64,000 nucleotides of DNA from a virus. Lineage: Duplodnaviria; Caudoviricetes. Below, piece after piece: positions 1 to 64,000 of the stretch. Position numbers and translations under genes: made by a program. Location of the stretch: positions 1 through 64,000 of the IMG/VR virus record IMGVR_UViG_3300043443_000360. The stretch is one strand, 5' to 3'. The notes below the pieces were generated by a model. The model was given only the letters and a program-made list of their open reading frames with translations, had not been told where the DNA came from and made no database searches. Each line of letters starts with the position of its first letter. Within the stretch, counting starts at the first letter, position 1.

Positions 1-34
1 AGACTACTCCGCAAAGTCAGCGCTTGACTTCGAG

Positions 35-1000
35 ATGTTTAGGGTTCCTATAACTTCTAGGGGATACGTAAATGAAAATGGAGTATCTAAAATTGTTTTA
101 ACTGCTGAATTACCTACAGAAGAACGCTATGAGATAACCGAAGTTGGTGTATATTCTGCTGGATCTAATCCAATTGCAGGAGCATATGACAGTAAATCTA
201 TTTATGCATTTACGCAGGATGAAAACTGGGAACATCATACAACCGATACTGCAGGAGAAATTCCTATAATCTATCAGCCTTTAGACGGGGATAATGATGA
301 CAATATTATTGATCAACCTTACTCAGTGTTTCAAACAAACGCAGATAACAGAATCTTTACAAGTACAGAAAGAGTTGAAAGATATGAGAGATGCAGGTTC
401 TTCAATAATACAGTTATGATGTCTGGGGATTCTTCAAATCTTTCTTTAGATGAAAATAACAAACTTGTTGTAAATTCTGGATCTGAGCATATTCATTTAA
501 CTGGAGCAACACTAGATTTTAATAAAAATGCACCAACAGATGAATTAAAATTTTCTTTTACATTAGCAAACAAGGATGGTCAATCAACCGCAATCCCTGA
601 TTCTGTACGTCTGCTTTTGCAATTTTCCTCTACTGATATTCATGGTACTGGAGAATACGCTAGATTTGAAGTTGTCCTAGATGCCGAAGATTTTGATTTT
701 AATACAAATAGATATTTTGTTGCTACAAAACAGTTGCAGCAACTTACTAAGAGCACTGGTTTTACTTGGGCTAGTATCGATGTAGTTCAAATATATGCAT
801 GCGTTATAGACAATGGCTCACCGTCATCTGATTTTTATATTTGCCTAGATGCCATTAGATTTGAAAATACAGGAACCTCAAATCCACTTTATGGCCTTAC
901 TGGTTATTCCGTGGTAAAAAATGTTGATGCACGAACAATCATTAAATCAGCAAATACAACTAACTATATTGAATTTAGATTTGCAATGGATGTTCAATAA
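35..1000 (+). CDS. Probable virion structural (tail/baseplate-region) protein; may start upstream of the window
   Basis: Beta-rich acidic protein with an ITEVGVY motif typical of tail-collar/baseplate proteins; first of three tightly packed structural-like ORFs. Confidence 0.5.
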   Translation: MFRVPITSRGYVNENGVSKIVLTAELPTEERYEITEVGVYSAGSNPIAGAYDSKSIYAFTQDENWEHHTTDTAGEIPIIYQPLDGDNDDNIIDQPYSVFQTNADNRIFTSTERVERYERCRFFNNTVMMSGDSSNLSLDENNKLVVNSGSEHIHLTGATLDFNKNAPTDELKFSFTLANKDGQSTAIPDSVRLLLQFSSTDIHGTGEYARFEVVLDAEDFDFNTNRYFVATKQLQQLTKSTGFTWASIDVVQIYACVIDNGSPSSDFYICLDAIRFENTGTSNPLYGLTGYSVVKNVDARTIIKSANTTNYIEFRFAMDVQ

Positions 1001-1431
1001 TGGCTGACTCAGGCATTAAAAAGGTTATTATTCAAAAAAAGAATCTTCCATCTGTTTTTGGTACCGATAATAAGTATATAGTTAGATATCGTATTGTTTC
1101 AGAAGATCGTAACAGAGTATCACATTGGTCCCCTCAATATAAATTATCACCAAATACTGTTCAAGCAATTAACTATGCAATGTCTGTTGATACTAGTTTA
1201 AATATTATTACATTAGTTTGGGCACAGGTCCAAGATCTATCAGAATATGACATTTATGTTAAATGGGATGCAGAATCTTGGGAATATCTTGGACCCACAT
1301 ATAGCAATACTTATAGTTGTTTAATTAAAGAAGGAATTACAGAAGTTATGTTTGCTGTACAAGTGCCAACTTTTCCCAAAAATCGCTTTACTACGTCTAC
1401 ATTGTTTGAGACAGAATTAATGACCTTTTGA
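1000..1431 (+). CDS. Hypothetical structural protein, FN3/Ig-like
   Basis: Y.VRYRIVSED.NR.S.WS and ITLVW...YDIYVKW patterns; TAATG coupling to previous gene. Confidence 0.45.
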   Translation: MADSGIKKVIIQKKNLPSVFGTDNKYIVRYRIVSEDRNRVSHWSPQYKLSPNTVQAINYAMSVDTSLNIITLVWAQVQDLSEYDIYVKWDAESWEYLGPTYSNTYSCLIKEGITEVMFAVQVPTFPKNRFTTSTLFETELMTF

Positions 1432-1446
1432 TGGTATAATAGAATA

Positions 1447-1890
1447 ATGGCAAAACTACCACTTCCAGAACGAGGACAACCACTAGATGTTTCATACATC
1501 TATCAATTAGCAAACGCTATAAACGAGTTGTCTACACAGATCTCTCCTGCTACCTATAAGTATGTTACCGTAGATACTGCTGGTGTCGGAAAACAAAGCG
1601 TAAAGGCTTCAGAGGCCCGAATAATTGGAGGGTATGTAGATGTTGTGTCAAGTGCAACCAAGAGTGCTGGAAATGAAGTTGGTTTCTCATATGATTTTGC
1701 AGCAGACTTTAAGTATGCTCCCGTGGTAACAGCAACACCAATTAATACTGGTGGCACTGATGCTGGTAAAAATGTGTCTGTTGTTTTAAAAACAGTTACA
1801 ACATCAAAGGTTGAAGGAATTGTTAGGTTTAACTCTACTGGTGATCTATCTGTTGCAGTTAACATTATTGCCATTGGAATACCTAACTAA
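1447..1890 (+). CDS. Putative minor tail / H-type-lectin-like protein
   Basis: C-terminal F.YAPVVTAT...V.IIAIG pattern of tail-fibre tip domains; TGGTATAAT 6 nt before ATG. Confidence 0.45.
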   Translation: MAKLPLPERGQPLDVSYIYQLANAINELSTQISPATYKYVTVDTAGVGKQSVKASEARIIGGYVDVVSSATKSAGNEVGFSYDFAADFKYAPVVTATPINTGGTDAGKNVSVVLKTVTTSKVEGIVRFNSTGDLSVAVNIIAIGIPN

Positions 1891-2081
1891 TGCTAAAATG
1901 TACAAAATGTTTTAAGAATATGTTTGTTGATAGACAATATACTGCTGCTGGGCATATTGAGACATATTGTTTATACTGTGGATCAAGAAAATTTTTTCAT
2001 CCACCAGAGGATTCAGAAGAGGGAAGATGGCTACTAAAAAAGGAACAACTGAGAGCGAAGGTTACAATCTCAAGCCTATAA
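1890..2081 (+). CDS. Small zinc-ribbon protein
   Basis: CxxC...CxxC; coupled start/stop. Confidence 0.6.
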   Translation: MLKCTKCFKNMFVDRQYTAAGHIETYCLYCGSRKFFHPPEDSEEGRWLLKKEQLRAKVTISSL

Positions 2082-2569
2082 TTCCTGGAAATAAAAAGGT
2101 TTGGTTTTTAAATGGGGATTTGGTTAGAATTCATCATTTCAATAAATCTAATGGAATTATGTCTGTTTATAATATTACAAAGGATCAGATTGAAAGTTGT
2201 TTAATTAGTGATTTTAAAACCAAAAGGGAAAGAGCATATACAGTTGGACAAACTGCAGAGTTAGTAAATAGACACAAAAAATATATGCCAGATTTAATGA
2301 AACGTGGGGTAATCCCATTTCCTACTGGATCTCAAAAGGGTGGGGCTAGAGGATGGCAGGTAAGGTCTTATTACTCTGAGTCACAAGTACGAGAGATTCG
2401 TGATATACTTGCATCTCATCATATTGGAAGACCAAGAAAAGATAATTTAATAACAAATGATATTACGCCTACAAAACAAGAGTTGACACGTAGAATGGGC
2501 GATGGTATACTTACATATACGAAGACAGAAGATGGACGATTTGTTCCAATTTGGAATGAATCTATTTAA
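2027..2569 (+). CDS. MerR-like HTH DNA-binding protein
   Basis: YTVGQTAELVNRH...RSYYSESQVREIR; start reassigned to ATG 2027 after GAGGG. Confidence 0.6.
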   Translation: MATKKGTTESEGYNLKPIIPGNKKVWFLNGDLVRIHHFNKSNGIMSVYNITKDQIESCLISDFKTKRERAYTVGQTAELVNRHKKYMPDLMKRGVIPFPTGSQKGGARGWQVRSYYSESQVREIRDILASHHIGRPRKDNLITNDITPTKQELTRRMGDGILTYTKTEDGRFVPIWNESI

Positions 2570-2583
2570 CAAAGGGGTATAAA

Positions 2584-2787
2584 ATGGAAGACACAAAAGT
2601 ATCAGTTACACTAGGGTACACACTGAATTTAGGAAATTTTCAATCTCTCAGACTTGACCTTGGGGTCGTAGACTCTAAGCGTGACGGAGAGAACACGGAT
2701 CAGGCGTTTGAGCGTGTATACAAGTTTGTTGAAGACAAACTGACAGAGAAGATCAAGGAAGCCCAATCGGAGGCTGCAGAAGGCTAA
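2584..2787 (+). CDS. Conserved phage hypothetical protein
   Basis: SD AGGGG; T.NLGNF.S.R.D motif. Confidence 0.65.
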   Translation: MEDTKVSVTLGYTLNLGNFQSLRLDLGVVDSKRDGENTDQAFERVYKFVEDKLTEKIKEAQSEAAEG

Positions 2788-3095
2788 TGGCAGAACGCAA
2801 AGACCGCATGGCTTTGCTTTCACGCTACAGCAAATATCATACTGCAAGGTATGAGCAAAAGCCATCATTAAATTTAAATGTAGAGCAATGGTCAGCAGAT
2901 GCACTTATTGAGTCATATGGTATGAGTCAATGCTACGATTTGCTTGAGCATTATTTTAATGTTGCACAGTCTCCTTCATGGAACTATTTTGCATATAATA
3001 CAGAAAAAATTTTACAGGCAAAAAGAGATAAAGAGCAGGATGATAAAGAGAGGGCAGAGCGAAGAAAAATGGCTAAGGAGTGGTTAAGTGAATAA
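2787..3095 (+). CDS. Hypothetical protein (possible helicase loader by position)
   Basis: Overlaps the dnaB start. Confidence 0.55.
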   Translation: MAERKDRMALLSRYSKYHTARYEQKPSLNLNVEQWSADALIESYGMSQCYDLLEHYFNVAQSPSWNYFAYNTEKILQAKRDKEQDDKERAERRKMAKEWLSE

Positions 3096-4308
3096 CACAG
3101 AAGCAAAACTAATTACTGCTGTACTTGAAGATAAGCAGGTTCATGTGTTGCTTCAAGCCAATGTCGATAATCTACTAAGAACTCATAATGATGTTTGGGC
3201 TTTTATTAGAAACTATTTTGAGCACAACTCTGCAGTGCCACCAGTTTCACTGGTCGTTGAAAAGTTTAGAGATTTTGATCCAGTATCTGGTGTTGGCGCT
3301 ACCAAACATCATCTAGAAGAATTACAAACAGAATATTTAAATGATAGCCTGAAAGATATTTTGCGCTCTGCTGCAGGAGATGTACAGCAGGGAGAGGGAA
3401 CCAAGGCTTTAGATAATCTTATTACACAAACCTCAGAACTTAAAAAGAATACTTCTGCAATTCGTGATATTGATGTGACTGACCTTGAGTCTGCAATCGC
3501 ATACTTTGAAAATGTAAAAGAGCAACAGGCTTTAGGTAAAGTAGGAATTAAAACTAATCTTCCAGGATTTGATAACTATCTTCCTGCAGGAATTATGCCA
3601 GGGCAGTTGGGTGTATTTCTTGCATACCCTGGTATTGGAAAGTCATGGATGGCTTTGTATTTTGCTGTACAGGCTTGGAAGCAGGGAAAAACACCTTTAG
3701 TGATCTCACTTGAAATGTCTGAGACTGAAGTCCGTAACCGTGTGTTTACTATTATGGGAGAAGGTCTTTGGTCACATAGGAAGATTTCAAATGGTGAAAT
3801 TGAATTAGATATGTTAAAGCAGTGGCATGCAAAAAACCTTCAAGGCAAGCCAGAGTTTCATATTATCTCAAACGATCAAGGTGGAGAGATTAACCCATCT
3901 GTTCTTCGTGGAAAAATTGATCAATACAAGCCTGACTTTGTAATTGTTGACTATCTACAGTTAATGGCTCCTAATCAGAAATCAGATAATGAAACTGTAC
4001 GAATGAAGAATCTTTCACGAGAACTTAAACTCATGGCCATTGGTGAAGAAGTGCCTATTATTGCTATCTCATCTGCAACACCAGACGATGTGAATGATTT
4101 ATCAACAGTTCCAACATTAGGTCAGACTGCCTGGTCTAGACAGATTGCCTATGATGCAGACTGGGTTATTGCTCTTGGACGTGGTACAAATAGCGATGTT
4201 ATTGAGTGTGCCTTTAGAAAGAACCGTAATGGATTTATGGGTGATTTTCTTGTACAAGTAGACTTTGATAAGGGATACTATCGATATAAAGATTTTGAAG
4301 ATAAGTAG
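3088..4308 (+). CDS. dnaB: DnaB-like replicative helicase
   Basis: Walker A AYPGIGKS, SLEMS, IVDYLQL, AYDADWV, KNRNG. Confidence 0.95.
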   Translation: MNNTEAKLITAVLEDKQVHVLLQANVDNLLRTHNDVWAFIRNYFEHNSAVPPVSLVVEKFRDFDPVSGVGATKHHLEELQTEYLNDSLKDILRSAAGDVQQGEGTKALDNLITQTSELKKNTSAIRDIDVTDLESAIAYFENVKEQQALGKVGIKTNLPGFDNYLPAGIMPGQLGVFLAYPGIGKSWMALYFAVQAWKQGKTPLVISLEMSETEVRNRVFTIMGEGLWSHRKISNGEIELDMLKQWHAKNLQGKPEFHIISNDQGGEINPSVLRGKIDQYKPDFVIVDYLQLMAPNQKSDNETVRMKNLSRELKLMAIGEEVPIIAISSATPDDVNDLSTVPTLGQTAWSRQIAYDADWVIALGRGTNSDVIECAFRKNRNGFMGDFLVQVDFDKGYYRYKDFEDK

Positions 4309-4320
4309 TTATAATATGGT

Positions 4321-4653
4321 ATGTCAAATTTTCATCATAAGACAATTAAGAGATTTTCCCTTAGCGGGATCATCCACGATGAATCGATGCTGGGTAGGTT
4401 AAAAGGTGAGTACACAAGACTACTTACTTCTGAAATGCGCTTGTCTGGCTATGTGCCAAGAATTGACATTGACCCAGATTTTACTATAGACTATAATGAG
4501 AATAAGAACTATTTTGAATTTGAAATATCACTACACGGAGTATATGCAGGGAAAAGGAAAAGCGAATGGATATTAGGGATAGACGTAAACAAGCCAATTT
4601 ATATACAAAAGAGCAAATCAAAAGAGTCATTACAGGTTCAGGAATCACAGTAG
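4321..4653 (+). CDS. Hypothetical protein
   Basis: TATAAT 5 nt before ATG; overlaps primase by 88 nt. Confidence 0.6.
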   Translation: MSNFHHKTIKRFSLSGIIHDESMLGRLKGEYTRLLTSEMRLSGYVPRIDIDPDFTIDYNENKNYFEFEISLHGVYAGKRKSEWILGIDVNKPIYIQKSKSKESLQVQESQ

Positions 4654-5510
4654 AATCAGAAGTAGACTCAGACTATATAATTTTTTGTCCATTTCATAAT
4701 AACAACCGTACTCCTGCTGGAGAAATTGATAAGAATAACGGGACCTTCTTTTGTTTTTCCTGCCACCATATTGCCGATCTTGTTGAATTTGTTATGCACA
4801 CTTCAGGCAGAACCTACTTTGAATCAGTTCGTTTTATCAAAAGCAAAGAAACAGAGCAAGATCTAGAACGTGATATAAATCAGAAGTTAGTAGTAAAGCC
4901 AGACTTTACCCCATTTGACGAATTGATTATTAAAAGACTAAATAACAATTTGCTCAGTTCTGATAGGGCAAAAGATTACTTTAAGTATCGTAAGATTGAT
5001 GCATCGTCTTGGTCAAAGTTTTCTTTAGGCTATTCTGAAAAACAAGATATGGTAACTGTTCCTGTACATAGTCCAGACGGTATGCCAGTTGGTTTTGTTG
5101 GTAGATCAATTGAGGGCAAGGAGTTTAAGAATACACCAGGTCTTCCAAAAGCAAAAACACTTTTTAATTTAAATCGTGTTAAGACAGCAGATAAAGTGTA
5201 TGTAGTAGAATCATCATTCGATGCCATTCGTTTAGACCAGGTTGGATTACCAGCAGTTGCTACACTAGGATCTAATGTGTCTAACATACAAATAGAATTG
5301 CTTCAAAAATACTTCAATAATATTATTGTTATTGCAGATAACGATGAGGCGGGAGGAAACATGAAAGATAAGATAATTGAAAAACTTGGATCTCGTGTTT
5401 CCGTTATACAACTAAATAAACAATATAAGGATATAGGCGATATGTTAGATGAAGATATAAAAAAGTTGGAAGTCTCATTTGACAAAGATATCATCTCTAT
5501 GCTAAACTAA
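4566..5510 (+). CDS. dnaG: DNA primase (CHC2 zinc finger + TOPRIM)
   Basis: CPFH...CFSC; VVESSFD; ADNDEAG; KDIGD. Confidence 0.93.
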   Translation: MDIRDRRKQANLYTKEQIKRVITGSGITVESEVDSDYIIFCPFHNNNRTPAGEIDKNNGTFFCFSCHHIADLVEFVMHTSGRTYFESVRFIKSKETEQDLERDINQKLVVKPDFTPFDELIIKRLNNNLLSSDRAKDYFKYRKIDASSWSKFSLGYSEKQDMVTVPVHSPDGMPVGFVGRSIEGKEFKNTPGLPKAKTLFNLNRVKTADKVYVVESSFDAIRLDQVGLPAVATLGSNVSNIQIELLQKYFNNIIVIADNDEAGGNMKDKIIEKLGSRVSVIQLNKQYKDIGDMLDEDIKKLEVSFDKDIISMLN

Positions 5511-5535
5511 TATAACAATAACAAAGGAGAAATAC

Positions 5536-6189
5536 ATGAGCGTAATTAAGGGACTCAAAGATATTAATGCCCTGCTCGACAAGCCAAAATATGAAAGCAC
5601 AGGACAAAAGGTTCGCTGGGTTAAACTAGCGGATGGACAGTCAGCAAAGGTTCGTTTTGTAGAAGAACTAGATTCTGACTCTGCAAACTATTCAGAAGCA
5701 CGTGGTTTATCTGTTGTGGTTTCTGAACATACTAATCCAAAAGATTATAAGCGCAAAGCAGCATGTACCCAAGAGTCTGAGGGTCGATGCTTTGGTTGTG
5801 AGATGGCACGTAAGGAACCAAAGTCTGGTTGGAAGGCACGTCTACGTTTTTACTGCAACGTACTTATGAATGATGGACTTGAAGATCCATACATTGCTGT
5901 TTGGTCACAAGGCATTTCAAAGCAGTCGGCGTTTAACAATATTCGTGAATATGCACTTGATACAGGTAGCATTTCAAATCTTGAATGGAAGTTGAAGCGT
6001 AATGGTCAGGGAACTGAAACCAACTATACACTTCTTCCAAGCAAGCCAGATGCAGAGCCATTTAATTGGGATGGCTTTGAATTCTTCAACCTAGAAAAGG
6101 TTGTTCGTGAGGTTCCATATCCAGAGCAAGAAGCATTTTACTTTGGATTTGATACACCTTCTGTTACCAGCACCAACATCGACTGGTAA
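5536..6189 (+). CDS. Single-stranded DNA-binding protein (gp32-like)
   Basis: Zn-ligand pattern H...C...CxxC, KRNGQGTETNY, acidic/aromatic C-terminus; between primase and polymerase. Confidence 0.7.
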   Translation: MSVIKGLKDINALLDKPKYESTGQKVRWVKLADGQSAKVRFVEELDSDSANYSEARGLSVVVSEHTNPKDYKRKAACTQESEGRCFGCEMARKEPKSGWKARLRFYCNVLMNDGLEDPYIAVWSQGISKQSAFNNIREYALDTGSISNLEWKLKRNGQGTETNYTLLPSKPDAEPFNWDGFEFFNLEKVVREVPYPEQEAFYFGFDTPSVTSTNIDW

Positions 6190-6192
6190 TAG

Positions 6193-9100
6193 ATGTCTTA
6201 CGTAGGCTTACACGTACATACCCACTATTCCCTCTTTGACGGAATCGCTACTCCAGAAGAATACATTGACCGTGCAGTTGAGTTAGGGATGCCAGCAATT
6301 GCCATCACTGACCACGGTACTTTATCTGGGCATAGGGAACTGCACCGTATTGCAAAAGCGAAGGGTATTAAGCCTATACTTGGCGTAGAAGGCTATATGT
6401 GTCAAGATCGATTTGATACTAGAGATAAGTCTGAAAGAGACGGAGATCTAGATCTGGTCTATAACCATATAGTCCTTCTTGCCAAGAACAAGATTGGTTT
6501 AGAAAATCTTAATAAGATTAATGAGATTGCTTGGACAGAGGGATATTTCAAGAAGCCACGATTTGACTTTGAGGTTCTTGAGAAGTATTCAGAAGGTATT
6601 ATTGTTACCTCTGCTTGTCCAAGTAGTGTGCTAGTAAAAGCACTTGAGAATAATGAATTCGCAGTTGCCAAAAAGCACATTGAATGGTTTAAGAGAGTAT
6701 TCAATGACGACTATTACATCGAAGTAATGCCACACAACCCTGCTGAAATTAATAAGCAACTTATTGCCTTGGCAGATGAATTTAAGATTAAAGTAGTTGT
6801 AACACCAGACTGCCATCATAGTTCTACAGATCAAAAAGAGATTCAAGAATTTAAACTACTGCTTAACACACATGTTAAGATTGACAAAGAACATACATTT
6901 GAAAAGTCTAAGAAAAAAGAAAATATGATGGAGCGCTTAGACTATCTTTATGGCGAAGACCGTCAGATTACTTTTAATAAGTTTGATATACATCTTTTGA
7001 CTTATGAAGAAATGAAATCTGCTATGGAGGCACAGGGAATTGATAGACCTGACATCTATGAAAATACTTTGGCCGTTGCTGAAAAAGTAACAGACTATGG
7101 AATTCAGGAAGGGCTAGACCTCCTGCCAGTGCAGTATAAAAATCCAGACAAAGAGTTAAAAGAACTTGCTTTAGCAGGATTAGAAGAGCGAGGTCTTTCA
7201 GACAACCAAGAATATCTTGATCGATTAGATGAAGAACTAAAAGTAATCAAAGATAAAAAGTTTGGTCCATACTTTCTTGTTGTTCGTAACATGATTACTT
7301 GGGCAAAAAAAGAAGGGATTATGGTAGGTCCTGGCCGTGGCTCTGCAGCAGGTTCGTTACTATGTTATGCATTAAAGATTACCGACATTGATCCAATTAA
7401 GCATAAACTTCTTTTCTTTCGTTTTATTAATCCAGAGCGAAATGACTTTCCAGATATTGATACCGATATTCAAGACTCTCGTCGTGAAGAAGTAAAAGAT
7501 TATCTTGTTAGACAATATCGACATGTTGCGTCTATTGCTACATTTTTATCATTTAAAGATAAGGGTGTAGTTCGAGATGTTGCACGTGTTTTAAATATTC
7601 CATTATCAGACGTTAACAAAGTTTTGAAGTTGGTGGATACTTGGGATGAGTATTGCACATCTAAAACAACACGGGAATTCCGTGAGAAATATCCAGAGGT
7701 AGAAAAATATGGAGAACAATTACGTGGTCGTATTAGAGGTACTGGCATTCACGCTGCTGGCGTTGTCACTAGTAAAGATCCTATTTTTAGGTACGCACCG
7801 ATGGAGACACGTTCTTCTACTGGTAGCGATGAGCGTATTCCTGTTGTGGCGGTGGATATGGAAGAGGCTGAAAAGATTGGTCTCATCAAAATCGACGCCC
7901 TTGGACTTAAAACTTTAAGTGTTGTAAAAGATGCTTTAGATATTATTAAAGAGCGAGAAGGAAAGTTGATAGATCCATTAACAATTCCTATGGATGATGC
8001 TAATGTTTATCAAATGCTTTCTGACGGATACACAAAGGGTGTATTCCAGTGCGAAGCAGCGCCATATACAAATCTTCTTGTTAAGATGGGGGTAAAGAAT
8101 CTTTCAGAACTTGCTGCATCAAATGCTCTAGTTCGCCCAGGTGCGATGAATACAATTGGAAAAGACTATATTGAGCGCAAGCATGGTCGTCAAAATATTG
8201 GGTATACTCACCAAGTATTAAAAGAATTTACGGAGGAAACCTATGGCTGTATTCTTTACCAGGAACAAGTTATGCAAGCATGCGTATCGCTTGGCGGTAT
8301 GTCCATGTCGGAAGCAGATAAAGTTAGAAAGATCATTGGAAAGAAAAAGGATGCTAAAGAGTTTGATGTTTTTAAGGACAAGTTCATTGAAGGTGCATCT
8401 CGTTTTGTTGCTCCTAATACTGCTCGTGATTTGTGGCATGACTTTGAAGCGCATGCAGGATACTCTTTTAATAAATCCCACGCCGTCGCCTACTCCACTT
8501 TATCTTACTGGACAGCATGGCTAAAATATCATTATCCACTAGAATTTATGTACTCACTATTAAAAAATGAAAAGGACAAAGATGCGAGAACTGAATATCT
8601 TATTGAAGCAAAGCGAATGGGGATTAGCATTAAACTACCTCATATTAATGATTCAGATATTGATTTTAAAATTGAGGGTAAGGGCATTAGGTTTGGTCTT
8701 AGTGGTATTAAGTATATATCCGATAAAATTGCTGAACGTTATATTCAGGGTAGACCCTTTAATTCATATGCTCAACTTGAGGAGTTTACTTTTACTAAAG
8801 GAAACGGAGTTAACAGCCGTGCTCTTCAAGCACTACGAATTATTGGTGCAGCGACATTTAATGATAACCCACGCAACGAGCAAGAGATTAAAGAAAATCT
8901 CTACGAATATTTAAATCTGCCAGAATTTAATATTACAGTACCTTCCCATTACCATGCATTCATTAGTCCAATAGAGGATTATGAAGAAAAGGGGTCTTTT
9001 ATATTGATGGGAATGGTAAAGTCCATTAAAAGAGCAAAGGGATGGTCGAGAGTAGAAGTTCTTGATAAGACTGGCAGTGTAGGAATTTTTGATGATGAGA

Positions 9101-9465
9101 ATACAACTATAGAAGCAGGAACATCTTATATTCTTCTGGCTAATGATAATAGAATTATTTCTGCTATACCAGTTGATCAAATTAAAGGCTCTACAAATGC
9201 AATGATAAAGTTTTTAAACTATAAGCAGTTGCCATTTAAAGATGAAGAAATGTTTGTGGTATCATTTAAACCTAGAGTAACTAAACAAGGGAAAAAGATG
9301 GCATCACTTACAGTTGCAGATACTGCAAGGAATCTGCATTCAATTACTGTATTTCCTACTTCATTTGCAAAGGCTTATATGAAAATTGAAGAGGGCACAG
9401 CATATAAATTTACTTTAGGTAAAACAAAAGATGGAACGGTTATATTGGAGGATATAAATGCTTGA
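6193..9465 (+). CDS. dnaE: DNA polymerase III alpha subunit
   Basis: PHP motifs HVHTHYS and TDHG; GRGSAAGS; PDIDTD; YSFNKSH; no intein apparent. Confidence 0.97.
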   Translation: MSYVGLHVHTHYSLFDGIATPEEYIDRAVELGMPAIAITDHGTLSGHRELHRIAKAKGIKPILGVEGYMCQDRFDTRDKSERDGDLDLVYNHIVLLAKNKIGLENLNKINEIAWTEGYFKKPRFDFEVLEKYSEGIIVTSACPSSVLVKALENNEFAVAKKHIEWFKRVFNDDYYIEVMPHNPAEINKQLIALADEFKIKVVVTPDCHHSSTDQKEIQEFKLLLNTHVKIDKEHTFEKSKKKENMMERLDYLYGEDRQITFNKFDIHLLTYEEMKSAMEAQGIDRPDIYENTLAVAEKVTDYGIQEGLDLLPVQYKNPDKELKELALAGLEERGLSDNQEYLDRLDEELKVIKDKKFGPYFLVVRNMITWAKKEGIMVGPGRGSAAGSLLCYALKITDIDPIKHKLLFFRFINPERNDFPDIDTDIQDSRREEVKDYLVRQYRHVASIATFLSFKDKGVVRDVARVLNIPLSDVNKVLKLVDTWDEYCTSKTTREFREKYPEVEKYGEQLRGRIRGTGIHAAGVVTSKDPIFRYAPMETRSSTGSDERIPVVAVDMEEAEKIGLIKIDALGLKTLSVVKDALDIIKEREGKLIDPLTIPMDDANVYQMLSDGYTKGVFQCEAAPYTNLLVKMGVKNLSELAASNALVRPGAMNTIGKDYIERKHGRQNIGYTHQVLKEFTEETYGCILYQEQVMQACVSLGGMSMSEADKVRKIIGKKKDAKEFDVFKDKFIEGASRFVAPNTARDLWHDFEAHAGYSFNKSHAVAYSTLSYWTAWLKYHYPLEFMYSLLKNEKDKDARTEYLIEAKRMGISIKLPHINDSDIDFKIEGKGIRFGLSGIKYISDKIAERYIQGRPFNSYAQLEEFTFTKGNGVNSRALQALRIIGAATFNDNPRNEQEIKENLYEYLNLPEFNITVPSHYHAFISPIEDYEEKGSFILMGMVKSIKRAKGWSRVEVLDKTGSVGIFDDENTTIEAGTSYILLANDNRIISAIPVDQIKGSTNAMIKFLNYKQLPFKDEEMFVVSFKPRVTKQGKKMASLTVADTARNLHSITVFPTSFAKAYMKIEEGTAYKFTLGKTKDGTVILEDINA

Positions 9466-9781
9466 TAATTTAGCAATGGAATTACACAGGGTAGCAGTAA
9501 CAAAAGGATTTTGGCCAGAGGTAGAAGATGTTGACGATATCTTTGTTGCAAAACAGTGTATGATGATTGTTTCTGAGGTTACTGAGGTCATGGAAGCAAT
9601 AAGGAAAGATAAGGGCGAAGAAGAAATTACTAAAGAGGTTGCGGATATACTAATTCGTACACTAGATCTTTATGCTGGACTGGTTGAAGCAGGATACACA
9701 AGACTATCCCTGGACAATTCATTAGAAGAAAAAACTCAGTTTAATAAAACTAGACCAGAAAAGCATGGGGTAAGATTCTAA
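9458..9781 (+). CDS. MazG-like NTP pyrophosphohydrolase
   Basis: SEVTEVMEAIRK...EVADILIR. Confidence 0.8.
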   Translation: MLDNLAMELHRVAVTKGFWPEVEDVDDIFVAKQCMMIVSEVTEVMEAIRKDKGEEEITKEVADILIRTLDLYAGLVEAGYTRLSLDNSLEEKTQFNKTRPEKHGVRF

Positions 9782-10794
9782 TGTCTGTAACAGTTGAAGA
9801 AGTATTGGCTAACCTAAATCCAAAGTTGCGTAAAAATGTAATGTCAGGTGATCAAATACCAAAGACAGAGTATGCATCAACCCCTAGTTTTGGTCTTAAC
9901 CGTGCCCTAAACGGTGGTTTACCGTATGGTCGTCAGGTACTAATTTGGGGCTCTAAGTCTTCAGCCAAGTCATCGCTATGTCTACAAATGATTGGTCTGG
10001 CACAACAAGAAGGAAAAATCTGTGCATGGATCGATGCTGAAATGTCATACGATAAAAAGTGGGCAGAAAGTCTTGGCGTGGATACTTCAAAGTTAATTGT
10101 TTCACAGGCTCGTACTATTAATGAAATGGTAGATGTTGGTGTACAATTAATGGAGGCGGGAGTAGATATGATCGTAGTTGATTCAATTACATCGCTGCTA
10201 CCTGCAATCTATTTTGAAAAGGATTCTGATGAACTTAAACAACTTGAGAATACCAAGCAGATTGGTGCAGAATCCAGGGACTTTAGCAATGCTTGGAAGA
10301 TGCTTAACTATGCTAATAATAAAGTCAAGCCTACTCTGCTTGTCCTTATTAGTCAGTCTCGTAATAATATTAGTGCTATGTATACTAGCCAGCAGCCTAC
10401 TGGTGGTCAGGCTACTAAGTTTTATTCCTCTACAGTTATTAAACTATTTTCGTCAGAATCTGATAATCAAGCATTGAAAGGAAAGATACATGTTGGTGAC
10501 AAACTTATTGAAGAAAAGATTGGTCGCAAAGTTAGATGGGAACTACAGTTTTCCAAAACTTCTCCTGCTTTTCAGTCTGGTGAATATGATTTCTATTTTA
10601 GAGGTGATAGTCTTGGGATTGACTCTATCGGCGATCTTTGTGATACTGCTGAGTCATTGGGCATAATTAATAGAACTGGTGCTTGGTATCAACTAGAGGA
10701 TGGCACAAAAATTCAAGGAAGAGAAGCATTCATAAATAGACTAAGAGAGGACCTTGATCTTCAAGATATGATTAAGAAACAAATAGATGCCTAG
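9781..10794 (+). CDS. recA: RecA-like recombinase
   Basis: GGLPYGR, GSKSSAKS P-loop, WIDAE, VVDSI, TGGQATKFYSS, GAWY. Confidence 0.95.
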   Translation: MSVTVEEVLANLNPKLRKNVMSGDQIPKTEYASTPSFGLNRALNGGLPYGRQVLIWGSKSSAKSSLCLQMIGLAQQEGKICAWIDAEMSYDKKWAESLGVDTSKLIVSQARTINEMVDVGVQLMEAGVDMIVVDSITSLLPAIYFEKDSDELKQLENTKQIGAESRDFSNAWKMLNYANNKVKPTLLVLISQSRNNISAMYTSQQPTGGQATKFYSSTVIKLFSSESDNQALKGKIHVGDKLIEEKIGRKVRWELQFSKTSPAFQSGEYDFYFRGDSLGIDSIGDLCDTAESLGIINRTGAWYQLEDGTKIQGREAFINRLREDLDLQDMIKKQIDA

Positions 10795-10972
10795 TTATTC
10801 TGTTTATCGAGGCCATTTCCCCTGTCATACATGTAAAGAAGAAGTTACTACCTTAAGATTATATCCTGCTACACTTGAAGCCACATGGATGTGTAAAGAC
10901 AAGCATCTTAGCAAAGTATCTTTTGCAACGAAAAAGAAAAGAGATTATGCAGAAAAAGAAAATAGGGTATAA
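10787..10972 (+). CDS. Small zinc-binding protein
   Basis: CxxC...CxxxH. Confidence 0.55.
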   Translation: MPSYSVYRGHFPCHTCKEEVTTLRLYPATLEATWMCKDKHLSKVSFATKKKRDYAEKENRV

Positions 10973-10980
10973 TGTAAATT

Positions 10981-12147
10981 ATGAATAATTTTTTTACAAT
11001 TGATACTTTTCCTGAGTATATAGAATTAAAAAACAAACAAGGTAAGGTTGCTGGAGAAGATTTTACCCCACAAGTTTTTAAAAATCTTTTATCTTTTGAA
11101 GAATGGTCATATATCAAAAAAGAATTTGACGAAATGCCAGATAGCGAAATAGATGTTCAAGGGTATTCTGGATTAGGAACTTTAAATTTTAGTATGTTAA
11201 ATCGTGAAGAAACAATTGCTAAATTTGAAAAAATAGCAAGTGAGGCAGTTGGAGAAGAACTAGAAGTTTTAGATGCTGGTGGCACAAGATACAGCACTGA
11301 GTACGGATGGTATCCAAAACTCGCACCCCACTATGATGCAAGACCTACAGAGATATATATATTTGATTATCATGTGCAGTCTGATGAAGACTGGGGAGTT
11401 GTAGTTGAAGGTAAAACTTTTAATTTTTATGAAAATGAAGCATTGCTTTTTAGTGGCACTGGACAAGTTCATTGGCGAGAACAACTTAAATTAAAAGATA
11501 ATTCAAGAACAGATCTTATATTTTTTTGGATGCAGCATAAAAAGCCAAAATTAATTTCTAAACAACATTCAGATATTATGAAAGAAAGAACAAAGTTAAT
11601 TGTTGAGCATATTGAACCAATGCCAGGTTTAACCAAAGAAGATTGGTATAAACCAATTCAAATTTCAGATGCATCAGATAGATTTCCAGATTTCTTTAAA
11701 ATAAGTATTAACACTGGCAATCCTTTAAAACACAATACAGTGTATAGATCATGCCTACATCAAGACGCTATTGATAATTTTTATAACAATAAAACAATAT
11801 CAAAAGATTTAATTAATGATATTACAAGTTTAATGAAAAATATTTATACAGAACATAACATTGCTTTTATTGAAACAGAGTATATTAGTTATACAACAAA
11901 AAATAATAGGTATCAAAAAGAAAAATATAAAGATAATGATATAGTGAGTTTGGCCATAGTAATAAAATCAGATAATGAGTTAAATTTTATAATTGATGAA
12001 AAGGAATATAATGTTTCTTTGCAAAGCGGAATCGTTTTTTCTCCAACTAACCAAATTGTAGATATAAAGTTTGATTTATTTTTAGAAAATAATTCTATAG
12101 ATTTGCTATTTTTTAATTTTATTTTGGAGAAAGGTCAGAATGACTGA
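10981..12147 (+). CDS. 2OG-Fe(II) oxygenase-like protein with a degenerate second DSBH domain
   Basis: LAPHYD...FSGTGQVHWRE; C-terminal half repeats the fold without metal ligands. Confidence 0.7.
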   Translation: MNNFFTIDTFPEYIELKNKQGKVAGEDFTPQVFKNLLSFEEWSYIKKEFDEMPDSEIDVQGYSGLGTLNFSMLNREETIAKFEKIASEAVGEELEVLDAGGTRYSTEYGWYPKLAPHYDARPTEIYIFDYHVQSDEDWGVVVEGKTFNFYENEALLFSGTGQVHWREQLKLKDNSRTDLIFFWMQHKKPKLISKQHSDIMKERTKLIVEHIEPMPGLTKEDWYKPIQISDASDRFPDFFKISINTGNPLKHNTVYRSCLHQDAIDNFYNNKTISKDLINDITSLMKNIYTEHNIAFIETEYISYTTKNNRYQKEKYKDNDIVSLAIVIKSDNELNFIIDEKEYNVSLQSGIVFSPTNQIVDIKFDLFLENNSIDLLFFNFILEKGQND

Positions 12148-12424
12148 AAAAAATGAAAGTAAAAGAATTGGTGCTAAGCAACATAAAAATTCTGGCAGAA
12201 ATACACACAAGGGCGATGCCACTTGGAAAAATTTTACCGTAGACTTTAAAGAGTGTGGGAAGTCTTTTGCTTTAAATAAAGATGTTTGGGCAAAAGCAGT
12301 TACAGACGCAATTAGAAATGGAAATGATCCAATGATCTTGCTTGTACTTGGTGAGGGTAACTCCAAGATTAGGCTTGCGATTACAGAGTTTGAAATTCTA
12401 GAACAATTTTACGATGGTGTATAA
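12140..12424 (+). CDS. Holliday-junction-resolvase-like PD-(D/E)XK nuclease
   Basis: NSGR...KGDA...VDFKE. Confidence 0.7.
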   Translation: MTEKNESKRIGAKQHKNSGRNTHKGDATWKNFTVDFKECGKSFALNKDVWAKAVTDAIRNGNDPMILLVLGEGNSKIRLAITEFEILEQFYDGV

Positions 12425-12431
12425 TTATATT

Positions 12432-13079
12432 ATGAATTATATAGATGAGTATAATAATAAAAAAAATAGTCAGCCATTTATTAGCAACCAGGATTTTGTT
12501 GTAAAAAAGGCTTTTAATATTTTTACACAAGACCAGATTGACAAAATCTATGCTGCTGTCAATTCTACTAAAATGGAGGATACCCATCTTCAGGAATGGG
12601 CAGGGCATAGAGCATGGCACATTAAGTTTTCAAGAGACATAGAAGAAACAATAACTAAAGCAGCACAAGCCATCCTTGGTAATAGCATCAGGCTTGATGG
12701 AGATTATTCTTTTGCAAGGTATACTCCAGAGTATGGTTTTAATTGTAAACTATTTCCACATTATGATACACGGGATCAACAAAGAATTACCTTTGACATA
12801 CAATTAAATGCAGATGAGCCTTGGGGAATTATTGTAGAAAATGAAATGTATCATTTAAACAATAATGAAGCATTAATCTTTGCTGGAACTCAACAAATTC
12901 ATTGGCGTGAAAACAAAAAACTACGGCCTAATACAAAGATCGATATGATTTTTTGCCACCTGCAGTATATTGATGGCAAGGAACTTGATCCTGGACAAAA
13001 GGAAATACTTGAGGAAAGGTCTAAGTTTTTGATGGACAATACTGGTATAAATAGTGGAATTGAGCGCTATAGTGTATAA
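12432..13079 (+). CDS. 2OG-Fe(II) oxygenase-like protein
   Basis: LFPHYD...FAGTQQIHWRE; leaderless start 6 nt after TATAAT. Confidence 0.75.
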   Translation: MNYIDEYNNKKNSQPFISNQDFVVKKAFNIFTQDQIDKIYAAVNSTKMEDTHLQEWAGHRAWHIKFSRDIEETITKAAQAILGNSIRLDGDYSFARYTPEYGFNCKLFPHYDTRDQQRITFDIQLNADEPWGIIVENEMYHLNNNEALIFAGTQQIHWRENKKLRPNTKIDMIFCHLQYIDGKELDPGQKEILEERSKFLMDNTGINSGIERYSV

Positions 13080-13097
13080 TAATATAAAGGAGTGGTT

Positions 13098-13715
13098 ATG
13101 AAAATAGATGAAAAAAATATTATAGTTGAAGATGTATTTACTCAAGATGAAATCAATTCAATCTATAAAAGTGTGCAAAACAATAGTGGTGGAGCCTTTA
13201 TCAAGGTTTTTTCACAAGCAAACACTTACATTGAACTAGAGCAGCATATTATTGACAAGGTAACAAAAAAGGCGCAAGAAATATCTGGAAATAATAATCT
13301 TGTATTAACTGAATATTGTCATGCCCGATATGCTAATGTTACAAGCAATTGTGGAAAGTATCATTACAAGCCAGCACTTTTTCCACATCATGATGAAACA
13401 TTTAAAGAGCCAAGATTTACTTTTGACTATCAGATTAATGGAAATGTAGAATGGCCAATTGTGGTTGAGCCAGACAAAAAGTTTTCGTTAAAAAATAATC
13501 AAGCAGTAACTTTTTCTGGTACTCATCAAATTCACTGGAGAGAGCCACAAAATTTTGAAGATGATCAATATGTAGAAATGGTATTTTTTCATTTTACAGA
13601 TCCAAACGCAGAACCTAAAGATCAGGAAACAGCAGCATTAATTACAGCAAAGGCAAAGAAGTACAGCACAGAATTTTTTGAGAATGGTGGATTTGTTAAT
13701 GACGCTTCAGACTAA
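13098..13715 (+). CDS. 2OG-Fe(II) oxygenase-like protein
   Basis: LFPHHD...FSGTHQIHWRE; SD AAGGAG. Confidence 0.75.
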   Translation: MKIDEKNIIVEDVFTQDEINSIYKSVQNNSGGAFIKVFSQANTYIELEQHIIDKVTKKAQEISGNNNLVLTEYCHARYANVTSNCGKYHYKPALFPHHDETFKEPRFTFDYQINGNVEWPIVVEPDKKFSLKNNQAVTFSGTHQIHWREPQNFEDDQYVEMVFFHFTDPNAEPKDQETAALITAKAKKYSTEFFENGGFVNDASD

Positions 13716-14454
13716 TGTTGCACCAATGCATAAATTTTTAACATCTATGGAAAAATATAAAAAAGATGTTCCATTTTACATAGACAATCTTTATTCCGAA
13801 GAAGATATGAAAGAGTTGCGCTCTATTTGGGAAGAGGGAAGAAAACTAAAACCAATACTTTATGGTCCAAATGAAAAACACGAACAAGACGAACCTGATA
13901 ATATGACTAGGTTTAGACCAAAGTATATTAAAAATATGTCAAGGTTGCTACTTGAGTTTGAAATGCCAAAAAGCATTGAACAAAAATTAGATCTTATTGC
14001 CAAGCCAGTATACGATGGCGATATTGCTATGTGTCATTACAACTATATTGAATATAATCTAAAGTTTGGAGACGGAAACGATCCAATTTTGCCACCACAT
14101 TTAGACGGAGATGAAAATCTTGTAACACTTAATACTAACGTTGGTGGAAATATTGATTGGGATATTTATGTTGATGGTACAAGATATGAACTTCCAGTAG
14201 GAAAGACAATTGTTTTTTCTGCAATCAATCAGGTACATTGGAGACCAAAAAGAAAATTTAAAGAGGGAGAATATTTAGAAATTCTTAGTGTTGATTATTG
14301 TCCAGTAACTAATTACCGCTTTACTGGACAGATTAACCCTATCGATTCGTTTATATTTCCTGAAGCAAGACGTAAGCATACAGAAGAAGTACAACAACAT
14401 CCACGATCAATTGCTGCATGGAATCAATATAACAATGATCAACCAAATATTTAA
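13699..14454 (+). CDS. 2OG-Fe(II) oxygenase-like protein
   Basis: LPPHLD...NQVHWRP. Confidence 0.75.
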   Translation: MTLQTNVAPMHKFLTSMEKYKKDVPFYIDNLYSEEDMKELRSIWEEGRKLKPILYGPNEKHEQDEPDNMTRFRPKYIKNMSRLLLEFEMPKSIEQKLDLIAKPVYDGDIAMCHYNYIEYNLKFGDGNDPILPPHLDGDENLVTLNTNVGGNIDWDIYVDGTRYELPVGKTIVFSAINQVHWRPKRKFKEGEYLEILSVDYCPVTNYRFTGQINPIDSFIFPEARRKHTEEVQQHPRSIAAWNQYNNDQPNI

Positions 14455-14956
14455 AGATTTCTACACCAAAGAAGAATATGATCAACTAGCCAATTATGTT
14501 GAAAGCGTTGCTCATAGGTCATATAACTATGGCCGTGAAGTAGAACTTGGAAGATACTACGGTGTCATTAAAGATAACTGGGACACCTCTGCATGCATTG
14601 GATCATTTCCAGATAACCTATTGCTTAAGGTAAAAAATTTTGCAGAAGAACATTTTAATATTAAAGAACTAAAAATATTTGATATTATTATTATAAGATA
14701 TTGCACTGATCATGGGTTTGTTCCAAAACTAAATTTACACAAAGACGGGGGAGCCATAACAAAGTATACCGTCGATTACCAATACAGTTCTAACATTAAG
14801 TGGCCAGTGGTAGTAGATGATCAAGAGTTCCTTTTGAATGATAATGATGCACTGACCTTTATTGGGACGAAGCAGTTGCATGGAAGGCATGATAGAATAT
14901 TTAGTAATGAAGACTATGTAGAAAATATATTTTTTCAGTTTATAGAAAAGAGATAA
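14435..14956 (+). CDS. 2OG-Fe(II) oxygenase-like protein
   Basis: LNLHKD...FIGTKQLHGR. Confidence 0.7.
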   Translation: MINQIFKDFYTKEEYDQLANYVESVAHRSYNYGREVELGRYYGVIKDNWDTSACIGSFPDNLLLKVKNFAEEHFNIKELKIFDIIIIRYCTDHGFVPKLNLHKDGGAITKYTVDYQYSSNIKWPVVVDDQEFLLNDNDALTFIGTKQLHGRHDRIFSNEDYVENIFFQFIEKR

Positions 14957-14957
14957 A

Positions 14958-15260
14958 ATGAGTAATGAAACAACAATAGACATGGTAAATGGATTAGCAG
15001 AAATTGCCGATTACATGCAGGACGAAGAACTAACACAGGCGTTGACCTTTATAGCAAAGGTAATCATTAAGCCTGACATACCAACACAGGTAGCAACGAT
15101 TGAGATAGTAAGACTACAGGCAATCGCAGCAAAGATGTCATTTAAAGCAACATGGATGGCCAATGTAGACAAGTCTGATCGTGGAAAGAAGAACCTATAT
15201 TATACTGCTGCAGAATCAATTAACAATCTTGTGTCAGCACTTAAATACATAACACGATGA
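14958..15260 (+). CDS. Conserved hypothetical helical protein
   Basis: Clean ORF within the core recombination block. Confidence 0.65.
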   Translation: MSNETTIDMVNGLAEIADYMQDEELTQALTFIAKVIIKPDIPTQVATIEIVRLQAIAAKMSFKATWMANVDKSDRGKKNLYYTAAESINNLVSALKYITR

Positions 15261-15297
15261 TATCTGATATACTTATAGGAACAGAAACGAGTTTAAA

Positions 15298-16104
15298 ATG
15301 ACAAAAAGTTTATTGCAGCAGGTAATGTTAAAGGGTGATAACCGCAAAAAGGTAGAGGTTCACCCTATCGATCCACAGGGTCTTATTAAGGCTATCGAAA
15401 ACGGATATGTTGCTCCAAGGGGCACTAAGTTTCAGACAAAGAAAACGTTTGCACCAAGTACAATCGCATACTCTCATGGAGAATGTCCAAGATATTGGTA
15501 TATTGCTTTTGATGGAGCAGACTTTGAAGATAACTCAGATGCATATGGTGTAGCCAACATGACATCAGGAACGCTTTCTCATGGAAGAATTCAGAAGGCC
15601 ATGAAAGATGCTGGCATCTTAATAGAGGATGAGTTTAAGATTACTTATCCAGATCCACCAATTTTTGGATATGGTGATGTGATGATTAATTGGCAAGGAG
15701 AACCACTCCTTGGAGAAATTAAAACAATGATGAATGAAGCATTTGAATACAGAAAGGCTGCTGGTAAGCCAAAGACTGGCCATCTTATTCAATTGTTAAT
15801 CTATATGAAGATTCTCAAGAAGAGAAATGCCGTGTTTATTTATGAAAATAAAAATAATCATGAGTTACTTATTCTTCCTGTAGAAATAAATGATTATTAT
15901 GTTCGGTGGGTAGACCAAGCATTTGATTGGATGAGAGACGTTCGTAAGGCATGGGTTGATAGAACTCTGCCCAAAAAACACTATAGATCCAATTCCAAAA
16001 TATGTAAAACCTGTCCTGTACAAAAGGCATGTGCATCTGCTGGCGAAGGAACTATAAAACTTAATCCTCTGGAGCCACTAGATGAAAAATTGTCAATGGT
16101 GTGA
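15298..16104 (+). CDS. Cas4-like PD-(D/E)XK exonuclease
   Basis: CPR, GTLSH, GYGD...GEIKT, QLLIY, CxxC...C Fe-S cysteines. Confidence 0.85.
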   Translation: MTKSLLQQVMLKGDNRKKVEVHPIDPQGLIKAIENGYVAPRGTKFQTKKTFAPSTIAYSHGECPRYWYIAFDGADFEDNSDAYGVANMTSGTLSHGRIQKAMKDAGILIEDEFKITYPDPPIFGYGDVMINWQGEPLLGEIKTMMNEAFEYRKAAGKPKTGHLIQLLIYMKILKKRNAVFIYENKNNHELLILPVEINDYYVRWVDQAFDWMRDVRKAWVDRTLPKKHYRSNSKICKTCPVQKACASAGEGTIKLNPLEPLDEKLSMV

Positions 16105-16366
16105 TCATACCTTTGAATCTAACGTAAGTTATCAGATCTATTGCTCTTCTGAATGCAGAGAGGCAGCAACTAAAGAAAAAATTGCAGCCAGGTATGTTGT
16201 AACCAGAAGACAAAAAAGATTAGGAAAAGTTCGTAAATGCAAAAACTGCAACAAGGATTTATCAATATATAATGATGAAGTTCTTTGTTATGATTGCAAT
16301 GTTAATCCAAAAGATGTTTTAAAAGCACTTAAGCAAATTAAGGGGTTTACAAATGGTAAAAAATAA
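16082..16366 (+). CDS. Zinc-finger protein
   Basis: Four Cys pairs. Confidence 0.65.
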   Translation: MKNCQWCDHTFESNVSYQIYCSSECREAATKEKIAARYVVTRRQKRLGKVRKCKNCNKDLSIYNDEVLCYDCNVNPKDVLKALKQIKGFTNGKK

Positions 16367-16961
16367 ATGGGGGTTAGAACTTCCACCTAAAACCATATGT
16401 GCTATAGATGCTAGTACGACCAGCCTTGCATTTGCATTATTTACAACAGACGAAGGTAAATTTGGGCAGACTCTTGGAACTGTTGGCAAGATAAAGTTTG
16501 ATGGCAAAGATATCTACGAAAAGGTCATAGATGCAGGGAAAAAGGTTAAAGCATTTTTAGATTACTATGGTGGGTTTGAGGCCATTGTTATTGAGCATAC
16601 AGTCTTTATGAATAGCCCTAAAACTGCTGCAGACCTTGCTTTGATTCAGGGTGCAATTCTAGGCGCAGCAGGCCAAGCGGGTACTAAGGTAATAGGAAAA
16701 GTATCTCCTATTACATGGCAAAACTATATAGGTAATAAAAAAATATCTAAAGATGAGCAGTTATTTATTAGATCTCAGAATCCAGGAAAATCTGTTTCTT
16801 GGTACAAAACCTATGAAAGAAATCTAAGAAAAGAACGAACCATTAGATATATTAATACTATTTATGATAGAAAAATTAATGATAATGATGTGGCAGATGC
16901 TTGTGGTATTGGGCATTGGGCACTGTCTAACTGGGGTAAAGCAATAGGAGTTGACAAATAA
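16353..16961 (+). CDS. ruvC: RuvC-like Holliday junction resolvase
   Basis: AIDAS, IVIE, DNDVADACGI. Confidence 0.85.
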   Translation: MVKNKWGLELPPKTICAIDASTTSLAFALFTTDEGKFGQTLGTVGKIKFDGKDIYEKVIDAGKKVKAFLDYYGGFEAIVIEHTVFMNSPKTAADLALIQGAILGAAGQAGTKVIGKVSPITWQNYIGNKKISKDEQLFIRSQNPGKSVSWYKTYERNLRKERTIRYINTIYDRKINDNDVADACGIGHWALSNWGKAIGVDK

Positions 16962-16965
16962 GGTT

Positions 16966-17121
16966 ATGGCTGCTAAACTATATACATCAGAGGCTTTTAT
17001 GCGTAAGCGCTATCTTATGGATAAGAAGACTCCAGAGGAGATTGCAAAGGAGTGTGGATGCACAGTGGAAACTGTATATGTATACCTTGCTAAATTTGGA
17101 CTAAGGAAGTCAAAAAGATGA
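16966..17121 (+). CDS. Small HTH protein (not in ORF track)
   Basis: MAAKLY...KTPEEIAKECGCTVETVYVYLAKFGL, 51 aa. Confidence 0.7.
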   Translation: MAAKLYTSEAFMRKRYLMDKKTPEEIAKECGCTVETVYVYLAKFGLRKSKR

Positions 17122-17240
17122 AGAACGTTAAAAGGGTTGTGTTATTAGTTACAGTGCTAGGCACACTTATCACTACTGCATTTATGTTAATGATGAAGAA
17201 TATGCCAAACGTTTTTGATTGGGATTTAGACGATGAGTAA
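17118..17240 (+). CDS. Small membrane protein (not in ORF track)
   Basis: 40 aa, one hydrophobic helix, ATGA overlap. Confidence 0.45.
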   Translation: MKNVKRVVLLVTVLGTLITTAFMLMMKNMPNVFDWDLDDE

Positions 17241-17475
17241 TAATTTACAGATTACAGTAGACCAAGTAAACCATCCTTTACATTACACCTCCGATCCTTC
17301 TGGTGTAGAGTGTATTCAGATCACTCGTCACAGAAACTTTAACATAGGTAATGCATTCAAGTATTTATGGAGAGCAGGACTTAAAGATGAAGAGAAAACT
17401 ATTCAAGATCTTGAAAAGGCAATCTTCTATATTAAAGATGAAATCAATCGTTTAGAAGGAAAATATGTCAACTGA
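17233..17475 (+). CDS. DUF3310 / SaV-like protein
   Basis: VNHPLHY...GNAFKYLWRAGLK...DLEKAIFY. Confidence 0.85.
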   Translation: MSNNLQITVDQVNHPLHYTSDPSGVECIQITRHRNFNIGNAFKYLWRAGLKDEEKTIQDLEKAIFYIKDEINRLEGKYVN

Positions 17476-17998
17476 AGAAGAACTAGTCAAGCATCTAGAT
17501 CAAGTAAACCTAGTAGTTGAGGAATACCTTAAGGGTAATGATCCAACAGTAATCTCTAAGCAGTTATCTATTCCAAGACAAAGAGTTGTAGCATTAATCA
17601 ATGAGTGGAAGGTTATGGCTTCTGCTAATGATGCTATTCGTGCTCGTGCAAAAGAGGCACTCGCAGCAGCAGATACACACTACAGCAAACTTATTGCAAA
17701 ATCTTATGAAGTTATAGATGAAGCATCTATGACAAATAACTTAGGTGCAAAAACACAAGCAATTAAACTAGTTATGGACATTGAGTCTAAAAGAATTGAC
17801 ATGTTGCAAAAGGCTGGCTTACTTGAAAATAAAGAGTTAGCAGAAGAGATGATGCAGATTGAAAAAAGACAAGAAGTTTTAATGGTTATTTTAAAAGATA
17901 TTGCTTCTCAGTATCCAGAAGTACGTGATGAAATTATGAGAAGACTATCTTCAATTGCAAAAGAAGATGAGACGGTTACAATAGTTCATGGCGTATGA
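17465..17998 (+). CDS. Probable terminase small subunit
   Basis: N-terminal HTH plus coiled coil, overlapping terL start. Confidence 0.6.
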   Translation: MSTEEELVKHLDQVNLVVEEYLKGNDPTVISKQLSIPRQRVVALINEWKVMASANDAIRARAKEALAAADTHYSKLIAKSYEVIDEASMTNNLGAKTQAIKLVMDIESKRIDMLQKAGLLENKELAEEMMQIEKRQEVLMVILKDIASQYPEVRDEIMRRLSSIAKEDETVTIVHGV

Positions 17999-19760
17999 TG
18001 ATTTTTTAGAAGCACTCAAGGATAACCCATTTGAAGAAATGCCTGTGGATGCACGAACCTTTGTTGAAGGCGAAGATTTTCTTGGACAACCAAAACTATC
18101 TGAAATACAATATGACATTATTGAGGCAATGAGTCAGATATATAGAAAAGAAGAACTGCAAGAAATCTTTGGAACAGAAGATGGTGCAAAATATTTTAAT
18201 AAGTATACAAAAAATGAAATCATTCTTCAACTTGGCAAGGGTAGTGGTAAGGACTTTACATCCACAGTGGCATGTGCCTATATTGTCTATAAGTTGTTAT
18301 GTTTAAAAGACCCTGCAAGATATTTTGGTAAACCATCTGGAGATGCTATAGACCTAATCAATGTTGCTATTAACGCCCAACAAGCAAAGAATGTTTTCTT
18401 TAAAGGCTTCAAAACAAAAATTGAAAAATCTCCATGGTTTGCTGGTAAGTATAATCCAAAAGCGGACTCCATTGAGTTTGATAAGGGGATTACAGTTTAT
18501 TCTGGTCACTCAGAGCGTGAATCACACGAGGGTTTAAACCTTTTACTTGCAGTGCTTGATGAAATTTCTGGTTTTGCTACAGAAATTGGAACAGGAAATG
18601 ATCAAGGAAAAACTGCTGATAATATCTATAAGGCCTTCCGTGCTTCTGTAGATTCTCGATTTCCTGATTTAGGTAAAGTTGTTTTACTTTCATTCCCTCG
18701 TTTTCAGGGTGACTTTATTTCTCAGCGGTATGATGATGTAGTTATCGAAAAAGATACTATCGACAAAACACATACTTTTATTATTAACCCACTTCTACCA
18801 GAAGAAGATAAAGATAATCAACTAACAATTGAATGGACAGAAGATCATATTAAATCATATAAGTATCCAGGAGTGTTTGCATTAAAACGTCCTACATGGG
18901 ATGTGAATCCAACAAGAAAAATTGATGATTTTAAAATTGCTTTTTTAACTGATCTTGGTGATGCAATGCAGCGTTTTGCTTGTGTTCCAACTTATGCCTC
19001 CGATGCATTCTTTAAGCAAGTAGACAAAGTTCGATCATGTATGACTTTAAGAAATCCAATAGATAATTTTAGAAGATTTGATGAATCATTTAAGCCAGAT
19101 CCAGATAAAATTTATTATGTACACGCAGACCTTGCACAAAAGCATGACAAATGTGCTGTTGCAATTGCTCACGTAGATAAGTGGGTAAACATACAGGTAA
19201 TTAATAACTATGAACAGGTGGCTCCAATTGTTGTAGTAGATGCTGTAGCATGGTGGGAACCAAAAGTAGAAGGACCAGTAAATCTTTCTGAGGTAAAACA
19301 ATGGATACAAAATCTTCGTAGACTTGGTTTTAATATAGGACTTGTTTCGTTTGACCGCTGGCAATCCTTTGATATCCAGAATGAACTCAAGCAGGTTGGA
19401 ATGAGAACTGATACTGTTTCTGTTGCTAAGAAGCACTATGAGGATATGGCAATGCTAGTATACGAAGAAAGACTGGCTATGCCAGCAATCGAACTTCTGT
19501 TCGAAGAGTTAACAGAATTAAAAATTATGAAAAATGATAGAGTTGATCACCCACGAAAAAAGTCAAAAGACTTGGCTGACGCTGTGTGTGGGGCTATCTT
19601 TGGGGCAATATCACATACCCCAAAGGACCTTAATCAAGAAATTGAGGTACATACTTTCAGGGATAGACCAAAAGTTGACACCTATGAAGACAACGTGATA
19701 CAATATAAACCTATGCCAAAAGAGGTCAAAGACTATTTGGATAGATTTAATCTACTATAA
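17988..19760 (+). CDS. terL: Terminase large subunit
   Basis: GKGSGKD, VLDE, LLSFP, HADLA, FDRWQS, DHP...KDLADA. Confidence 0.93.
   Translation: MAYDDFLEALKDNPFEEMPVDARTFVEGEDFLGQPKLSEIQYDIIEAMSQIYRKEELQEIFGTEDGAKYFNKYTKNEIILQLGKGSGKDFTSTVACAYIVYKLLCLKDPARYFGKPSGDAIDLINVAINAQQAKNVFFKGFKTKIEKSPWFAGKYNPKADSIEFDKGITVYSGHSERESHEGLNLLLAVLDEISGFATEIGTGNDQGKTADNIYKAFRASVDSRFPDLGKVVLLSFPRFQGDFISQRYDDVVIEKDTIDKTHTFIINPLLPEEDKDNQLTIEWTEDHIKSYKYPGVFALKRPTWDVNPTRKIDDFKIAFLTDLGDAMQRFACVPTYASDAFFKQVDKVRSCMTLRNPIDNFRRFDESFKPDPDKIYYVHADLAQKHDKCAVAIAHVDKWVNIQVINNYEQVAPIVVVDAVAWWEPKVEGPVNLSEVKQWIQNLRRLGFNIGLVSFDRWQSFDIQNELKQVGMRTDTVSVAKKHYEDMAMLVYEERLAMPAIELLFEELTELKIMKNDRVDHPRKKSKDLADAVCGAIFGAISHTPKDLNQEIEVHTFRDRPKVDTYEDNVIQYKPMPKEVKDYLDRFNLL
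19675..19704 (+). promoter_or_regulatory. Sigma70-type promoter inside the terL 3' end, driving the 19778 gene
   Basis: TTGACA-18 nt-TACAAT with TG extension. Confidence 0.6.
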
Positions 19761-19777
19761 AGAAAAGGAAATACTTA

Positions 19778-20851
19778 ATGAATTCATTTAAGAAGATCGC
19801 CCTTGGTATGGTTGCAGCCATCACTTTGGGTACACTTGTTGCAACACCTGCAAGTGCTGCCACCACAACTCTAACAGTTGGTGGATCATCACCTGCAACT
19901 GCTGGTACAACAGCAGCAACTGCAATTGCACTTCCAGTTCCTGCAGATAACTCTGTAGATTCTGCGGATGCTCTTAAGATTGCACTAACTGGACTTGATA
20001 CAGGTACAGTTGTTTCTGCAGTCGCAACTAACGGAAAGATCGTAACTGCTCTTGCTACATCAGCAGCACCAGTTACAGCATCTGCTGGTTCATCATCAGC
20101 ATCAGTCAGCACTGGCACAGGTACCACTGCTGATTTTTATGTTTTCACAACAACTACAGCAGCAGGTTCTGTTGCAGTTACAATTGGTGGAAATGTAACA
20201 ACCTACTATTTTGCTGGTACTGCTGGCGCACTTAATACAATTGCCCTTGAAGGAGCAACATCAGGTGCTGCTGGTACAACATACACAGCAACAGTTCGTG
20301 GATATGACGTATTTGGAAATGCTAAGGGCGGAGCATCAATCAGCCTTCAGTATATTACACCATCTGCTTCAACAACATACTCACTAACAACTGATACAGT
20401 AACAGCAACTCTTGGATCAAAGACACAGGATGTAGCACTTCCAGCATCTGGATCAGTTACGCTTGTTGCTACAGCAACAGTTGCATCTGCAGTTACAGGT
20501 CTTGCAGCACCACTTGGTGTTATTGTTAAGACTGCTACAGTTCGTGATCTTGCTGCAGAACTAACTGCAAAGAATGCTGAACTTGCTACAGCGGTTGCAC
20601 AACTTGCTGCTGAAAAGGCTGCAGGAGCAAAGGCCCTCGCTGATGCAAAGGCACTTGCTGATGCAGAACTAGCAAAGTCTAAGGCAGAAACTGCTAAGGC
20701 TGTTGCAGATCTTGCAACTGCAAATGCTGCACTTGCTAAGGCTAATGCCGACAATGCTGCAGCACTTGCTGCGGTAAAGAAGGCATTTAATGCTCTTGCT
20801 GCAAAGTGGAACAAGGCTAATCCAAAGTCTAAGGTTGCCACACTTAAGTAA
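19778..20851 (+). CDS. Secreted Ala/Thr-rich surface-like protein with C-terminal coiled coil
   Basis: Signal peptide ending PASAA; Ig-like beta repeats; strongly biased codons. Confidence 0.75.
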   Translation: MNSFKKIALGMVAAITLGTLVATPASAATTTLTVGGSSPATAGTTAATAIALPVPADNSVDSADALKIALTGLDTGTVVSAVATNGKIVTALATSAAPVTASAGSSSASVSTGTGTTADFYVFTTTTAAGSVAVTIGGNVTTYYFAGTAGALNTIALEGATSGAAGTTYTATVRGYDVFGNAKGGASISLQYITPSASTTYSLTTDTVTATLGSKTQDVALPASGSVTLVATATVASAVTGLAAPLGVIVKTATVRDLAAELTAKNAELATAVAQLAAEKAAGAKALADAKALADAELAKSKAETAKAVADLATANAALAKANADNAAALAAVKKAFNALAAKWNKANPKSKVATLK

Positions 20852-20867
20852 TTAATACTTAAAGGTT

Positions 20868-20899
20868 GGGGAGTCAGGAAACTGGCTCCCTTTCTTTTT
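20868..20899 (+). terminator. Intrinsic terminator
   Basis: GGGAGTCAG-GAAA-CTGGCTCCC followed by TTTCTTTTT. Confidence 0.85.
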
Positions 20900-20948
20900 A
20901 TAATAAACTGATATAATAACCTTATTAGACATTAGTCTAATCTAAGGG

Positions 20949-23144
20949 GTGAGGAGAATAAAAAAATTAATACTAAGATCAGTTTTTATAACAGCACTCT
21001 TAGCACTGTGGCTACTAATATTCCCACAGGATACCGCTCATGCTGATGAAGTTAGTACAGTACAAGTAGCCCCTTCAGACACATCTACAGTAACAAGTTT
21101 AACGCCAGTAGCCATTATTGAGTCAGCACAGGCTGCAATTACTCAGGCTGAAAGTACAACGGCAGCAATAGAAACCCAAGCAGAAGCCATTACAGGGTCT
21201 ACAGAGACAGTTACAGCCACTATCGCACAGGCTCAGACCTCTATTGATCAAGCCCAAGCAGTAGTAGATAGTGCTACTGTGGCTATGGCTCAAGTCGATT
21301 CTTCCACTGTTTTAGTTGCTGAGGCTGAAGAAAACGTTACAATTGCAGAAATAGCAGTAGAATCTCAAACAGCAGTCGTGGAAGATAAAACTATAGTCGT
21401 AGAGTCTGCAACAGCGGTTGTTGAGGCTAATACAAGCCCAGGTTTAACAATGACAGTTTATCAGGATATTGGATATAATAATGCACCACCTCAAGGAACG
21501 GGAACAGTTACTTTAGTTACAACAGATACAAATGGTATTAATGAACAATGGGGTGGCGGAGGTCCTGCTAATACATACCCTGAAGATTTTCAGGTTAAGT
21601 GGGAAGGAATTTGGACTCCACAATATACTGGAACACAATGGATTTATGCAAATGCAGATGATGGAACACGCCTGTATCTTGATGGTCAGTTAGTAATTAA
21701 TGATTGGTATGACAAGGGTGGTGGTGGATCTACTGCTGCTATTCCAACCACTGCTGGAGTAGGAAAAGATTTTGAATTTTGGTTTTATGAAAATGGTGGC
21801 GGAGCAGGTGTTCAACTATATAGGTACAATGGGGATGGTTCATGGTCAATTATTCCTGCATCTGAATTCTCTACAACATCTGCAACACCAGAACAAATTC
21901 AAACACTTCAGACGGCACAAACAAATCTTGAAGTTGCACAAGCAACCCTGGATGTTCTTGAGGCAGACCTTGCAACCGCTGAAGAGGATTTAGTTGAAGC
22001 AGAAGAAAATCTTGAAGTAGCGGAAAATAATTTAGAAGCAGCAGTCATTGCAGTTGCAGTAGCAGTAACAACTATGAATAATAATGTAACAGCAGCACAG
22101 ACATTAGTTGTTTCAACACTTGCTGCAGAAGAGGCTGAAAGAGCAAGGATAGCAGAAGAAGCAAGACAAGCGGAGATCGCTAGACAAGCAGCACTAGCAG
22201 CAGAGGCTGCAAGAGTTGCTGCACAGCAAGCATACGAAGCAGAGCAAGCAAGGATTGCTGCAGAACAAGCAAGAATTAAAGCAGAGGCTGAAGCCAAAGC
22301 AGCAGAAGAGGCTGCAGCAAAAGCAGAGGCAGACAGAATTGCTGCTGAAGAAGAAGCAAAAAGATTAGAAGCAGAGCGCATTGCCGCTGAAGAGGCTGCA
22401 AAGAAAGCAGAAGAAGAGGCTAAGGCTAAGGCAGATGCTGAGGCTAAAGCAGAGGCTGATCGTCTAGCAGCAGAAGCAGAGGCTAAGGTTAAAGAAGAAG
22501 CAGAGGCTAAGGCCGAAGCAGAAAGATTAGCAGAAGAAGAGGCTAAGGCTAAAGCAGATGCTGAAGCAAAATCAAAAGCGGAAGAGGAAGCAAAAGCATT
22601 AGAAGCAAAGAAAGCAGAGGAAGCAGCAAAAGCCAAGGCAGAAGAAGAAGCCTTAAAGAAGGCTGCCGAAGAAGGTAAATTAACTGAAGCACAAAAAGAA
22701 GCAGTAGTAGAAAATCTAGTAGCAAACTTACAACCAGGAGAATCTATATCAGCAGCAGAAATAAAAGCATCTGGGGTATCATATGCAGATTTACCACCAG
22801 CAACTCCAGTAGAAGTTAGAACAGATGAAAATGGCAACGCATTAATTATTACAGCAGAAGTCGCTGCACAGGTTGAACTTGTTTCTAACCCAGCAGCATT
22901 AGTTGAAGAGTTATTTACAGATCCTGGAGCAGCGCTTGCTGCACTTGGAAGTATTGGAGCAGATATGACTCCAGCAGAAAGAGAAGAGGCAACTGAAATG
23001 GTTGTAGCAACAGTAGTGGCAGCAGGTGCAGCACTTAATGCTGTAGGTGCAGCAACTGGTGGATCAGCACCAACAGGTGGTGGTTCATCTGGACCAAGTG
23101 GTGGAACAAACTCAGGTGGTTCGAGGAGGAATGAAAGATGGTAA
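20949..23144 (+). CDS. Exported PA14-domain protein with long Ala/Glu/Lys coiled-coil stalk
   Basis: Signal peptide AHA; DFQVKWEG...ADDGTRLYLDG...FYENGGG (PA14); EAEAKA repeats. Confidence 0.8.
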   Translation: MRRIKKLILRSVFITALLALWLLIFPQDTAHADEVSTVQVAPSDTSTVTSLTPVAIIESAQAAITQAESTTAAIETQAEAITGSTETVTATIAQAQTSIDQAQAVVDSATVAMAQVDSSTVLVAEAEENVTIAEIAVESQTAVVEDKTIVVESATAVVEANTSPGLTMTVYQDIGYNNAPPQGTGTVTLVTTDTNGINEQWGGGGPANTYPEDFQVKWEGIWTPQYTGTQWIYANADDGTRLYLDGQLVINDWYDKGGGGSTAAIPTTAGVGKDFEFWFYENGGGAGVQLYRYNGDGSWSIIPASEFSTTSATPEQIQTLQTAQTNLEVAQATLDVLEADLATAEEDLVEAEENLEVAENNLEAAVIAVAVAVTTMNNNVTAAQTLVVSTLAAEEAERARIAEEARQAEIARQAALAAEAARVAAQQAYEAEQARIAAEQARIKAEAEAKAAEEAAAKAEADRIAAEEEAKRLEAERIAAEEAAKKAEEEAKAKADAEAKAEADRLAAEAEAKVKEEAEAKAEAERLAEEEAKAKADAEAKSKAEEEAKALEAKKAEEAAKAKAEEEALKKAAEEGKLTEAQKEAVVENLVANLQPGESISAAEIKASGVSYADLPPATPVEVRTDENGNALIITAEVAAQVELVSNPAALVEELFTDPGAALAALGSIGADMTPAEREEATEMVVATVVAAGAALNAVGAATGGSAPTGGGSSGPSGGTNSGGSRRNERW

Positions 23145-23308
23145 AACTATTAAAAGACCTACTTGATCAACAATGGACACTCCTAGGCATGTTTATCGCT
23201 TGGGTGGTTTTAGATGGTAGTGCTAAAACAGTTGTTGGTTATGGAATTATAATTACATGTCTAACTTGGATATTAAGTTATCCAATTAGAAATAGAGAGG
23301 AGGACTAA
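23138..23308 (+). CDS. Small two-TM membrane protein (not in ORF track)
   Basis: 56 aa, SD GAGGAG, WTLLGMFIAWVVLDG. Confidence 0.65.
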   Translation: MVKLLKDLLDQQWTLLGMFIAWVVLDGSAKTVVGYGIIITCLTWILSYPIRNREED

Positions 23309-23310
23309 AT

Positions 23311-23610
23311 ATGAATAGCATAACAAATATTTGGAATATCCTTATGCGTATTGTTGCGGTCTTTGCAGCAAATGCATTAGCCGTTATCGGCGCAGGAGCA
23401 ATTGCAGGAATCTCAGTCGCAAAGGCCATGACAGTTGCAGGGCTCAGTGCTGTGGCAGTTGTAGTTGAAAAGTTGGCTCGTGCATTTATGGATGATGGAA
23501 AACTTACAAGAGATGAGATTAATGCAGCATTTTCTACTACAGATAAAAATGCAGTAACTGTACAAGATGCAGCAGTAGAATCACGCAGAAAAAAATCAAA
23601 GACAGCATAA
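23311..23610 (+). CDS. Holin-like membrane protein
   Basis: Two hydrophobic helices and a basic C-tail; SD GGAGG. Confidence 0.5.
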   Translation: MNSITNIWNILMRIVAVFAANALAVIGAGAIAGISVAKAMTVAGLSAVAVVVEKLARAFMDDGKLTRDEINAAFSTTDKNAVTVQDAAVESRRKKSKTA

Positions 23611-23691
23611 TTAAGCATATCTAACTATGTTTGACAGCCCTCTCTGGGTAATGGTATACTTTAGTATATCTATCTAGAGGGGGCTTTTGCC

Positions 23692-24216
23692 ATGACTTGT
23701 ATTGCTGTAGTAAAACATGAAGATAAAATCTACATGGCTGGAGATCGTGGTGCGTCAGATGACGGTACCATTCTAGCACTTGATGCACCTAAAGTTTGGA
23801 AGATTGGTCCATACTTAATTGGTTATGCGGGAGCAATGGACGGAGAAAGAATTCGTTACAATTTTAAACCAACTGCACCAAATATTAAAGATACAGATAA
23901 GTTTATGCAGACAAAATTTGTAAAAGAACTTCGTGATTTCTATAATGAGTTCTGGGTAGACACATCTAAAGATGGAGATCTTGGTTTGATCATTGCAGTT
24001 CGTGGTGAAATATATGAACATAGTTCTGCAGATATGTCTTTATCTAAATATACACTTCCATATCTTGCAATGGGGTCAGGTGCAGAATATGCATATGGTG
24101 TTTTATATGCTACAGATAAACAAAAAAATGCAAGAAATAGAGTGCAACAGGCAGTATCAGCAGCAATTAAATTTAGTCCATCATGTATGGGGCCAGTTGA
24201 CATTGTCAGTATCTAA
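23692..24216 (+). CDS. HslV/proteasome-beta-like Ntn hydrolase
   Basis: N-terminal Thr (M-TCI), AGD, PKV, AMGSG. Confidence 0.8.
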   Translation: MTCIAVVKHEDKIYMAGDRGASDDGTILALDAPKVWKIGPYLIGYAGAMDGERIRYNFKPTAPNIKDTDKFMQTKFVKELRDFYNEFWVDTSKDGDLGLIIAVRGEIYEHSSADMSLSKYTLPYLAMGSGAEYAYGVLYATDKQKNARNRVQQAVSAAIKFSPSCMGPVDIVSI

Positions 24217-24231
24217 GTGTATACTGAATAT

Positions 24232-24438
24232 ATGAATCATACAAACGAAAAAAATTTATCACCAGAAGAACAAGAGTTTGGTATCTGGCTTTCAAACGGT
24301 ATCGATAGAGGATGGGTAACACCACCCTATTGCAATACTCACGACGGCGGATACGAATATATGGGAGAAGAAGAAGTAGAAGAATGGGAAGCAGGAGGCG
24401 ACCCATGTTGTCATGTCATCAGATTGATGATATCGTAA
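24232..24438 (+). CDS. Hypothetical protein
   Basis: TTGACA(24197)-17-TATACT, then leaderless ATG. Confidence 0.65.
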   Translation: MNHTNEKNLSPEEQEFGIWLSNGIDRGWVTPPYCNTHDGGYEYMGEEEVEEWEAGGDPCCHVIRLMIS

Positions 24439-24456
24439 AAAATGAAAAGGAATAAA

Positions 24457-25236
24457 ATGAAGAAGATCCTAGCACTAGTAGCAGTATTATTTTCAGTTGT
24501 AGCACCAGTTCAATCACAAGCAGCAGTCGGTGAGCGTATTGTAATCATTGATAGTGCATTCAATCTATCACAAATTAGTGGAAGTGTTGAGTTTGTTTGT
24601 ATTGCATCCGATAAGTGTGTTAATAAGACAAGTTCAAACATCGATCACGGCACACAAATGGCTTTGGTTGCTCGTCAACAGAATCCGTCTGCAACACTTG
24701 TATTAGTACAGGGAGCACCAATAAGCAAAAGGGGAGTCGCATCTGATGTCAATCTAATTGGACTAATTTCAGCACTTGATTTTGTAAATAATAATTCGTC
24801 AAATGTTTCTGGAGTATCATTTTCAAGATATATAAATGCTACAGGGAAATTGGCTGGACAATGTTTTCCAGCAGCAGTTGCACCTTATACGCCACAATCT
24901 GGATTTGACAGGGTCAAGTCTTCTGTTATTGCATTAAATCAAAAGGGTATTCAGGTTTATGCAGCAGCAGGAAACACGGTCTCAAAAACAATTGATTTTC
25001 CAGCATGTGTTTCCGAAGTAGTTTCTGTTGGATCGTATATTTATGGTAAATCATATCGTGGTGGAAACGTAGATGTCTTGGCAACGCTATCGGCACCAGA
25101 TAATACATCAACAATTAAAAACCTTATTCCAAATGTATCAATAGGGTTTTCAACTTCTGTTGCTACTGCTGCGGTTGCAGCAAACTCAAAGGCATTGGTA
25201 TCATCATCAGATATGGTAACAGTGGTCTCTAACTAA
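24457..25236 (+). CDS. Secreted subtilisin-like (S8) protease, divergent
   Basis: Signal peptide; IIDS, DHGTQMA, AAAGN, FPAC, STSVATA (D/H/N/S). Confidence 0.75.
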   Translation: MKKILALVAVLFSVVAPVQSQAAVGERIVIIDSAFNLSQISGSVEFVCIASDKCVNKTSSNIDHGTQMALVARQQNPSATLVLVQGAPISKRGVASDVNLIGLISALDFVNNNSSNVSGVSFSRYINATGKLAGQCFPAAVAPYTPQSGFDRVKSSVIALNQKGIQVYAAAGNTVSKTIDFPACVSEVVSVGSYIYGKSYRGGNVDVLATLSAPDNTSTIKNLIPNVSIGFSTSVATAAVAANSKALVSSSDMVTVVSN

Positions 25237-25245
25237 GAGATCCTA

Positions 25246-25318
25246 TGGACTGTAGTTCAGTTGGTAGAACACTCGACTGTTAATCGAGATGTCGCAGGAT
25301 CGAGACCTGCCAGTCCAG
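25246..25318 (+). tRNA. tRNA-Asn(GTT)
   Basis: Acceptor TGGACTG/CAGTCCA; anticodon arm CTCGA-CTGTTAA-TCGAG; atypical T-loop ATCGAGA; no encoded CCA. Confidence 0.9.
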
Positions 25319-25361
25319 CAAAGTGATATAATATACTTATATAGATTATAGGAGGCCACCA

Positions 25362-26147
25362 ATGGCAGCAAAAGGAACAAGAGAACTTCTTCTAGAAATT
25401 ATTCAGAAAGAAGTTGGAACCGTAGAAGGTCCAAAAGATAATGAAACAAAGTATGGTGCATACACAAAGGCAAACTTTTTACCATGGTGTGGATCATTTG
25501 TTAACTGGTCAGCAAATCAGGCTGGCATAAAGGTTCCAAACACAGTTTATACACCAGCAGGTGTAGCAGCATTTAAGAAGGCTGGTAAGTGGGTTCCAGT
25601 TAAAAACAATAAACCACAGCCAGGATGGGTAGTTTATTTTGATTTCCCAGGTGGAAGAGACATTGATCACGTTGGTTGGGTATTAAAGGACAATGGTGAT
25701 GGAACCGCTTGGTGTATTGAAGGAAATACATCTGCAGATGGTAAGAAGGGCTCCCAATCAAATGGTGGTGAATGTGCAAAGAAACTTCGTGCATATGGTC
25801 CAAATAAGAAGGGGCTTCCAGTATTTATTGCAGGGTACGGAGCAGTTGATTATCCAGATGCTCCAGTACAAGAAGTTAAAACACTTGAAGAAAAGAAGGT
25901 GGCACTTGCAGAAGTTGCAAAATCACAGGGTGTTGAAGTGCCAGCAGTCAAACTATTTAAGCCAATTAAAAAGGGTGCCAAGGGTCAGGCTGTTAAGAAT
26001 GTTCAGGCTCTACTTAAGATCAATGCTGATGGTGAGTTTGGTCCAGGAACTGAAAAGGCTGTTAAGGCTTTCCAAATTAAAGAAAAAATCAAGCCAACAG
26101 GCATTGTTGATGAAGAAACATTTCGTCGACTAAAGGGAGTAAAGTAA
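25362..26147 (+). CDS. Endolysin: CHAP domain + peptidoglycan-binding domain
   Basis: WCGSFV, DHVG, IEGN; DGEFGPGTEKAVKAFQ. Confidence 0.9.
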   Translation: MAAKGTRELLLEIIQKEVGTVEGPKDNETKYGAYTKANFLPWCGSFVNWSANQAGIKVPNTVYTPAGVAAFKKAGKWVPVKNNKPQPGWVVYFDFPGGRDIDHVGWVLKDNGDGTAWCIEGNTSADGKKGSQSNGGECAKKLRAYGPNKKGLPVFIAGYGAVDYPDAPVQEVKTLEEKKVALAEVAKSQGVEVPAVKLFKPIKKGAKGQAVKNVQALLKINADGEFGPGTEKAVKAFQIKEKIKPTGIVDEETFRRLKGVK

Positions 26148-26348
26148 ATGGAATCTACAAAGCGTACGCTATTAAAAACTTTCAGTTGGGAAACTTTTCA
26201 TTTAATTGGTGTAGCAGGAGTTATCTATTTGTTTACTGGCGAATGGGAATACGCTAGTCTCGGTGCTCTTCTATACATAGGCTGGGAAGCACTTGGATAT
26301 TTTATTCATGAGCGAATCTGGGCAAAGTTTGGTAAAGGAGTTAGATAA
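26148..26348 (+). CDS. DUF2061-like membrane protein
   Basis: RTLLKTFSW...YFIHERIW. Confidence 0.8.
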   Translation: MESTKRTLLKTFSWETFHLIGVAGVIYLFTGEWEYASLGALLYIGWEALGYFIHERIWAKFGKGVR

Positions 26349-26451
26349 TGCGTATTAAGATTATTAAGTTTGTTGTAAAAGTACTTGGATATGAATGGGG
26401 CGGAGATAATTTAAATGCTCCCATTTGGACAGTAAAAGCAAAGAAGAAATA

Positions 26452-26637
26452 ATGCCATCATATGATTATGACTGTATGTCTTGTGCAAAAAGATATACAA
26501 AAGTGAGATCTATGTCTGAAGATGATCCAGGGTATCTGTGTGATGCTTGCAATAAACCATTGGTTCGTGTATACTTAAATGCAGGGTTCATTCTAAATGG
26601 ATCTGGATTTTATTCAACAGACAATAGAAAGAAGTAG
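26452..26637 (+). CDS. FmdB-family zinc-ribbon protein
   Basis: MPSYDYDC..C...C..C...GSGFYSTD. Confidence 0.85.
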   Translation: MPSYDYDCMSCAKRYTKVRSMSEDDPGYLCDACNKPLVRVYLNAGFILNGSGFYSTDNRKK

Positions 26638-26643
26638 TATACT

Positions 26644-26877
26644 ATGAATACAATGATTGAGACATCTGAAAAAGAAAAAGAGTGGGTTCTAAAGGCAACA
26701 GATAGATGTGACTCTTGTTCTGCTCAAGCCCTAGTTCAAGTAACTGGTCTTAATGGTGATTTAATGTTTTGCGGTCATCATTATAATAAGATTATGGATA
26801 ACCCAGATGGATACAAAAAGATGATGTCTTTTATGATTAATATTGTTGATGAGCGAGAAAAAATATCTAAGGAATAG
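26644..26877 (+). CDS. Small Zn-binding protein of actinobacterial type
   Basis: DRCDSCSAQA...LMFCGHH. Confidence 0.7.
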   Translation: MNTMIETSEKEKEWVLKATDRCDSCSAQALVQVTGLNGDLMFCGHHYNKIMDNPDGYKKMMSFMINIVDEREKISKE

Positions 26878-27471
26878 TTGATGCATATTCATGAAAAAGA
26901 ATATGACAAAATTCTGTTTGTACACATACCAAAAACTGCTGGTACGTCAGTATTAAATGCAATTAAAGAAAAGGGATTAGACCCTTGGGATAGAAAGTCT
27001 AATGATTATCCTAGGGGTCATATTCCTTTATTTCTTTTAAAAAAGCAGATAGCACAAAATGAATCAGTTTTTTCTTTTTCTGTTGTTAGAAATCCATACA
27101 CTAGAACCTATAGTTGTTTTCATCAATTTAATAAAACTAATAAAACAAATTTATCCTTTATTGAATATTTAAAAAATATACAACGTAATAATATTTCTAA
27201 GATCACGCCGTTGTTGCACTTACCGCAATACTTATATCTTATTAATGAGTATGGAACTTTAGATACTGATAGAATATATAAATTTGAAAATCTAAAAGAA
27301 TTAGAAAATGATCTTAGATTAGAATTAGCAGTTGACAACATAGGCAAATATATGGTAGAATTATATAATCAAGACTATACAAGCGAAGCAATAGATTTAG
27401 TATCATACATATATAAGTCAGATTTTGATCGTTTTGAATATTCTAAAGAGTTTGTACGATTGGGCGAATAA
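26878..27471 (+). CDS. Sulfotransferase (family 2)
   Basis: FVHIPKTAGTS (5'-PSB), VRNPYTRTYS (3'-PB), YKSDFDRFEY. Confidence 0.88.
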   Translation: MMHIHEKEYDKILFVHIPKTAGTSVLNAIKEKGLDPWDRKSNDYPRGHIPLFLLKKQIAQNESVFSFSVVRNPYTRTYSCFHQFNKTNKTNLSFIEYLKNIQRNNISKITPLLHLPQYLYLINEYGTLDTDRIYKFENLKELENDLRLELAVDNIGKYMVELYNQDYTSEAIDLVSYIYKSDFDRFEYSKEFVRLGE

Positions 27472-27473
27472 TT

Positions 27474-28031
27474 ATGAGCAAATTAGAAGAAGATTTTAAT
27501 TTTAAAAGACATGGTTCTTTTAATATTGATGCTATTAAGTCCCACATTGCAAACTTTGTAGATGAATGGTTTATTGATATTTCTAGACAGTTGCAATATG
27601 CAAACCACAAAGATACAGAGTCTTATTTTATATATAAGTCAGATCTTACTTGGAGTAAAGGTAGTGAGTTTGCTTATGAACAAAAATCTCAAGATGATGT
27701 TTTGGTTCAGTTAGTAGAGCCAATAGTAAAAACTTTAGAAGATATTCATAATGGCATAAGGGGAAATGTTTTGTTAATAAAACTAAAATCAAAACAGAAC
27801 ATCCCAAGCCACTTTGATGATGGAGACTATTTAATTTATTCAAGAAGGCATCATGTTCCTATCATTACAAGCAATGATACAATGTTTGGAGTTGGACTAG
27901 AAAGTATTAATATGGCCGAAGGTGATTGCTGGGAAATTAATAATACTAGGCTTCACTCTGTTAAAAACAATAGCAATATAGACAGGGTGCATTTACTAGT
28001 TGATATTATGCCAAAGGGAGAAATAAAATGA
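27474..28031 (+). CDS. Aspartyl/asparaginyl beta-hydroxylase-like 2OG oxygenase
   Basis: SHFD, RHHVPI, WEINN.RLHSV.N...RVHLLVD. Confidence 0.85.
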   Translation: MSKLEEDFNFKRHGSFNIDAIKSHIANFVDEWFIDISRQLQYANHKDTESYFIYKSDLTWSKGSEFAYEQKSQDDVLVQLVEPIVKTLEDIHNGIRGNVLLIKLKSKQNIPSHFDDGDYLIYSRRHHVPIITSNDTMFGVGLESINMAEGDCWEINNTRLHSVKNNSNIDRVHLLVDIMPKGEIK

Positions 28032-28540
28032 TTATACAATTAATGGGGATGGACTCTGAAACCAGAGAAAAAATTGGAAGAGAGTTTGCCAAGAAGATTG
28101 ACGCTTGGTACTTAGACAGCAGAGATCTTCCAATGGGCCATACACAGCCACAGCAGGCAAGATGGCTTAGGGTTGTTGCAAAAGCCTACGATAGAAATAA
28201 CCGTGGTCATATTGTCACCAGCGGGTTTTTTGCTACGGCAGAATCACGTGAGCAATATCGTATTGAGGGTGGTAGACAAGTTCCAGATTTTTCTGTTTAT
28301 ATTGATACAATACCTCATGATCAATTTCATACAATTCCAGGGTATGTAGAACGTGTTGTTCAAAATATTGATGACCATAGCAAGGACGAAATGCAAAGAC
28401 TAGATTATTGGGAAGAACCAGCAGAAGAAGACTATGATTTAATAATTAAAGATGGTTCAAATATTTCTGAGGCTGCAAATATTATATTTGAAGAGTATAA
28501 TAAAAAAATGGTTGATTATAAGATAGTTACTAGGGGATAG
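28028..28540 (+). CDS. Degenerate APS-kinase-like protein
   Basis: Paralogue of the 28549 N-domain (MII.., QAR, IDTI, WE.P..YD) with lost P-loop (GMDSETRE). Confidence 0.55.
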   Translation: MIIQLMGMDSETREKIGREFAKKIDAWYLDSRDLPMGHTQPQQARWLRVVAKAYDRNNRGHIVTSGFFATAESREQYRIEGGRQVPDFSVYIDTIPHDQFHTIPGYVERVVQNIDDHSKDEMQRLDYWEEPAEEDYDLIIKDGSNISEAANIIFEEYNKKMVDYKIVTRG

Positions 28541-28548
28541 GGAAAACA

Positions 28549-29316
28549 ATGATTATTCTTTTTATTGGACTGCCAGGGGCAGGAAAAACTAGCATTGCTG
28601 GAGCAGTAAGTGATAGGGTTAATGGCCTACATCTTAATGCAGATGAAGTACGTAATGGTGTCAATAAGGATTTAGGTTTTACTACAGAAGATCGTATTGA
28701 GCAAGCCCGTCGCATGGGAGAACTAGCAAGACTTATGGAACGCAAACAGGAGCGCCCAGTCATTGTTGATTTTGTATGTCCAACAGAAGAAACACGTAGA
28801 GCCTTTGGTGAAGCAGATTTAGTTGTTTGGGTAGATACTATTAAAGAAGGTCGCTTTGATGATACAAATAAACTTTGGGAAGATCCACAGTACTACGATC
28901 ATCGCATTGAAGTAACTGGAGATGATTATCTAGATTCGCTTCCAACAAGAGCAATTACGGTTGTTCGTAAGTTTGGTCTAATTGATTGGAAGGAAGATAC
29001 AGTACTTCTCCTTGGTCGCTACCAACCTTGGCATGAAGGACATCGTGCTCTTTATGAAGAGGCAAAGAAGAGAGCCTATCAAGTCGTTATTGGTGTTAGA
29101 CATACTTCAGGCATGACACCAAAGGATCCTCTACACTTCCATGAAGTTAAGCAGCACATACTTAATGATGTTCCAGATGCATTTGTGGTTAAGATGCCTA
29201 ATATTACTAACATTGTATATGGTCGTGATGTTGGATATAAGATTGAGCAAGTAGATTTGGGGGAAGCGATTCATGCTATTTCGGCTACTCAAAAGCGTAA
29301 AGAATTGGGCATTTGA
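28549..29316 (+). CDS. cysC: Adenylylsulfate kinase fused to an HxGH nucleotidyltransferase domain
   Basis: GLPGAGKT, NADEVR, DLGFT.EDR; C-domain GRYQPWHEGH...ISAT. Confidence 0.85.
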   Translation: MIILFIGLPGAGKTSIAGAVSDRVNGLHLNADEVRNGVNKDLGFTTEDRIEQARRMGELARLMERKQERPVIVDFVCPTEETRRAFGEADLVVWVDTIKEGRFDDTNKLWEDPQYYDHRIEVTGDDYLDSLPTRAITVVRKFGLIDWKEDTVLLLGRYQPWHEGHRALYEEAKKRAYQVVIGVRHTSGMTPKDPLHFHEVKQHILNDVPDAFVVKMPNITNIVYGRDVGYKIEQVDLGEAIHAISATQKRKELGI

Positions 29317-29378
29317 TTTTATTTTTGATAATAAACTTGCAGATGTAGAAACACGACTATATGTTAGGGAAATAAAAG

Positions 29379-29582
29379 ATGACAGTAACAAAGGCTAGAT
29401 CATTTGCTAAAGCATTAAGTTATCGTATTTGGGGAACACTTTCCTCATTTGTTGTCGCCTATGTTTTAACAGGAGATGCTACGCTCTCAGGTGCAATTGC
29501 ATTTTGGGAAACGGTAGTTAAAGTATTTATATACTACGCACATGAGCGTGGTTGGAACTATATACAATGGGGGAGAAAATAA
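29379..29582 (+). CDS. DUF2061-like membrane protein
   Basis: RSFAKALSYR...YYAHERGW. Confidence 0.85.
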   Translation: MTVTKARSFAKALSYRIWGTLSSFVVAYVLTGDATLSGAIAFWETVVKVFIYYAHERGWNYIQWGRK

Positions 29583-29989
29583 TGTATGAGTATTATGTAA
29601 GAAAAGTAGAGAACGTAGTAGATGGAGATACCATTGACGTACTAATTGATTTAGGGTTTGACATCTTATTTGCATCTCGTGTAAGACTGGCTGGTATTGA
29701 TACCCCTGAATCTCGTACAAAGGATCTTGCTGAGAAAGCACTTGGTCTAGAAGCCAAGGAGTACCTAAAGAAGTCCCTAAAGGATGCCAAGTCTGTTGTA
29801 ATTAAGACTGAAAAAATGGACTCGTCTGAGAAGTATGGTCGTATTTTGGGCTGGGTATATACAGACGGAAATACAGTATCCCTAAACGACATGATGATCA
29901 ATGACGGTTATGCATGGGGATACCTAGGCGATACCAAGGTCAAAGATTTTGATGTACTAGCAAAGGCTAGAAAGAAGTCTGGGAAATGA
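29582..29989 (+). CDS. Thermonuclease (SNase-like)
   Basis: VVDGDT, RLAGIDTPE, KYGRILG. Confidence 0.92.
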   Translation: MYEYYVRKVENVVDGDTIDVLIDLGFDILFASRVRLAGIDTPESRTKDLAEKALGLEAKEYLKKSLKDAKSVVIKTEKMDSSEKYGRILGWVYTDGNTVSLNDMMINDGYAWGYLGDTKVKDFDVLAKARKKSGK

Positions 29990-30237
29990 GTCACGTACTT
30001 TATTTTACAGCAGATTGGTGTAATCCATGTCAAAGAACTAGACCAATTGCAGAAGAACTAAAACGAGACGGAGTAATTGACTTTGTATTTGTTGATGCAG
30101 ACTCTGAAGTTGAACTTGTAAAAAAGTTTCAAATTAAAACAGTACCAACTTATATTCTTATTGAGAATAATATTGAAACAAAAAGAATGAATGGTGCTAA
30201 AACTCGACAAGACTTCTTAGATTTTATTGGAGAGTAA
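29986..30237 (+). CDS. Thioredoxin
   Basis: FTADWCNPC, VPT. Confidence 0.9.
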   Translation: MSHVLYFTADWCNPCQRTRPIAEELKRDGVIDFVFVDADSEVELVKKFQIKTVPTYILIENNIETKRMNGAKTRQDFLDFIGE

Positions 30238-30464
30238 TGACATTAAAAACTCAAGCACTGCTTGAACATTTAGTTTTACAAGGGGCACTGGAGGTTTCTG
30301 GTTTTGATATAGATTCTGGAGAAACTCTTTATACTATTACGGATAAACTAAGAGAGGTTTCACCAGCAATGTATATGGATCTGGAACAAACTTTTAAACA
30401 GAACATGTATCAGATGATTGATCAGGGTCCTAGGATTATGCAATGGAGAATTAACCTTGAGTGA
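30237..30464 (+). CDS. Hypothetical protein, paralogue of the next gene
   Basis: GALEV...GE.LY..TDKL.E.SP shared with 30457 ORF. Confidence 0.65.
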   Translation: MTLKTQALLEHLVLQGALEVSGFDIDSGETLYTITDKLREVSPAMYMDLEQTFKQNMYQMIDQGPRIMQWRINLE

Positions 30465-30786
30465 AGATGATTTTATAGATGCTTTAATCCTTAATGGCGC
30501 ACTAGAGGTTGCTGCTATTGATATGGAAACTGGTGAAGCCCTTTATAGGTTTACAGATAAACTTAAAGAGATATCTCCAGAACTTTATGAAACTCAGCAG
30601 GCTATGTTTCACGAGGAATTAATGGGATTATGGGAAGATGGTTTTGTTGATCTTGATCCGATGGAGCAAAATCCAACAGTGACATTAACACCAAAGGCAT
30701 TTAGCGCAACACACGTAGATAAATTAGATAATGCTAAACGTTCTACCCTAAAAGAGGTAATTCGTATCATGCTGTCAAAGCCTTGA
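30457..30786 (+). CDS. Hypothetical protein
   Basis: TTG start after GGAG; paralogue of previous gene. Confidence 0.65.
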   Translation: MSEDDFIDALILNGALEVAAIDMETGEALYRFTDKLKEISPELYETQQAMFHEELMGLWEDGFVDLDPMEQNPTVTLTPKAFSATHVDKLDNAKRSTLKEVIRIMLSKP

Positions 30787-30798
30787 TATAATTAAACC

Positions 30799-31203
30799 AT
30801 GACTAAATATTTTTTAGGATCATTAATTACCTTATTGGCTATTTATATTTTTGCCAAGTTTTCTTACAAAGAGCAACAAATAATTCAACAAAGTAAGATA
30901 TATAGATATAGTCAAAGCCACATACATCATATTGTTAGTCCTTTTATCAATCAAAATGGTTTGGCAAAAAAAACAAAAAATACGCAAGCCAGAAAACATT
31001 TTGATAAAACTAATTTAAGAGTGATCATTGTTGAAAATGAGGCATACTGGATTAAAGATAATATTTTTTACACAGCACAGATGGGAAGCGATGGTATTGA
31101 CAAAGAAACAACTTCTGTAGTTGACACAATGAATATGGATAAGGTACAATTGGATAAGATGTTGTTCATAATAGATCAACTGAGGGATGGGAAAAAGGAA
31201 TGA
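30799..31203 (+). CDS. Membrane-anchored hypothetical protein
   Basis: N-terminal TM helix; leaderless after TGATATAAT. Confidence 0.65.
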   Translation: MTKYFLGSLITLLAIYIFAKFSYKEQQIIQQSKIYRYSQSHIHHIVSPFINQNGLAKKTKNTQARKHFDKTNLRVIIVENEAYWIKDNIFYTAQMGSDGIDKETTSVVDTMNMDKVQLDKMLFIIDQLRDGKKE

Positions 31204-31550
31204 TTGTAGGTGTTCAGGGAACTAGTAGGTTCACTGATTATAATGTATTTTTACGTGCTATGGCTGTTGCAATGTCTAGTATGTCAAATAATGATGAGTA
31301 CTTTTATATATATACCGCTGGACCAGTAAAAATTAATTCAATGGTTTCAGAGTTTGTGAACCTTTCTGAAAGAGGGATGAAGTCTCGTGGTAAAAAAATT
31401 AAGTCTTTTAAGGTTCCTCCAAGTTGGATTGAAGAGAATATTTCAGACATTAACTATTTTGCTTTTTTAAGTCAACCAGGAGAAACGGTTTCTCATTTGG
31501 TGCAAGTAGCAGAAAACAACAATACCGAAATTGGTATTTTTAGATACTAG
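31200..31550 (+). CDS. Hypothetical protein (SLOG/YspA-like N-terminus)
   Basis: IVGVQGTSRFTDY resembles the YspA G.R.F.DY motif. Confidence 0.5.
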   Translation: MIVGVQGTSRFTDYNVFLRAMAVAMSSMSNNDEYFYIYTAGPVKINSMVSEFVNLSERGMKSRGKKIKSFKVPPSWIEENISDINYFAFLSQPGETVSHLVQVAENNNTEIGIFRY

Positions 31551-31562
31551 AAATGGAATAAA

Positions 31563-31772
31563 ATGATCATTAAAGAACTAGAACAAATGGAAAAAATTGT
31601 TTCATCAAATAAAAATCTTTACTGGGATGGATGGACAGTCGTAAACCGTTTTCAATCAGACAAAGGCAGAACATCGAAAAATGGTGTTTTGGTAAACTCT
31701 AAGTGGCATTTGCAGCAACGCTTTGTGCCAGATAGAAATGGCTGGGATATACCACAAAAGTTTGTGAGTTAG
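31563..31772 (+). CDS. Hypothetical protein
   Basis: In-operon ORF. Confidence 0.6.
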   Translation: MIIKELEQMEKIVSSNKNLYWDGWTVVNRFQSDKGRTSKNGVLVNSKWHLQQRFVPDRNGWDIPQKFVS

Positions 31773-31775
31773 TAC

Positions 31776-32060
31776 ATGAAGAAGCATGAGTGGAAAGATA
31801 ATGCCCTGTGCTTAGACTATGACACAAACCTATTCTTTGATAAATATGAAGAAGATGAACTTCTAAGGCCAGCAATAGACAAACTTTGTTCAACATGTCC
31901 AATAAGCAAAAATTGTTTCGCTGTTGGAATTACTGGTAAAGAGTGGGGAGTATGGGGTGGTGTTTATCTTGAAGGTGGAGTTATCTCAAGAGAATTCAAC
32001 AAGCATAGAAAGAAAGAGGATTGGTGGAATACATGGAGCAGTCTAACTATGTCAGATTAA
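31776..32060 (+). CDS. whiB: WhiB-family Fe-S transcription factor
   Basis: W...ALC...FF...C..CP....C...WGVWGG. Confidence 0.92.
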   Translation: MKKHEWKDNALCLDYDTNLFFDKYEEDELLRPAIDKLCSTCPISKNCFAVGITGKEWGVWGGVYLEGGVISREFNKHRKKEDWWNTWSSLTMSD

Positions 32061-32073
32061 ATAGGAGTACAAA

Positions 32074-32316
32074 ATGTACACAGATGCAATGATGAGAGCA
32101 TTTAGGTCTGTAGCACATTTTTGCCCTAAAGGATTTACACTAGATGTAATTGATGAAACACATTTTATTACTTTACGTGCTCCAGAGGTTGAATTTATGA
32201 GACTCAACGGGGAGGACAAAGTTCGTGCAGTAGAGTATATGATTCGTGCTAAAAAGGCATTAGAAGATAACGGTGCTATTGTAATGCTTGTTCGTGAAGG
32301 AGGAAAAGATGTCTAA
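32074..32316 (+). CDS. Hypothetical protein
   Basis: SD AGGAG. Confidence 0.65.
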   Translation: MYTDAMMRAFRSVAHFCPKGFTLDVIDETHFITLRAPEVEFMRLNGEDKVRAVEYMIRAKKALEDNGAIVMLVREGGKDV

Positions 32317-32725
32317 TATTGCAGGCTTTGTATCCTTTACTCTTTTTGTCTGTGTTTTTGTTTTTGTTGGTATTGTTGCTATAAAAACTCGTAGCCAAAA
32401 CATTAAATTAAAATTACAAATTGTTGATCTGGTACAGACAAATGAAATATTAAAACAATCATTAAACTCAAAAGATAATTCTCAAGTAGAAAAAACAGAG
32501 GGTTTTCTTAATTTTATTACACAGTCTAGGGATTGGGCATTTCAATATATTGAAGAAGTTCAAATAGGACTTAATAAATTTATTAAAGATATTGAACCAG
32601 AAATTAAATACTTTAAAGAGTATGGTGATGTCATGGGTATGCAGCCAAATTATTATTCTATGAAAAAAATTGTAGAATGCTATGAAGAATTAAAGATGCT
32701 ATTACCAGAAGAGGAAAATCAATGA
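32309..32725 (+). CDS. Membrane-anchored coiled-coil protein
   Basis: N-terminal TM helix; SD GGAGG. Confidence 0.65.
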   Translation: MSNIAGFVSFTLFVCVFVFVGIVAIKTRSQNIKLKLQIVDLVQTNEILKQSLNSKDNSQVEKTEGFLNFITQSRDWAFQYIEEVQIGLNKFIKDIEPEIKYFKEYGDVMGMQPNYYSMKKIVECYEELKMLLPEEENQ

Positions 32726-32880
32726 AAGATATAATACTATCAACACTAACAGGTTTTGGATGCGGTATCGTGTTTGCTGCATTCAAATTGCCAGTACCAG
32801 CACCACCAGTTTTTGCGGGAGTCGCAGGAATTATTGGCCTATGGATTGGCTTTACAGTACTAACACGAACTATATCCTAG
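32722..32880 (+). CDS. XapX/DUF1427-like small membrane protein (not in ORF track)
   Basis: GCGIVFAAFKLPVPAPPVFAGVAGIIGLWIG. Confidence 0.8.
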   Translation: MKDIILSTLTGFGCGIVFAAFKLPVPAPPVFAGVAGIIGLWIGFTVLTRTIS

Positions 32881-32888
32881 GAGGAAAA

Positions 32889-33158
32889 ATGAACGAACAA
32901 ATCAAGGCACTACTAGCATCATATGGACGATCAGTTCTTGGTGCAGGGCTTGCGCTATATATGTCTGGGGTTACTGATCCTAAGACACTTGCATACTCAC
33001 TATTGGCTGCACTTGCTCCAGTAGCATTGAGAGCAGTTAATCCAAATGATACAGCATTTGGTCGTTTGCCAGATGTTGCAGAGGTTGATGCTGCAGTAAA
33101 GAAGGCAACAGTAAAGAAGGCACCTGCACGTAAGAAGGCAGCGCCAAAGAAGAAGTAA
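32889..33158 (+). CDS. Holin-like membrane protein with Lys/Ala-rich tail
   Basis: Two TM helices, NPND.AFG, KKAPARKKAAPKKK; SD AGGAGG. Confidence 0.6.
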   Translation: MNEQIKALLASYGRSVLGAGLALYMSGVTDPKTLAYSLLAALAPVALRAVNPNDTAFGRLPDVAEVDAAVKKATVKKAPARKKAAPKKK

Positions 33159-33161
33159 TAT

Positions 33162-33210
33162 AAAAAGAAATAGGCTAGGAGAATAAAACTCTTAGCCTAT
33201 TTTTTATTTT
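33162..33210. terminator. Bidirectional intrinsic terminator
   Basis: A-run, ATAGGCTAGGAG/CTCTTAGCCTAT stem, T-run between convergent genes. Confidence 0.85.
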
Positions 33211-33910
33211 AAAATAGTTCTTTAAAAATTGGCTTATAAGGAAAATCTAAGTCTTTTCTTCTTCTAGTTGTCTCAGCATCATCACCAAACTCTAAAAATG
33301 AAACTATAGTCCATCTAGGATTCCCAGCAGTAATTTCTGTAATGCGATGTTCATAAGAGTACCCAGATGGGAAAATGAATAGTTGCTTTGCCTTTGGTTT
33401 AATCGTTACACCAAAATGAATAAACTCTAATTCTCCACCTTCGTAATCATCATTTGGATAATAGACTAAAGAAACGGTTCTTGGTGTTGCAAAAGTATCA
33501 TCCGCATGAGCACCAAAAAACTCGCCATTAGAAAATCTAGAAATTCTTAAACTTTCTCTACTTCTTGGGTCTAAATTCCAGTGATAGATATATGAGTTTA
33601 CAACATCTCTAAAAGCATCGTTTGCTTCTGGATATGAGTATACCCAACACGTATCAGACTTTTTCCCATTGTCTTTTGTATACTCAACATCATCAAAAAA
33701 ATCTTCACGGACCCATTTTCTTGCCCCAGGAATATCTAGATTTGTTTCCCAAAACTCAGGGGTAAGTAGTTTTTCAAAAAATGAATCTGAGTCTGGCCAG
33801 ATATCATCATAAATATGAACTCCAGGAATTGGAGATGTAAATTTAAACTCATTACCTTTTTGATCTACCGTAACGCCTTTTTTGGCATTTTCTAGTCTTT
33901 GCTGATCCAT
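33209..33910 (-). CDS. Prolyl-4-hydroxylase-like 2OG-Fe(II) oxygenase
   Basis: HAD, NDDYEGGELEF, YEH...RW. Confidence 0.85.
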   Translation of the reverse strand: MDQQRLENAKKGVTVDQKGNEFKFTSPIPGVHIYDDIWPDSDSFFEKLLTPEFWETNLDIPGARKWVREDFFDDVEYTKDNGKKSDTCWVYSYPEANDAFRDVVNSYIYHWNLDPRSRESLRISRFSNGEFFGAHADDTFATPRTVSLVYYPNDDYEGGELEFIHFGVTIKPKAKQLFIFPSGYSYEHRITEITAGNPRWTIVSFLEFGDDAETTRRRKDLDFPYKPIFKELF

Positions 33911-33967
33911 GACACATCCTTTGCTCTCAATAATTATACCATAGGTGTTTTCTGGTATACTGGTTAA

Positions 33968-34675
33968 ATGCCTGGTTTTTTTATATCAACGCCACCTAGA
34001 TGTGGAACGCATCTACTTGTTGACTCAATTGCTTTTGCTACAAAATCTTATAGTGCAAGATTTACAAAGTATTCCGAAGACTTTTGGACACATCCAGTAA
34101 TCCAAGGAAGACAAAATCCTGTTATTGGTATACATGTTCATAACGAATACCCAGAACTATTTGATTTTGCAAAGAATCATAAAATAATTACAACAGAAAG
34201 GCATCCTCTTGGACAAGCCTTGTCTATTTTATTTATGTACAATCGTGGCTTCAGACCAGATTGGCCAGAAGCAGACTCCTTTGATACTAATAAATTAATT
34301 GGGATGGCTCCAAACTCTGAAAATTTTTTAGAATATTTAAACAGCAAGCAATTTTTAAGGTATCGTAAAATAACAAAAGAGTGGGGAAAGCATGGAGAAA
34401 CTTTTAGTTTTGATAAGATAGTTTTAGGAAATGCTAATGAACTATCAAGGCTAGAGGATTATGTGGGTGCCAAAGTTGTTTTAAAAGATATTGAAAAAAG
34501 TAGGAAAAAATATAATGACGGCATTGTATTTTTGGGTGATCCAGACTTATGGAAAACTATTTTTTGTCAAGATATAGCAAATCAGGCTGCTAAACTATTC
34601 CCAGACTATGACATGGAAACTTATAAGCCCTCTCCAAGTGATGGTAATTGGACATACGCTCAACTTATGCTATAA
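33968..34675 (+). CDS. Sulfotransferase-like protein
   Basis: STPPRCGTH, RHPLGQALS. Confidence 0.7.
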   Translation: MPGFFISTPPRCGTHLLVDSIAFATKSYSARFTKYSEDFWTHPVIQGRQNPVIGIHVHNEYPELFDFAKNHKIITTERHPLGQALSILFMYNRGFRPDWPEADSFDTNKLIGMAPNSENFLEYLNSKQFLRYRKITKEWGKHGETFSFDKIVLGNANELSRLEDYVGAKVVLKDIEKSRKKYNDGIVFLGDPDLWKTIFCQDIANQAAKLFPDYDMETYKPSPSDGNWTYAQLML

Positions 34676-34680
34676 TTATA

Positions 34681-34736
34681 TTGCCTGCCCATTAGGGGGG
34701 TAAATTAACTTATTCGCTTGAAAGGGGAATAAAATG
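34681..34736 (+). promoter_or_regulatory. ROSE-like RNA thermometer in the hsp20 5'UTR
   Basis: Two hairpins; the second, UUAUUC-G-CUU-GAAA-GGGGAAUAA, contains UCGCU paired to the SD. Confidence 0.6.
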
Positions 34737-35165
34737 GTAAGTACACTCGCTATGGATCTTTTTAATGATCCATTTTTTATTGGCTTCAACAAGGAGTTGA
34801 ACCGCCTAAATCGTGCATATAGAACAAACTCACAATCATATCCTCCATACAACATTGTGAAACTAGATGAAGATTCATATCTAGTTTCTATTGCTGTTGC
34901 TGGATTTGCTAAAGATGATTTAAAGGTTACTTTAGATGATCGTACCTTGCTTATTGAGGGTGAGTTAAAAGATCAAACTGATGGAAGAAAAAAGTATCCA
35001 GAAATAATTCATAATGGAATTGCTGGACGAAAGTTTTCAAGATCTTTTGCTCTTGGTGAATATATGGAAATTACAAGCGCTGATCTAAAGGATGGTATGT
35101 TAAAGATTCAAATTGATCGTATCATTCCTGAAGAAAAGAAACCAAAAACTATTGAAATTCAGTAG
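34734..35165 (+). CDS. Small heat-shock protein (Hsp20/IbpA-like)
   Basis: YPPYNI, AVAGF, GIA.RKFSRSF, DGML.I, PEEKKP..IEI. Confidence 0.95.
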   Translation: MVSTLAMDLFNDPFFIGFNKELNRLNRAYRTNSQSYPPYNIVKLDEDSYLVSIAVAGFAKDDLKVTLDDRTLLIEGELKDQTDGRKKYPEIIHNGIAGRKFSRSFALGEYMEITSADLKDGMLKIQIDRIIPEEKKPKTIEIQ

Positions 35166-35175
35166 TACAATATAA

Positions 35176-35293
35176 GTGTCGGGGGAGACAGCGACATAAA
35201 ATACCTGGTATGCCTCACGCAGGACCTTGGGATGGATTAGTTACCTATTCTATACGACCTGGGCCATAGTGCTTGAATCGCCTGCGTGGGGCT
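35176..35293 (+). ncRNA. Candidate structured ncRNA
   Basis: TACAAT upstream; GTGTCG/CGACAT hairpin; 12-bp stem GCCTCACGCAGG/CCTGCGTGGGGC closing internal hairpins. Confidence 0.5.
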
Positions 35294-35321
35294 CTTAATA
35301 TTTAGCGGTATAATGTTACTA

Positions 35322-35588
35322 ATGACTAACAAAGAGTTAGAGCACAGGAATAAGCAAGAGTATAAAAGAAAACTTGCTAAGATAAAAGAGGATTCTGGCT
35401 GTGTTGATTGTGGAATTAACAACCACATTGTTTTAGATTTTGACCACCTTAGAGATAAAAAATATAATGTATCTAGAATGATTCATGATGGTTTTTCTTG
35501 GAAAGCAATAGCAAAAGAAATAGAGAAGTGTGAAGTAGTATGTGCCAACTGTCATAGAATCAGAACACACAATAGGTTGACTGCCTAG
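35322..35588 (+). CDS. HNH-endonuclease-like protein
   Basis: CVDC...DFDH...CANCHRIRT; leaderless. Confidence 0.8.
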   Translation: MTNKELEHRNKQEYKRKLAKIKEDSGCVDCGINNHIVLDFDHLRDKKYNVSRMIHDGFSWKAIAKEIEKCEVVCANCHRIRTHNRLTA

Positions 35589-35866
35589 CCCCTTTACTGT
35601 ATAATTACTATATAACAAAGGAGAATTATGATACATTCACTGTTTTTAATACCTGCTTTTATAATGGGGTATATTGCATGCTATGTTGCCATGACATATA
35701 AAGTAGATCAAGACTGATGAGATCTGATTACTTTGACTATAAAGAGGTAAATGTTAAAACCTGTATGAAATGCCTAGATGATTCAAACGATTTGGATTTT
35801 TGGGACAAACACCAAGAACTACAAGATAACATTATTTGGTGCACAGTTAGAGATTGATCTTTTTAG

Positions 35867-35937
35867 TTCCCCTTCGTATAACGGCAATACGCCACCCTTT
35901 GGAGGTGGTCATCGTGGTTCGAATCCATGAGGGGAAG
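35867..35937 (+). tRNA. tRNA-Gln(TTG)
   Basis: TTCCCCT/AGGGGAA acceptor; CCACC-CTTTGGA-GGTGG; GTTCGAATC. Confidence 0.92.
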
Positions 35938-36068
35938 CGCTAATATACATATTTTCTTGGTTTGTTTATCTCTTTTACTGCTTTTCTGATCCTATACCAG
36001 GTAATAATTTTTTTTATCATTTATCCATTATATCATTCTAATCTTACAGGGGTGGTATAATAATAGGT

Positions 36069-37217
36069 ATGCCATATCGTGTAGGTGCTAAAGGAAGTTA
36101 CGGTTGTTCTGGATACCCCGCTGTAAAAGAGGGTGGAGAGATCATGGGATGCCACAAGACAAGAGCGGAAGCAGCAGCACAAATATATGCAATTAATCGT
36201 AGCGAAGGAAACATAGGAAAATCAATGTCAGACTTAAAAGAAGGCGACTTCGCTATGACAGCACATGGTTCAGATGGTGAAGTTCACATTGGGCAAGTTG
36301 TTCATGTTATGCGTGATGGAATGCTTGGTGTACCAGGAGGAGAGTACTCACTTGAAGCAACACAAGAAAATCCAGCGGTATTAATTCAGTTATTTGAACA
36401 AGAAGAAAATGGTTTATGGGAAGCAACTAATCTTTATACAGGATGTATGATGTCATTAATGGTTGCAATTGATCCATTGCCACAAGAGGCAACAAAAGAG
36501 GAGATGGCAATGGCAGCATATGATTCATACGTAGGTAAAGCAGAAAATCCAATTATGCCAACAGAAACATATCAGGGGTGTGACTGTGAAACATGCAAAG
36601 CATTAAATGTAAATTGTGAAAACTGTCCTGTTTGTCAGTCTGAGGGAATGAAGAGTGATTGTTGTCCAGATTTAAACAAGCAAGCCCCGTGTTGGGATGG
36701 ATATGTTCAGCGTGGAATGAAGCCAGGCAAGAATGGAAAGAAAGTTCCTAATTGTGTTCCAGCAGCAAAAGCAAATGATTTGTGGGAAGATGACGATACT
36801 GTTGAATACGAAACAGATTTAGTTATTAAGGCAGACGGGTATTCGCCACCAGCAGGAGCACGATCTGCTGCACGACGTGCAATTAAGTTTAAAGAACAGG
36901 GCAAGGCTAATGGTGCAGGAACATCTGTTGGGTGGACTCGTGCTGGTCAACTTGCAAGAGGTGAGTCACTATCATTAAGCACTGTTAAGAGAATGTATTC
37001 ATACTTCTCACGACACGAGGTAGACAAGAAGGGTAAGGACTGGGGCAATACAGCAAACCCTTCTAATGGATATATCATGTGGTTAGCATGGGGCGGTGAT
37101 GCAGGGTTCTCTTGGTCACGTAGAATTGTTGAAAGCGAAAAAAATAAAGCATTATTCGCTGATTTTGGAAAAGATTATACCAAGTCAACACAGCAAACAT
37201 ACAGAACGGGACAATAA
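36069..37217 (+). CDS. Multidomain, probably virion-associated protein
   Basis: GCH.T..EA..Q module, Cys-rich linker, CWDGY...VPNCVP module, C-terminal RMYSYFSRH...WGGDAG..W domain. Confidence 0.6.
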   Translation: MPYRVGAKGSYGCSGYPAVKEGGEIMGCHKTRAEAAAQIYAINRSEGNIGKSMSDLKEGDFAMTAHGSDGEVHIGQVVHVMRDGMLGVPGGEYSLEATQENPAVLIQLFEQEENGLWEATNLYTGCMMSLMVAIDPLPQEATKEEMAMAAYDSYVGKAENPIMPTETYQGCDCETCKALNVNCENCPVCQSEGMKSDCCPDLNKQAPCWDGYVQRGMKPGKNGKKVPNCVPAAKANDLWEDDDTVEYETDLVIKADGYSPPAGARSAARRAIKFKEQGKANGAGTSVGWTRAGQLARGESLSLSTVKRMYSYFSRHEVDKKGKDWGNTANPSNGYIMWLAWGGDAGFSWSRRIVESEKNKALFADFGKDYTKSTQQTYRTGQ

Positions 37218-37366
37218 TGCCAAAGAAAAAAGCACAATCATTTAATGATACACAGATCAAAGGTGGGTGGATTGTTAAGATACGCAAAGATGGCACAATA
37301 AAGGCTAAAATAGAGCCTTATTTTGTAAATCATAAAGCACAACTAAAACCAAAAGCAGAAAGATAG
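37217..37366 (+). CDS. Small basic protein (not in ORF track)
   Basis: 49 aa, TAATG coupling. Confidence 0.5.
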   Translation: MPKKKAQSFNDTQIKGGWIVKIRKDGTIKAKIEPYFVNHKAQLKPKAER

Positions 37367-37377
37367 TACTATCTGCA

Positions 37378-38313
37378 ATGTTTGAACTTCATTCACATAC
37401 TTTTTATAATATTAATCCAAATACCTTTAATACTATGTGGATTCAAAACCCAGATAATAGCGCCAACTTTATATACAATATTATAAAAAATGACGATGCA
37501 AAAAATAAAAAATACACCTATAAAAATATTAACGGGTACCACATTCTAAACCACATTCCTCCAGAAAGGATTAAGGATGGTAATGAGGATTGGGAAGTAG
37601 AATATTCCTTTAATAATGATTTGTTTAGGTCAGATCATTTTCAGAGTAACCATGATGGATTACATGTTTTGTTTGGTGGATGCTCTAATACGGAAGGCGT
37701 TGGTTCCAATATACATGACAATTGGTCTCACATGCTTTATAGAGAAATATCTAAATACAAAAAAGTTAGTGGCTATTTTAGTATAGCAAAAGGTGGTTAT
37801 GGTTGGCATCAAATATTTTTAAATTTTAAAGTATATGTAGAAAAGTATGGTGCACCAGATTATTATCTAGTTTTGCATCCAGATATAATGCGTTTTTATG
37901 AATGGAAAGATGAAAAAAAGCATTGGGGATATTCCTGGCAATATAATCAAAAGAATATAGGAAAAGATTTTTCAAGAGAAGAATATGAAACAAAGCACAG
38001 GGAAGTGTTTCCAAATTGGGTCGCTGCCATGTCTATTTTTATTGCATACTGTGAGTCAGTTGGCACTAAGTTTATATGGACTACTTGGGATAAAGAAGAG
38101 ATGGAAAATATAAAAAATAGTAACTTTTTTAACTCTACATACTTTACTCCATACGTACATGACTCAAATACAGTTAAAAGATTAAGACCAGATGGAAAAT
38201 TTGAAAAAGATGACATTAACTTTAGAGATGGCCACCCTGGAAAAATTCAACAACAACTTTGGTTTGAATCATTTAGGGATGAACTAATTAAAAGAAAAGA
38301 AATCTTTCAATGA
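37378..38313 (+). CDS. SGNH/GDSL-like protein
   Basis: GCSNTEG block I and DGHP block V. Confidence 0.6.
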   Translation: MFELHSHTFYNINPNTFNTMWIQNPDNSANFIYNIIKNDDAKNKKYTYKNINGYHILNHIPPERIKDGNEDWEVEYSFNNDLFRSDHFQSNHDGLHVLFGGCSNTEGVGSNIHDNWSHMLYREISKYKKVSGYFSIAKGGYGWHQIFLNFKVYVEKYGAPDYYLVLHPDIMRFYEWKDEKKHWGYSWQYNQKNIGKDFSREEYETKHREVFPNWVAAMSIFIAYCESVGTKFIWTTWDKEEMENIKNSNFFNSTYFTPYVHDSNTVKRLRPDGKFEKDDINFRDGHPGKIQQQLWFESFRDELIKRKEIFQ

Positions 38314-39077
38314 AAAAGGGTAAACTTTATTTAGTGGGACTTCCAGTGGGTAATTGGGAGGATATGTCAGTTAGAGCATATAGATATATCAAAAATGCTA
38401 AAAATATTGTAATTGAAAGAGAAGAAGCATTTGAGAACATATGGCCAGCACTTGGAATGAAAAGGCCAGATGTAAATATAATTTCTATAGAGATGGACTC
38501 TAATGGTGGTGAACCAGGAAGATCATACGAACTCGAAAACATGGATAAAATTTTAGCATTGCTCGAATCTGGAGAAGATGTTTATATTATTTCAGATGAT
38601 GGTATGCCAGGAATTGCAGATCCAGGTGAATTGATTACAAAAAAGGCTATAGAAAATGGTTTTGAGATCACAGCCACACCTGGACCATCTGTTGCAATTG
38701 CTGCAGTAGCAGTAGCAGGTTGTATGCACAACTTCTCTTTCGAGTCCTTTTTACCTTTTACAAAAGAAGAAAGAATTAAGTATTTAATGGAAAGAAGACA
38801 TGTTCATGCGCCAATGGTTTTTGTTCTAAGAAATTTACAAAGAAGTCAGGATGGTTTGCCGTCTTATCATTTAGAAATACCAGAGTTTTTATCAGAAGCA
38901 GTAGAGGTTTTGGGAGGTAACAGGAAAGCAGTACTTTGCTATAACCTAACAAAGCCAAATGAAAAAGTAATACGTGGAACCATGTTGGAACTACAAAAAT
39001 ATTTTAACGAGACACCACGAGAGCCAGATTTAATTACTATTGTTATAGATACTGTTAATGGTTCATTTAGCGTATAA
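38310..39077 (+). CDS. rsmI: RsmI-like tetrapyrrole-methylase-family methyltransferase
   Basis: GKLYLVGLPVGNWEDMS.RA; ISDDGMPGIADPG; PGPS; LTK.NE...RG. Confidence 0.8.
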   Translation: MKKGKLYLVGLPVGNWEDMSVRAYRYIKNAKNIVIEREEAFENIWPALGMKRPDVNIISIEMDSNGGEPGRSYELENMDKILALLESGEDVYIISDDGMPGIADPGELITKKAIENGFEITATPGPSVAIAAVAVAGCMHNFSFESFLPFTKEERIKYLMERRHVHAPMVFVLRNLQRSQDGLPSYHLEIPEFLSEAVEVLGGNRKAVLCYNLTKPNEKVIRGTMLELQKYFNETPREPDLITIVIDTVNGSFSV

Positions 39078-40506
39078 TCTTTTGGTTATATGTCTTTTCC
39101 CACAAATCAATATCTTGTTCATCATTTAACAACGGCTGTCCTTTAATATTTAAACTTGTATTAAGCAACATTGGAACACCAGTCTGTAAATAAAATTTAT
39201 TTAAAGTCATCCATAGTCCTCGATGCTGTTCTCTGTTAACTGTTTGAACTCTAGATGTCCCATCTTCGTGAACTACTGATGGTACTTGATTTGGTTTTAA
39301 ACATTTAACAGTATATTGCATATACGGACTATCAAAATCCATATCAAACCATTTTGAGGCATGCTCTTCCATTACCACTGGAGCAAAAGGCCTAAATAGT
39401 TCACGTTTCTTAATCATATTAACCTTATCTTTAATATTTGGATCACGTGGATCTGCTAATATGCTTCTGTTTCCTAGTGCTCGTGGACCATATTCTGCTC
39501 TACCAGTTGCAACAGGTGCAACACCATTTTTTAATATAGCATCTACAATTTGTTGCACGGGATATTCTCCACCTAAATCATATCCTAGGTATGGAGTTTT
39601 CCATTCAATATGCTTGCCATAAAGCGCTGCTGCTGCACCAAGAGAACTACCTGCATCTCCAGGATTTGGCATTATCCAAATCATATCAAACAAAAGCCAT
39701 AGGGATGTGTTTGCTGAAGAGTTTAGTGCACAGCCACCCATAAATACTAAATTCTTTTTATTGGTTAATTCTTTAGCCATACCAACAAATTCCATTAATC
39801 GGCTTTGATAAACTACCTGGACAGCGGCTGCTATATCAAATTTATCCTGTTCTGTTATTGGCATACCCCAGTCATTAATACCCTGATGAAAATTATATTT
39901 TTGTTTTGAATATGATGGAAAATATTCCACAATCTTTTTTAAATATTTATCTGGATCGCCATATGCTGCCATCCCCATCATGATATATTCTTCCTGATTC
40001 GGCATTAGACCTATTAATTGTGTAAATGCAGAATAGAATAAACCAAAACTAATAGGATAATTTTGCTTATATTTTAACTTAATTTTATTACCTTCGCCTA
40101 CCCAAACCGTCGAAGTATTATATTCACCAATTGCATCCAATACTACAATAACAGCATCATTAAAAGGACTAGTATAGTACCCCGCTGCTGCATGTGAATA
40201 GTGGTGCTTAAAAAAGGTTGTAGGAACTCTTTTACCAAACATATTATCGACTATATACTTTGGGTTCCAGTCTCCCTGACCACCCTTTAAAAGTAGTCTG
40301 GAGGCCTTTAGAAGGGGTTTTTCATAGTAGGCTATGCGATCTGGAAAGCCATAAGACAAAGCATTTTTAATTAAACTATCATTCACATACCAGTCATTTT
40401 TTTGTTTGCTATATCTTTCGGCATGGCCAGCAAATAATATTTCTCCGTCTTTAATTAAAGAAACGGAGGCATCATGAGATGTCTCATTAATTCCAAGAAT
40501 TATCAT
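39067..40506 (-). CDS. Carbamoyltransferase (NodU/CmcH family)
   Basis: HDAS, HHYSHAA, DAIGE, GGCALN, PGDAG, EYGPRALGNRS, FRPFAP, LNTSLN. Confidence 0.95.
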   Translation of the reverse strand: MIILGINETSHDASVSLIKDGEILFAGHAERYSKQKNDWYVNDSLIKNALSYGFPDRIAYYEKPLLKASRLLLKGGQGDWNPKYIVDNMFGKRVPTTFFKHHYSHAAAGYYTSPFNDAVIVVLDAIGEYNTSTVWVGEGNKIKLKYKQNYPISFGLFYSAFTQLIGLMPNQEEYIMMGMAAYGDPDKYLKKIVEYFPSYSKQKYNFHQGINDWGMPITEQDKFDIAAAVQVVYQSRLMEFVGMAKELTNKKNLVFMGGCALNSSANTSLWLLFDMIWIMPNPGDAGSSLGAAAALYGKHIEWKTPYLGYDLGGEYPVQQIVDAILKNGVAPVATGRAEYGPRALGNRSILADPRDPNIKDKVNMIKKRELFRPFAPVVMEEHASKWFDMDFDSPYMQYTVKCLKPNQVPSVVHEDGTSRVQTVNREQHRGLWMTLNKFYLQTGVPMLLNTSLNIKGQPLLNDEQDIDLWEKTYNQKIIR

Positions 40507-41171
40507 TCTTGTCCTGTAGAATCTCTTTTAAGTTCTAAAGGTATATTATGATACCAATTTGGAAGGGCATATCTAGGACCTTTTGTTACTGGATATACCT
40601 CATGAACATAAAGAAAATTAGATGGAAAAAATAGTACGCTACCTGCTTTTGGTTTAAACTTAAGATTGGAGTGTCTAAACTCAATCTCCCCACCCTCATA
40701 GTCGTCGTTTAGATAGAGCAATACTGACAAAACTCTGCTACTAATTCCCTGATCTTGATGTGCTGGAAGGTGACCACTTTCATCATATTTCAATAGGTGC
40801 ATTGTATGTTCTCTAGACTTAATATTTTTTTCAGCAAATGGATATAACTCTGTTGTGTAGTGATGCAAAGTTTTATCTAGAGCCCCAAACAATTGTGAAG
40901 ATATGCTTATTTGTTCTTCTCTATACACGTCGTCTAGTGGAATGTGCTCAACTTGTGGTATAAACTTTTGCCAACAAAACATGAGTTTGTTTGCTCCCTC
41001 GCCATAAGTCCATGCAACCCAAGGTTTTACAGATGTTCTAACAGGGGTGTTATCCTCCTGATATCTTTTATCTAATTCTTCAATTTCATTAATTAAAGAT
41101 GCTGGATCTTTTATTACATTTGTGTAATATGCAATTCCAAGATCTAATACTTCAACGTTAAAGTTTGACAA
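40503..41171 (-). CDS. Prolyl-4-hydroxylase-like 2OG-Fe(II) oxygenase
   Basis: HQD, YLNDDYEGGE, HEV...RY. Confidence 0.88.
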   Translation of the reverse strand: MSNFNVEVLDLGIAYYTNVIKDPASLINEIEELDKRYQEDNTPVRTSVKPWVAWTYGEGANKLMFCWQKFIPQVEHIPLDDVYREEQISISSQLFGALDKTLHHYTTELYPFAEKNIKSREHTMHLLKYDESGHLPAHQDQGISSRVLSVLLYLNDDYEGGEIEFRHSNLKFKPKAGSVLFFPSNFLYVHEVYPVTKGPRYALPNWYHNIPLELKRDSTGQE

Positions 41172-41751
41172 GTGGATAATCCTTTGCTCTCCATTTATTT
41201 ATACCAGGATGAAACTCTGGGTCAACATGCTGAGGAAGAGATGTATGCATATATAGTGCAGTGTGTCGATTTCCTCTTTGTACTGTTGTGATTCCATGTA
41301 TATATTCTGTACCAGCACTTGGAAAGAATACTGCGGAGTACTGTTTTGGTTTATATTCAAAACCTTGGTTTGGGAAATAAATAATTCCTCCATCATATTC
41401 GCTTGGATCATTTAAATATATAATAGTACTAAATTCAATCCATGGCTCAGGGCCTTGTGCATCGATGTGGAGATCACCTTTTGTTCCTGGTGCCCAGTTA
41501 GATCCAAATGCTTTAAACACATATATATCATTTTTAAAGCCATTCAAGGCTTTGTGCATGTCATTGGACTTATTGCCATATTTCTTTAATATATCCATTA
41601 CTATTTTGTTATATGGAAATGCTGTTCCACCATATCTATCTTTATAGTATTCGGGATATGGATTGTTTTCGGATGGATTTTTTTGTTCTGCCACAAGTAT
41701 GGCTGCTTCTTCTGGTGTAATAAAATTTTCAATAACCGATATTCTGTTCAT
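41158..41751 (-). CDS. Prolyl-4-hydroxylase-like 2OG-Fe(II) oxygenase
   Basis: HID, YLND..EYDGG, HGI...RH; leaderless start at 41751. Confidence 0.85.
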   Translation of the reverse strand: MNRISVIENFITPEEAAILVAEQKNPSENNPYPEYYKDRYGGTAFPYNKIVMDILKKYGNKSNDMHKALNGFKNDIYVFKAFGSNWAPGTKGDLHIDAQGPEPWIEFSTIIYLNDPSEYDGGIIYFPNQGFEYKPKQYSAVFFPSAGTEYIHGITTVQRGNRHTALYMHTSLPQHVDPEFHPGINKWRAKDYPLVKL

Positions 41752-41758
41752 ATTTATA

Positions 41759-42463
41759 TTATACACCATTCGTTTTTTTAATATAAATATCATAAAAACC
41801 TAGTGGATGAAGGGCTAAAGCATCGACCTCCCAATCATTATTATAATGCAAAAATTCGTTTACCGTCTGGTAGGTTCCATAAGGTTGATCTTCAATTACT
41901 CCATCATAAATAAGATAGTCATTTAAACCAATAATTCCACCATCGTTAATTTTTTTAGATGCTTCAGCCAAAACATTTCTGGTAACATCTCTATCATTTG
42001 TAATATCAATATAAATAAAGTCATATGTCTTGTTTACTGACTTAAGAACAACCTGTGCTTTTCCTTTAATGGTGTTCACATTTCCATGGTAGGCAAACTT
42101 TTCTTTAATGTATTCTTCGTGCGTTTCTGGTATATATAACAACTCGTGCTTCATTCCCTCGCATTGACAAGAACCAAACTTCCTCCACGACCAACATTTT
42201 AGATCTTGATCGTAGCCATCTAATAAATCTGCTTCACTTGCATTACTTGCATCAATGAACATCTTTGCTGAATATCCCCAAGCAACACCAATCTCTAAAT
42301 AACTAATTCCCTTTTGTAAACTTTTGGCATAGTCTTCTCGTGTAGCAAAAATTTTTGCATTTTTTAATTGTGCAGGTCTTATGTTATATGCACTTTCAAT
42401 TTCTTCTAAACCAAACTTCTTTGACTCGCCTGGATTTAAAGGCGCTTTGGGAACTCTTGGCAT
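41759..42463 (-). CDS. Class I SAM methyltransferase (Methyltransf_24-like)
   Basis: LEIGVAWG, DFIYID, GGIIGLNDY. Confidence 0.85.
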   Translation of the reverse strand: MPRVPKAPLNPGESKKFGLEEIESAYNIRPAQLKNAKIFATREDYAKSLQKGISYLEIGVAWGYSAKMFIDASNASEADLLDGYDQDLKCWSWRKFGSCQCEGMKHELLYIPETHEEYIKEKFAYHGNVNTIKGKAQVVLKSVNKTYDFIYIDITNDRDVTRNVLAEASKKINDGGIIGLNDYLIYDGVIEDQPYGTYQTVNEFLHYNNDWEVDALALHPLGFYDIYIKKTNGV

Positions 42464-42667
42464 TTAATGACCTGAATGGCTTCCATCGCATGCAGGAAAT
42501 TTTTTCGACATGCCACATACACATCGTTTTCTACGCTTTAAATTTTCTTCACTTTTTAATATTGTTGTACCATTTTGTAACTTGATACTAACTGATCCAT
42601 CAGAAATACCAATAACTTCTCCAATTATATCTTCATCTATTGCAGATACAATATCGCCATTTTTCAT
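42464..42667 (-). CDS. CDGSH iron-sulfur domain protein
   Basis: CVCGMSKKFPACDGSH. Confidence 0.85.
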   Translation of the reverse strand: MKNGDIVSAIDEDIIGEVIGISDGSVSIKLQNGTTILKSEENLKRRKRCVCGMSKKFPACDGSHSGH

Positions 42668-42711
42668 TTTGGTTCCTTTACCTTAAACCCTTTTGGGCAC
42701 ATATCATTATA

Positions 42712-43383
42712 TCACCAATCGGCCTGGAACTCATTTATTACTTTGTGTGTTTTATTGTAAATCTCTATCATCTCACCTAAATCTGATCGATTAGAAACAA
42801 GACTATTAATTTTATAATATATATCTGGCTTTTTGTCTACAGGTAGAAAATTATTATACCCTGGGTTCCCCTTATCATGCATAATAATTTTTGTCATTGC
42901 TTTCTTTTTTAATGTCTCAATCTGATTGTTGTTGATCTCCACATCAACAACCTTTTGAGAAACTAAACTAATGTTAGTGGTTATTTGTTCAAATGTAAAT
43001 GGTAATATATTTTCAATATTTTGTAACAAGCATTTAGAATAAGCGGCATATTGTTCAAATTGAGCGTCAATCAAAAGAGATAAGTTTGAACTATTATTTT
43101 CGTGTGGCATATTTATACCACCATTAACATTTGTTCCGTATCCACCCATTGTTTTTGTAATAATGGATGATATTAAGTCAATTGGGTTTCTTAAAACAAA
43201 GCATTGTTTGATATCTTTAAAGTTAGCAAGAAGCATGACTGGGCTATGAGACCTAATAATAAATTCATCTTTTAATAAACTTGGATTATACAAATCTTTT
43301 GTATTACCACTTGCTTCAGCAAGGAAAAAATTAAACCAAGCCAGACCTGTTCTTGGTGCAGAGTTTAAAATTATTTTATTCAA
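42712..43383 (-). CDS. Sulfotransferase-like protein
   Basis: NSAPRTG, LRNPIDLISS. Confidence 0.65.
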   Translation of the reverse strand: MNKIILNSAPRTGLAWFNFFLAEASGNTKDLYNPSLLKDEFIIRSHSPVMLLANFKDIKQCFVLRNPIDLISSIITKTMGGYGTNVNGGINMPHENNSSNLSLLIDAQFEQYAAYSKCLLQNIENILPFTFEQITTNISLVSQKVVDVEINNNQIETLKKKAMTKIIMHDKGNPGYNNFLPVDKKPDIYYKINSLVSNRSDLGEMIEIYNKTHKVINEFQADW

Positions 43384-43453
43384 CTTTGTATGCCCTTATT
43401 TTTTTTGCCCTATTTAGTTACCCTCATGATTAGATTAATTTTGTTTAAAACAG

Positions 43454-44194
43454 TCATTGATCTTTTTTCATAAAATCAAATAGTGCCCACTGTGAGGCGG
43501 TATACCTAAGAATACTTCCTTCGATTGCTGTAACCCCGTGACTGTAATGAAGACTTCCAGGAAAAGTAACAATGTCTCCTGTCTTCGGCTTAATCCAATA
43601 GTCATGATTTGGAAAATACAATTCACCACGTCCATAATCATCATTAAGATAAATCAAAATAGACAGATGACCACTCCAAAGATTTGGAAATGTTTTGAGT
43701 TGGTCTTCGTAGGACATGCCCTCATCCCTTGACGGATCATTATTCTCATAATGAATATCCAATATATCTGTGTGTGGATCAAGATATGAGCCTATTGGAT
43801 GTACCATAAGCATACACTCTGCATGTTTTGTCAACTTTTCGTTCCACTTGTCTTCTGCAGCAGCAATCATTCTTGGGCCCAATTCTCTGTGATATTCTTC
43901 ATATTTCTGTTGATTTGGGTTTGAATAATAGTTATTTGCCATATGCAATGGATAGCAATGATCTCGTTCAGTATTTACCTCAAAACTCTGAATAAGGTCA
44001 ATTGCTTCTGTGCATTCAGACTTACTAAAAAAGTTTTCAATAACACGTATATTGTCTATGCCAGTGCCATATTTTTGAGTAAACTTATCCTCAACCAGGT
44101 ACTGATCGTGGTCCTGAAAAAAATATGGGTATCTACCATTTTTATATTTTGAGTCTGGAAACAACTTTTTAACATTTTCATATCTATCTGCCAT
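43454..44194 (-). CDS. Prolyl-4-hydroxylase-like 2OG-Fe(II) oxygenase
   Basis: HTD, YLNDDYGRGE, HGV...RY. Confidence 0.88.
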   Translation of the reverse strand: MADRYENVKKLFPDSKYKNGRYPYFFQDHDQYLVEDKFTQKYGTGIDNIRVIENFFSKSECTEAIDLIQSFEVNTERDHCYPLHMANNYYSNPNQQKYEEYHRELGPRMIAAAEDKWNEKLTKHAECMLMVHPIGSYLDPHTDILDIHYENNDPSRDEGMSYEDQLKTFPNLWSGHLSILIYLNDDYGRGELYFPNHDYWIKPKTGDIVTFPGSLHYSHGVTAIEGSILRYTASQWALFDFMKKDQ

Positions 44195-44230
44195 AACAAG
44201 ATTATACCAGATTATGATATACTCTTAAAT

Positions 44231-44839
44231 ATGAATAAATATCCAAACATTGCACAACGGCAACTCATAAATGCAAAAATTTATAGTAATAGGTGGGATT
44301 GGGCTGCCTCACTGCCTCGAGACTTGGATATTATTGAGGTTGGTGTAGGCTCTGGAGATTATTCGGAGCATATGATAAAAACAATTTCACCCAAAACTTT
44401 AACACTTATTGATCAATATGATCAGTCGGACCCATTTCTTGCCAGGCCAGGACAAAAGCCAAGATTTTATGAAAATGATCATTATAATTTTATTCAAAAT
44501 AAATTTAAAGAATATAAAAACGTAAAGATAATTAAGGATAATTCCGTTAGAGCATTGCCAGAATTAATTAAAACGGGGAAAAGGTTTGATATGATATATG
44601 TTGATGCATCTCATCACTATAAAGATGTATCTCAAGACATCTTAAATGCAAGCAGCCTGCTAAAAGATAGTGGAATTCTTGCTATAAATGATTATGTATA
44701 TGATGTAGAATATGAGCAGTATGGTGTCATACAAGCCACAAATGAGTTTTTGTATAATAATTCAGATTGGTATGTTATTGGTTTTGCTTTAGAAGAAAGA
44801 ATGATGGCTGATATTTACTTGTCTAAGCACCCCCAGTAG
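44231..44839 (+). CDS. Class I SAM methyltransferase, paralogue of 41759
   Basis: IEVGVGSG, DMIYVDASH, NDY; shares QL.NAKI and NEFL..N.DW. Confidence 0.85.
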   Translation: MNKYPNIAQRQLINAKIYSNRWDWAASLPRDLDIIEVGVGSGDYSEHMIKTISPKTLTLIDQYDQSDPFLARPGQKPRFYENDHYNFIQNKFKEYKNVKIIKDNSVRALPELIKTGKRFDMIYVDASHHYKDVSQDILNASSLLKDSGILAINDYVYDVEYEQYGVIQATNEFLYNNSDWYVIGFALEERMMADIYLSKHPQ

Positions 44840-44899
44840 GATTCGAACCTACGGCTTACTGCTTAGAAGGCAGTTACTCTTCCGCTGAGTTATGGAGGT
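44828..44899 (-). tRNA. tRNA-Arg(TCT)
   Basis: ACTGC-CTTCTAA-GCAGT; GTTCGAATC. Confidence 0.92.
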
Positions 44900-44903
44900 A
44901 AAG

Positions 44904-44975
44904 TAGCCCCAACGGGAATCGAACCCGTCTTGCCAGATTGAAAATCTGGAGTCCTAACCGATAGACGATGGAGCC
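44904..44975 (-). tRNA. tRNA-Glu(TTC)
   Basis: CCAGA-TTTTCAA-TCTGG; GTTCGATTC. Confidence 0.92.
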
Positions 44976-45090
44976 AGGACCTAACTTTATTTGCGTCCTA
45001 GTTAGGCTTAGGTATAGAGATGGTGCACCATTCTATAAAGGCTATATGATCGACGCTTTCACGTTACAGGGATAGTTCCTTACGCTTATG

Positions 45091-45161
45091 CAGAGTCTCT
45101 AGGAGTCGAACCTAGGCTTACCGCTTTGGAGACGGTAGTGCTTCCGTAACACTTAGACCCT
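45091..45161 (-). tRNA. tRNA-Trp(CCA)
   Basis: ACCGT-CTCCAAA-GCGGT; GTTCGACTC. Confidence 0.9.
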
Positions 45162-45331
45162 AAATGCCAACCACGACTTTGATTCTTAATCTAAACCATC
45201 CGTTGGCTGTTATACCTAGTTCTCGCTTCATCATCTGATCCATGAGCCTGAACGCTTTCATCAAACGGCTGGAACACGGTAAGTTTCGGTATAACTATCT
45301 TTGTATAGATTGTTCAGATCTATACTCCGAG

Positions 45332-45402
45332 AGCGGATGATGAGAATCGAACTCACCCCTTCTGCTTGGAAGGCAGAGGCACTACCAATATGCAACATCC
45401 GC
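45332..45402 (-). tRNA. tRNA-Gly(TCC)
   Basis: GCGGATG/CATCCGC; TCTGC-CTTCCAA-GCAGA. Confidence 0.92.
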
Positions 45403-45424
45403 AATACTCTATTTAATTATATCG

Positions 45425-45498
45425 TACACCAGGTAGGACTTGAACCTACGATAACCGAATTATGAGTTCGGGGCCTTGACCAACTTGGCTACTGGTGC
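45425..45498 (-). tRNA. tRNA with CAT anticodon (elongator Met or Ile2)
   Basis: CCGAA-CTCATAA-TTCGG; lacks initiator features. Confidence 0.88.
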
Positions 45499-45504
45499 TA
45501 GACC

Positions 45505-45660
45505 CTATGTGTTTGAAACTGATCTTATTCTTTTTTGGCAAGAAATACAGTTGATATAGGTTCTCATTGTAAATGGACAAGATGCCCCATATGTTTCTTT
45601 ATGCCTACAAACAGACTGCTTTAGTAAATTTTTAGTTGTTTGTATAAAAAACTTGATCAT
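45505..45660 (-). CDS. Small Cys/His-rich protein
   Basis: Leaderless after TGCTATAAT; C.H...CP...C..C. Confidence 0.5.
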   Translation of the reverse strand: MIKFFIQTTKNLLKQSVCRHKETYGASCPFTMRTYINCISCQKRIRSVSNT

Positions 45661-45695
45661 ATATAAATTATAGCAGCACATGATATAATTGTCAA

Positions 45696-46268
45696 ATGAC
45701 TGAATTTGAAAAACCATACCATTTTCCATATGTTTTAAAAAATTTTTTAGATCTTAGTGACTGCCCAAAAATCATTAATTTTATTGATGAGACTGTCGAG
45801 GGTAAAAATGATCATGCAAGAAGAAAATTAATTAGATATGGTATAGATTATATGAATGGTCATACTGATCCGCTACCAGATGACGAAATAGGCAATTTAA
45901 TCAAAGACTATTCTTTGAGGGCTGGAAAAATTGTTAAAATTTTATACAATATAGAAGAGGAACTATATCTTTCTACTGTTTGGCTATCTAGACAACAGCC
46001 TGGCGCAAACATAATTAGACACATGGATACTGACTCTGGCTTTCAAAAGCAATACATGTATAGCGGTGTTTTATATTTAAATACACCCCAAAATGGTGGA
46101 GAGATTGTTTTTTCTAGACTAAACTTTTCTTATAAACCAGAAGCGGGAGACTTTATATTCTTTGAGTCTGCTGATAAGCGCTCTATTCATGGAGTAAATG
46201 CTGCAAGTGACTTTAGATACGCTATACCAATTTGGTTTACTACTGATCCAGAATATCGTATGGCTTAA
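45696..46268 (+). CDS. Prolyl-4-hydroxylase-like 2OG-Fe(II) oxygenase
   Basis: HMD, YLN....GGE, HGV...RY. Confidence 0.85.
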   Translation: MTEFEKPYHFPYVLKNFLDLSDCPKIINFIDETVEGKNDHARRKLIRYGIDYMNGHTDPLPDDEIGNLIKDYSLRAGKIVKILYNIEEELYLSTVWLSRQQPGANIIRHMDTDSGFQKQYMYSGVLYLNTPQNGGEIVFSRLNFSYKPEAGDFIFFESADKRSIHGVNAASDFRYAIPIWFTTDPEYRMA

Positions 46269-46662
46269 GATATCTTACTTCATCAATAATTTTATATTTA
46301 AGAGCAATATTAATCATTTCATCAGAATATGAACCTGTTTCTGGAGTGTCTGAAAAGTAAACAACATAGTACATAGATTCATAAACCTTTTTCATTATTG
46401 AACCATTTGCAATTGCTTTCTTCACATTGTCAGTGCGCTTGGCCCCTGGCCTTTTCTTTTCTCCCTCTTTACCACCTTTGCACTCAATATACTCAAATAC
46501 TTCGCCTTGTGCAACAAAGTCTACTTCACAGCCAGTGTTTGCCATATAAACATTCTTTTTTATAGTGGTAAACCCTCTTCTATAAAGATCTTCTAATACC
46601 AATGATTCAAAGTCATCACCAGATTTTTTAGATTCTGACTGAAAGTTTACACTATTAATCAT
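46240..46662 (-). CDS. PD-(D/E)XK restriction-endonuclease-like protein
   Basis: GDDFE...EVDF...IECKG. Confidence 0.75.
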   Translation of the reverse strand: MINSVNFQSESKKSGDDFESLVLEDLYRRGFTTIKKNVYMANTGCEVDFVAQGEVFEYIECKGGKEGEKKRPGAKRTDNVKKAIANGSIMKKVYESMYYVVYFSDTPETGSYSDEMINIALKYKIIDEVRYLKPYDILDQ

Positions 46663-47168
46663 ATGTTAATTGCTTTTTCTTGAGCAGAATTATACAGTTC
46701 CCACGATTTTTCTAAATTATATTCTTGTAGTTTTGCTACCTGATCTTCTTTGTTTGTTTGAATTGTGTATGGTTCAACAAAAACATTTTTTTTATTTAAA
46801 ACATCATTACGTAATGACTCTCTGCCAGTTTTGTTTTTATAGTTTTCTTCATCTAAGTTTAAATTATTAAATAAATTCATTATGAAGTTATCAATATTAC
46901 CAAGAATATCATGTGCTCTATAAATATACTTAGCCTCCAATGCTCTAGACATTGTACTGTTATAATTTAAAATATGAAGTTGTAATGGTTGCCCTGTGTC
47001 TAATAAAGAGATTGTGGATACTGGATCATCGATAATTGCAAGCAATGTCGCATCTTCTGCTTGTGAATTAAATTTAAGTGGAACGTGTGGCACCTGAATT
47101 CGTTGTTCAATATGTGCTTCTGCTAAATTTTTTGCGGGACCAGGAAGGGCAATTAGGTTAAGATTCAT
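46659..47168 (-). CDS. Hypothetical protein (possibly a degenerate sulfotransferase fold)
   Basis: Own TTGACA/TGGTATACT promoter; weak motif remnants only. Confidence 0.5.
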   Translation of the reverse strand: MNLNLIALPGPAKNLAEAHIEQRIQVPHVPLKFNSQAEDATLLAIIDDPVSTISLLDTGQPLQLHILNYNSTMSRALEAKYIYRAHDILGNIDNFIMNLFNNLNLDEENYKNKTGRESLRNDVLNKKNVFVEPYTIQTNKEDQVAKLQEYNLEKSWELYNSAQEKAINI

Positions 47169-47294
47169 AATTATTAGTATACCATTGAAGAATCAAGTAT
47201 GTCAAGGTTATCGGTACACTCTGAGTGGTATAAAATATAAAACCTGATATCTTCTTCGGTTTTATAAGGCAAGACCTTTCCACACAGACATTCT

Positions 47295-47504
47295 TTATTC
47301 ATCACGCTTCCAGTGTAAAAATGATTTAATATAGACTGCTGCATATGCTAAGGCCATTGCTATAAATCCATATTGTTCTGTGGCTAGTGCATAAGCGATC
47401 CATAAGCACTCATTTACACATAATATAAGCCATCCCCAAATAGTTTTACGGCCAACCAGAAATATTCCTGTAACCCCAATAAGGGCCAATATCCAAGACC
47501 ACAT
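47295..47504 (-). CDS. Small PnuC-like membrane protein
   Basis: Three TM helices, WGW...N..LW..Y. Confidence 0.6.
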   Translation of the reverse strand: MWSWILALIGVTGIFLVGRKTIWGWLILCVNECLWIAYALATEQYGFIAMALAYAAVYIKSFLHWKRDE

Positions 47505-47797
47505 TATTTTGAGGAAGCCAAAGCCATTACTGCGTCACATGGACAAATGATAGATTCTGGAAGTTCATGAACCTTAGTGTCAATAACGATTGATGTTTTA
47601 CATTCTGCACACTTATATGTATTTTTCATACATCAATCATACCATAGTTAGGATGCAAGGTCAATAACAAGGTGCTTCTTGCAGACAAGAGACATGAAGT
47701 AGTCTGGCTCTTCTCCAACTAACTGTGTGTAGTCACCTGGACCATCACAATAGTGACATTTATCTTTGGGTCTATTTTCAATCATTATATGATTATA

Positions 47798-48169
47798 TCA
47801 TATACTGCTAAGTTTATTAATTAAAGATTCTGCAGTTTCCTTATCTAAACCCATTAATTCATAACGGGGAAATCCTACTTTGTCGTTTTTATCCCAATAT
47901 TCTGTTCCACTCAAACTTTCAGCAGCATCTCTAAGTTCCCATTTTAACTTATCACGCAAGAGTGTCTGCGCCATCTCTTCGGTTGCACACTTAGCGCTGG
48001 TCCAGTGACTAATAATATATCCATGGTGATATGCAATATAGTATGGTTCTTCTCCATATGACCATACTTTTTCAATGATCCAGTGGCAATCACGGTCTTT
48101 ATGATGATCTTTGTTTACATATTCATACCAAAGATCAGTTAGTTTAGTTATTTCTTCTTCAAGTGTCAT
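47798..48169 (-). CDS. Hypothetical protein
   Basis: HHKDRDCHW motif; overlapping chain of ORFs. Confidence 0.6.
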   Translation of the reverse strand: MTLEEEITKLTDLWYEYVNKDHHKDRDCHWIIEKVWSYGEEPYYIAYHHGYIISHWTSAKCATEEMAQTLLRDKLKWELRDAAESLSGTEYWDKNDKVGFPRYELMGLDKETAESLINKLSSI

Positions 48170-48372
48170 TCAAACATCCTTGCACTAAATAAATTTCTCC
48201 ATGAATGAAACGCCCATCCATTTTTGGTGCGGTAGTAGGTAAGTTCAAATATAGCATACTCAGTCCTTACATGATCAATAACTGTCTTAGTTATGTCTGA
48301 GGTATTATAGAATTTACCCTGCATTGGTCCATTAATTGCTATCATTTTCTTCTCTCCATCCATCAATATCAA
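48166..48372 (-). CDS. Hypothetical protein
   Basis: ORF chain. Confidence 0.45.
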   Translation of the reverse strand: MILMDGEKKMIAINGPMQGKFYNTSDITKTVIDHVRTEYAIFELTYYRTKNGWAFHSWRNLFSARMFE

Positions 48373-48580
48373 CTATATAGTAAGTTCCCCATTTTGCATA
48401 AGGTTTATTAAGAAACCTATACATTACTGAGTGGTATTTATATCGCAAACCCCAGTTTTCATCTTCATCTAGATAGACACACTTAAGTATATGACCTGTT
48501 GCAATATCTCCAGAGATATTTCCGACCCATCGTAATAAAATATTACTAGTCTTCTGATGTTTTATTGAATAGTTTATCAT
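48332..48580 (-). CDS. Hypothetical protein
   Basis: ORF chain. Confidence 0.5.
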   Translation of the reverse strand: MINYSIKHQKTSNILLRWVGNISGDIATGHILKCVYLDEDENWGLRYKYHSVMYRFLNKPYAKWGTYYIVDIDGWREENDSN

Positions 48581-48667
48581 CTTTTGGTACCCACACCTTC
48601 TTTCCATCTTTCCATATAGGCCAATAACCTAGACTACGCCAGTCCATGGACATGATCTTGGCCTCTT

Positions 48668-48877
48668 TCATTGCCACTTCAATGCTAGTATAGAGTCTTT
48701 AAACTCTGGATGTTTAACAATTAACTTTTCTAACTCTTTATTATATTTTCTCTTATTACCATAGTTTCTAGCACGTTCAAGATTTTTAAGTATACTAAGT
48801 GCTTCTCTGCCAAAATCAGGTTTGTTTGACTTAGGAAAAGCATGTGCTGAGGTTGCTTTTGCTCTATTTGACTTCAT
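48668..48877 (-). CDS. Hypothetical basic protein
   Basis: TGATG coupling at 48877. Confidence 0.5.
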   Translation of the reverse strand: MKSNRAKATSAHAFPKSNKPDFGREALSILKNLERARNYGNKRKYNKELEKLIVKHPEFKDSILALKWQ

Positions 48878-49083
48878 CAATATCCCCCTAAACACTCGTT
48901 GCGTGTATGATACAAGCGAATCTTCGTCATAATCTTTTTTGTGGGGGCATTGAGAGGTTCTGAACAAGCAGCACACTCCATATCCCATTCACCGCTAAAG
49001 AAATCATAACGTAGACCCTTGGTTCTATTATACTTCTTGGCAACAAATACTGCAAATGGATCTGGAATTTTTAAATTAATCAC
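48877..49083 (-). CDS. Small zinc-binding protein
   Basis: CAAC...H....C. Confidence 0.55.
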   Translation of the reverse strand: MINLKIPDPFAVFVAKKYNRTKGLRYDFFSGEWDMECAACSEPLNAPTKKIMTKIRLYHTRNECLGGY

Positions 49084-49576
49084 TTATGATCTTTCTTAAT
49101 ATGATTAGTGAGTGTGTGGTGTGCAAACGCTGACCTAACCTCAATCTCACGTTTACAGTTAGGGCAGATAACGATTCTAGCGCTCAATGCTAAACCAGAA
49201 CCATAGAAAGTCTATATTTAGGCTGTATCGATCAACTCTAAAGCCCAAACCAAATCCTTTCCACGAATATCCAATATGTACCCAATAGCGATCTGCAATA
49301 CGCATTTCTTTATTCATTGCGATATTCATAATCTAATAGATACTTGATGCTGTTTAAAAGGGCAAGGGCAATAAAAGCACTCTTCCAGTAGTTAATATGA
49401 TTGTCCATAAAAGATAGCCCAAGAGCCATGGCCAGTATAAAGGGCGCTCCGTTAATAAAAGATCTGTATATTTTATTCATATCTTAATAGTACCATAGCG
49501 AGAAGACAAAAGCAAGTAGGGTTTAAAGTTCGGCGCAAAATAGATATCCCAAACAACCCCATGCCCAACATGGGCA

Positions 49577-50062
49577 CTACAAGTTAGATTTATCTATATG
49601 CGTAGCCCAATAATACAAGCATTTGTCGCAGCAAGGCTTATTGAATTCGCTATCTTTGGCGGTAGCGTAATGAGCATAAATAATAGGATCTTTACGATAT
49701 AGATTAGATTGATGTGTAGTAATAACACGTTTTAAATGTTCTGGCTTCATCCAAACAGGTTCATTATCTTTCCAGTTATGGCTAAAGTTAGACTTGAGGG
49801 TTCTAAGGTTTGAAACATTTTTCTCTGTCTTAATACCTCTCCAATCCGCTTCATAGACCATATGATCGATATAATCCATAAGTGAACGCTCAGCATTCTT
49901 CCACATAAGAACTGCTGGATGATTGCGCCAAGCACCAGACTCTGATGCGCCAGAGAGAATCTTCATAATTTGATAGCCCTCTAAGACTTGTTTATTAAGG
50001 CGCTTATTGTCTAAGGCTTGGGCGGAATATTCATAATCACTTGATGGTAGAAATGTTTGCAT
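49577..50062 (-). CDS. denV: Pyrimidine-dimer DNA glycosylase / endonuclease V-like
   Basis: MQTFLP...LDNKRLNKQVLE..Q...NHPAVLMW...HQSNLYRKD. Confidence 0.8.
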   Translation of the reverse strand: MQTFLPSSDYEYSAQALDNKRLNKQVLEGYQIMKILSGASESGAWRNHPAVLMWKNAERSLMDYIDHMVYEADWRGIKTEKNVSNLRTLKSNFSHNWKDNEPVWMKPEHLKRVITTHQSNLYRKDPIIYAHYATAKDSEFNKPCCDKCLYYWATHIDKSNL

Positions 50063-50110
50063 GTTTTAAGTATAGCGATTTTGATAGGGGAAGTCAAGTA
50101 TAATAATACT

Positions 50111-50428
50111 ATGAACGAGGCAATCCTATATATAATCTATAGCCCAGTATATAAGGCTGTCAAAATAGGTATATCAGATATATCAGGTAAGCGGTTTGCT
50201 AGCCATAGGCAGAGGGGATGGCTATTAGTGGCCTATTGGCATTTTTTTGAGGGGGATAAGGCAAGAGCCATAGAATCCCTAGTACTACAAACACTAAGAA
50301 AGAAATATAAGCCATTTATGAATAAAGAAGATATGCCCCAAGGTGGATATACTGAGACATTTGATGCATCAAGGATAAGTAAGAAACAATTGATCCGTAT
50401 GGTCAATAAAGCGATCAAGAGTGTTTGA
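50111..50428 (+). CDS. GIY-YIG/T5orf172-like nuclease
   Basis: LYII...KIGIS...RF..H...IE...GYTETF. Confidence 0.7.
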   Translation: MNEAILYIIYSPVYKAVKIGISDISGKRFASHRQRGWLLVAYWHFFEGDKARAIESLVLQTLRKKYKPFMNKEDMPQGGYTETFDASRISKKQLIRMVNKAIKSV

Positions 50429-50450
50429 TATCCCCTGGTTTTTGTAAAAG

Positions 50451-50676
50451 TTATCCACAGGCTAAGGTGTTGTAGTGCCTTAATTTGTTAGGTTTTAAGG
50501 TGTTATATACACTTGATTGTTAGGTTTGATATGGTGGTTTGTTAGGTTTTGCTACACAGTTTGTCAGGTTTTGATAGTTATCCACAATGTACCTATTGTC
50601 TGGTTAAGGTACATTTGATCGGATATTATGGTTTGGAATGTACCTTTTTTGTTAGTTATCCACAGGTTTATCCACA
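50451..50676 (+). repeat. Four perfect DnaA boxes plus 22-bp-period repeats
   Basis: TTATCCACA at 50451, 50578, 50656, 50668; TGTYAGGTTT at 50486, 50518, 50540, 50562. Confidence 0.8.
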
Positions 50677-50713
50677 GATTAATCTTACTGATTATATTAT
50701 TAGACAAGGTATA

Positions 50714-50740
50714 AGTGGAGTAAAGTGGAGGATAGTGGAG
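50714..50740 (+). repeat. Triple AGTGGAG direct repeat with 10-bp period (MraZ-box-like)
   Basis: GTGGAG at 50715, 50725, 50735. Confidence 0.7.
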
Positions 50741-51028
50741 TATAGCGCATCTTTAAGGAGGGCCGTCGTAATCCCCTGGCCCAAACACCCCTATCCAAAC
50801 ACTTATACCACATATCCAAACATTTGTCAAACATTCATATCCAACATATGGGCCATGCATTATATACCAAACATTAGTGTTTGTCAACTTTGTTTTGACA
50901 CAAAACATATGACAAATATCTGAGGATTTTTTGTCGAATTTCGTAATAAATTTAAATAAATTGTTTGAAAATAAAAAATATCAAACAAAATGTTTGAAAA
51001 ACAATTGTTTTATATATAGGTGTTTGTA

Positions 51029-51298
51029 CTATAGGGATTTGGTATTATCAAAGGGATCTATTGGTACTCCCTGGGAAAATCCGTACACTTGCCCCAGGGC
51101 TTCGCCCAGGGCCTGGCCTGCGTCCAGGTCTTCGTAATCTATTGTGTCCGCTAAAAAGTCGGGGGTAAAGGAAAAGAATCTATTAACAATAGGAACATGC
51201 TTAGTAATAGATACAAAGCCATTCCACATAGAGTTAGAGAAAGCCTCATATTCTTTTGGATTTGTTTTTCTATAATCTGCAAAGTGTGATCTTCCCAT
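51029..51298 (-). CDS. Hypothetical protein
   Basis: Leaderless after TGATATAAT. Confidence 0.55.
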   Translation of the reverse strand: MGRSHFADYRKTNPKEYEAFSNSMWNGFVSITKHVPIVNRFFSFTPDFLADTIDYEDLDAGQALGEALGQVYGFSQGVPIDPFDNTKSL

Positions 51299-51477
51299 AT
51301 AAGAATTATATCATTGTTTGATATCACATGTGTCATGTTTGACAAACAAACAATTGTTTGGTAGAATGTCCAGGATTTTTTATACTCCTTCGTAATAAAA
51401 AGTTCCAGGAAATTGGAATGATCTTCGTAATGATGTTTGATATGTTTGTTTGATGCTCGGGCCGTAGCCCAGGATAG

Positions 51478-51768
51478 TCAGTCTTCCTGAGCCCCAGCGT
51501 CTAAGAACATGTCCTCTAATGTATCATAGTTTTGTTTAGAATCAACATTGAGTGCTGCACACAATAACTCCCAAGCCTCGTTAACATATATCTCACCAAC
51601 CTGAGTTGACTCTACGATATTTTCTGTTATCATGAAAGCCAGCGGCAAACCAATATCATTATATTCTACGAAATCATCAAACTCTTCTTCGTCTTTATAA
51701 TTCAGCCAAAAGTCTGCAAGTATCAAACATTTCTTAGAATAATCTATATTGGTTGGCTCTGATGTCAT
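51478..51768 (-). CDS. Early-region hypothetical acidic protein
   Basis: YNDIGLPLA motif; SD AAGGG. Confidence 0.65.
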   Translation of the reverse strand: MTSEPTNIDYSKKCLILADFWLNYKDEEEFDDFVEYNDIGLPLAFMITENIVESTQVGEIYVNEAWELLCAALNVDSKQNYDTLEDMFLDAGAQED

Positions 51769-51943
51769 GTCCCTTATACTCCTCGTTTGCTACTTCTGTA
51801 AGTAGGTTTAGTCTGTGATTTACTACTCCCCCGCCAGTTCTTGCTACATAAGTGCCAACTTGCTCAATGTCAAGTCGCAAATCTGCAAGCAGGTCACCAA
51901 TTTTGACGGCAACTTTTTCTTCTTGTGTCATTCTATGTCGCAT
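51734..51943 (-). CDS. Early-region hypothetical protein
   Basis: SD AAGGAG. Confidence 0.65.
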   Translation of the reverse strand: MRHRMTQEEKVAVKIGDLLADLRLDIEQVGTYVARTGGGVVNHRLNLLTEVANEEYKGHDIRANQYRLF

Positions 51944-52037
51944 AGTATTCTCCTTAGTTCATTGTATCAGAAAGGTGTGGGAGGGGCAAGCCACCCAATT
52001 AGCCTGCCCCATCCCTGATCAGTCTAGTGACCCATTT

Positions 52038-52385
52038 CTAGACTGTGGCAAGTGGCGAATAGGCAGCCACAAATTTATCCCATGGCACGGAAACATTATC
52101 AGTAACAGTCTTGTTAACAAAATCGATAACCACTGTTTGCTCACCTAGGTCAAAGTTATCACCTGATACAGCATAGATACCATATCCTGTTTCGCCTAGG
52201 ACGCTGTCTTGAATAAGATAACTAATCATCATTCTGGTCCCATATGATGAATCATTCCAGCGGGGCTTAGCATGCTCTAGCGCTGCAGCAATGTCAGACT
52301 CCCATTCGCTTTGGCCCCAATGTGAGTACAAAACTACAGATGAGTCAGTTCCGTCCTTGAATACAAAATTAATTCTTGCTCCCAT
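52038..52385 (-). CDS. Early-region hypothetical protein
   Basis: MGAR...LYSHWG motif; SD GAGGAG. Confidence 0.7.
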   Translation of the reverse strand: MGARINFVFKDGTDSSVVLYSHWGQSEWESDIAAALEHAKPRWNDSSYGTRMMISYLIQDSVLGETGYGIYAVSGDNFDLGEQTVVIDFVNKTVTDNVSVPWDKFVAAYSPLATV

Positions 52386-52821
52386 TTGCATACTCCTCTA
52401 TCTCTTTAAGTTGTTCTACTGTAGCACAGAAAGGGCAGCAATCAAAATCAAAGCCACCAAACTTTTCAGCAATTACTTGGCCATCATCTTCAAACTCAGC
52501 ACCGCAGTTCTCACAGCAATGCCAATAAGGGCTAACCTGCACCTGAATAGTAGTATTATCAGGGCACGGTACTTCAGTAATAAAATAACCAATTCTATTT
52601 ACAAAGTGCCAGCCATTCCAGATATAACTACCACCGTCGTCTCCATCACCGTATGTCCAGATACAGCGTGGGTCTTGTGATTTAACAAACTCAACCTCAT
52701 CGCCATAGGTCTCAAACATGGCACCGTCGAATGAAGCATTGTTGTCTATATGATTAGTGATTGGCTTAAACTCTTCTAGCCAGAATTCGAATGTTTGCTC
52801 AATAAAGGTTTCCATTGTCAT
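52369..52821 (-). CDS. Early-region protein with C-terminal zinc ribbon
   Basis: FETYG.E..FV, VNRIGY.IT, CENC...CPFC. Confidence 0.7.
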   Translation of the reverse strand: MTMETFIEQTFEFWLEEFKPITNHIDNNASFDGAMFETYGDEVEFVKSQDPRCIWTYGDGDDGGSYIWNGWHFVNRIGYFITEVPCPDNTTIQVQVSPYWHCCENCGAEFEDDGQVIAEKFGGFDFDCCPFCATVEQLKEIEEYANGSKN

Positions 52822-53027
52822 TCTGCCAATTCTACTGGAGAGATATATTGTTTGTCAAAAATGAGGTGGTATGCGGCAGATAATCCATCTACATAGCCAC
52901 TAGCCTCAGTACGTTCCATAGATACCATAGCATCGCTATAGTCATCCTCTTCCTCTGCCTTGGCTATTTCTAGAAAGTCTAAAGTAGCCTTGTCAATCAT
53001 TTGTTCAAGCATTTGTTGTGGGTTCAT
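52818..53027 (-). CDS. Small acidic helical protein
   Basis: ATGA coupling; GY...L...Y shared with neighbour. Confidence 0.6.
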   Translation of the reverse strand: MNPQQMLEQMIDKATLDFLEIAKAEEEDDYSDAMVSMERTEASGYVDGLSAAYHLIFDKQYISPVELAE

Positions 53028-53272
53028 TGGGTATCCTCTATCTGTTGTCTGTCTATAGATAAATTATATGTCATACAGTACATATCTGTCAAGGCCTGCA
53101 TATAACCTTCTAGCCATTCATACTCATCGCTTTGATCACAGCGCTCCAACTTCTCCTGACACTCAAGCATTTCTACTTTAAGGTGCCCATGCATGATATC
53201 AATTAGGGGAATAGATACATCCTCTAAAGACTTAACTAGATTATCAGGGATAAAGGGGTACTTAGTGCTCAT
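53024..53272 (-). CDS. Small acidic helical protein
   Basis: Coupled ORF. Confidence 0.6.
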   Translation of the reverse strand: MSTKYPFIPDNLVKSLEDVSIPLIDIMHGHLKVEMLECQEKLERCDQSDEYEWLEGYMQALTDMYCMTYNLSIDRQQIEDTQ

Positions 53273-53465
53273 CCAATACTCCTAGTAAGTGATAGCAGGC
53301 AATGATTTGACCATTATTAGAGATATCCTCAATCTCAAGGGTACGATAGTCATCGTCTTCATAGTTAGTATAGTTATCCATTTGCTTCTCAAGGAACTCG
53401 CTATCCTGCTCAAGGCTAAGGATATGTAGTTTGAGATACTCCTTGAATGTGTTGAGGTCTTGCAC
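53262..53465 (-). CDS. Small acidic helical protein
   Basis: Coupled ORF. Confidence 0.55.
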   Translation of the reverse strand: MQDLNTFKEYLKLHILSLEQDSEFLEKQMDNYTNYEDDDYRTLEIEDISNNGQIIACYHLLGVLDEH

Positions 53466-53611
53466 TAAACTTCCTCAACATCAATCATATTGACTTCTGC
53501 AAAGTGGGCATAACCCTCGTAGTCCCAGCCATACTCCTCTGCTTCTTCAGGTGTGTCTGCTTCTACCTCGTAGTTATACTCTACAATTACATTTACATTA
53601 TATGTTGGCAT
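53465..53611 (-). CDS. Small acidic protein (not in ORF track)
   Basis: MPTYNVNV...YEVEADTPEEAEE; SD AAGGAG. Confidence 0.6.
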   Translation of the reverse strand: MPTYNVNVIVEYNYEVEADTPEEAEEYGWDYEGYAHFAEVNMIDVEEV

Positions 53612-53628
53612 TTGTTTTCTCCTTTATA

Positions 53629-53835
53629 TTAATTATAAGGGTTGGAGTTGATTTTTACAACATTTGAAGGTGTGATACTAATCACAGGAGGCATTTGCTC
53701 AGGTTCCACGGCGGTACGGGTAACAAAAGTGTCCAGGGAGCAAACACAAGCGGGATCATGATTAGGAGTCTTATTAGTAATAACCTCCATTAAGGCATCA
53801 CAATCAGTACAAACATAACTATACTTAGTCCACAT
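53629..53835 (-). CDS. Small zinc-ribbon protein
   Basis: Y.CTDC...C.C. Confidence 0.55.
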   Translation of the reverse strand: MWTKYSYVCTDCDALMEVITNKTPNHDPACVCSLDTFVTRTAVEPEQMPPVISITPSNVVKINSNPYN

Positions 53836-54302
53836 TAGTCAAAGTACCCTTCTGCCCATAGGCCTTGCATAAAACTAATTGCTTTTAATAATCCCTCAAC
53901 CATAGGGTCTTTATCTACATAGGTAACATTAGAGTTTCTAATATAAAACAATTTAGCATCATGAACAGAATTGATCATTTCATCTAAGTCGTCTACTGTA
54001 TAGCCTAACATTATTCTACCTCTATTCCTGCATACTTAGCAATAGTGTTTAGTGTAGTATGTATATGGCAGTCGCAGTCTTCTCCACCCATATTGGCTTC
54101 AAATTCTAGATGAGAATAATTATCCTCATATATTTCATTAATTAGGTCATTTACTGTGTTTGGATATGTTGTTTGGGTCATGTATTAATTCTACAGCCCC
54201 AGGAAATTAATGTCAAGTACGTAATAAGATTTGGGGAAAAATCTTATGTGATCTTAATCACAAGCCCGAGAAAATCTCAACTCGGGGCCCCATTTACGCT
54301 TG

Positions 54303-54376
54303 CGATCACGAAGGGACTCGAACCCTCGACCTCCACCGTGACAGGGTGGCGTTCTAACCAACTGAACTACGTGACC
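54303..54376 (-). tRNA. tRNA-Asp(GTC)
   Basis: CCACC-CTGTCAC-GGTGG; GTTCGAGTC. Confidence 0.93.
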
Positions 54377-54379
54377 AAG

Positions 54380-54408
54380 TGAGCAGTTTTACATCATGCT
54401 CAGGATGT
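54380..54408 (-). ncRNA. Repeated H-type pseudoknot, copy 1
   Basis: ACAUC-cUGAGCAu-GAUGU-AAAAC-UGCUCA. Confidence 0.7.
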
Positions 54409-54437
54409 TGCGTTTCTGACGTCGCAAATTTATTTTA

Positions 54438-55460
54438 TCATGCTAATTGCATAACATTCTGTACAACTTTGAGCAGACGATTCTTTTCTGCGTTAATTGC
54501 AGGGTCAAAACCGCTTGCGCTTGCAAGAATTGATTCGTTAGAACCACCACGAGCAGAACGATACCAATCAAGGCGTTCTGTAAGTGCATTGAAAGCACCC
54601 CAAGCATTACCAGCAATCATACCATTAAATTCACCAGTGTAGATATCGTTAATGGTGTCAATTTTATTTTCCCACTTCTTTAGCGCACCCTTAGAATCTT
54701 TCTCAGGCTTTGCATAAGCAGCAAGAATAATATCGTTGAATTGCTTAGCGGTGACTTCTTTCTCGAACATAGCCTTAGCCATGATGTCGAATTCGTCCAT
54801 GTACGCATTAGCAAGACCAAGAGTCTCACGTGCAATCTGAATCTTACCCTCAGCAGTCTGAGTGTGACGAATCTTGAATGATTGCTTGATACCCTTATTC
54901 TTCTTACGACCTATGCCACCAAGAGCAAGATTAAGAGTGTTAGCGCATACAACACGAACAGGTGTAATGCTTGCTTGAATAGCAATCGAACCATCGTGTG
55001 ATGTGTTGATGAGCAAATAAGTTTTTACCTTATCTGCAACACCGCTAGGGTCTAGAACTGTCTCACGCTCAAGAGCAAGAGAGCCAAATACTACACGCCC
55101 ACCCTTGATTGCGCCAGCAGTCTCCCAGCGACCACCACCGTCAAGAATGTTATCACCAAATGAAAATAAATCTTCATTTTGTAGGGGTACATAACGCTCA
55201 CCAACAATTCCAAGAATGTCAGTTTGAGTTTTATCTGTAGGGTTAGTACGCAATACGTACTGATATGATTTATCACTTGTTAAATGGGTAGGGGTCTCTA
55301 AATCTTCCAGACGAACATTCCAACCATTGAGGTTTGCAGCCTCTAGCATTTCGCTTGTTGTTTTTTCTTCTGTAAAGACAGTACCCAATCCATGCCAAGC
55401 AGGTTCACGGAAAGAAGCGAAAGAGGTTTTTCCGTTTTGTGTTTCTAGGTCATGTGCCAT
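54438..55460 (-). CDS. DUF932 / TIGR03299-type phage-plasmid protein
   Basis: PAWHGLG, QNE..F, ETAG...GGR.VF, NTSHDGS, TPVRVVCANTL, RHT. Confidence 0.9.
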   Translation of the reverse strand: MAHDLETQNGKTSFASFREPAWHGLGTVFTEEKTTSEMLEAANLNGWNVRLEDLETPTHLTSDKSYQYVLRTNPTDKTQTDILGIVGERYVPLQNEDLFSFGDNILDGGGRWETAGAIKGGRVVFGSLALERETVLDPSGVADKVKTYLLINTSHDGSIAIQASITPVRVVCANTLNLALGGIGRKKNKGIKQSFKIRHTQTAEGKIQIARETLGLANAYMDEFDIMAKAMFEKEVTAKQFNDIILAAYAKPEKDSKGALKKWENKIDTINDIYTGEFNGMIAGNAWGAFNALTERLDWYRSARGGSNESILASASGFDPAINAEKNRLLKVVQNVMQLA

Positions 55461-55635
55461 GAGTTTTTCTCCTTTTTGTTGTTGATAGTTTAATTTTACA
55501 CTGTGGGTCTGACAATGTCAAATAGTGTACGTAATCATGGGGCAAATCGGACATTTTCTTAAGGTGATCTTAAACACATGTGATATTGATCACGCCCCCC
55601 GAGCCGCATATTTATGCAGTGCAGTGAATAAAAAA

Positions 55636-55696
55636 TGAGCAGTTTACGTGGCCGTGCTCAGGGCCCTTATCCAGTTTAGAGACATGTGACAGGTCT
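55636..55696 (-). ncRNA. Two tandem pseudoknot copies (variant 55668-55696 and copy 2 at 55636-55665)
   Basis: AGAC-cUGUCACAu-GUCU-CUAAAC-UGGAUA; GGCC-cUGAGCAc-GGCC-ACGUAAAC-UGCUCA. Confidence 0.65.
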
Positions 55697-55711
55697 ATTA
55701 GTAGCCCCCTA

Positions 55712-56140
55712 CTAAATATCGATTCTGTCAACACTGGCGCTGAGCCATGTGATGTAGTCATCGTTGTACTGAATGGTTTCGAAGTCAATATTGTTTACAA
55801 TATCTTCTGCATCTTCATCATGAGGTACCTGCATTGTTATGCTGTAAGTTACGGTAACCTCTGCTTCAATTTCTTTAGTTAATTCAAATCCACAAATGTC
55901 TGCAATCTCTTCTGCTTGTGTAGTTGAAAGAACATCGTCACGTAGTGCATCCATGGTCCACTCGTGCATGGAATCACGCATTCTCTGCATCTCTGCATTA
56001 ATTGCATATGAGCGCTGTAGATTATCTGATGAGCGGTCCTGCAGTGAAATAATCATCGCATCCTTTTTCTCAATTGCTTCCTGCAATGCAGCAATCTGTC
56101 GATTAAGGAATTCCGCTGTTGCTATTACTGATTGGTCCAT
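55712..56140 (-). CDS. Early-region coiled-coil/acidic protein
   Basis: Own TTGACA-17-TATACT promoter. Confidence 0.7.
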   Translation of the reverse strand: MDQSVIATAEFLNRQIAALQEAIEKKDAMIISLQDRSSDNLQRSYAINAEMQRMRDSMHEWTMDALRDDVLSTTQAEEIADICGFELTKEIEAEVTVTYSITMQVPHDEDAEDIVNNIDFETIQYNDDYITWLSASVDRIDI

Positions 56141-56323
56141 GGGGGCCTGCTTTCTGTTAGTTTGTTTACTTAAGTATACTGGTGGCCACTGACAATGTCA
56201 AGGACCCCCGTAGGGGTGAGTTCTTACTTACGACATTAGGCGAGATACTCACGAAACTGCCTCTGTTTCGATCCCCCCAGGGGACTTTCGCAGAAAATCT
56301 GCCTTGAACGCAGGGGAGAAAAT

Positions 56324-56354
56324 TGAGCAGTTTATACTGACTTACTCAGGTCAG
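56324..56354 (-). ncRNA. Repeated pseudoknot, copy 3
   Basis: CUGAC-cUGAGUAa-GUCAG-UAUAAAC-UGCUCA. Confidence 0.7.
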
Positions 56355-56363
56355 AATATCTAA

Positions 56364-56765
56364 TTAAAGATACTGAGCGATAGTCTTGAAAGTTGTAGCA
56401 TTTACAACTTCCTCGTCCGTCATTTTGAGAATACGAATTGCATTTTCAATTTCTGAAACTTCATAGCGACCAAGTTCTTGTTCAAGGTCAAGTTCAGGCT
56501 TCTTTGGCAATTTGATTTCATTAGCAGGAATTGTGAAACTAGCAGATACTTCTCCACGCCAATTCTCATGTGCAGAAACCTCTGCCTTGTTAATTTGCTT
56601 GACGATAAGTTCTGCAACTTCCTTAGCCCACGCCTTTTCTACCTTCTCGTAGTCCTTGCGCTTCTTTTCGTTGTTAGTAATTGCCTTTGCACTATTTGTA
56701 AGTTTGTCTTCAAGTGCCTTGATTACTTTTGCTGTTGATACTTTAACTGAGATTGCTCTAGCCAT
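56364..56765 (-). CDS. Early-region hypothetical protein
   Basis: SD AAGGA; highly biased codons. Confidence 0.75.
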   Translation of the reverse strand: MARAISVKVSTAKVIKALEDKLTNSAKAITNNEKKRKDYEKVEKAWAKEVAELIVKQINKAEVSAHENWRGEVSASFTIPANEIKLPKKPELDLEQELGRYEVSEIENAIRILKMTDEEVVNATTFKTIAQYL

Positions 56766-56798
56766 TGGGTTTTCCTTTTCTGTTAGTTGGGGGTATGT

Positions 56799-56830
56799 TG
56801 AGCAGTTTAATTATCTCATGCTCAGGAGAT
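56799..56830 (-). ncRNA. Repeated pseudoknot, copy 4
   Basis: AUCUC-cUGAGCAu-GAGAU-AAUUAAAC-UGCUCA. Confidence 0.7.
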
Positions 56831-56839
56831 TTAGTCAAT

Positions 56840-57007
56840 TTACTTTGCTGTCCAAGTTGTATAACGAGGTGTGCCATTTACATCTAACTTAACACGAACG
56901 CTCTGTCCGTCCTTGTTAGGTGTGATTTCAAGAATTGTTCCTGTAACCTTTGACTTCTGTGTTGTGTAGGTGTCGCCTACCTTGTATGTTGCTGTTGCTA
57001 CTGACAT
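56840..57007 (-). CDS. Small SH3/KOW-like protein (not in ORF track)
   Basis: MSVATATYKVGDTYTTQKSKVTGTI..., 55 aa, SD AAGGAG, own promoter. Confidence 0.7.
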   Translation of the reverse strand: MSVATATYKVGDTYTTQKSKVTGTILEITPNKDGQSVRVKLDVNGTPRYTTWTAK

Positions 57008-57102
57008 TTTTTCTCCTTTGTTAGTTGTTGTTTGTTATATTTAATTTTAGCATTTTTGAGATTTCTCGTCAAGTTATTTTTGAGATTTCTCATATTTTGA
57101 GA

Positions 57103-57273
57103 TTATTTAGAGGTCTTGACCATAGCAAGACGGCGTGAGCCATTTGCCAAAACCAAAGAAACTCTGGTAACCTTATTAGACATTGGTGTAAAGTCTGCAA
57201 TACGACCTGTAACGCCTGTCTTAGATGTAGTGAATAAATCACCAATCTGATATGTGTAACCTGAGATAGTCAT
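57103..57273 (-). CDS. Small SH3/KOW-like protein, paralogue of 56840 (not in ORF track)
   Basis: MTISGYTYQIGDLFTTSKTGVTGRI..., 56 aa, SD AAGGA, own promoter. Confidence 0.7.
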   Translation of the reverse strand: MTISGYTYQIGDLFTTSKTGVTGRIADFTPMSNKVTRVSLVLANGSRRLAMVKTSK

Positions 57274-57500
57274 TGGGGACTTCCTTTCTGTTTGGGTATA
57301 ATATAATTATAGAGTAAAAATCTCAAAAATACCAATCCAAATGACATTTTCCAGTGTGATAAACCCCACATCTTAACAGCGTGTTCTTAACTTGACAAAA
57401 CCATCTTTGGCCCCCCGAGCCCTTTCTGATCATGGCGGGGGATTTATTGCAACAAGAATAAATAAAATAACCAAAGTAAAATAAACGCAAAGGTTTTCAT

Positions 57501-58235
57501 TTATTTTTTACTAGCGCTAAATACGATATCACTTTTAGAGTATACACATAGCGAACAAGAAACACAAGCGGACCCTGCAGTGCTAATAAGTGGAATTGCT
57601 TTTTTATTTTCAGGACACTTAGCGCCAGGCTTTCCAATCATTTCTTTCATATCTGCTTGGCCTATTGCAAAATTCTTAGCAAGATATGCAAGGCGTACGC
57701 CATGATTATTTTTTAACTCTACGCCAGTTTTCACATTGGCACTATCTGTAGAATAATATAAAGATAGGTTAGGGATATCCTTTAGGATGAGTGCAGCAGA
57801 TTTTACACGAGTGTATACCCAGAATTGAATGTCAGGGTTTTCATTGATTACATTCTTCCATGCATATGTATAGAAATCATTAAAGAAATCTCCGTCCCAG
57901 TGAATGCGGAAGAGCATAGGGGCGTCTTTCTTTACACAATCAGTTTTAAACTCTGCAATCATTTCTGAAAGTAGAGTGTACATTGTTTCCATATCTGCAT
58001 TGCGTAGCAATTCCCAGTTATGCAATAGATTAACTTTTACGGTTGGGAATATCTTTTCCAATTTGCCTGCATAGCAAACAGTCTCACAGACAGACGTTGC
58101 GCCAGGACATGAATAATTTTTTCCTGCGGGTAGTCCGAAGGTGTTAGCAATTGCGGCCTGCTTTCCATTTTTTGTGACAAGATTAGCAACCTTTCTATCG
58201 TTAGAGCGCTTAAGTTTAAGTGTATTAGTAGTCAA
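57501..58235 (-). CDS. Gp88-like Cys-cluster (radical-SAM-like) protein
   Basis: FGLPA...CPGA...C...CYA, FRIHWDGDF, FWVYT, CP...C..C..C. Confidence 0.75.
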   Translation of the reverse strand: MTTNTLKLKRSNDRKVANLVTKNGKQAAIANTFGLPAGKNYSCPGATSVCETVCYAGKLEKIFPTVKVNLLHNWELLRNADMETMYTLLSEMIAEFKTDCVKKDAPMLFRIHWDGDFFNDFYTYAWKNVINENPDIQFWVYTRVKSAALILKDIPNLSLYYSTDSANVKTGVELKNNHGVRLAYLAKNFAIGQADMKEMIGKPGAKCPENKKAIPLISTAGSACVSCSLCVYSKSDIVFSASKK

Positions 58236-58654
58236 GGCCTAGGCTCATTTCTAGAGCAGCGTCTTCATGAGAATAAGAATTTGCTAATTCATCTAGCCAG
58301 CAGTGCTCACACATAGGCATAAATTCATCGCACTGATTTTCTTTGCATTTTGGGCAGATACCTGCATAGTATTCATCCATGAATTCATCATTTTCATATT
58401 TCATTAGGGGGTCTCCTTTTGTTCTTTAGATAAGTCTAGCATTTTTCTAGTGCTTTGTCTATTTCTTTTATATTGTTTTTTTGAAGGCACGGCAGAGGCA
58501 GCGTTAGATCTGCGTAATTCTTGCAGTCTACGTAATTCCTCTGGTGTCTTTTTCATAACTTAATACTAGCAAACATGGCTAAAAATGTCAATTTCTTAAA
58601 TGTGATCAATCTCACAAAACGGCTCGGGCCCCATTTATGCAGGGCAGTGAATAA

Positions 58655-58882
58655 TTATTCGTCTTCGTCATCAACTGGTACATACCAATTGAATGTAGCG
58701 TAGTCATCAACTTCAATTAAATCTTCTTCATCATAGTTATCTAAATACATTATTACATAACCATCTGCAAGTGGTGTGATACCAACTACCTGAACAATCT
58801 CACCATTAACTGAAATATAATCGTCAATCTCTAACTGATCGACATTGAGTACATCTACTTTTTTAAATTCCATATTCAACAT
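58655..58882 (-). CDS. Small acidic beta protein
   Basis: ORF chain. Confidence 0.55.
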   Translation of the reverse strand: MLNMEFKKVDVLNVDQLEIDDYISVNGEIVQVVGITPLADGYVIMYLDNYDEEDLIEVDDYATFNWYVPVDDEDE

Positions 58883-58895
58883 TGTAGCACCCATT

Positions 58896-59192
58896 TTATT
58901 CCCCTAAGCAATCAAAGCATTCGCAGTCAATACCATGAGGCAACCAAGCATCTAGGTGGTGAGCCTCAACGATAGCGTGTGCAGGTGCGTATTCTTCTCC
59001 ACGCCAAAATACTCCGTCTGGAAGTTTAATTGGCTGGTCATAGTCTTCTTCCCAATATGCATCTATGGCAGCAATACAAGGCTGAACCATTGACTTAGGG
59101 ACTGGAGGATAGTGATTAGCAACCAAGTGCATTTCAATACTACTTTCAAGGTCTAGAATGGAAGCAAGTTCCTGCGCTGTTGTGTATCCCAT
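58896..59192 (-). CDS. Hypothetical protein
   Basis: HL..NHYPP...EAHHL motif. Confidence 0.7.
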   Translation of the reverse strand: MGYTTAQELASILDLESSIEMHLVANHYPPVPKSMVQPCIAAIDAYWEEDYDQPIKLPDGVFWRGEEYAPAHAIVEAHHLDAWLPHGIDCECFDCLGE

Positions 59193-59194
59193 TA

Positions 59195-59410
59195 TTATTT
59201 TCCTCCTACATTTCCATTACGATAAAATATCTTAGTGTGCATCTTACCTGACGGCTCAGACAAGTTAATTGTGCGATAGTTATTAGCATCGCCAAAGTCA
59301 ATAAACTTATTAAATACATCTACTGCATCAAGTGCGTTATCATAGCGACCAACCCATTCAGGGCTAGTAGCGTTATCGTTAGTGCTAGTTACTGCGTATA
59401 GGTATTCCAT
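59195..59410 (-). CDS. Hypothetical protein
   Basis: Coupled ORF. Confidence 0.6.
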   Translation of the reverse strand: MEYLYAVTSTNDNATSPEWVGRYDNALDAVDVFNKFIDFGDANNYRTINLSEPSGKMHTKIFYRNGNVGGK

Positions 59411-59686
59411 TAGTCATTCTCCTTAGTGATAAATAATTGGTGAGGGTTGCAATCGCAACTTTCTGTATCATAGTCTATACCATTTCCAAAAAATAACCAA
59501 CCTGTGCCATAGCATAAATCGCAAGTAGTTATTTCTGCAACTAGTTCTTTCATCTTAGCCATTAGATAGCCCCTTCCTGAAATAAGCCTATTTCTAAATC
59601 TAGCAATTCGCTAGGTGTAGCATTAGATAAATCTACCCAACCTGCGCCGTCATTGTCAATTCTAAAAATTTCTACATATCCCATTA

Positions 59687-59902
59687 TTATTCACCAACCT
59701 TTACTGCAACTGTACGATAAGTTCTGCGACCAAAATTATTGTAGCCACTATTAGGTGCAACCTCAACAAGATAAGTTTCGCAACCCTCATACCAAACTGC
59801 GTGAGGGTGTTCCTCTGCTGATACAATTTCACCTTGCAAGGTGCGTGAGTAGTAATTAGTTCCTACAAGTAGGTCTTTAATTGAATATACATTTGCGGAC
59901 AT
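59687..59902 (-). CDS. Hypothetical protein
   Basis: SD AAGGAG, promoter upstream. Confidence 0.65.
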   Translation of the reverse strand: MSANVYSIKDLLVGTNYYSRTLQGEIVSAEEHPHAVWYEGCETYLVEVAPNSGYNNFGRRTYRTVAVKVGE

Positions 59903-60164
59903 TCAGTTCTCCTTTCAAGAGACTTTCATTAACTGATATAAATATCTTACACTATGTGGCTGACATTTTCAATTCGACACGCCGTAAGTGTTCAATATTT
60001 ATTTTTTCTTACTATGTAAGTCTAGCCTATTACTCATAAAATATCAACTTACTAGCGAGTATTCTTAAATAGTGAGACGCTCAAAGTCTGTGATAAAAAT
60101 CACATCGTACGTAAGGTTTTCCACAGCCTGTGGATAACTGCTCGGGCCATTTTAGTTGAAATTT

Positions 60165-60192
60165 CAAGCAGTTTTAGATCGTGCTCAGGATT
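60165..60192 (-). ncRNA. Repeated pseudoknot, copy 5 (weaker)
   Basis: aAUC-cUGAGCAc-GAUc-UAAAAC-UGCUUG. Confidence 0.6.
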
Positions 60193-60198
60193 CCTATT

Positions 60199-60345
60199 TT
60201 ATAGTTTTAGTTTTTCTTCTAATTCAATTATGTATTTATCTTTATAGTAAATCGTTACCATTGAATAAATTAACATTAGCATTGAAGCAAGCAACGCAAT
60301 TATTACAGCCCACACAGTCCATAAATCGAAATAGTATGTGTTCAT
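60199..60345 (-). CDS. Small membrane protein (not in ORF track)
   Basis: 48 aa, one TM helix, TAATG coupling. Confidence 0.5.
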   Translation of the reverse strand: MNTYYFDLWTVWAVIIALLASMLMLIYSMVTIYYKDKYIIELEEKLKL

Positions 60346-60518
60346 TATTTGTTACACGCCTCTCTAAACTTTTCAAAATCAAAATTAGCATTATCAGCAG
60401 AGAATAAATCTCCAAACTCATTTACCAAATCTTCAAAAGCAATTTCATGAATTACATCAGAGAATTGGCTAAGAATATCAGCAACAGCGACAAAAGTTTT
60501 TCTTGTGTATGTAGACAT
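60345..60518 (-). CDS. Hypothetical protein
   Basis: TRK.F..VA...DN..FD.EKF..AC motif. Confidence 0.65.
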   Translation of the reverse strand: MSTYTRKTFVAVADILSQFSDVIHEIAFEDLVNEFGDLFSADNANFDFEKFREACNK

Positions 60519-60703
60519 TAGAGAACCGCCTTTCCCTTTAGCGTTCCACGAACACCAAGAATATCGCAAGCGATTTTTACTGAAACGCCAACAGGCAATT
60601 TTTCAGGGTAAGTTGAGATGAACTGAGCAACCGCACCCTTTGAAGGAAGGTTGATTTTTGAAGTTGAACCATTGAAGGTTTCTAGTGTTATAGTGTAAGT
60701 CAT
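60518..60703 (-). CDS. Hypothetical protein
   Basis: SD GAAAGGT. Confidence 0.65.
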   Translation of the reverse strand: MTYTITLETFNGSTSKINLPSKGAVAQFISTYPEKLPVGVSVKIACDILGVRGTLKGKAVL

Positions 60704-61075
60704 TTTGACTACCTTTCATTTTAAGTGATAAGACTATCCTATCACGGGGGTCTGACAAATTAGGGCATTTATTTGCTAGGCTCACTGTGATTTACACCAC
60801 ATTTATTTGCTAGGCTCACTGCCTTATTTATCTTTATTTAATTTTATAGTAGTAATACTAGCATAGAAATCTCAAAAAGTCAAGACGACACGCCGTAACT
60901 TAACTGTGTTTTAAGTCACAACATAAAGGGTGCAAAACGGACATTTCGCCTCGGGCCGCTTTTAGCGGTTTTTTATTTTATTTTTTCTAAAATCTTTTCT
61001 AATTCTTTTAGTTGTTCTAAATTAAGATGATCTAAATTAATTGCATCGCTAAATCCAAATAAATCTTTTTCCATT

Positions 61076-61258
61076 TTAGTTTTCCTTGCTTTCTGCTAAT
61101 TGCTCACGAAATGATTTTGCAATTTCGTTTTGCTGTTTTATTGTGAGTGAAGCCCACATGTATCCCATGAGATAAGCGTTTCCGCTATCTTGAATTCCAC
61201 TACGAATTTGAGTAGACATTTCTTTTATTTCTTTTAAGAGTTCTAAATTAGCGCTCAT
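61076..61258 (-). CDS. Hypothetical protein
   Basis: SD AGGAGG. Confidence 0.6.
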   Translation of the reverse strand: MSANLELLKEIKEMSTQIRSGIQDSGNAYLMGYMWASLTIKQQNEIAKSFREQLAESKEN

Positions 61259-61419
61259 TATTTTGCCTCCTTGTATAGGTAGTCCCATGCCTTACGGCAC
61301 ATCAAGATAGATTCGCAATTATCGCAACATACGATATCGCTATTTAGTTCTAAGTCATACATATCTACGCTAGTAGATGACGCCCCACATACGGAGGGGA
61401 TAGTGAAATAAGTACTCAT

Positions 61420-61674
61420 TTACTTACCTTTCTTTCTAGAATTAAACTTCGCATACTTTACGAATAGTTTACGATAACCACATGTATCGCAATAACGATT
61501 AAAGTAAGGCTGTCTAGTAGAAACACCTTGAACATCTGTCCATGTTTCATGCTTACAATTAGGGTCATTACCCTTTACATTATAGTCACAATAGAAAGTG
61601 GCTACATGTGACCATGATGTGTAACCACCAGCAATTTTAGCGTCTAACGCATTTTGGATATCTGTATAATTCAT
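61420..61674 (-). CDS. Hypothetical Cys/His protein
   Basis: Coupled ORF. Confidence 0.55.
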   Translation of the reverse strand: MNYTDIQNALDAKIAGGYTSWSHVATFYCDYNVKGNDPNCKHETWTDVQGVSTRQPYFNRYCDTCGYRKLFVKYAKFNSRKKGK

Positions 61675-61856
61675 TATTTAGATACCTCCCATTTAGACCA
61701 CATACCTAGACGGTCACCGTCTGAGTCAATATAGAAACTTTCTATATTTTGTTCACATACTTCGCAGAATGTGTAGCATGTATCATTATGGAATGATTTA
61801 GCAGATTTATTAGGTGTATGTGTTTTACATACTTCGTTAATTGTTAGTGTAGTCAT
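61674..61856 (-). CDS. Small zinc-binding protein
   Basis: C..H...C..C; SD GAAAGGT. Confidence 0.6.
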   Translation of the reverse strand: MTTLTINEVCKTHTPNKSAKSFHNDTCYTFCEVCEQNIESFYIDSDGDRLGMWSKWEVSK

Positions 61857-62114
61857 TTTAGACCACCTTTCATTTTTATTAAGTTTACTTCTTTTTCAAC
61901 TTTCTATACATAGAAGTCTAACATAGGGGTCTGACATTTTTAGGGGTACAAAACGGACATAAGGGATATATGGGATTGTGAGGTACATCATGTGGATAAC
62001 TTGAGCGTAAATACGTAGTGTGATGTGCGTCATGTGGATAACTGCCCGAGTCGATGTCCCAAATGTCCGATTTATCCTGTGACATAGATAACATGCGACA
62101 CGCCGTGCTAAGGC

Positions 62115-62143
62115 TTGACTTTTGGGAAAGTGTGTGCTAGTAT
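62115..62143 (+). promoter_or_regulatory. Rightward sigma70-type promoter at the divergence point
   Basis: TTGACT-17-TAGTAT; CRP-like site 62078-62093; palindrome TTGAGA-AAG-TCTCAA at 62158. Confidence 0.65.
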
Positions 62144-62190
62144 TATCCTATAAGAAATTGAGAAAGTCTCAATAAATGAAAGGTAGTCAA

Positions 62191-62406
62191 ATGATTACAC
62201 TAGATAAAAATTACATTAAGTCCTCTAAGTATGGACAATTCAACCTAGAACAGCGTATTGCTATCGCTGCTCAAAAAGTCGCTAATGGCGAGGTAGTATC
62301 TTTTAGAGGTGCTAGTGCTGATACCTATAACAAGGTTATGCAACTTGCTAATCGCATTAAATTAGAAAATGAATTTCCACAATGTCCATGTGGGGAGTGC
62401 GAATAA
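62191..62406 (+). CDS. Hypothetical protein
   Basis: SD GAAAGGT. Confidence 0.6.
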   Translation: MITLDKNYIKSSKYGQFNLEQRIAIAAQKVANGEVVSFRGASADTYNKVMQLANRIKLENEFPQCPCGECE

Positions 62407-62513
62407 TGCACATCTTTCTATGCGATACATGCGATACACTCGCTACAGTTATCCAAGAGGGTAACACGATAACAATAACAAAATGTGCATGTACTTCTAA
62501 TTAAATAGGTGCG

Positions 62514-62551
62514 TATAGTGGGTGCTAATTATGTGCTCACTATATTTTTTT
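62514..62551 (+). terminator. Intrinsic terminator
   Basis: TATAGTGGGTGC/GTGCTCACTATA followed by a T-run. Confidence 0.8.
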
Positions 62552-62619
62552 GTTTTTGTTTTGTAGATCACGTATCATACATCTGGCAAAAATATTCAGA
62601 TTTGTGGTAAAATGAATTC

Positions 62620-62817
62620 ATGGGAATATTAGATAATTTAGAGGAAGCCTGGGACGATGAGTTCAATTTTGAATCTCCAATCTATAAACCAGAAATGGAA
62701 AGTCTCGCTTCAAAAATTTTTTCAGATTTAGTCTGTGCAGAATGTGAATCTAAGCCTATGCCTGTTACTGATGATATGGGTAGGGAAAAATTCTGGGAAG
62801 ACTTAGGAAGACCATAA
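62620..62817 (+). CDS. Hypothetical protein
   Basis: Leaderless after TGGTAAAAT. Confidence 0.55.
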   Translation: MGILDNLEEAWDDEFNFESPIYKPEMESLASKIFSDLVCAECESKPMPVTDDMGREKFWEDLGRP

Positions 62818-63240
62818 AGAACTATACATCTTCTCAACAAAGGCTGGATCTCCTTCAAAGATATCCCTATTGTCTTGACGATATGCTAAATTAAAATTAT
62901 TTTCAGAACACCAAGATCTATACCAATTGATAGCCTCTATATTTGGATTTGGACCTACATTAACTAAAACAATAAAATTTTGGCCTTTACGCATAGCCAT
63001 TACTTGAGATATATCTGGTTTTAGATTTTCTGGAATATCTGGATCTTTTAACCACATACATCTAAATTTTTTGCAAGGGGATAAAGGTCTATCCTCATAT
63101 ATCGTACAACCATGACCCCATGCTAGAAATTCGCAGGGTACTCCATTTCCAAACTTAATGCCATGTGCTCCACCTGATATATATCCTTCACAGCATTTAG
63201 TACAAGAACCACATTCTCTATTTGATAATTCCACGGGCAC
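62803..63240 (-). CDS. YkgJ-like (CxxCxxCC) Cys-cluster protein
   Basis: CGSCTKCC, CEFL...CTIYEDRP..PC..F.C. Confidence 0.8.
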   Translation of the reverse strand: MPVELSNRECGSCTKCCEGYISGGAHGIKFGNGVPCEFLAWGHGCTIYEDRPLSPCKKFRCMWLKDPDIPENLKPDISQVMAMRKGQNFIVLVNVGPNPNIEAINWYRSWCSENNFNLAYRQDNRDIFEGDPAFVEKMYSSLWSS

Positions 63241-63405
63241 TCAAAGCATCATATAAGAGTTCATTGGCATATTTCAATTGAGGCATAGCCTGTTCTAACC
63301 AAGGCTCAATATCTACATTTTGATCTGCTGCCATTTTTCTATTCCAATTAACGACAATATCTGTCATAAAACTAACTACTTCTTGCTTATCCACTTATAT
63401 CTCCG

Positions 63406-63999
63406 TTACTGACAAGGGCCATTCATCATGGCTGCTTTTGCTCTTGAATTCATTAATAGTTTAGCATACTTCTCTGATACCTCATTTGAATGGTCATCTC
63501 CATCTAGCCAATGTTCTTCTTCTAGCGGATTATCATCTAAACTACTGTGTGTTTGACATAGGATAATATCGTAATAATCACCCTCTTGGAAATCATAGTC
63601 AGGTCTCCAGTGAGATTGATGTGTCCCGCTGAACCAAATACCCTTGTTTTTTTCCATAGTAAATTTTTCATCTTCTACATAAAAATCCCAATTGATGTTT
63701 GTATCTAACTCTACAGTAAACATCAAAGCCACATGTGTTTCCGATCTATCTTGGTGTGGCATTAATGTGGGCAAAGCACCGCTTTCAAGCGTATATCTAG
63801 CCCATAGGATGCCTATGTGATCTACAGGAGCATTAGCCTCTTTTTCGAATTTCGCTCGAATTTTATCTTCGACTTCTTGAGATAATCCAGGTAGTGGACC
63901 CTGGCGACGCTCCGAAAGAAAAACAACGTTAAATCCATTATTAGTATTTTTGCGGAAGTGTTGCCACTTATCTCCCGAATCTTTAATTCCCATTTCCAT
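63406..63999 (-). CDS. 2OG-Fe(II) oxygenase-like protein, probably truncated by the window edge
   Basis: LMPHQD...FSGTHQSHWRP. Confidence 0.75.
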   Translation of the reverse strand: MEMGIKDSGDKWQHFRKNTNNGFNVVFLSERRQGPLPGLSQEVEDKIRAKFEKEANAPVDHIGILWARYTLESGALPTLMPHQDRSETHVALMFTVELDTNINWDFYVEDEKFTMEKNKGIWFSGTHQSHWRPDYDFQEGDYYDIILCQTHSSLDDNPLEEEHWLDGDDHSNEVSEKYAKLLMNSRAKAAMMNGPCQ

Positions 64000-64000
64000 A

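Follow-up and report, generated by a model that had tools for sequence, protein, structure and literature searches.

DnaA boxes and CRP-type sites in the early control region and putative replication origin of an uncultured actinophage

The DNA analyzed here is a 64,000-nucleotide window of an uncultured freshwater actinobacterial phage with a 98-kb genome of 37% GC; completeness of the contig is estimated at 89%. An actinobacterial host is indicated by a WhiB gene, a DnaE nearest to those of Streptomyces phages, and a homolog of mycobacteriophage L5 gp88. The phage carries its own DnaB-like helicase as well as the DnaE. The early region at 50.4–62.2 kb, initially annotated as intergenic DNA, consists to about 71% of small minus-strand ORFs, and the non-coding 29% holds 20 of the 21 sites considered below (binomial P = 2.6e-10). 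No Pfam or PHROG DNA-binding match was found in the approximately 35 scanned ORFs of this region. These small early proteins lack a fold assignment, and DNA binding is conceivable for each.

The initial annotation described an array of host-type regulatory boxes in this region, which was borne out for four of five motif classes. As a reference for the counts, the early region was shuffled 300 times with its dinucleotide composition preserved. All eight annotated DnaA-box matches (TTWTNCACA) are present: seven copies of TTATCCACA, at 50451, 50578, 50656, and 50668 on the plus strand and at 60129, 61991, and 62033 on the minus strand, and one variant, TTTTCCACA, at 60117. The seven strict boxes, from a total of eight TTATCCACA copies in the genome, compare with a shuffle mean of 0.18. 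About 11 sites resembling TGTGA-N6-TCACA had been proposed; we found four perfect palindromes (53671, 54247, 58601, and 60089; all of those in the genome) and five further sites with one mismatch. Both classes are enriched, with four perfect sites vs. 0.01 in shuffles and nine sites with at most one mismatch vs. 0.47. The triple GTGGAG repeat of 10-bp period (50715–50740, plus strand) and the three copies of the 10-mer CGACACGCCG (59975, 60886, and 62096; again all of the genome copies) were confirmed, each at 0.00 in shuffles. All five observed counts (boxes, both palindrome classes, 10-mer, and triple) lie above every one of the 300 shuffles. With coding tandem repeats excluded, the most over-represented 11-mer of the genome is AGTTATCCACA (six observed vs. 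0.08 expected).

The ARG-box class did not hold up. The two tandem pairs proposed are two copies of a repeat of about 30 bp (55603–55640 and 58626–58663) that is absent from 80 relatives; the boxes show four mismatches each to the consensus, and ARG-like matches show no enrichment (42 vs. 36.7 expected by length). The link to WhiA is weak, consisting of a 5-mer, GACAC, within an 11-mer promoter element, and no enrichment was observed (14 vs. 9.9 expected). The proposed likeness to host consensus sites goes far beyond chance for DnaA, CRP, and MraZ, but not for ArgR.

A non-coding block between early genes (50430–51028), with no credible ORF, shows origin-like repeat anatomy. It contains a tandem DnaA-box pair (50656–50676, plus strand; TTATCCACA, a 3-bp gap, TTATCCACA), 2 bp past which begins a run of eight DnaA-trios with central T, that is, A on the opposite strand (50679–50702, plus strand). 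By the published DnaA-trio rule, (.A.){3,} after a spacer not exceeding 16 bp, this module fits the definition of an unwinding module (PMC8287927). Relatives carry the pair, likewise co-oriented, in their origin zone, and each of the 32 unique box pairs there is followed by 4–8 trios; in the promoter zone the number is at most three, and on the control side mostly 2–3 (range 1–4). The GTGGAG-N4-GTGGAG-N4-GTGGAG triple lies 12 nt past the trios and matches exactly GTGGWGNNNNGTGGWGNNNNGTGGWG, the search string for Bacillus subtilis MraZ-binding repeats, a pattern that occurs once in the whole B. subtilis genome (bioRxiv 10.1101/2022.02.09.479790). Its hexamers are identical in 34 of 48 relatives, with variable spacers. 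Two more co-oriented DnaA boxes (50451 and 50578) surround four TTGTYAGGTTT iterons of 22-bp period (50485, 50517, 50539, and 50561); this segment (50451–50586, plus strand) is poorly conserved. A minus-strand promoter, TTGACA-N17-TATAAT (50859–50887), has 12 of 12 consensus positions, points at the triple repeat and the DnaA boxes, and is kept in relatives. A near-pure A/T tract with inverted TGTTTGA repeats lies at 50940–51020. Across 36 unique relatives, conservation of the origin core is 90% or higher; over the full block, identity drops to about 57%.

Judged by this anatomy, the block at 50.43–51.03 kb is probably a replication origin of chromosome-like type, and we infer that it fires as one. 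It shares with the bacterial oriC basal unwinding system a co-oriented box pair with a 3-bp gap, a short spacer, at least three trios (here 4–8), and a repeat-bearing or A/T-rich stretch beyond them (PMC8287927). As a candidate origin it differs from oriC in location, a phage genome instead of the dnaA–dnaN interval, in having 22-bp iterons, and in having the GTGGAG triple at the position expected for the chromosomal unwinding region. The triple shares three GTGG[A/T]G and 4-nt spacers with the MraZ repeats of dcw/mra, but lies beside an origin and not at the promoter of a cell-division operon, and the consensus is that of B. subtilis. In P1 oriR, RK2 oriV, and pSC101, DnaA boxes flank iterons next to an A/T-rich tract, and the iterons evolve fast. 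The phage block has the same arrangement of boxes, direct-repeat iterons, and A/T tract; it differs in that no Rep-like gene was recognized beside it and in belonging to a lytic-type 98-kb actinophage. The block would combine a basal unwinding module of the chromosome-origin type with a plasmid-type iteron origin.

The remaining sites lie in about ten intergenic cassettes with a constant order: gene end, RNA pseudoknot, DnaA-box pair, CRP-type palindrome, and promoter. Perfect palindromes are located at 53671–53686, overlapping the 3′ end of a small zinc-ribbon ORF and centered 18 nt upstream of TTGTAA-N17-TATAAT (53660–53632); at 54247–54262, centered 38 nt upstream of TTGACA-N17-TAGAAT (54216–54188); and at 58601–58616, centered 17 nt upstream of TTGACA-N17-TAGTAT (58591–58563). 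In the last of these cassettes palindrome, -35, and -10 are conserved in 62 unique relatives and the flanks diverge. Two abutting sites with one and two mismatches (55563–55594) lie upstream of TTGACA-N17-TAAAAT (55521–55493), and a site with one mismatch (57355–57370) upstream of the promoter at 57326–57298. The fourth perfect palindrome (60089–60104), together with an inverted DnaA-box pair (60117–60125 and 60129–60137), precedes promoters at 60047–60019 and 59972–59944. The 10-mer element CGGCGTGTCG adjoins the -35: at 59975–59984 (minus strand) it is 2 nt upstream of TTGAAA, and at 60886, in a minus-strand segment (60886–60920) shared with a CRP-type site with one mismatch (60905–60920), it is 2 nt upstream of TTGACT (promoter 60883–60855). 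In relatives its context is ACGGCGTGTCG-NN-TTGAC (85 unique contexts). In a divergent control region (61857–62190), the DnaA boxes at 61991 and 62033 lie at a distance of 42 bp and are directly adjoined by one CRP-like half-site each. The same region carries a CRP-type site (62078), a further copy of CGGCGTGTCG (62096), and two promoters, one rightward (62115–62143) and one leftward of TGTCAGACC type (61928–61936). Two other conserved motifs, TGTCAGACCCC (192 copies, on a single strand only) and ATGTCCGWTTT (212 copies), belong to the promoter elements of this phage family and have no counterpart among host sites. In all, at least three motif classes conserved in the cassettes bear no resemblance to sites of any host regulator, which makes this a general, dense control region instead of a panel dedicated to host boxes.

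CAP/CRP recognizes the consensus TGTGA-N6-TCACA and has GlxR and Rv3676 as actinobacterial homologs (PMC10187061). Like class I CRP promoters and Crp/GlxR sites, the phage sites are palindromes in which TGTGA tends to be followed by T and TCACA to be preceded by A, and they lie upstream of the -35, always on the same helix face, in steps of about 10.5 bp (PMC10187061). Among 56 sites, the distance from palindrome center to -35 is 17/18 nt in 38, 29 nt in eight, and 38/39 nt in five. Assuming that the -35 element starts at -35, the centers fall at about -52.5, -64.5, and -74, off the Escherichia coli class I positions of -61.5, -71.5, and -82.5. The phage sites also differ in recurring at about ten promoters. 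Mycobacteriophage L5 offers another parallel from the early arm of an actinophage, where short intergenic gaps carry a single short site many times over. These L5 stoperators are recognized by the phage repressor and are asymmetric 13-mers that follow the direction of transcription. The present sites are palindromes or DnaA boxes of either orientation, and no gene for a repressor was recognized.

Conservation was examined in 81 loci of related phages, whose gp88 homologs are 80–88% identical. In total they contain 453 palindromes without mismatch, 416 DnaA boxes, and 196 copies of the 10-mer; none of these lies outside the early zone, and the GTGGAG triple occurs in the origin block only. Flanking DNA diverges in the 80 related contigs and the same sites are kept by the hundreds; boxes, palindromes, 10-mer, and triple are non-random and conserved. 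In relatives, the promoter zone and the origin zone each have a median of three strict DnaA boxes. Distances between boxes are 11–12 bp or a multiple of roughly 11 bp, and those of the origin zone are all co-oriented. Within the palindromes, uncompensated single mismatches are in excess (359 vs. 41 in the control) and compensated changes are not (42 vs. 43), so the palindromes are protein sites and not hairpins: selection acts on sequence, not on base pairing. In the distantly related Streptomyces phage BillNye (53% GC) a tandem TTATCCACA cluster lies in a non-coding gap; palindromes and 10-mer are absent from this phage.

The likeliest binders are host DnaA and a host CRP-type protein. These assignments are consensus matches; the host's own DnaA box may differ from TTATCCACA, and a Crp in the host is presumed. 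A doubtful alternative, still to be taken seriously, is that the sites are bound by phage proteins only, an early repressor or activator and a replication initiator, with no host input and with specificities alike by chance or convergence. TGTCAGACCCC, ATGTCCGWTTT, and ACGGCGTGTCG lack host likeness within the same cassettes, and phage-specific factors are surely active there. The scanned early ORFs carry no annotation, and the origin has its own fast-evolving iterons. TTATCCACA is identical in the 37% GC phage and in BillNye, despite a Streptomyces DnaA-box consensus of TTGTCCACA, which is also compatible with a conserved phage protein as binder. Against binding by phage proteins only, three separate exact consensus matches are very unlikely for unrelated proteins: 11–12 nt with extended flanks for DnaA (GTTATCCACAGG), 10 nt with the right 6-bp spacer for CRP, and 18 nt for MraZ. 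Trios beside the boxes are meaningful solely for DnaA itself, and any promoter active ahead of phage protein synthesis depends on host factors alone. No recognizable DnaA_C, HTH_Crp_2, cNMP_binding, or MraZ was found in the phage, in line with the initial annotation, which had noted no gene for such regulators in the window; a homolog could sit in the missing part of the 89% complete contig.

The initial annotation offered two readings, promoters wired to host physiology or a decoy array in which multi-copy phage DNA titrates host regulators and arrests the host cycle. The second, under which DnaA, CRP, and MraZ sites on replicating phage DNA would stop host replication, division, and carbon control, is improbable. 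In its favor, each genome has many perfect-consensus, presumably high-affinity sites, the promoter-zone DnaA boxes lack origin-type trios and are not origins, and titration would be an unavoidable by-product of replication. A decoy requires no geometry, yet every class has a fixed working one: trios follow the origin boxes, palindromes are in phase with the -35, and the order is constant. The sites are also restricted to promoter cassettes and origin, without spread along the genome. Because of this fixed geometry, they look like working cis control sites. Chance, composition, or RNA/DNA hairpins can be dismissed almost entirely: the DNA is A/T-rich and the weak ARG-box and GACAC matches are at chance level, but the other counts are unmatched by any shuffle, hundreds of copies are conserved, the palindromes vary as protein sites do, and no Rfam family beyond tRNA matches the early region. 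The artefact reading was ruled out for DnaA boxes, palindromes, 10-mer, and triple and stands for the ARG-box part only.

On balance, we favor the reading that this stretch is a control region of leftward early genes with an embedded replication origin, read by host DnaA and Crp. Cyanophage promoters bear host NtcA and PhoB boxes, and lambda and P1 use host DnaA; here too, phage promoters and an origin would read regulators of host physiology, with a different host phylum, different regulators, and several site classes in one cassette. At the origin, host DnaA would bind the boxes, spread along the trios, and open the DNA, and an iteron-binding phage protein and an MraZ-type factor may modulate this opening. 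At the cassettes, a dimeric CRP-family protein, most likely host Crp/GlxR, would bind the palindromes and tune sigma-70-type early promoters, with DnaA bound farther upstream as a possible second host input.

The virus contig has a length of 98,493 bp and a GC content of 36.7%, and is estimated to be 89% complete; the window is its first 64 kb. It encodes a WhiB-like protein of its own (31776-32060), a DnaE polymerase with 55% identity to its counterparts in the BillNye group of Streptomyces phages, and a homologue of mycobacteriophage L5 gp88 (57501-58235). Based on these genes, the phage is read as actinobacterial. No near-identical phage record was found. The public runs containing the stretch are freshwater metagenomes from eight studies, and the hosts are probably slow-growing, uncultured freshwater actinobacteria. 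Related contigs have been binned into MAGs labelled Acidimicrobiaceae, Flavobacterium, Saccharibacteria, Polynucleobacter, Methylococcus, Bifidobacterium and Arenimonas (loci L084-L090), and a scan of genome contigs for the phage WhiB returned only phage contigs mis-binned in MAGs of unrelated taxa. The MAG labels are probably binning errors and are thus unfit for host prediction. Two genome samples picked via two such MAGs (401 and 301 genomes, small, 25-47% GC) were found to be non-actinobacterial, with five genomes lacking WhiB, and were set aside as host evidence, as were the Crp and palindrome counts of those five. They include four unpublished genomes and one (G550), respectively, on which no claim is built. 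In many bacterial genomes of the 301-genome sample the undecamer AGTTATCCACA was far more common than its reversed control (12 vs. 0 in G426, 14 vs. 0 in G485).

The initial annotation described the DNA between 50451 and 62172 as intergenic and rich in sites resembling host global-regulator boxes. The region is in fact a leftward array of small ORFs on the minus strand, interrupted by about ten gaps of 160-370 bp and one of 600 bp, and only 29% of it is non-coding; the description does hold for the sites themselves, 20 of 21 of which lie within that non-coding share (P = 2.6e-10). Seven of the eight genomic copies of the DnaA box TTATCCACA are located here, as are the genome's full sets of perfect TGTGA-N6-TCACA palindromes (4/4) and CGACACGCCG copies (3/3) and its sole GTGGAG triple. 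When coding tandem repeats are excluded, AGTTATCCACA is the most over-represented 11-mer of the genome. The observed motif counts were reached in none of 300 dinucleotide-preserving shuffles, and four of the five proposed classes (DnaA boxes, CRP-type palindromes, the GTGGAG triple and the GACAC-containing 10-mer) are real. The fifth, the ARG-box pairs, was not upheld. ARG boxes were defined as paired 18-bp imperfect palindromes near TNTGAATWWWWATTCANW, 2-3 bp apart; the sole tandem ARG-like pair (55603, 55623) carries four mismatches per box, and ARG-like matches occur at chance frequency (42 observed, 36.7 expected). The ARG-like repeat is present as two copies in the window and in none of the relatives; GCCCGAG and ATTACGTAC are likewise specific to the window.

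Conservation was assessed in viral contigs carrying a gp88 homologue. The scan yielded more than 570 relatives, of which 80 loci were kept, giving 81 with the window. In total, 453 perfect palindromes, 416 strict DnaA boxes and 196 copies of the 10-mer were counted in these loci, all of them within the early zone. The triple repeat was found in 35 loci, each time within the origin block (50430-51028 in the window). In an alignment of the DNA upstream of gp88, the palindrome, -35 and -10 elements are conserved while the flanks have diverged; in the origin block the promoter, triple repeat, A/T stretch and tandem boxes are at least 90% kept, compared to about 57% overall. The motifs are maintained in related phages. 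A 20-nt match, AAATCGGACATTYGGGACAT, between the window (about 62050-62070) and BillNye (119389-119410) was considered as a sign of deep conservation and dropped because it is missing from the 80 closer relatives.

The origin block contains four perfect, co-oriented DnaA boxes (50451-50676), a promoter of full consensus reading into the module, an A/T tract, inverted AAGGTACAT repeats, CCAAACA repeats and four TTGTYAGGTTT iterons with a 22-bp period. The four boxes fit the consensus 9-mer TTATCCACA, for which up to two mismatches were allowed, without any mismatch, and the extended consensus GTTATCCACAGG is conserved in relatives. DnaA-box spacing is 11-12 bp or a multiple of roughly 11 bp. 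The chromosomal unwinding module has been defined as two boxes separated by no more than 3 bp, then a spacer of up to 16 bp and three or more NAN trios (PMC8287927). In the window the box pair has a 3-bp gap and is followed by a 2-bp spacer and eight trios; their middle base is T on the strand that gives the tandem boxes as TTATCCACA, equivalent to A on the other strand. In relatives, four to eight trios follow all 32 unique origin-zone pairs; promoter-zone pairs are followed by three at most, and the control side mostly has two or three (range 1-4). Since the tandem boxes and trios agree with the published module, we interpret the block as a putative chromosome-type origin that would depend on DnaA, is combined with iterons and is predicted to fire. 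The iterons evolve quickly, a common pattern for the targets of a replicon-specific protein. Early genes on the minus strand include those for a DUF932 protein of 340 aa (54438-55460) and, adjoining the origin block, a homologue of pyrimidine-dimer DNA glycosylase (49577-50062).

At 50715-50740, 12 nt past the trios, three GTGG[A/T]G hexamers are spaced by 4 nt each, on DNA which DnaA would need to open. The hexamers are unchanged and the spacers variable in 34 of 48 relatives. The search string for the MraZ-binding repeats of B. subtilis occurs once in that genome, at the mra promoter (bioRxiv 10.1101/2022.02.09.479790), and GTGGAG-N4-GTGGAG-N4-GTGGAG is an exact instance of it. As a pattern match, the proposed resemblance to MraZ sites therefore holds; by location the repeat does not qualify as one of them, since the known site is the promoter of the mraZ/dcw operon whereas the phage repeat lies in the origin block. 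No mraZ gene was found in the phage contig. The repeat could equally be an unwinding-region repeat or an iteron for a phage protein as a putative MraZ site.

Matches to sigma-70-type promoters are in excess (65 vs. 42.7 ± 7.8 in shuffles), the best of them on the minus strand and in the gaps. The CRP-type palindromes, TGTGA and TCACA separated by 6 bp, comprise four perfect copies and five with one mismatch, with positional preferences for T6 and A11. Among 56 palindromes near a strict TTGAC promoter, the distance from centre to -35 is 17/18 nt at 38 sites, 29 nt at eight and 38/39 nt at five, which places the palindromes on one helix face throughout. With the -35 element taken to start at position -35, the centres would be 2-9 nt off those of E. 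coli class I promoters. The possibility that the palindromes form hairpins was ruled out by mismatch counts: single uncompensated mismatches were found at 359 palindrome sites vs. 41 in the control and compensated changes at 42 vs. 43, indicating selection on the TGTGA/TCACA sequence and not on base pairing. DnaA boxes of the promoter zone form tandem or inverted pairs 50-200 nt upstream of promoters, nearly always 5' of the palindrome. CGGCGTGTCG is always positioned 2 nt upstream of the -35 TTGAC, and copies in the opposite orientation serve promoters on the other strand.

It had been proposed that the 10-mer resembles the GACAC core bound by WhiA. The 10-mer is indeed real and conserved, while GACAC alone is not enriched in the region. 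In the phage, GTGTC is positioned 3 nt upstream of the -35, inside a conserved 11-mer. In the solved WhiA/WhiB complex, WhiB occupies the 7 bp adjoining the -35 and GACAC is located further upstream, with variable published spacing. As the phage 11-mer greatly exceeds GACAC in specificity, the link to WhiA is weak, though still conceivable given the WhiB encoded by the phage.

Two further conserved motifs have no host look-alike. The TGTCAGACCCC-N2-TGnTATAAT promoters carry the motif in their spacer and are A-rich in place of the -35. Relatives hold 192 copies, exclusively on the early strand; in the window these promoters are found at 55506-55514, 60749-60757 and 61928-61936 (minus). They resemble activator-dependent middle promoters. 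AAATGTCCGWTTT has 212 copies in relatives and occurs in the window at 55548, 59896, 60938 and 61954 (minus) and 62063 (plus). Beside the DnaA boxes of BillNye, AAAYCGGACAT is clustered too. Directly past stop codons we observed a CCTGAG...AAACTGCT element (54382-54404, 55638-55662, 56326-56350, 56801-56826 and 60167-60189, minus), with 226 copies spread over 76 of the 81 loci and no match to an Rfam family. A tRNA-Asp(GTC) gene (54302-54376, minus) lies within an early cassette, between this gene-end element and a CRP-type palindrome. A perfect CRP-type palindrome is embedded, together with the promoter that follows, in the 3' end of a 68-aa zinc-ribbon-like ORF (53629-53835, minus). A 50-aa basic ORF (MKKTPEELRRLQELRR...; 58405-58556, minus), directly downstream of the 58.56-kb promoter, is well conserved at the DNA level in 62 relatives. 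Two CAGTGAGCCTAGCAAATAAATG copies at 60760-60812, 12 nt apart, enclose a CRP-type site with one mismatch (60786) and lie upstream of a TGTCAGACC-type promoter.

The initial annotation stated that the window encodes none of the regulators; a DnaA C-terminal domain, a CRP-type HTH, a cNMP-binding domain and MraZ were not found in the contig. About 35 ORFs in or near the region were scanned and gave no match to a DNA-binding family. The CRP consensus and actinobacterial homologues were taken from PMC10187061. The sites had been suggested to act as a sensor panel or as a DNA decoy array. We lean, with some reserve, towards cis-acting control of the origin and promoters with the participation of host factors. 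Promoters that fire first can use host factors only, which, together with the consensus matches, points to host DnaA and a CRP-type protein of the host as the candidate binders.

That only phage proteins bind these sites is an unlikely alternative. It gains from what counts against host binders, namely the palindrome positions, which differ from E. coli class I, the many early proteins of unknown fold, and the tandem TTATCCACA cluster of BillNye, which occupies a non-coding gap without palindromes or the 10-mer. Against it, three exact matches to famous consensus sequences, one of them accompanied by DnaA-trios, would be hard to explain via unrelated phage proteins. A combination of sensor and decoy seems improbable. 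According to this proposal, the origin and early promoters would be coupled to host DnaA (replication), a cAMP-receptor-type protein (energy) and MraZ (division), with the MraZ-type site directly on the DNA to be unwound by DnaA, and the multiplying sites would titrate these proteins and freeze the host cycle. A datA-like role of the array, with the sequestering of host regulators as its selected function irrespective of any promoter or origin nearby, is very doubtful. Replication of so many perfect sites would inevitably cause some titration, but a decoy has no need of the working geometry seen in each class (trios at the origin boxes, helical phase and fixed order in the cassettes, a 10-mer adjacent to the -35). 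The same fixed geometry at the origin and promoters favours cis control.

The closest known systems include the basal unwinding system of oriC for the box-plus-trio module, iteron origins with DnaA boxes for the phage origin, class I CRP promoters and actinobacterial GlxR sites for the palindromes, MraZ-binding repeats for the triple repeat, and phage promoters bearing host regulator boxes, as in cyanophages, for the cassettes. BillNye, a distantly related Streptomyces phage, carries a tight group of three TTATCCACA boxes, two in tandem and one inverted, at 119428-119460 (19428-19460 in its locus, L093) and a fourth 250 bp off at 119707 (L093 19707). The boxes are situated in non-coding DNA, a 350-bp gap flanked by two short genes on the reverse strand, and are not followed by DnaA-trios. 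Judged from sequence, the putative chromosome-type box-plus-trio module in a phage is new here, as are the MraZ-type repeat on that module and the cassette of DnaA boxes and CRP-type palindrome that recurs at some ten early promoters in a phage lineage abundant in lakes.

The abundance of this lineage in lakes is seen in the metagenome runs of eight studies and in more than 570 related contigs. Because the sites are short, perfect and numerous, the claims are open to direct testing. A chromosome-type unwinding module in a phage would be a compact natural test case for the origin-opening model. If host DnaA, a CRP-type protein and MraZ do read the sites, the host's state of replication, energy and division would gate infection, which would bear on the ways in which phages deal with hosts that are oligotrophic and divide slowly.

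Follow-up and report, generated by a model that had tools for sequence, protein, structure and literature searches.

Six short repeats lie among the early genes of a freshwater phage, which raises the question of whether they are copies of one structured RNA and, if so, what such an RNA may do behind genes. The window analyzed here is a 64,000-nt stretch of a viral record of 98,493 bp. The original prediction was that the repeats form a six-copy family of H-type RNA pseudoknots with a fully covarying stem, placed just after stop codons. This observation is confirmed. The accompanying interpretation is supported only in part, as its structural reading holds and can be extended, whereas its list of possible functions could be judged only from placement and genomic context.

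Six pseudoknot copies among the early genes

All six elements are located where they had been placed, on the minus (sense) strand (Table 1). A strict pattern (loop heptamer, 4-12 nt, AAAC plus the first four stem-2 bases) gives 5 matches in the window, against 0.00 expected from 100 shuffles, and 5 reverse and 0 forward matches in the whole record. A looser descriptor, which fixes only the C-G closing pair, the loop C, and AAAC and merely requires both stems to pair, returns exactly six hits in the genome, all on the minus strand, against 0.10 in simulated genomes (the last hit spans 60165-60191/2). The stem-1 sequences, the G-U wobbles in stem 2, and the compensated variant with a bulged A are as originally described. 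One small correction is that stem 1 is not fully covarying. Its loop-closing C-G pair is the same in all six copies, and the outer one or two pairs are often absent. Four of the five sites are followed only by the next sigma-70-like promoter or by tRNA-Asp.

Table 1. Pseudoknot copies and neighboring features. Bit scores of pseudoknots are from a covariance model of the family; stop distances are to the loop-closing C.
Position	Strand	Feature	Structure	Context	Score or support
54302..54376	-	tRNA-Asp (GTC)		5' end (RNase P site) 3 nt after copy 1	ARAGORN; Rfam tRNA 69.8 bits
54380..54408	-	Pseudoknot copy 1	Stem 1, 5 bp; stem 2, 6 bp	After the DUF932 gene, 30-33 nt after its tandem stops; ends 3 nt before tRNA-Asp	48.9 bits, E = 3e-12
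54435..54440	-	Tandem stop codons (TGA, TAA) of the DUF932 gene		Upstream of copy 1	DUF932, E = 1.4e-44
55627..55635	-	U-tract, terminator-like	Six U, then A, U, U	Directly after copy 2, upstream of the next promoter	
55636..55665	-	Pseudoknot copy 2	Stem 1, 4 bp, all G-C	Second of a tandem pair	28.7 bits; tandem pair conserved in four related contigs
55668..55696	-	Variant pseudoknot copy	Stem 1, 4 bp; stem 2 changed at two pairs in a compensating way, one bulged A	First of the tandem pair; 18 nt after a stop	9.4 bits (weak in the sequence-based model); found only with the stem-2 sequence left free; conserved together with copy 2 in related contigs L476, L479, L480, and L482
55712..55714	-	TAG stop of the 142-aa gene		Upstream of the variant copy	
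56324..56354	-	Pseudoknot copy	Stem 1, 5 bp; one U-G wobble in stem 2	13 nt after the stop of the 133-aa gene, end of an operon	30.6 bits
56364..56366	-	TAA stop of the 133-aa gene			
56799..56830	-	Pseudoknot copy	Stem 1, 5 bp	13 nt after the stop of a 55-aa gene, 33 nt before the next start codon, inside an operon	35.5 bits
56840..56842	-	TAA stop of the 55-aa gene			
60165..60192	-	Pseudoknot copy	Stem 1, 3 bp; two G-U wobbles in stem 2	9 nt after the stop of a 48-aa gene, end of an operon	36.2 bits
60199..60201	-	TAA stop of the 48-aa gene			

Covariation and placement across the family

The element is a 27-32-nt H-type pseudoknot. Stem 1 has 3-6 bp of any sequence, most often 4, and is closed by a C-G pair, which was also present in 103 of 136 matches to a pattern that did not require it. 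Loop 1 is a single C. Stem 2 has 6 bp, commonly UGAGCA paired with UGCUCA, one junction nucleotide follows, and loop 3 is A-rich and ends in AAAC. Both stems covary in hundreds of copies from unrelated viral contigs and from genomes of more than 15 phyla. In stem 1, the three inner pairs are 100% paired with 3-4 pair types in 65 copies, and the covariation score is 0.373 against 0.131 in shuffles and at most 0.09 with slid partners. In stem 2, which covaries at four pairs, C-G changes to U-A at pair 14-28, where C/U is 78/24 when the partner is G and 22/72 when it is A (p = 8e-14). A-U changes to G-C at another pair, and at pair 12-30 G/A is 94/4 when the partner is C. Some copies carry an extra base pair, and inserted base pairs and other compensated stem-2 types number 24, against 1 in simulation.

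The family is very widespread in phages and mobile elements of many bacterial phyla. It also occurs in Methanobrevibacter MAG contigs and in chromosomal Saccharibacteria loci without phage genes. The upstream genes are diverse and share no protein family, although they include the anti-restriction and leading-region set: DUF932, DUF3768, ArdA, ArdC-like, SSB, and Lar.

Three rules of placement emerged. First, the distance from the stop codon to the loop-closing C has a sharp floor at 8 nt, which is also the commonest value. Distances of 0-6 nt occur 7 times in total, 7 nt 6 times, 8 nt 52 times, 9 nt 37 times, and 10 nt 28 times, and then the counts decay. This puts stem 1 at about +11/+12 when the stop codon is in the A site, such that at 8 nt the knot abuts a terminating ribosome. 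By contrast, the gap to the downstream start codon is broad. Second, a same-strand tRNA begins 2-12 nt after the knot in 27 of 439 copies, including copy 1 at 3 nt, 16 of them at 2-4 nt and for nine tRNA species, whereas only 2 knots sit directly after a tRNA. Third, a U-tract (at least 5 U in the first 8 nt) follows 22 of 104 copies (21%), against 2 of 104 at a control offset. In addition, the next gene is convergent in 35 cases, half of which keep a stop spacing of 7-14 nt.

Comparison with described RNA elements

The element matches no named Rfam family, and we found no paper that reports the motif. Its closest relatives are the coremin motif (xrRNA-C) and its Watson-Crick variant (xrRNA-WCC) of plant, fungal, and picorna-like RNA viruses (PMC6546385, PMC10520033, PMC10321173). 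The knot resembles the coremin/xrRNA element without meeting its definition. Shared with these are a short first hairpin of 3-5 bp of free sequence with a pyrimidine-purine (C-G) closing pair, a C as first loop base, pairing between loop and linker, an A-rich loop predicted to lie in the stem-1 minor groove, and the occurrence of tandem copies. Coremin has a conserved 8-10 nt spacer with essential AAA, CU, and AC. In the phage element, AAAC followed by U is invariant or nearly so, so AAACU is shared, while the rest of the spacer is the stem-2 strand and covaries. An antiparallel Watson-Crick stem 2 supported by compensating changes is a feature of xrRNA-WCC that is found here, and the GAG/CUC core of its stem 2 is contained in the phage stem 2, which however has 6 bp rather than 3. 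The phage loop has 8 nt (C, six stem-2 bases starting U-G, then one free base) and does not follow the YGAD or YGNNAD loops with 0-3 pairs, as only the leading pyrimidine agrees. The second hairpin required for Xrn1 resistance of coremin is absent in general, since the downstream 30 nt fold at a mean of -2.45 kcal/mol against -2.19 for shuffles and 12% reach -5 kcal/mol or lower in both sets. The exception is the 27 copies followed by a tRNA. Moreover, the hosts are bacteria and archaea, which lack Xrn1, and the element is placed by distance from stop codons.

Recoding pseudoknots, such as the BWYV/luteovirus and SRV-1 frameshifters and the MuLV read-through knot (PMC10321173), are also compact H-type folds with a 1-nt loop 1 and an A-rich loop 3 that start 4-9 nt after the A-site codon. 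However, no slippery heptamer was found in 194 canonical copies, and the median number of open codons after the stop is 8 in the read-through frame, 7 in the -1 frame, and 5 in the +1 frame. The element follows ordinary stop codons of unrelated genes and also precedes tRNAs.

The STAXI motif (RF01728; PMC2864571) is likewise a small, repeated pseudoknot near SSB, anti-restriction, and integrase-type genes of mobile elements. It is a 153-position array of two or three units with UUCG loops in Enterobacterales, and its Rfam model gave no match at E up to 10 in the region or in the whole genome. An IncI leading region held neither STAXI nor this knot. The preQ1-I riboswitch (RF00522) resembles the element in size (about 30-34 nt), in a 5-bp stem 1, in an A-rich tail, and in a loop-to-tail stem 2, but there was no Rfam match in the region at E up to 10, and the one-nucleotide junction leaves no obvious ligand pocket. 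The preQ1-I riboswitch is located in the 5' leader of queuosine or transport genes, whereas the copies follow unrelated genes and often end operons. A ligand-binding riboswitch, one of the original suggestions, is unlikely, as the element is multi-copy, lies after stop codons, often ends an operon, and has unrelated downstream genes. A mimic of type III antitoxin RNA is rejected, because the copies are dispersed over 5.8 kb after different genes rather than forming tandem 36-nt arrays, and no ToxN match was found in the genome, although the control genomes also gave none. A tRNA-like acceptor arm of the TYMV type, in which the 3' strand of stem 2 is followed by a discriminator base plus CCA, is not supported either. 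A-CCA follows 22 of 439 copies (5% against 1.6% background), an enrichment no greater than for other pyrimidine-rich triplets.

Two further systems offer partial analogies. In the MALAT1/MEN-beta transcripts, an A-rich triple-helical structure sits immediately upstream of an RNase P cleavage site, and cleavage leaves a protected 3' end with almost no overhang. That system is eukaryotic, much larger, and of a different fold, and the analogy applies only to the roughly 6% of copies that precede tRNAs. T7 RNase III sites and REP elements near stop codons are multi-copy structured elements right after genes in polycistronic RNA that set segment stability, but these are plain hairpins that depend on a specific host nuclease or are species-specific, whereas this is a pseudoknot shared across phyla.

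Possible functions at gene ends

Of the functions originally proposed, an exonuclease block or a processing boundary fits the placement data best, and nothing links the element to host shut-off. Our preferred reading, held tentatively and without RNA-end data for this phage, is a protein-independent cap at the 3' end of the upstream cistron. It rests on the spacing from stop codons, the tRNAs and U-tracts downstream, the copies facing convergent genes, and the spread of the family, which makes a dedicated partner protein unlikely. Several facts speak against it. Experiments on coremin and its Watson-Crick variant show a block to 5'-to-3' enzymes and ribosomes, not to 3' exonucleases (PMC6546385, PMC10321173). 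About 38 copies appear to lie in 5' leaders with no same-strand gene upstream, including a conserved Saccharibacteria leader, and a 3' cap does not explain them. Operon-start and operon-end cases are equally frequent (38 and 35) with our crude gene calls, and only 21% of copies have a U-tract. Each stem alone is weak, at -2 to -7 kcal/mol in nested folding, so any barrier must rest on a tertiary structure that remains hypothetical. Within tRNA arrays, a 3' cap would hinder trimming of the upstream tRNA.

The main rival, which we consider possible but less likely, is a true prokaryotic xrRNA that blocks 5'-to-3' enzymes (RNase J in Actinobacteria, Firmicutes, and archaea) and so protects the downstream tRNA, cistron, or leader. 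The architecture and the AAACU linker are shared with coremin and its Watson-Crick variant, which stall Xrn1 (PMC6546385, PMC10321173), and a flaviviral xrRNA also stops bacterial RNase J1, so such blocks do not depend on the enzyme (PMC5760640). Knots hug the 5' end of tRNAs, where the acceptor stem could stand in for the second hairpin of coremin, and the 5'-leader cases fit. The host is probably an actinobacterium, as suggested by a WhiB gene, and this group has RNase J. On the other hand, that second hairpin is generally missing, the spacing is gauged from the upstream stop codon and not from the downstream gene, most copies in the window have only a promoter downstream, and half of the knots facing a convergent gene keep the canonical stop spacing. 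Frameshifter pseudoknots without further features do not resist Xrn1 (PMC10321173).

A ribosome-directed element is unlikely. In this view, the knot either tunes termination and recycling or stops post-termination ribosomes from sliding on, and thereby insulates neighboring cistrons from translational coupling. The floor at 8 nt has the same geometry as the 5-9 nt spacer of -1 frameshift stimulators. Coremin stalls scanning ribosomes and drives -1 frameshifting, including in an E. coli colony screen (PMC10520033, PMC10321173), and many copies sit in short gaps, 15-35 nt before the next start codon. However, copies also occur far from any stop codon (such as copy 1), in front of tRNAs, at operon ends before convergent genes, and in tandem pairs, and neither slippery heptamers nor extended frames were found.

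Two readings are more doubtful still. A transcription terminator or pause signal for the host RNA polymerase at the ends of early operons would agree with the enrichment of U-tracts, with the six U after copy 2, and with the lack of a canonical terminator on the sense strand of the early operons. Nevertheless, 79% of copies lack a U-tract, one copy lies inside an operon, copies directly before tRNAs must be transcribed through, and stem 2 is short and only half G-C. An intrinsic terminator has a stable G+C-rich hairpin directly followed by a U-tract, and a consensus scan called no terminator at any copy. A recognition site for a protein, either a processing nuclease, as with the RNase III sites between T7 early genes, or a translational regulator, would agree with the highly conserved loop and stem-2 nucleotides (C, U, G at the start and A at the end, plus AAAC) and with several copies in an early region. 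It is weakened by the presence of the family in more than 15 phyla, in Methanobrevibacter MAG contigs, and in chromosomal loci without phage genes, by the lack of a shared protein family, and by the free covariation of stem 2 at four pairs. A DNA-level or single-stranded-DNA element, acting as a recombination or cassette boundary for mobile accessory genes in the way proposed for STAXI or T4 PeSL cassettes, is very unlikely, since, although the upstream genes are of the anti-restriction set and each small gene carries its own copy, the element is strictly on the sense strand (253 same/same against 15 opposite/opposite), G-U wobbles are common in stem 2, and spacing rules from stop codons and from tRNA 5' ends make sense only on RNA.

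The analysis therefore establishes the fold, its selection on the sense strand, and its wide, uncatalogued distribution in phages and mobile elements, while any function, including nuclease resistance, is inferred. In the preferred model, the knot would act without a dedicated protein as a compact mechanical cap that defines and shields the 3' end of the cistron in front of it. It would be set as close to the stop codon as a terminating ribosome allows, such that translation never has to melt it and no naked RNA is left between ribosome and knot. On its 3' side, the RNA would be ended by RNase P where a tRNA follows 2-4 nt later (copy 1), by termination at a U-tract (copy 2), or by trimming back from downstream cuts. 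The knot, with its minor-groove A-rich loop, would then stop 3'-to-5' exonucleases (PNPase in an actinobacterial host) and stabilize the upstream early message, and the same fold may also stop enzymes coming from the 5' side.

Genomic setting and support for the pseudoknot fold

The minus strand of positions 54200-60400 carries an array of small genes, and each unit is driven by a strong sigma-70-like promoter. The record is a 98.5-kb IMG/VR contig that has been seen in freshwater metagenomes of eight studies, and a search of GenBank phages returned no near match to the region and no close relative. Because the genome encodes a WhiB-like protein and a DUF932 protein 53% identical to those of Streptomyces phages, an actinobacterial host is likely. 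The DUF932 region of Streptomyces phage Riptide was examined and has no knot.

The original prediction of six pseudoknot copies holds. The strict motif occurs five times, all on the minus strand, against 0 expected. A descriptor that fixes only the C-G closing pair, the loop C, and AAAC, and requires both stems to pair, returned exactly the six predicted elements, including the variant, against 0.10 per simulated genome. A covariance model was built from 65 foreign and window copies, and it scored the five main copies at 28.7-48.9 bits. Two further weak hits of this model are chance, because their stem 2 cannot pair.

The fold is supported by independent homologues. A pattern scan of IMG/VR recovered more than 117 contigs. 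Of 155 matches, 139 had a stem 1 of at least 3 bp, and most were in the same register. In an ungapped alignment of 65 copies, the three inner stem-1 pairs are always paired; two of them use three or four pair types, and the loop-closing pair is constant C-G. The outer two pairs are paired in 77% and 45% of copies. The covariation score is 0.373, against 0.131 for shuffles and at most 0.09 for slid partners.

Stem 2 was fixed by that first pattern and was therefore tested separately. With G at position 28, the partner is C 78 times and U 24 times, whereas with A at position 28 it is C 22 times and U 72 times (Fisher p = 8e-14). With C at position 30, the partner is G 94 times and A 4 times. A scan of 3.97 Mb of retrieved loci that ignored the stem-2 sequence found 361 distinct knots, of which 24 had further compensated stem-2 types, including 7-bp versions with an inserted pair, whereas simulated sequence gave 1. 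The stem-2 type of the variant copy is confined to relatives of this phage. The geometry is that of a classical compact H-type pseudoknot, with a 1-nt loop 1 (C), a 6-bp stem 2, a 1-nt junction (U 55%, A 33%), and a loop 3 of 0-3 nt plus AAAC. Nested-only folding recovers one stem at a time and gives weak energies of -2 to -7 kcal/mol.

Distribution and gene context

A scan of one genome per prokaryotic species returned at least 120 matches, of which 101 have a paired stem 1. They come from Saccharibacteria (many hits), Bacteroidota, Firmicutes, Actinomycetes, Chloroflexi, Omnitrophota, Cyanobacteria, Alpha- and Betaproteobacteria, and two Methanobrevibacter MAG contigs. Most of these look like prophage or mobile DNA. 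However, one Saccharibacteria locus lies between a carboxypeptidase gene and HIT/ValRS genes, in the leader of a small conserved gene. Among 116 genes that end just before a knot, Pfam recognises DUF932 (16), DUF3768 (4), DUF7249 (3), ArdA, SSB, Lar, DUF2958, and DUF4192, and the archaeal-MAG copy precedes an ArdC-like gene. This is the anti-restriction, early-entry gene set.

No catalogued family or published description of the motif was found. An Rfam scan of the window at the gathering threshold, and a scan of 54200-60400 at E up to 10, found only tRNAs and chance hits. The STAXI model (RF01728) had no match in the genome, and an E. coli IncI leading region, examined as an example of STAXI, held neither STAXI nor this knot. 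In the literature, searches for the motif string returned only primers and siRNAs, and concept searches found no phage report. A genome-language-model preprint that appeared relevant does not describe the motif.

Features of the window and of retrieved loci (handles beginning with L denote the retrieved loci)
Sequence and position	Strand	Feature	Observation
Window 56201	-	Sigma-70-like promoter	TTGACA-17-TATACT
Window 55521, 54216, 58591	-	Sigma-70-like promoters	
Window 54248-54291, 55580-55603, 57409-57419, 58602-58632, 60090-60148, 60950-60957, 62044-62050	-	Recurring early-promoter cassette	G/C element of the GGCCCGAG type, found in either orientation, then a perfect TGTGA-N6-TCACA palindrome, the CRP/FNR-type consensus (five copies, all between 53.6 and 60.1 kb), then a near-consensus sigma-70 promoter; may be an operator for a phage or host regulator
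Window 25543-25565, 11007-11031		Weak covariance-model hits	
Window 31791-31964	+	WhiB-like gene	42 bits, above the Pfam cut-off; points to an actinobacterial host for this low-G+C freshwater phage
Window 56843-57273	-	Two adjacent small genes of 56 and 55 aa	Paralogues (41% identity, E = 5e-10); each has its own promoter, and only the second is followed by a knot
Window 57504-58235	-	Cysteine-rich 244-aa early protein	Widespread but uncharacterised family phrog_1392 (E = 4e-95)
Window 44827-45498 (-), 25246-25319 (+), 35867-35938 (+)	as listed	Seven further tRNA genes	Arg, Glu, Trp, Gly, Met in one cluster, plus Asn and Gln; none is preceded by a knot
L153:3746-3830 (Saccharibacteria MAG); same arrangement in L123, L165, L202		Chromosomal copy of the knot in the leader of a small conserved gene	A possible 14-codon upstream ORF ends with its stop codon inside loop 3, and a GGGAGG ribosome-binding site lies 13 nt after the knot; the differences between the MAGs fall in one codon (Ala/Val)
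L142:377-402 and L174:1893-1918 (Methanobrevibacter MAG contigs)		Well-formed knots followed by a T-run	37 nt upstream of an ArdC-like/M78 peptidase gene; if the binning is right, the family reaches archaeal mobile elements
L058:3671-3706, L058:3324-3345, L103:1973-2008, L017:11355-11376, L090:2936-2971		Knot sub-type	Linker reads AAAAGG instead of AAACUG, so stem 2 has 5 bp
L102:6624-6674, L039:9986-10029		Knots with junction-loop insertions	Insertions include a small hairpin
L104:11045-11088		Knot with an insertion in loop 3	

Placement relative to stop codons and tRNAs

The distance from the last base of the stop codon to the loop-closing C was measured in 439 knots. Distances of 0-6 nt occur 7 times in total, 7 nt 6 times, 8 nt 52, 9 nt 37, 10 nt 28, 11 nt 15, 12 nt 22, 13 nt 15, and 14 nt 14, followed by a long tail. 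As stem 1 is free in sequence, it could easily contain a stop codon, and the floor is therefore functional. With the stop codon in the A site, stem 1 begins at about +11 to +12, where the mRNA entrance of the ribosome lies, and this is the same spacing as in -1 frameshift signals. All three stop codons are used. In contrast, the gap to the next start codon is broad (median 78 nt), with a shoulder at 15-35 nt.

In 27 knots, a same-strand tRNA starts 2-12 nt downstream, 16 of them at 2-4 nt. Fifteen belong to the conserved DUF932-knot-tRNA-Asp arrangement of relatives of this phage, and twelve involve other tRNAs (Thr, Tyr, Arg, Lys, Leu, Glu, Ser, Asn), whereas only two knots sit directly after a tRNA. 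A U-tract follows 22 of 104 knots, against 2 of 104 at a control offset, and the first roughly 8 nt after the knot are G-poor. The knot is co-oriented with its neighbours, with 253 same/same against 15 opposite/opposite cases. Counts of operon-start and operon-end positions, made with a crude ORF-based gene caller, were 38 and 35.

Possible functions of the knot

In the window, four of the five sites end a transcription unit, and downstream of them lie only a promoter cassette or tRNA-Asp. The spacing is gauged from the upstream gene, and half of the knots that face a convergent gene keep that spacing. Where a tRNA follows, RNase P would leave the knot with a 2-4 nt tail, which is too short for 3' exonucleases such as PNPase and RNase R to grip. 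This arrangement recalls the MALAT1 triple helix. We therefore tentatively favour a protein-independent cap for the 3' end of the upstream cistron. The analysis establishes that the RNA folds, whereas each step beyond folding, including processing and protection from nucleases, is inferred.

The main rival, which we consider less likely, is a 5'-to-3' block, as in coremin. The knot shares with coremin the C-G-closed hairpin, the leading loop C, AAACU, and a loop-to-linker stem containing GAG/CUC. Moreover, a flaviviral xrRNA stops RNase J1, and the knots in 5' leaders fit this reading better. However, the second hairpin that coremin needs is absent and the loop consensus does not match, and the knot is therefore not a coremin member by definition. 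An even less likely role as a ribosome-directed insulator would explain the floor, but not the tRNA-adjacent copies or those far from any stop codon. Terminator, protein-site, and DNA-level readings are weaker. The interpretation in the original prediction is supported in part: the pseudoknot is confirmed, but riboswitch and antitoxin readings fail direct tests, as do recoding and tRNA-mimic readings. A search for ToxN found none, although the control genomes also gave none, and a tRNA-like ACCA end is not specifically enriched.

A further possibility, far-reaching but doubtful, is that the knot is a self-sufficient mechanical roadblock RNA, in effect a prokaryotic xrRNA. In this view, one 27-nt fold would be shared, by descent or by convergence, among phages of bacteria and archaea, mobile elements, giant viruses, and eukaryotic RNA viruses (coremin). 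It would halt exonucleases and ribosomes without any protein, and its distance from stop codons would be set by the footprint of the terminating ribosome, so that it delimits and stabilises individual cistrons within long transcripts.

A 27-nt portable element that stabilises or insulates a cistron in many hosts would be a useful part for synthetic operons, and the spacing floor gives an in-genome measure of how far the terminating ribosome reaches along its mRNA. The knot follows anti-restriction and other first-expressed genes, and it may therefore matter for how fast counter-defence proteins accumulate after DNA entry. If it is a protein-free barrier, it would be the first exonuclease- or ribosome-blocking RNA fold described for DNA phages and prokaryotic mobile elements, and an extremely common, overlooked punctuation mark of phage transcripts. 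It would also link phage RNA biology to the xrRNAs of eukaryotic viruses.
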